14,306 nt of DNA, taken from Myxococcales bacterium (lineage in GTDB: Bacteria > Myxococcota_A > UBA9042 > JABWCM01 > BTVJ01). A model generated the notes under the pieces. The model did no database searches. It worked only from the letters and a program-made list of their open reading frames with translations, and had not been told where the DNA came from. Where the stretch lies: contig BTVJ01000134.1 in assembly GCA_045863395.1 (NCBI GenBank), forward strand, positions 1 to 14,306. Direction: 5' to 3'. Every line of letters begins with the position of its first letter. Positions within the stretch are counted from its first letter, which is position 1. The translations under genes were made by a program, and so were the position numbers. This document shows positions 1 through 14,306 of the stretch, piece by piece.

Positions 1-40
1 TTATCACAGAGACCCAGTTTCGCACGTTTGCTGCCATCCA

Positions 41-53
41 GTTTTCAAAGAGC
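41..53 (-). promoter_or_regulatory. boxA antitermination motif of a probable rRNA operon leader
   Basis: Minus strand reads GCTCTTTGAAAAC(TGGAT), matching the rrn boxA pattern (TGCTCTTTAACA in E. coli; NNTCTTTGAAAAC in many other bacteria). It lies directly downstream of a hairpin and ~40 nt downstream of a strong sigma70 -10 box. Confidence 0.75.
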
Positions 54-55
54 CA

Positions 56-79
56 GGGCCTGCGATTTGCATCCGGCCC
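56..79 (-). promoter_or_regulatory. boxB-like hairpin immediately upstream of boxA
   Basis: Inverted repeat GGGCC(56-60)/GGCCC(75-79) with inner TGC(61-63)/GCA(69-71) stem. Its position 2 nt before boxA fits the rrn boxB-boxA order. Confidence 0.6.
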
Positions 80-94
80 GTCAGGCGAGGAGTG

Positions 95-136
95 ATTATC
101 TTCAGGGCGTCTGCGATGTCAACCGCTTTTTTTCGC
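95..136 (-). promoter_or_regulatory. sigma70 promoter (rrn P2-like) firing leftwards
   Basis: Minus strand TTGACA(122-117)-N16-GATAAT(100-95), preceded by an A7 tract (UP-element-like). A 16-bp spacer is typical of rrn promoters. Confidence 0.75.
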
Positions 137-201
137 CCCTCGTCTTTTCAGCTCGTGCCGCCGTCCTGCGGCCCCAACCGCGTCGACCTGCGTCTTCGCG
201 G

Positions 202-223
202 CGTCCAGCATGGTCGCTGGACG
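202..223. other. perfect 8-bp GC-rich hairpin downstream of the response regulator gene
   Basis: CGTCCAGC(202-209)-ATGGTC-GCTGGACG(216-223). No U tract, so a terminator role is unproven. Confidence 0.35.
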
Positions 224-231
224 GGATGGCG

Positions 232-273
232 TATGTAGCGCGAGGGGCGTGTCGTGGTCAAGCGGTTTTTCGC
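232..273 (-). promoter_or_regulatory. second sigma70-like promoter (rrn P1-like)
   Basis: Minus strand GCGAAAAACCGC-TTGACC(261-256)-N18-TACATA(237-232). The upstream A-tract/-35 segment closely resembles that of the promoter at 117-136 (GCGAAAAAAAGCGG-TTGACA). The -10 box is weaker. Confidence 0.5.
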
Positions 274-319
274 ACCCGCGCCTACGCATTCAACAACCGC
301 TCGTATTTGCTGCGGTATT

Positions 320-1681
320 CTACGAGATGCCGTAGTCCTTCATCTTGTAGAGGAGCGCTCTGTGGCTGATCTCCAGGTGCTTCGACGCTGCGGTTCGGTT
401 CCCGCCGGTCTTCACCAGGGCCTTCCGGATGAGCTCCTCCTCGATGACGCGGGTCGTGCGCTTGATGGACAGCTCCCCGGACAGCAGGGTGAGCTTGATC
501 CGGTCGCGCGACTCGACGACCTTCTCTGGGAGCACGTCGACCGTCACTGCATCTCCCTCCGCGAGCACGATGGCCCGCTCGATGGTGTTCTCCAGCTCTC
601 GCACGTTGCCGGGCCAGCCGTACTCCATCAGGCACTTGAGGGCGTCCGGGAGGACGCGGTCGACGCCGACCCCGAGGCGAGCCGCCGTCTGCTTGATGAA
701 GTGGTCCACGAGGAGTGGGATGTCCTCTGGACGGTCGCGGAGCGGCACCACATGGATGGGGAGGACGTTGAGGCGGTAGTAGAGGTCCTCGCGAAACGCG
801 CCGCGCTTCACCTCAGCGGCCAGGTCGCGCACGGTGGCCGCAACCACGCGAACGTCGATGCGGGTCGAGCGCGTGTCACCGACCCGGCGGATCTCCTCCT
901 CCTGGAGCACGCGGAGCAGCTTCACCTGGAGCGCCAGCGGAAGCTCACCGATCTCGTCGAGGAACAGCGTCCCGCCGTTCGCCTCCTCGAAGAGGCCGCG
1001 CTTGTTCTGCCAGGCGTCCGTGAACGCCCCCTTGACGTAGCCGAACAGCTCGCTCTCCAGCAGGTTCTCGGGGATGGCGCCGCAGTTCACCGGGACGAAG
1101 GGCCCCTTCGCCCGCGGGGAGTGATTGTGGATCGCGTGGGCGACCAGCTCTTTGCCGGTGCCGCTCTCCCCCGTGATCAGGACCGTGCTCTTGTAGGCGG
1201 CGATCTTCTGAATGACCCGAAACAGGCGCATCATGGGCTCGCTGCGGGCCACGATTGTGTCAAAACTCGCGCTCCTGGACTGGCTCGCCTTCAGAGCAGC
1301 GTTCTCGCGCCGGAGTCGCTCCCGCTCCTCGGCCTTGCGCAGCGTGAGGAGCAGCTCGTCACCCTTGAAGGGTTTGGCGATGTAGTCGTAGGCACCGAGC
1401 TTCATGCACTCGAGCGCCGTCTCGTTGGAGCCGTAGGCGCTCATCATGATCGTAGTCGGGCGAAGGTGCAGGCGATCGAGGGCGCGCAGGAGATCCAGGC
1501 CGCCCATTTCGGGCATCTGCACGTCGCACAGCACCAGGTCGTAGGGATCCCGACCGAGAGCGGCCAGGGCCTGCTCTCCCGTGGTCGCCAGATCCACGGC
1601 GTAGCCCTCCTTGCGCAGGATGGTGCCCACCATCTCGCCAAAGCTCTTCTCGTCGTCGATCACCAGGATGCGCAGCTTCAA
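320..1681 (-). CDS. sigma54-dependent response regulator (NtrC/PilR family: REC + AAA+ + Fis-type HTH), 453 aa
   Basis: REC domain (ILVIDDE...LVLCDVQMP...MMSA...KP), Walker [21 protein letters not shown] loop, Walker [30 protein letters not shown]-terminal [27 protein letters not shown] start with GGAGG at 1686-1690. Confidence 0.96.
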
Positions 1682-1751
1682 CGTTCCTCCACCATCAGCG
1701 GGTCAGAGCAGGGCATCAGCGCCATGCGCCCATAACATCTTTTCATACCAC

Positions 1752-1767
1752 CGCAAGATTTGCGCCG
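1752..1767 (-). promoter_or_regulatory. putative sigma54 -24/-12 promoter upstream of the response regulator
   Basis: Minus strand CGGCGCAAATCTTGCG = GG-N10-GC with TTGC at -12, in the relatively AT-rich 111-bp gap between kinase and regulator. Confidence 0.5.
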
Positions 1768-1792
1768 CCAGCCCCACGGTCGGCCGACGGCG

Positions 1793-3331
1793 TCAGGCGA
1801 TGTCACCCGCAGCATCCGCGGGATCATCCGGGGCGCAGGGCAGCTCGACGACGAAGGAGGTGCCGTCCCGTGGGGTGCTGCGCACGCGGATGTCGCCGCC
1901 GTAGGTGGTCACGATCGTGTGGCAGATGGAGAGACCGAGCCCCGTGCCAGCGCCGGGGCCCTTCGTGCTGAAGAAGGGATCGAAGATGCGGATCAGGTGC
2001 TCCTCCGGAATCCCCGGCCCCCTGTCCGCGACCTCCACGAGTGCCTTGTCGCCGTCGCGCCAGACGCGCACCGTCACCTGGCCCGCTCCGTCCATGGCAT
2101 CCGCCGCGTTGAGCAGGAGGTTGACGAGCACCTGCTGGAGGCGGCCGTCGTCGATGCGCACTCGGATGGAGGGCGCCTCGAAGATGGTGCTCGCCTTCAC
2201 GCTGCGGAAGCGCTTCTGCGGCGCCAGCAGCTTCAAGCTCCGGCGCGCCACGTCGCAGGCGTCCGCCGTGGCCGACGTCGCGCTCGTCGGGCGCGAGAAG
2301 TCGAGGAGATCCTTGATGATGACATTGACTCGCCGCGCCGCGGCGTCGATCTGCCCCGTGTAGTCGCGGAGCTCGTCCGGGGTGCAGTCGTCCCGCTGCA
2401 TCAGCTCGACGTATCCCAGGATGATGCTGATCGGGTTGCCGATCTCGTGGGCGATGCCGGCGGTCAGCAGGCCCACCGAGGCCAGCTTCTCGGAGCGGAC
2501 GAGGCTCCCGTGTGCATCCTGCAGACGGCGGTTCAGCTCCCGCGCCTCGCGGAGCTGGGCCTGGTGGCGCGTGGTCGCGTCCTTCAGGCGGGCCGAGAGG
2601 CGGTTGAAGGTCGTGGCGAGCACGTCCACCTCGTTTCCCTCCGGGTCCGGGAGCGCCGGACCCACCTCGAAGCCAAGCGCGGACGAACCCTCCACCTCGG
2701 TCGCGTGGAAGCGCTCCATGGACCGGATGACGCGGCGGACGGGGGCCACCACGAGCCGGGTGAGGACCAGGTGTCCGATGACGACGATGAACAGGAGCAC
2801 CACGGCCGCGAACAGGAAGACGAGGCGGTCGATGAGCTCCACTCGCTCCCGGATGTGCCTCGTGGGCATGACCAGCAGCAGGTCCGCGACACGGAGATCC
2901 TGGTCGGGCAGCTCCACCGATGCTCTTACCAGCAGGCGCTCTGCCGCGCCGGTCCCCACGTACGCGCTCGTGATCGCGCGGGTGCCCCCGCTCGCCCGCA
3001 GCACCTCGGCGTCGACGAGCAGACCGAGCTGCGGCCTCTGGCTCGCCAGAGCGGGCTCACCCAGACGGTCCAGGAGGATCGCGGCCTCCGCGCCCGCGGC
3101 CTCCGCGACGAGGTCCAGGCGCCGAAGCAGCTCCTCGGGCGCCTCCCCCTCCGCCCCTCGCTCCAGCGAGCGGGCCAGCACGGTTGCAAGGGTGTGCGCC
3201 TGGCGCGCGCGCTCCTCGCGGAGGGTGGCGGTCTGGACTCGAGCCGCAAACAGGTAGACCAGCCCGAGGCCAACGACGACGGCCACGGTGAGCGTGAGGA
3301 GGATCTGTAGTCGTAGGCCGATGCGCCTCAC
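1793..3331 (-). CDS. membrane sensor histidine kinase (2 TM, HAMP, HisKA, HATPase_c; NtrB/PilS-like), 512 aa
   Basis: H-box SEKLASVGLLTAGIAHEIGNP, N-box QQVLVNLLLNAADAM, G1 DRGPGI, F-box IFDPFFSTK, G2 GTGLGLSI. Two hydrophobic helices and a HAMP segment (PVRRV...NEVDVLATTFNRL). Start reassigned to GTG at 3331 (GAGGGG upstream) because the longer ORF to 3679 overlaps pilD. Confidence 0.94.
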   Translation of the reverse strand: MRRIGLRLQILLTLTVAVVVGLGLVYLFAARVQTATLREERARQAHTLATVLARSLERGAEGEAPEELLRRLDLVAEAAGAEAAILLDRLGEPALASQRPQLGLLVDAEVLRASGGTRAITSAYVGTGAAERLLVRASVELPDQDLRVADLLLVMPTRHIRERVELIDRLVFLFAAVVLLFIVVIGHLVLTRLVVAPVRRVIRSMERFHATEVEGSSALGFEVGPALPDPEGNEVDVLATTFNRLSARLKDATTRHQAQLREARELNRRLQDAHGSLVRSEKLASVGLLTAGIAHEIGNPISIILGYVELMQRDDCTPDELRDYTGQIDAAARRVNVIIKDLLDFSRPTSATSATADACDVARRSLKLLAPQKRFRSVKASTIFEAPSIRVRIDDGRLQQVLVNLLLNAADAMDGAGQVTVRVWRDGDKALVEVADRGPGIPEEHLIRIFDPFFSTKGPGAGTGLGLSICHTIVTTYGGDIRVRSTPRDGTSFVVELPCAPDDPADAAGDIA

Positions 3332-3353
3332 GGTCCCCTCGGCGGAGCGGCCC

Positions 3354-4310
3354 TCACAGCCCGAGCCAGCCGACGACGGCGTCCCGGATGAAGGACTCGA
3401 AGTACATCCACTCCAGCGCCGCAAGTGCAAGGAACGGACCGAAGGGGATCTCCATGGTGCGGAAGCCCTCTGGGGCCGGGTCGCCCGCGGCGCCCTCCAC
3501 GTCCACGTCGCCCTCCCCGTCCACGTCGCCCTCCACGTCCACGTCGCCCTCCCCGGCCTGCCCGCCAGCCGCTCTCTCCGCCCCGCCGCGCCCCACACCC
3601 GCCACGTAGAGCACGATGGCCGCCACCGTCCCCTGCAGGGAGGACGCGAAGAGGACGAACACGACCGCCTCGTAGCCAAGCCAGGCCCCGAGCATCGCCA
3701 TCATCACGAAGTCGCCGCCCCCCATGCCCTCGCGGCGCCGGACCAGCCAGTAGACCTGGATGATGAGGAAGATGATGCCACCGCCGAGCGCCGCGCCCAG
3801 GGCGGACGTCGCCAGGTCCACGCCAGTGAAGCTCCCGATGAACGGCGAGACGCCGAGGCCGACGACGAGCCCGCCGACCGACAGCTCGTGGGGGATGATC
3901 CGCAGGTCCAGATCGATGAACGTGATCGCGACCAGCAGCGCAACGAAGGTGAAGCGGAGCACCCAGACGGCGAGCACGTCGCCGAGCGCGGCGTCGGGGA
4001 CCATGCGGACCGCCAGCATGAAGGTGGCCAACGACAGGACGGCGGTCAGCAGCTCCACCAGGGGATAGCGGGGCGAGATCGGCGCGCCGCAGAAGGCACA
4101 GCGCGCACGGAGGGCGACCCAGGACAGGATCGGGACGTTGTGCCACCAGCGGAGCGTCGCCGAGCAGCGCGGGCAGTGGGACGGGGGGCGCACCACCGAG
4201 TGGCCGTGGGGCAGCCGGTGGATGACCACATTGAGAAAGGAGCCCCAGATGGCGCCCCACACGAAGGAGAGCGCTAGCCAGAAGGAGTACAGCTCGCCGG
4301 TGAGATCCAC
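3354..4310 (-). CDS. pilD: type IV prepilin peptidase / N-methyltransferase (peptidase A24A), 318 aa
   Basis: GSFLNVVIHRLP, two CxxC motifs (CPRC, CAFC) followed by ISPRYPLVE, catalytic Asp motifs FIDLD and GMGGGD, C-terminal IPFGPFLALA. Confidence 0.96.
   Translation of the reverse strand: MDLTGELYSFWLALSFVWGAIWGSFLNVVIHRLPHGHSVVRPPSHCPRCSATLRWWHNVPILSWVALRARCAFCGAPISPRYPLVELLTAVLSLATFMLAVRMVPDAALGDVLAVWVLRFTFVALLVAITFIDLDLRIIPHELSVGGLVVGLGVSPFIGSFTGVDLATSALGAALGGGIIFLIIQVYWLVRRREGMGGGDFVMMAMLGAWLGYEAVVFVLFASSLQGTVAAIVLYVAGVGRGGAERAAGGQAGEGDVDVEGDVDGEGDVDVEGAAGDPAPEGFRTMEIPFGPFLALAALEWMYFESFIRDAVVGWLGL
3491..3554. repeat. in-frame 18-bp tandem repeat (~3.5 copies) inside pilD
   Basis: Units CGCCCTCCACGTCCACGT (3491), CGCCCTCCCCGTCCACGT (3509), CGCCCTCCACGTCCACGT (3527), partial CGCCCTCCCC (3545). 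Encodes GEGDVDVEGDVDGEGDVDVEG. Confidence 0.93.
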
Positions 4311-4319
4311 GGGCGCGGC

Positions 4320-7300
4320 TCAGCGCACGGAGAAGGTGCCGACGCGGACCCTGTTGCCGCCGTCGTGGAGCACGCGCCCCCGGTCGAACTCCGTCACCTT
4401 CATGCGCTTGTCGTTGGCGGTGTTGTAGAAGCCGATCCACACGTCCTGGGGCCCGCCCGGGGTACCGAGCGGCACCTCCTGGGCGTACTCGTCCACGACG
4501 ATGTCACCGGGCATCCAGTGCCGGGTCTGGAAGCAACCGACACACCCCTTCTCCTCCGGGTCGCTGGACATGTTGAGGACGTAGTGGTCGCCGCCGATGC
4601 GGTTCGAGCTGCCTGGCTTGTCCACGTGCATGAACAGCCGCCAGCTCGTCGAGGTCTCCTTCAGCACCTTGAAATAGAAGAAGATCTTGAACTCTTCGCG
4701 GCCGCGCACCGCGTCGCTCTCCATGCGCCAGGCGACGAGCTCCAGGGTGTCCTCCCAGTTGACCGAGGTCCGCTTGATACCGGGTACTTGTGCGAGCTGC
4801 TCCTGCGTGATCACGTGGTCGGCGATCCAGTTGCGGCTCCGCTCGCCATCTTTGAGGTGGCTGGTGGCGAGGACGATGCGCGAGGAGCGGTCATCGAGCA
4901 CCGGAATGTGGCGTCCACCCGAGAGCTTGCGGAACTGGTGGTTGAGCTCGCTGAACGACAGCTTCGGCAGGAGGAAGAAGGTGCGGCCGCGCTCGGCCGC
5001 CGTCGCCCCGTGGTCGCGCGCGTCCTTGTGGTCGATGGTGTACGCGCTGCGGAAGCTGTCGTCGCGGCCCGACGACGGGCGCCCCTGGACGTGCAAGGTG
5101 TCCGCCGTGTTGGAGGTGATCGGGAGCTGGCGGCCGGCGCTGTCGATGAGCAGGAACCCCGCCCACTGGTTGTCGGTCCACCGCTTGTCCTCATCGACGA
5201 GGAGGCCGTCCTCCACCCGCTCGGCGATCCCCGCGTCACCGGGCCAGTCGCGCCGCCCGTCGCCGTCCAGGTCGTTGGCCTCCGTGAAGCCCTGCACCAC
5301 GCGGACCTGGGAGCGCCCCCCTTCCGTGGAGAGCTTCACGGGCACGTCCGCCTCGTTGAGCAGGATCTGCATGACGCGGCTGCGGTCCGAGACCTCGGGG
5401 ATCCCGCGCGTATAGAAGTTGTACTCGTCGCTCGCCCCTCCGAAGGAGCCGTGCTTGAAGAGGTCATCCTCCGGGCCGCCGGCGTTGGCCTCGCGCCAGG
5501 TGTCGATGATGTGCTTCTGCGACACGTGGAAGGAGAGGTCAGGCACGAAGCGCTGGGCATAGAGCATGGTGCTCAGAAGCGCGCACACCACGAACAGGGG
5601 GACGGCGACGCGGCCGCGCTCCATGTGGAGGAGCAGCCGCTCCCCGAGGCGCGCGGAGAGCAGGCGCCGGACCAGCCCATCCGGGCTGCCCGGGAGCAGG
5701 CGCGCGCCGATCGCTTCTCGGCGCCCCCACAGGGCGCTGAGGCCCAGCAACGCCATGAGCCCGAGCAGGATCTTCACGTCGCGGGCACCCCAGAAGACGT
5801 AGCGGATCGTGTCCTCGGGCTCGCCGTCCGGGTAGAGCTGCGGCACCAGCTCTCTCCACTTCTGTACGTAGGGGATCAGGATGGAGCCCGCGATGGCCAG
5901 GCCGCCAAGGACGATGGCTGCGAGCAGCCACCCGGGGCGGCTCGCCAGAGCCCGTGCGATGAGTGGCACGGCGATGAGGGCGGCGAGGCCGAGCAGGGCC
6001 CAGAGCTCCGGCGGGGTCATCCACGCCTCCTTGCTGAGGCGCACCGCCATGTACAGAAGCAGGGCTGCCGCGGCGCCCATGGCCGGGAGCCAGCGGTCGG
6101 CTCCGTTGGGGAAGGCGCGGCGGAGGCGGCCTGCGTCTGCCGGCGGCGACTGGGCGGCACCCGCGCCGAGGATGGCGGAGCCCACGAGGGCGACGCAGAG
6201 GGCCCAGAAAGCGGGATCCAGGAGCGTGCTCCCGATGCCGTAGCCCTCCGGGAAGCGGACGCGGGCGATGGCGTCGATGAGGCTCACCGCGCCGACGACG
6301 AGCAGGGCGGACAGGGCGACGCGGGGCTTTTCGAGACCGATCAAGGCCCAGCCGCGCGCCACGAGCCGACCGACGGCGCGAACGGGACGCGACGCGAGCT
6401 CCCGCCGGCGCCGCCCCCAGGCCGTAGCGGTCAAGACGAGGGCAACGAGCAGCGCCGCGAGGGCGAGGGCGCCGATCACGTGCTCGGGGCGCCCCAGCAC
6501 CTGAGAGGGGAAGGCGTGCTGCTCGGCGCCGAGCCGAGCGGCCTCGGGGAGCTTGAAGGCCGCGGAGAACCGGCCTCGCATGGAGAGGACCAGGTCTGCC
6601 GCGAGGGCGGCAGCGAGCACCGAGACAGTGACCGCCAGGGGGCGAGGGCGCTGGAAGAAGCGCGCGACACGCAGCGCGACCGACCCGAGCTGGGAGAACG
6701 CATTGATCAGCACGACGGTGCTCAGCAGGAGGATCGCCATGAGCGACCCCGGCGCCTTCAGGTCCACGGGGAACAGGAGCCCGCTCTTCTCTTTGGTGAA
6801 GGGCGGATCGTAGGCCAGGAACGACACCAGGGGCTCGGGGGATGCCTTGATGTCATGGACGAGGATCAAGAGGATGCCGCCGACGATGACGGCGGCGAAG
6901 CGGTCCAGGGAGCCCTCCGACAACAGGCGATCCAGCAGCAGGCCGAGGGCCACGGCCAGGGCCGGGGCCACGGGCAGGACGACGTGGGTGAAGTCCTTGA
7001 ACATCACCATGTGGAGGACGAGCGGCACGCAGAACCACAGGAAGATCAGCACCTGGACGCGACCGACGGTGCGGCTCTCCGCGTCGGCCTCGCGGGCGTC
7101 GGTGCCCCAGAAGGTCCGCGCGCCGGCCATCAGGCGACCCAGCGCAAAGGGGACCAATGCGGCCCAGGGCAGCGTCCCGAAGCCGAGCTGTCGGATGAAG
7201 TAGTCGAAGTTGCGGTTGTCGGGAGACGGCCCCTTGCCGTGCAGGCGGTTCATGAAGCGGAAGTGATCGAAGAAGGTCCACTCGTCGGGCGAGAACACGA

Positions 7301-8573
7301 GGGCCAGCGCCACGGCGAAGGCGGCGAGCACCCCGAGGGTCGCGATGAGGGTGTCGCGCCGCAGGTCCAGGGTCGCTCCGACGTAGGCGACCAGGATGGC
7401 CGACAGGATCAGGAGGCCGAAGAGACCCTTCGCCAGGAAGACGAGCACCACACCCGCGGCGAGGGCGGCGAGCGTTCCCGTGAGGGACCCGCCCCGGACC
7501 ACCAGAAGAAACGAGCCGATGGCGAGCAGCAGCGACATGGCGAAGGGCGCGTCACCGCTCAGGTTGCGGGCGGCGGCAAAGGCGAGGGGCATGGTGACGA
7601 GGGCGAGGCTCGCCAGCAGCGCCACCCGCTCCCCGAGGACGGCGCGCGTCATCAGGTAGAGGGCCAGCACGCCGAAGAGCACGACCAGCGCGAGGGGGAA
7701 CCGCGACGACCACTCGCTGAAGCCGAAGAGCTTGTAGGAGCCTGCGACGAGCCAGGCGTCGAGCACGGGCACGGACCAGGTGACGCCGTCGCGCTTGTGC
7801 TGGACGCGCATCCACTGCACGCCCGGGACCGCGCCGAGGGCGTCTACCGCTGCCTCGATGCTCGTCACTACGGGGACCGGCACGCGGGTCATGGGTTCGC
7901 CCTGCAGGCGTGGGGCGAGCCGGGCCTCTGCCGCGTCACCGAGCCCTTCGTCCAGGCCAGCGGCACGCACGAGCGCGAGGCCCGCGCGGAGCGAGCCCAG
8001 GGCGTAGCGCTCCTCGACCTGCCCCTTGATGGCGTCCGTCGACGCGTAGAGCACGATGGTCGCGCCATCGTTGCCGGCAGCCAGCCCGTCGAGGAGGCCC
8101 GCCACCTGCTCGGGGGACTGCTCCTGGCCACCCGCCGTGAGGAGCAGCGTGGCGTCGATGACGATGGCGTGCCAGGCGGTGGCGTCCAGGGCGGCGCGCG
8201 CCCGGGTCCAGATGGCGCTGGGCGCCGGCCGCTCACGGGCGGCGCGATCCCCCGCCAGCTCCGCCGGGCCGTCGACCCCGAGGTCGGGGTAGCGGGAGCG
8301 GATCGCCTCGGTCAGCGGGTAGGCGGAGGCTTCGGGGCCCTCGACCGTCGCGGCCGGCTCGGCCACCAGCACGCGCGCCCCGCCGGCGATGGTGCGCGCG
8401 ACCGACGCCCGCTGCATCTCCCAGGGGTCCCAGAGACCGAAACGCCCCAACCCTGGGAACAGCACCGCCGCGGCCACCGCCAGGACCACCAGCGCCCAGA
8501 GTGGTCGATGGTGGTCGCGGGTGAAGCTGCGAATCTTGTGGAGGCCCGACGGGCCGTCCTTGGTGGGCACCAT
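4320..8573 (-). CDS. very large polytopic GT-C glycosyltransferase (ArnT/PMT-like, GT39/GT83 type) with soluble insertions and a C-terminal beta-sandwich-like domain, ~1417 aa
   Basis: TM1 followed by GLWDPWE acidic motif. WLVAGSYKLFGFSEWSSRFP, ARNLSGDAP, LAKGLFG, FDYFIRQLGFGTLPW and LPVAPALA match the ArnT/PMT motif order. Many further TM helices. C-terminal WRLFMHVD...GDH...WMPGDIVVD...VWIGFY domain. Start reassigned to ATG 8573 (GGAG 5 nt upstream); the extension to 9275 overlaps the opposite-strand gene. Confidence 0.85.
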   Translation of the reverse strand: MVPTKDGPSGLHKIRSFTRDHHRPLWALVVLAVAAAVLFPGLGRFGLWDPWEMQRASVARTIAGGARVLVAEPAATVEGPEASAYPLTEAIRSRYPDLGVDGPAELAGDRAARERPAPSAIWTRARAALDATAWHAIVIDATLLLTAGGQEQSPEQVAGLLDGLAAGNDGATIVLYASTDAIKGQVEERYALGSLRAGLALVRAAGLDEGLGDAAEARLAPRLQGEPMTRVPVPVVTSIEAAVDALGAVPGVQWMRVQHKRDGVTWSVPVLDAWLVAGSYKLFGFSEWSSRFPLALVVLFGVLALYLMTRAVLGERVALLASLALVTMPLAFAAARNLSGDAPFAMSLLLAIGSFLLVVRGGSLTGTLAALAAGVVLVFLAKGLFGLLILSAILVAYVGATLDLRRDTLIATLGVLAAFAVALALVFSPDEWTFFDHFRFMNRLHGKGPSPDNRNFDYFIRQLGFGTLPWAALVPFALGRLMAGARTFWGTDAREADAESRTVGRVQVLIFLWFCVPLVLHMVMFKDFTHVVLPVAPALAVALGLLLDRLLSEGSLDRFAAVIVGGILLILVHDIKASPEPLVSFLAYDPPFTKEKSGLLFPVDLKAPGSLMAILLLSTVVLINAFSQLGSVALRVARFFQRPRPLAVTVSVLAAALAADLVLSMRGRFSAAFKLPEAARLGAEQHAFPSQVLGRPEHVIGALALAALLVALVLTATAWGRRRRELASRPVRAVGRLVARGWALIGLEKPRVALSALLVVGAVSLIDAIARVRFPEGYGIGSTLLDPAFWALCVALVGSAILGAGAAQSPPADAGRLRRAFPNGADRWLPAMGAAAALLLYMAVRLSKEAWMTPPELWALLGLAALIAVPLIARALASRPGWLLAAIVLGGLAIAGSILIPYVQKWRELVPQLYPDGEPEDTIRYVFWGARDVKILLGLMALLGLSALWGRREAIGARLLPGSPDGLVRRLLSARLGERLLLHMERGRVAVPLFVVCALLSTMLYAQRFVPDLSFHVSQKHIIDTWREANAGGPEDDLFKHGSFGGASDEYNFYTRGIPEVSDRSRVMQILLNEADVPVKLSTEGGRSQVRVVQGFTEANDLDGDGRRDWPGDAGIAERVEDGLLVDEDKRWTDNQWAGFLLIDSAGRQLPITSNTADTLHVQGRPSSGRDDSFRSAYTIDHKDARDHGATAAERGRTFFLLPKLSFSELNHQFRKLSGGRHIPVLDDRSSRIVLATSHLKDGERSRNWIADHVITQEQLAQVPGIKRTSVNWEDTLELVAWRMESDAVRGREEFKIFFYFKVLKETSTSWRLFMHVDKPGSSNRIGGDHYVLNMSSDPEEKGCVGCFQTRHWMPGDIVVDEYAQEVPLGTPGGPQDVWIGFYNTANDKRMKVTEFDRGRVLHDGGNRVRVGTFSVR

Positions 8574-8594
8574 GAATGCTCCGACCGGCTGCGC

Positions 8595-8610
8595 CGGCAC
8601 GACAATTGCT
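8595..8610 (+). promoter_or_regulatory. near-consensus sigma54 -24/-12 promoter facing the DUF6178-like gene
   Basis: CGGCACGACAATTGCT vs consensus TGGCACG-N4-TTGCW (single mismatch), followed by an AT-rich melt region (AAATAAATAC). Confidence 0.7.
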
Positions 8611-8660
8611 AAATAAATACGAATGGTTGGCGCTTTACACCCGGAGGCGCGGCCTTGCGT

Positions 8661-8689
8661 ACTGTACGAGCGAAGCCCGCGCAACGCAA
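8661..8689 (-). promoter_or_regulatory. putative sigma70 promoter for the GT-pilD-kinase-regulator operon
   Basis: Minus strand TTGCGT(8689-8684)-N17-TACAGT(8666-8661), about 90 nt upstream of the ATG at 8573. Confidence 0.55.
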
Positions 8690-8774
8690 GGACAAGTGCC
8701 GCGCCAGCGGGTGAGCCCTCGACGCGAGGGCAAATCGTCGCTAGTGTCTGGCCCCCCCAGAAGGAGGAGCAACC

Positions 8775-10523
8775 ATGGGAAGCAAGACGGGTGGAGGGAG
8801 CGTGCCGGCGCTGCCGTGGCAGAAGGGTTCGGCCCTGGCTCGCAGGTGGGGCGACGCCACAGGGATGGAGAAGCTCGACGCGATCCTCTCCTTGGAGAGT
8901 CCGCGGGAGCTGGTCCAGTCCATGCGGGGCGACGAGCTCCTGTGGCTGGTCAAGGACATCGGGCCAACGGACTGCCTGCCTCTCCTCGCCTTCGCCACCG
9001 GCGAGCAGTGGCAGACCTTCGTGGACGTGGACTGCTGGCGGGGGGACCGGTTCGCGGCCGAGGTCTTCGAGGAGTGGCTCACGACGAGCATGGCGGCGGG
9101 CATCGAGGCGGCGTCCACGCTGCTGCACGGCGTCGACAAGGAGCTCCTGGTCCTGATGCTGATGAGCTTCGCCACGGTCCACGAGAAGGACGTGGAGACG
9201 GGCGAGATCCCCGACTCCAAGGACATCCTCACCAGCCCGGACGGCGAGTTCGTCATCGAGATGCCGGCGCGGCACCCGTCCATCCCCCTCGTCGACCGGG
9301 CCCTGCGCCTGCTGTACGCGCAGGATCTGGAGCAGGCGCGCATGGTCCTGCGGGCGACGCGCTGGGAGGTCGCGTCGGGGACCGAGGAGGAGCTGCTTCG
9401 ATGGCGCGCCGGGCGTCTGGAGGAGCTGGGCTTCCCGACCCTGGAGGACGCGCAGGCGCTGCTGGAGCTGGTGGCCCCGGGCGACGCGAAGCGCCAGATC
9501 CTGGAGGGGCTCGACCGGGCGGGGCCCGCGAACCAGGCGCCGTCCACGGTGGGGCGCACGGTCGCGCTCACACTGCCGGACCTGGGCGAGGCGTCGCTGC
9601 TCCTCCAGGCCCTTGACGCCATCGCCGACAGGGAGGCGAGCGACTCCGTGGTGACGTCAATCACCTTCCTGGTCAACGCCCTGCTGGTGCTGGAGCGAGC
9701 CGACTTCGGCGACGTGGAGGCGCAGCGCGCCGCCGGGCACCAGGCGCTGGCGATGCTGAACCTGGCGCTCGACCACGTGACCGGAGGGGACGCGCCCCTG
9801 GCCGCCCGGGTGCTCGAGCGCGTCTGGCTGCGAGACCTCTACCGCATCGGCGCGTCGCTCGTGGAGCCCATCCGCCGCAGGGCCGCGAGGCTCAAGGCGC
9901 GGACGACCGGCGAGGGAGGGCAGTCGTTGCTCGACGCTCCCATGGACGAGGCCATCGCTGCTCTCGCGAGGCGCCCGCCGCGGATGTTGGCCGGGGTGTC
10001 CCGGGAGGGCGAGGGCAGGCTGCGACCGGTTCGGACCATGGAGGAGCTGCGCACCATGCGCGCCGTGGTGGAGCGGGCCGAGGCCATCGTCGCCTTCGTG
10101 GAGCTCCGGTTCGGCTTCACGCCGGCCCGGTTCGACGCGACGGAGCTGGGCATCAGCGAGGACAGCCGGACCCACGTGCGCCTGTCGACCCTCGTGCTCA
10201 CCGCGTTCGCCAACGCGGCCATCGGGCGCGGCCTCTCGCTGGAGCCCTTCGGGCAGGCATCCCTCGACCTGCTCGTGGCTGGGTTCACACGGCCGGATGC
10301 ACAGGGGCGGAGCCTGGGTGATCGCCTCCGGCTGGCCCTGGCGGGCGCCACGGCCGTGCCTGACGATGCGCCGCAGAGAGAGCGACGCCGCGCGGCGCAC
10401 CTGCGCGCGTTCCTCGAGGAGTGCCTGGAGTCTCTGGAGGAGACCCTCGCCATCGCGACCCCTGGCGCGCCCCTGGACCCGCGGTTCATCGGGTCGGTGC
10501 TGTTGGTGCGGGACGAGGGGTGA
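8775..10523 (+). CDS. conserved hypothetical protein, DUF6178-like, 582 aa
   Basis: Strong RBS AAGGAGG before ATG and high-GC3 codon usage. The N-terminal pattern ILSLESPRELVQSM..DELLWLVKDIGPTDCLPLLAFATGEQWQTFVDVDCW and EEELLRWRAGRLEELGFP resembles, from memory, the deltaproteobacterial DUF6178 family. Function unknown. Confidence 0.8.
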   Translation: MGSKTGGGSVPALPWQKGSALARRWGDATGMEKLDAILSLESPRELVQSMRGDELLWLVKDIGPTDCLPLLAFATGEQWQTFVDVDCWRGDRFAAEVFEEWLTTSMAAGIEAASTLLHGVDKELLVLMLMSFATVHEKDVETGEIPDSKDILTSPDGEFVIEMPARHPSIPLVDRALRLLYAQDLEQARMVLRATRWEVASGTEEELLRWRAGRLEELGFPTLEDAQALLELVAPGDAKRQILEGLDRAGPANQAPSTVGRTVALTLPDLGEASLLLQALDAIADREASDSVVTSITFLVNALLVLERADFGDVEAQRAAGHQALAMLNLALDHVTGGDAPLAARVLERVWLRDLYRIGASLVEPIRRRAARLKARTTGEGGQSLLDAPMDEAIAALARRPPRMLAGVSREGEGRLRPVRTMEELRTMRAVVERAEAIVAFVELRFGFTPARFDATELGISEDSRTHVRLSTLVLTAFANAAIGRGLSLEPFGQASLDLLVAGFTRPDAQGRSLGDRLRLALAGATAVPDDAPQRERRRAAHLRAFLEECLESLEETLAIATPGAPLDPRFIGSVLLVRDEG

Positions 10524-10529
10524 TCGGGG

Positions 10530-10551
10530 CCGGGGGCAGGCCGCTCCCCGG
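10530..10551. terminator. possible hairpin between convergent DUF6178-like and atpE stop codons
   Basis: CCGGGGGC(10530-10537)/GCTCCCCGG(10543-10551) stem in the 47-bp convergent gap. No U tract. Confidence 0.3.
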
Positions 10552-10570
10552 ACTCGACGGGATCGGCCGC

Positions 10571-10915
10571 TCAGCCGGGGATCTTGCCCACGAGCGTGAA
10601 GCTGATCACGAGGGAGTAGATGACCAGCGACTCGATGAGGGCGAGGCCGAGGATCATCGGGGTGAACAGCTTGTCCGAGGCGCCGGGGTTGCGGGCGATG
10701 CCCTCGAGGGCCGCGGCCGCCGCGCGGCCCTGGCCGAGCGCGCCGCCGAACGCCGCGATGGCGATGCCGAAGCCCGTCGCGAGCGCGACGTACTTTCCGA
10801 CGGTGAAGTTGTTGTCGGCGACGTCGCCGTCGGCGGCGAGCGCGATGCCCGCGAACAGCAACACGTTGAACAGGGCAAGGGCCAGGGTGAGCAGGGTCTT
10901 CTTGGCGGTGGACAT
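10571..10915 (-). CDS. atpE: F0F1 ATP synthase subunit c with N-terminal signal-peptide-like extension, 114 aa
   Basis: GIAIAAFGGALGQG glycine motif, loop ARNP, ion-binding LALIESLVIY. RBS AAGGAGG upstream. Confidence 0.97.
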   Translation of the reverse strand: MSTAKKTLLTLALALFNVLLFAGIALAADGDVADNNFTVGKYVALATGFGIAIAAFGGALGQGRAAAAALEGIARNPGASDKLFTPMILGLALIESLVIYSLVISFTLVGKIPG

Positions 10916-10977
10916 GGTCGGGTTCCTCCTTGGTGGATGTCGAAAAGGGTCTACCGTTCGAGTCGTCGAAGGTTCGG

Positions 10978-11895
10978 CTAATGGTGCGCGGCATCCTCCA
11001 AGGCGATGGAGAAGTACACCATCGTCAGGAGGCAGAACACCAGGGTCTGGACAACGGCCACGAGCAGGCCGAGGAGCATGATCGGCAGGGGGACCAGCAC
11101 GAAGCCGAAGCCCAGGAAGATCCCCATCACCTTATGGTCCCCGAACATATTGCCCATCAACCGGAGGGCGAGAGAGATCGGGCGAGCCACGTGGCTGATC
11201 ATCTCGATCAGGAACATCAGGATCATGAGCGGGAGCGCGTACCACGCGATGATCGGGCCAAAGAAGTGCTTGAAGTAGGCGAGGCCGCTGTTCCGGACGC
11301 CATACCAGTGGGTCGCGAGGAACACGGTGAGCCCGAGCGCCAGGGTGGTGTTCAGGTTGTCCGTCGGCGGCAGGAAGCCGGGGATCATGCCGAGGACGTT
11401 GCTGAAGAGGATGAACGCCGCCAGGGAGGCGACCAGCGGCAGGACCTTGCGCGCCTTCTCGGCGGACATGCCCATGCTCGTCTGGAGCATGGTGAGGATG
11501 CCGCCGACGATCACCTCGAAGAACACGGTGGCGGAGAGCTTCGTCTCGGGCACCACCGCCTTCTCTGGATCGGACAGGCGCTTGCTCACCCCGACCGCGA
11601 GGAGCGCCAGGAGCACGAACACGACGCCCGCCATGACCACGTGAGCGACGCGCCCGACGGGGGACTTCTCGATCCAGGTGTTGCCGAGCATGCCCTGCAG
11701 GTTGTGGAACAGCCCGGGCATGAGCTGCTGCGGCAGCGACCAGTGGTCGCCCTCCGCGGCGTGGGCCCCCTCGGCGGCCTCGGGAGCGGCGTGGCCCCCC
11801 TCCGCGAGCGCAGGGCCGGCCAGCAGCAGCAGCGACGTCACCGCGAGCAGCCAGGCTGCGCGGAGCATGAGGGGCCTCTTCACCAGAAACGACAT
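10978..11895 (-). CDS. atpB: F0F1 ATP synthase subunit a, ~305 aa
   Basis: FILFSNVLGMIPG..PPTDNLN, EMISHVARPISLALRLMGNM (essential Arg), QTLVFCLLTMVY. Start reassigned to ATG 11895 (GGAG 8 nt upstream, just after the atpI stop). Confidence 0.96.
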   Translation of the reverse strand: MSFLVKRPLMLRAAWLLAVTSLLLLAGPALAEGGHAAPEAAEGAHAAEGDHWSLPQQLMPGLFHNLQGMLGNTWIEKSPVGRVAHVVMAGVVFVLLALLAVGVSKRLSDPEKAVVPETKLSATVFFEVIVGGILTMLQTSMGMSAEKARKVLPLVASLAAFILFSNVLGMIPGFLPPTDNLNTTLALGLTVFLATHWYGVRNSGLAYFKHFFGPIIAWYALPLMILMFLIEMISHVARPISLALRLMGNMFGDHKVMGIFLGFGFVLVPLPIMLLGLLVAVVQTLVFCLLTMVYFSIALEDAAHH

Positions 11896-11900
11896 CCGAC

Positions 11901-12317
11901 TCACTCCCGATGCATCGGAGCGCTCTCCGGGCGAGCGCCGGAGCGCGCCTGGTCGAGCATCGTGCGATACGACTCCACGAAGAGGACCACGAAGAGCGTG
12001 GAGATCCCGACCACGAACGGGATCACGTCCACCCTGACACGGACGACCAGGGCGTAGGTGACCGCGATGAGCACGCCGAACTTGGCGAGGAACAGGAGGA
12101 TGAAGAGCGAGCGGCTGCGTGGCGTCGAGGCCGCGATGCGCCGGCCGATCCACGCGATGACGCGGAAGTTGATCACGGAGAGCAGGACGCCCATGGCCAT
12201 GCTCCACAGCGCGTGGCCGAACCCGAGCACCAGGCCCGACCCGAGCAGCAGGAGCGCCCCGACGAGCAGGTTCGTCCGCTCGACCGTCCTCAGGAACCGT
12301 GTGATCTGCGCACTCAC
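11901..12317 (-). CDS. atpI: ATP synthase protein I (4-TM AtpI/UncI), ~138 aa
   Basis: Four hydrophobic helices with GVLLSVINF and FLAKFGVL patterns, directly upstream of atpB. GTG 12317 chosen (GAGG 8 nt upstream); ATG 12353 is an alternative start. Confidence 0.8.
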   Translation of the reverse strand: MSAQITRFLRTVERTNLLVGALLLLGSGLVLGFGHALWSMAMGVLLSVINFRVIAWIGRRIAASTPRSRSLFILLFLAKFGVLIAVTYALVVRVRVDVIPFVVGISTLFVVLFVESYRTMLDQARSGARPESAPMHRE

Positions 12318-12339
12318 TCCATGATCCTCGTCGCCGACA

Positions 12340-12714
12340 TCACCGGCCGTCATCGGCGTCGCCGGAGGGCTGCTCCGGCCCATCTTGCCCGCCATCTCGG
12401 CGCATCTCGTACAGCGCCTGCCTGCCCACGCGGAACACCGCGCGGAAGGCAGCGCCGATCCCGCTCAGGAGGAACAGGATCGTCATCCACGGGGCCGACC
12501 CGAGCTTGCCGTCGAGCCAGGAGCCCACCAGCCAGCCCACGAACACCGAGATGCCCATCTCGAGCCCGAGCGACCCGTAGGACGCCGCCGTCATCCAGCT
12601 CGAGCGACGCCCCGGCTGCTTGGCCGGGTCGTCGGGGTCACCTGCCGGCTGCGGCCCGCCCGGCATCCTGTGCGCGTCGCCCAGCGTAGCTCCCCGGAGG
12701 CCCAGCGGCCCCAT
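12340..12714 (-). CDS. atpZ: AtpZ/AtpI-family (ATPase gene 1) two-TM protein
   Basis: SLGLEMGISVFVGWLVGSWLDGKLGSAPWMTILFLLSGIGAAF is the typical G..G.WLD..L.T.PW signature. Start uncertain (TTG 12741, ATG 12714 or ATG 12666). Confidence 0.88.
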   Translation of the reverse strand: MGPLGLRGATLGDAHRMPGGPQPAGDPDDPAKQPGRRSSWMTAASYGSLGLEMGISVFVGWLVGSWLDGKLGSAPWMTILFLLSGIGAAFRAVFRVGRQALYEMRRDGGQDGPEQPSGDADDGR

Positions 12715-12786
12715 CGGGCGCCGCCTGACCCCATTCTTCAATGATTCTCAAACGTTCGGCAAAGAGCCCCCGAACAACCGGGCGTT

Positions 12787-12815
12787 TGTCTAGCACAGCC
12801 GCCCCCGTGCGTCAA
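12787..12815 (-). promoter_or_regulatory. sigma70 promoter of the atpZIBE operon
   Basis: Minus strand TTGACG(12815-12810)-N17-TAGACA(12792-12787) with an extended -10 TG (TGC TAGACA). Confidence 0.6.
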
Positions 12816-13088
12816 TGCCCTTCGGCCACAAGGGGACGGCACGCGGCACGCCCGCATGACGCGCTACGTCAAGAGGAGGCGGAGGGCCGAGCGCGCCGCC
12901 CCCAACCGTGCGGTCGACGACGGTTGCCGCGACCCACCGGAGACGCGGGCCCTCCGTTGGCGGCCACGACGTCACGCGCCGGGCCGAAGGAGCGGCCTCG
13001 ATGGTCCCCGCAGGCCTGCGCTCCCCCCGCCCGTCCCCGCGCAAACACTTGCTCGAACTGGTGTCACCCATCCCCACTTTGTAACCAA

Positions 13089-13123
13089 TGTCCTGGCCAG
13101 GACAGATAAGTTGCTTGATCAAG
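13089..13123. promoter_or_regulatory. two adjacent perfect palindromes, candidate transcription-factor operators
   Basis: TGTCCTGGCCAGGACA (13089-13104, 16 bp) and CTTGATCAAG (13114-13123, 10 bp) in the most AT-rich part of the intergenic region. Confidence 0.45.
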
Positions 13124-13144
13124 GTTCGTGGGGGGAACACAGTA

Positions 13145-13234
13145 GGCCCTGTGCCCACGTGCTGGCAGTCTCCTCTTGCGAGACGCACGATGTGCTTGCC
13201 AGCACCTTCGGGGCTGGACTTCGGGCGCAGGGCC
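13145..13234 (+). ncRNA. candidate structured RNA (multi-stem cis-leader or small RNA), family not recognised
   Basis: Nested stems read directly from the sequence: 13145-13156/13223-13234 (12 bp, one U-G), 13159-13167/13197-13205 (9 bp), 13168-13172/13180-13184, 13185-13188/13192-13195. Confidence 0.45.
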
Positions 13235-13424
13235 GTGCACCGACGACAGGCGCCCAACCGAGCACGGTGACGAGCTTCCGCTGCTCAGTGGCCTCCCGCA
13301 CTTCGGGAGGAAGAGGGCGGCGTCGCGAGTGGCAGGAGAAGGTGCCTCGGCCGGCCGAGTGGGGGCCCACTCGGCACGACCGGGGCCAGACGGTGCGCCG
13401 GGCCGCACCATCGAGGAGGACACC

Positions 13425-14258
13425 ATGCTCGTGCGTGCTCTGGCAGCGCTGACAGTCAGCGCGACGGCCGCGATCCTCGGAACGACAGCTCTGGCCGCCC
13501 CCCCCGAAGGTAGAATTTACGGTTTCCCCGCACCTTGCTTCGAGCTGGCGGGAGCCTGACTCCGCCGTGCTCCGCTTCGAGCTGCCGCCCGTCACGTCCA
13601 TCCAGATCGCCCGCCTGAGGTGTCCGACGCCGGCTCCGTTTACATCAGGAACCAGGCAGTCCATGCGGGTCACACCTACCAGTTCGCAACGACGGGATTG
13701 ACGCGGAGCGAGGACACGGTGATGCACCTCCGAGGAAACACGGGCGGAGGAGGGGGCTGGCAGTGGCTCGCCTCGAACGACGACATCTTTCACTCCGGCT
13801 GCAACCCGCTCCCGCCCGGTGTCACTACCTACTCCTCGTGCATCCAATACACGCCCTCGACGAGCCACCAGGTGAGCATCACTGTCCACGCCTACAGCGA
13901 CGCAGCGCGGGGGCGGATGGACTTCTGGGTCTACGATCTGGACGCCGCCAACCCTGTCATCTTCCGCGGCTCCAACGTGGCGTTCGCGGGGCGGGTCATC
14001 AGGACGTATGCGTGGAACGGGAGCAATCACCTGATCGATTGGGTCGCACAGGAGCGCCTCAACACGGCCTACGTCAACGGCGGAATGCAGCTTCTGAACC
14101 TTCTCGTGCTTCTTGGCTCGGAGCACCTGTACGCCTCCGAGAGCGGCATGGTCGGCGGCGTGTACCAGGGCATCTGGGGGCAACCGGAAGCCGTCCTCTA
14201 CGAGTCTCGCGCATCGCTAGAGGCCCAGTTTCAAGGCGCGGGGGGCGCCGCATGTTGA
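13425..14258 (+). pseudogene. interrupted gene for a secreted protein with a PPC-like (pre-peptidase C-terminal) beta-sandwich domain
   Basis: RBS GAGGAGG (13413-13419), ATG 13425 and signal peptide MLVRALAALTVSATAAILGTTALA|A. In-frame TGA at 13557-13559; the same frame then stays open to 14258 with AGHTYQFATTG...DTVMHL...LASNDD...SCIQY...ITVHAY...G, a PPC-type pattern. Could be a true pseudogene, sequencing indels or a phase-off allele. Confidence 0.6.
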
Positions 14259-14306
14259 CGCGCATCGGAAACCGCGCAAATCACAGCACGCCGGAGGGGG
14301 ACTGGC

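Follow-up and report, generated by a model that had tools for sequence, protein, structure and literature searches.

The purine, c-di-GMP-I, and glutamine riboswitch classes are three-way-junction aptamers. Translational riboswitches of this architecture resemble the element studied here in combining a junction in the 5′ leader with a predicted alternative fold; our element, however, has no Rfam match (E values up to 10), no conserved homologues among the genomes compared, and no robust link to the ribosome site, and its junction is nearly devoid of unpaired bases. The leader can also be likened to the stabilizing stem-loop type, to which ompA belongs. In E. coli, 5′ secondary structure stabilizes mRNA, since RppH and RNase E require single-stranded 5′ ends (PMC3997798). 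The 5′-terminal stem-loops of the papA type, as described in PMC3997798, are ligand-free, as is proposed for our locus, and they have in common with it a long leader and a stable hairpin, here predicted to lie at the 5′ end or close to it; instead of one 5′ fold, two nested and mutually exclusive ones would form at our candidate starts. The RNase III-processed 5′-UTR hairpin of Haemophilus influenzae hmw (PMC12721329) offers a parallel in its structured leader, its exported-protein gene, and a variable repeat nearby; there, the repeat builds the hairpin inside the leader, whereas here the variable C-run is part of the coding sequence. REP/MITE repeats, like our element, are intergenic and made of nested inverted repeats with nearly exclusively Watson-Crick pairs; the element differs from them in being single-copy and in showing no significant similarity to a ~160-bp family of the same genome.

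The element lies in the window (the whole stretch of 14,306 nt that was analyzed, identical to source contig C134 of an 8.8-Mb Myxococcales genome) within a 683-nt intergenic gap flanked on one side by minus-strand ATP synthase F0 genes and on the other by a plus-strand open reading frame (ORF) that starts at 13425. The leader DNA has a GC content of 69%. We consider it most likely that the element is not a stand-alone RNA but makes up the initial ~85 nt of a structured 5′ untranslated leader of ~275 nt. It is a modest but real predicted fold that opens a 5′ leader; high-GC bacteria commonly have structured leaders, so that a single-copy example without known relatives, as read, has limited significance. 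Elsewhere in the window, the ATP synthase genes at 10571 to 12815 of the minus strand are confined to the F0 part (gene 1, subunit I, a-like, and c-like). A prepilin-peptidase-like gene (3354 to 4310, named by eye), in which an 18-bp tandem repeat at 3471 to 3561 encodes an acidic insert, adjoins a PilS/PilR-like pair (names also given by eye), and a very large membrane glycosyltransferase-like gene with a PMT_2 domain (4320 to 8600, minus strand) is divergent from a DUF6178 gene. The features of the leader and its surroundings are as follows.

13089 to 13104, no strand assigned: perfect 16-bp palindrome, ~10 bp upstream of the −35 box of P1
13115 to 13143, plus strand: candidate sigma70 promoter P1 (−35 TTGATC at 13115 to 13120, 17-bp spacer, −10 CACAGT at 13138 to 13143, start ~13150)
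13145 to 13234, plus strand: whole fold, predicted minimum-energy structure; the first 4 to 5 pairs of its outer stem probably lie upstream of the start site
13145 to 13156 with 13223 to 13234, plus strand: outer 12-bp stem, with one U-G pair (13152/13227)
13159 to 13205, plus strand: robust core, a 9-bp perfect stem and a three-way junction with two small hairpins (−24.8 kcal/mol, z −3.65)
13163 to 13191, plus strand: weak candidate promoter P2 (poor −35, −10 CACGAT at 13186 to 13191, start 13198)
13199 to 13217, plus strand: C(UUCG)G hairpin, which excludes the inner stem and would cap an RNA starting at 13198
13238 to 13329, plus strand: second, weaker multi-stem leader domain (z −2.19), with six strain differences at 13240 to 13328
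13343 to 13387, plus strand: strong hairpin in the 3′ part of the leader (−35.3 kcal/mol, z −4.63, reached by 0 of 200 shuffles)
13412 to 13427, plus strand: Shine-Dalgarno-like GAGGAGG and ATG, read from the sequence
13425 to 14255, plus strand: 5′ part of a secreted HExxH metalloprotease-like gene, assigned from homologues and paralogues
14253 to 14306, no strand assigned: end of a multicopy insertion sequence (the same 52 to 58 nt end six other contigs)

The sequence anatomy of the element is plain. The 12-bp closing stem, the 9-bp inner stem, and the three-way junction with two hairpins that the initial annotation had recognized were all recovered in the predicted minimum-energy structure. 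The arms of the 9-bp stem are located at 13159 to 13167 and 13197 to 13205, the junction hairpins at 13168 to 13184 and 13185 to 13195, and 17 nt (13206 to 13222), previously unmentioned, separate the inner from the outer stem on the 3′ side; the junction itself is nearly without unpaired bases. The 90-mer has a minimum free energy of −53.2 kcal/mol (z −4.06), equaled by 1 of 200 shuffles. The mutually exclusive UUCG hairpin that had been proposed likewise exists in silico and is incompatible with the inner stem: it is worth −10.0 kcal/mol alone, and forcing it in the 90-mer yields −49.9 instead of −53.2 kcal/mol, a cost of 3.3. The suggestion that a U-G pair favors the plus strand did not hold, since the z value of the minus strand (−4.09) is on par with that of the plus strand (−4.06) and a single such pair therefore does not orient the fold; 30 of the 31 modeled pairs are Watson-Crick. 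The leader as a whole is long and structured (z −2.53). Three CUUCGG hexamers (13206, 13219, and 13301) fall within 110 nt, an arrangement found on only three intergenic strands genome-wide, the other two of which look unrelated.

Four of the 24 listed sequencing runs were compared, including three RNA runs (X10, X17, and X18), and RNA contigs extend across the region, although assembled contigs show neither start, strand, nor level. An X18 contig spans 13149 to 13803 and an X10 contig 13197 to 13495, both entering the ORF; the X10 end at 13197/13198 abuts 21 loose letters, which we take to be library adapter. A low-depth X17 contig (12804 to 13325) crosses the P1 promoter. Neither X10 nor X18 has an RNA contig over 12792 to 13148, which was not counted as evidence. 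As a control, contigs of the atp genes end at 12760 and 12791, 20 and 11 nt off the start predicted at 12780 for the atp promoter, a clear sigma70 site on the minus strand (12815 to 12787).

Promoter scores were computed with a model trained on 700 of the 2,281 upstream regions of the genome and seeded with the E. coli consensus. P1 was the top plus-strand site (12.3 bits, compared to 15.1 bits for the atp promoter control), and P2 reached only 2.1 bits (rank 8). A consensus scan requiring at least 7 of 12 matches, a threshold chosen after the contig ends had been seen, returned predictions at 13150 and 13198 only for the plus strand in 689 nt, with a background of 2.3 per kb. A stricter built-in promoter scan found no promoter, no good sigma54-type site was present, and the number of terminator-like sites in 12600 to 13700 was zero. 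In a 127-codon open frame from 13176, 3 of 8 differences fell on third positions by manual count, which amounts to no bias. The predicted P1 start at 13150 is matched by the X18 contig start at 13149, and the predicted P2 start at 13198 is matched by the X10 contig end at 13197/13198; against the leader reading stand the X17 contig across the promoter, the low score of P2, and the interruption of the gene in the window strain. The start sites are inferred, and so is the strand, from promoter and gene. The contigs entering the ORF and the upstream position of P1 support the assignment of the element to the leader of the 13425 gene, the placement envisaged in the initial annotation, whereas its riboswitch-like switching is not supported.

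The reading that we prefer, with a probability of roughly 0.5, is that the element opens a structured leader of ~275 nt in which RNA length determines which of two folds is adopted, and that it acts at most as a passive protector of the 5′ end. Sigma70 RNA polymerase would initiate near 13150, as suggested by the sequence model and, weakly, by the RNA contigs. With such a start, the first 4 to 5 pairs of the outer stem would be missing, and the 12-bp stem is therefore probably not transcribed in full. In the computed folds, a start at 13149/13150 loses 4 to 5 of the 12 closing pairs (z of the remainder, −2.09), and the pair probability of the outer stem in the full leader is 0.01 to 0.28, compared to 1.00 from 13145. 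What would be left is an unstable outer stem and a 47-nt Y-shaped hairpin near the 5′ end, whose pair probability is 0.90 to 0.99 for every start at or before 13150 and 0.90 to 0.96 in the full leader from 13149/13150. A shorter RNA from 13198, generated by the weak P2 or by processing, would lack the left arm and carry the UUCG hairpin 1 nt from its end; the fold of this RNA is computed, and its existence is only hinted at. The probability of the UUCG hairpin is 0.01 to 0.10 in the long RNAs and 0.98 to 0.99 from 13198, and the predicted number of unpaired 5′ nucleotides is 1 for a start at 13198 and 0 to 4 for one at 13149/13150, all of these being candidate starts. Because the folds flip with the 5′ end, the two folds would thus represent mainly two RNA lengths, not ligand-bound and ligand-free states. 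RNase III is encoded in the genome; therefore, cleavage could account for the 13198 end, although position 13198, at the junction edge beside the 9-bp stem rather than inside a long duplex, is a poor geometric fit to the hmw precedent (PMC12721329). As for function, known mRNA decay suggests that the 5′-proximal hairpins may passively slow 5′-end-dependent decay of the metalloprotease-like message.

Searches for relatives of the element returned none. The initial annotation had seen no resemblance to known riboswitch classes, in agreement with Rfam 15, which gave no match at gathering score across the window and none over 13100 to 13430 even at E values up to 10; three weak matches over 12700 to 13600 all lie outside the element. 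ARAGORN found no tRNA or tmRNA genes. Self-cleaving ribozymes (hammerhead and hepatitis delta virus [HDV]-like) were dismissed, given the negative Rfam result and catalytic cores that were absent by eye in comparison with consensus features. The element is present once: BLAST, nhmmer, and covariance model searches revealed no further copies in the genome beyond short chance matches (next-best covariance model match, E = 0.74). BLAST against 400 genomes of the phylum at an E value of 1e−4 detected no homologues, and in a BLAST search of 60 genomes, seven gave only 24- to 32-nt matches (E, 0.0009 to 0.009). A one-sequence covariance model, run with stricter filters and of low sensitivity, matched none of 106 other genomes of the class and none of 150 genomes of the phylum (overlapping sets), nor any of 90 loci, of which 80 were viral loci retrieved by pattern and 10 were loci of homologues. 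Exact patterns were found neither in a collection of genome contigs nor in one of viral contigs, and a 14-mer matched by chance only; the plasmid search gave one 24-nt chance match and the phage search none. A metagenome scan with the closest protein homologue (P0001, 74% identity) pointed to one weak locus unrelated to the leader. The closest genomes compared are relatives at order level and none is of the same family, which makes these homologue searches insensitive. No description of the element appeared among the literature records searched.

No homologue was found that would indicate selection on the fold, and a functionless structure, i.e., a chance nest of inverted repeats in leader DNA of 69% GC, has to be weighed; we regard it as rather unlikely, though by no means far-fetched. 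The z value of a hand-picked window overstates significance; a local scan and shuffling of the region were applied instead. In the local scan, the element has a z of −4.77, which was attained by 8 of 148 block shuffles of its own intergenic region (683 nt, both strands); a z of −4 was attained by 48 of the 148. Among real intergenic regions (the scan covered 1,085 of 1,743), 97 attained −4.77, compared to 18 of 811 shuffled regions (8.9% versus 2.2%), and folds of at least 70 nt with at least two hairpins at the same z occurred in 37 of 1,085 real and 6 of 811 shuffled regions. Real regions are thus about fourfold enriched over shuffles, which argues against chance, yet about a quarter of real regions at such a z would be expected by chance. 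Corrected for the search, the excess of the fold over chance is borderline: the nesting that had been called notable does beat shuffles when the 90-mer is taken by itself, and the region-wide correction weakens this result. The transcribed part lies within chance expectation (z −2.09 from 13149/13150; core, −3.65), both strands have the same z, the genome is rich in intergenic palindromes, and stable cUUCGg hairpins are present in 33 of 1,743 intergenic regions. Two coincidences are not easily accommodated by chance, namely, the exact match between the UUCG hairpin and the end of an RNA contig and the rarity of the CUUCGG triplet.

A bistable switch, in which a metabolite, a protein, or temperature toggles between the Y-fold and the UUCG fold and thereby alters access to the ribosome-binding site, is doubtful. 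From 13149/13150, the two states differ by only 0.7 to 2.0 kcal/mol, so that a switch is conceivable, and the leader is long and structured. When the RNA was cut off at 13440, opening of the Shine-Dalgarno sequence was 2.2 to 3.2 kcal/mol harder in the UUCG state (two of nine settings). This difference shrank to at most 1.0 kcal/mol in the remaining seven settings, including cutoffs 13450 and 13460, and for the opening of the Shine-Dalgarno sequence together with the AUG it was at most 0.4 kcal/mol in nine of nine settings. The modeled coupling of the fold swap to ribosome site access is therefore not consistent. The junction offers almost no unpaired bases for a pocket; neither a terminator nor an Rfam family nor a conserved homologue was found, and the downstream gene, being nonmetabolic, gives no pointer to a ligand. 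The riboswitch-like reading was thus not borne out. A lineage-specific form of bistability, in which a ligand, an RNA-binding protein recognizing the three CUUCGG motifs, or the choice of start site sets the fold and through it the translation or lifetime of a phase-variable secreted-protease message, is a long shot as well. If a switch were true, an uncultured myxobacterial group would have a rare, lineage-restricted RNA regulating a secreted enzyme, and the locus would cleanly illustrate how the choice of start site picks between two 5′ folds.

Somewhat less probable still is that the inverted repeats serve as double-stranded DNA operators around the second promoter, the RNA fold being a by-product. 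The nearly pure Watson-Crick pairing would fit such a role, small palindromes overlap the −35 and −10 regions of P2, and the perfect palindrome upstream of P1 is a candidate regulator-binding site (31 perfect 16-bp palindromes occur in 621 kb of intergenic DNA). Set against this, no related intergenic sites were found at up to two mismatches (the probe being shifted by one base), 183 of 1,743 intergenic regions contain perfect 9-bp repeats spaced 20 to 40 nt apart, and P2 is weak.

A REP/MITE-like element had also been considered. The genome does harbor a ~160-bp palindromic repeat family (on contigs C9, C11, C19, C30, C32, C38, C59, C96, and others; 38 matches at E < 0.01, 23 long copies of which were used for a profile), whose members end in short, GC-rich repeats and apparently duplicate 3 bp of the target, and other palindromic families coexist with it. 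That our element is a decayed copy of this miniature transposon family is very unlikely: they have an 11-nt word and scattered short matches in common, yet the profile scores the element at −2.5 bits, the terminal repeats of the family are missing, and 463 of 2,551 unrelated intergenic control windows align equally well or better. The BLASTn check, in returning one copy only, also disposes of a high-copy DNA repeat. An independent small RNA on either strand is the least probable reading, because, for all the closed fold that is equally stable on both strands and an X10 depth of 53.7 over 13197 to 13495 compared to 13.7 deeper into the gene (contig depth cannot rank parts, and the drop falls at the variable C-run, where the assembly probably breaks), there is no family match, the RNA contigs pass from the element into the ORF, and the terminator search was negative, a test that leaves room for Rho-dependent or processed ends.

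The gene downstream of the leader belongs to a family of secreted proteins of ~800 to 1,100 residues with an HExxHxxGxxH motif and has three paralogues in the genome; its full-length product would comprise roughly 900 residues. A Pfam match to Reprolysin_5 is weak (E = 0.009) and below the cutoff, and the signal peptide was judged by eye. In the window strain, the gene is broken by an in-frame 96-nt insert with a TGA (13521 to 13616) and by an insertion sequence at 14253, which we take to be IS481-like; it has TGT...ACA ends and a 6-bp duplication common to the side on contig C40, where the remainder of the gene resides. The insertion sequence is absent from run X2, in which the gene continues, and this split is specific to the window strain. 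The 96-nt insert splits a conserved N-terminal motif and is also present in X2, X10, and X18; it folds no better than its shuffles (z +0.88), and no contig skips it. Despite the insert, most strain differences downstream leave the protein sequence unchanged, and X2 retains an intact remainder of the gene.

Strain differences were also considered as evidence for structure. One change inside the element keeps its pair as G-U; since C>T and A>G changes dominate the coding part too, it was given no weight. The strong hairpin at 13343 to 13387 has no listed differences in X10, X18, or X2. A patch of divergence between X18/X2 and the window extends from 13226 to 13590 (15 substitutions in 365 nt versus 2 in the preceding 926 nt), within which 13337 to 13463, a segment comprising the strong hairpin and the ribosome site, has none. 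A 205-nt RNA contig of X10 aligns to 13378 to 13471 with 11 differences and one gap over 94 nt and has different flanks. Its origin may be another locus, or a sister species, with a related leader end; no such locus was found in the source genome.

Relative to the window, X10 has 4 and X18 has 7 additional nucleotides in the C-run at 13498 to 13505, which follows the signal peptide and at which the assembly of X2 is interrupted. Family-wide phase variation through simple repeats is possible, and the start-proximal repeats of this protein family may be a more rewarding lead than the fold. Simple repeats were observed near the gene start in three of six homologue loci viewed (L026, L027, and L037), with, as counted by eye, ~10 copies of an 8-mer, ~7 copies of a 7-mer, and a C12 run, and also occur in a small upstream gene of two paralogue loci (C67 and C4).
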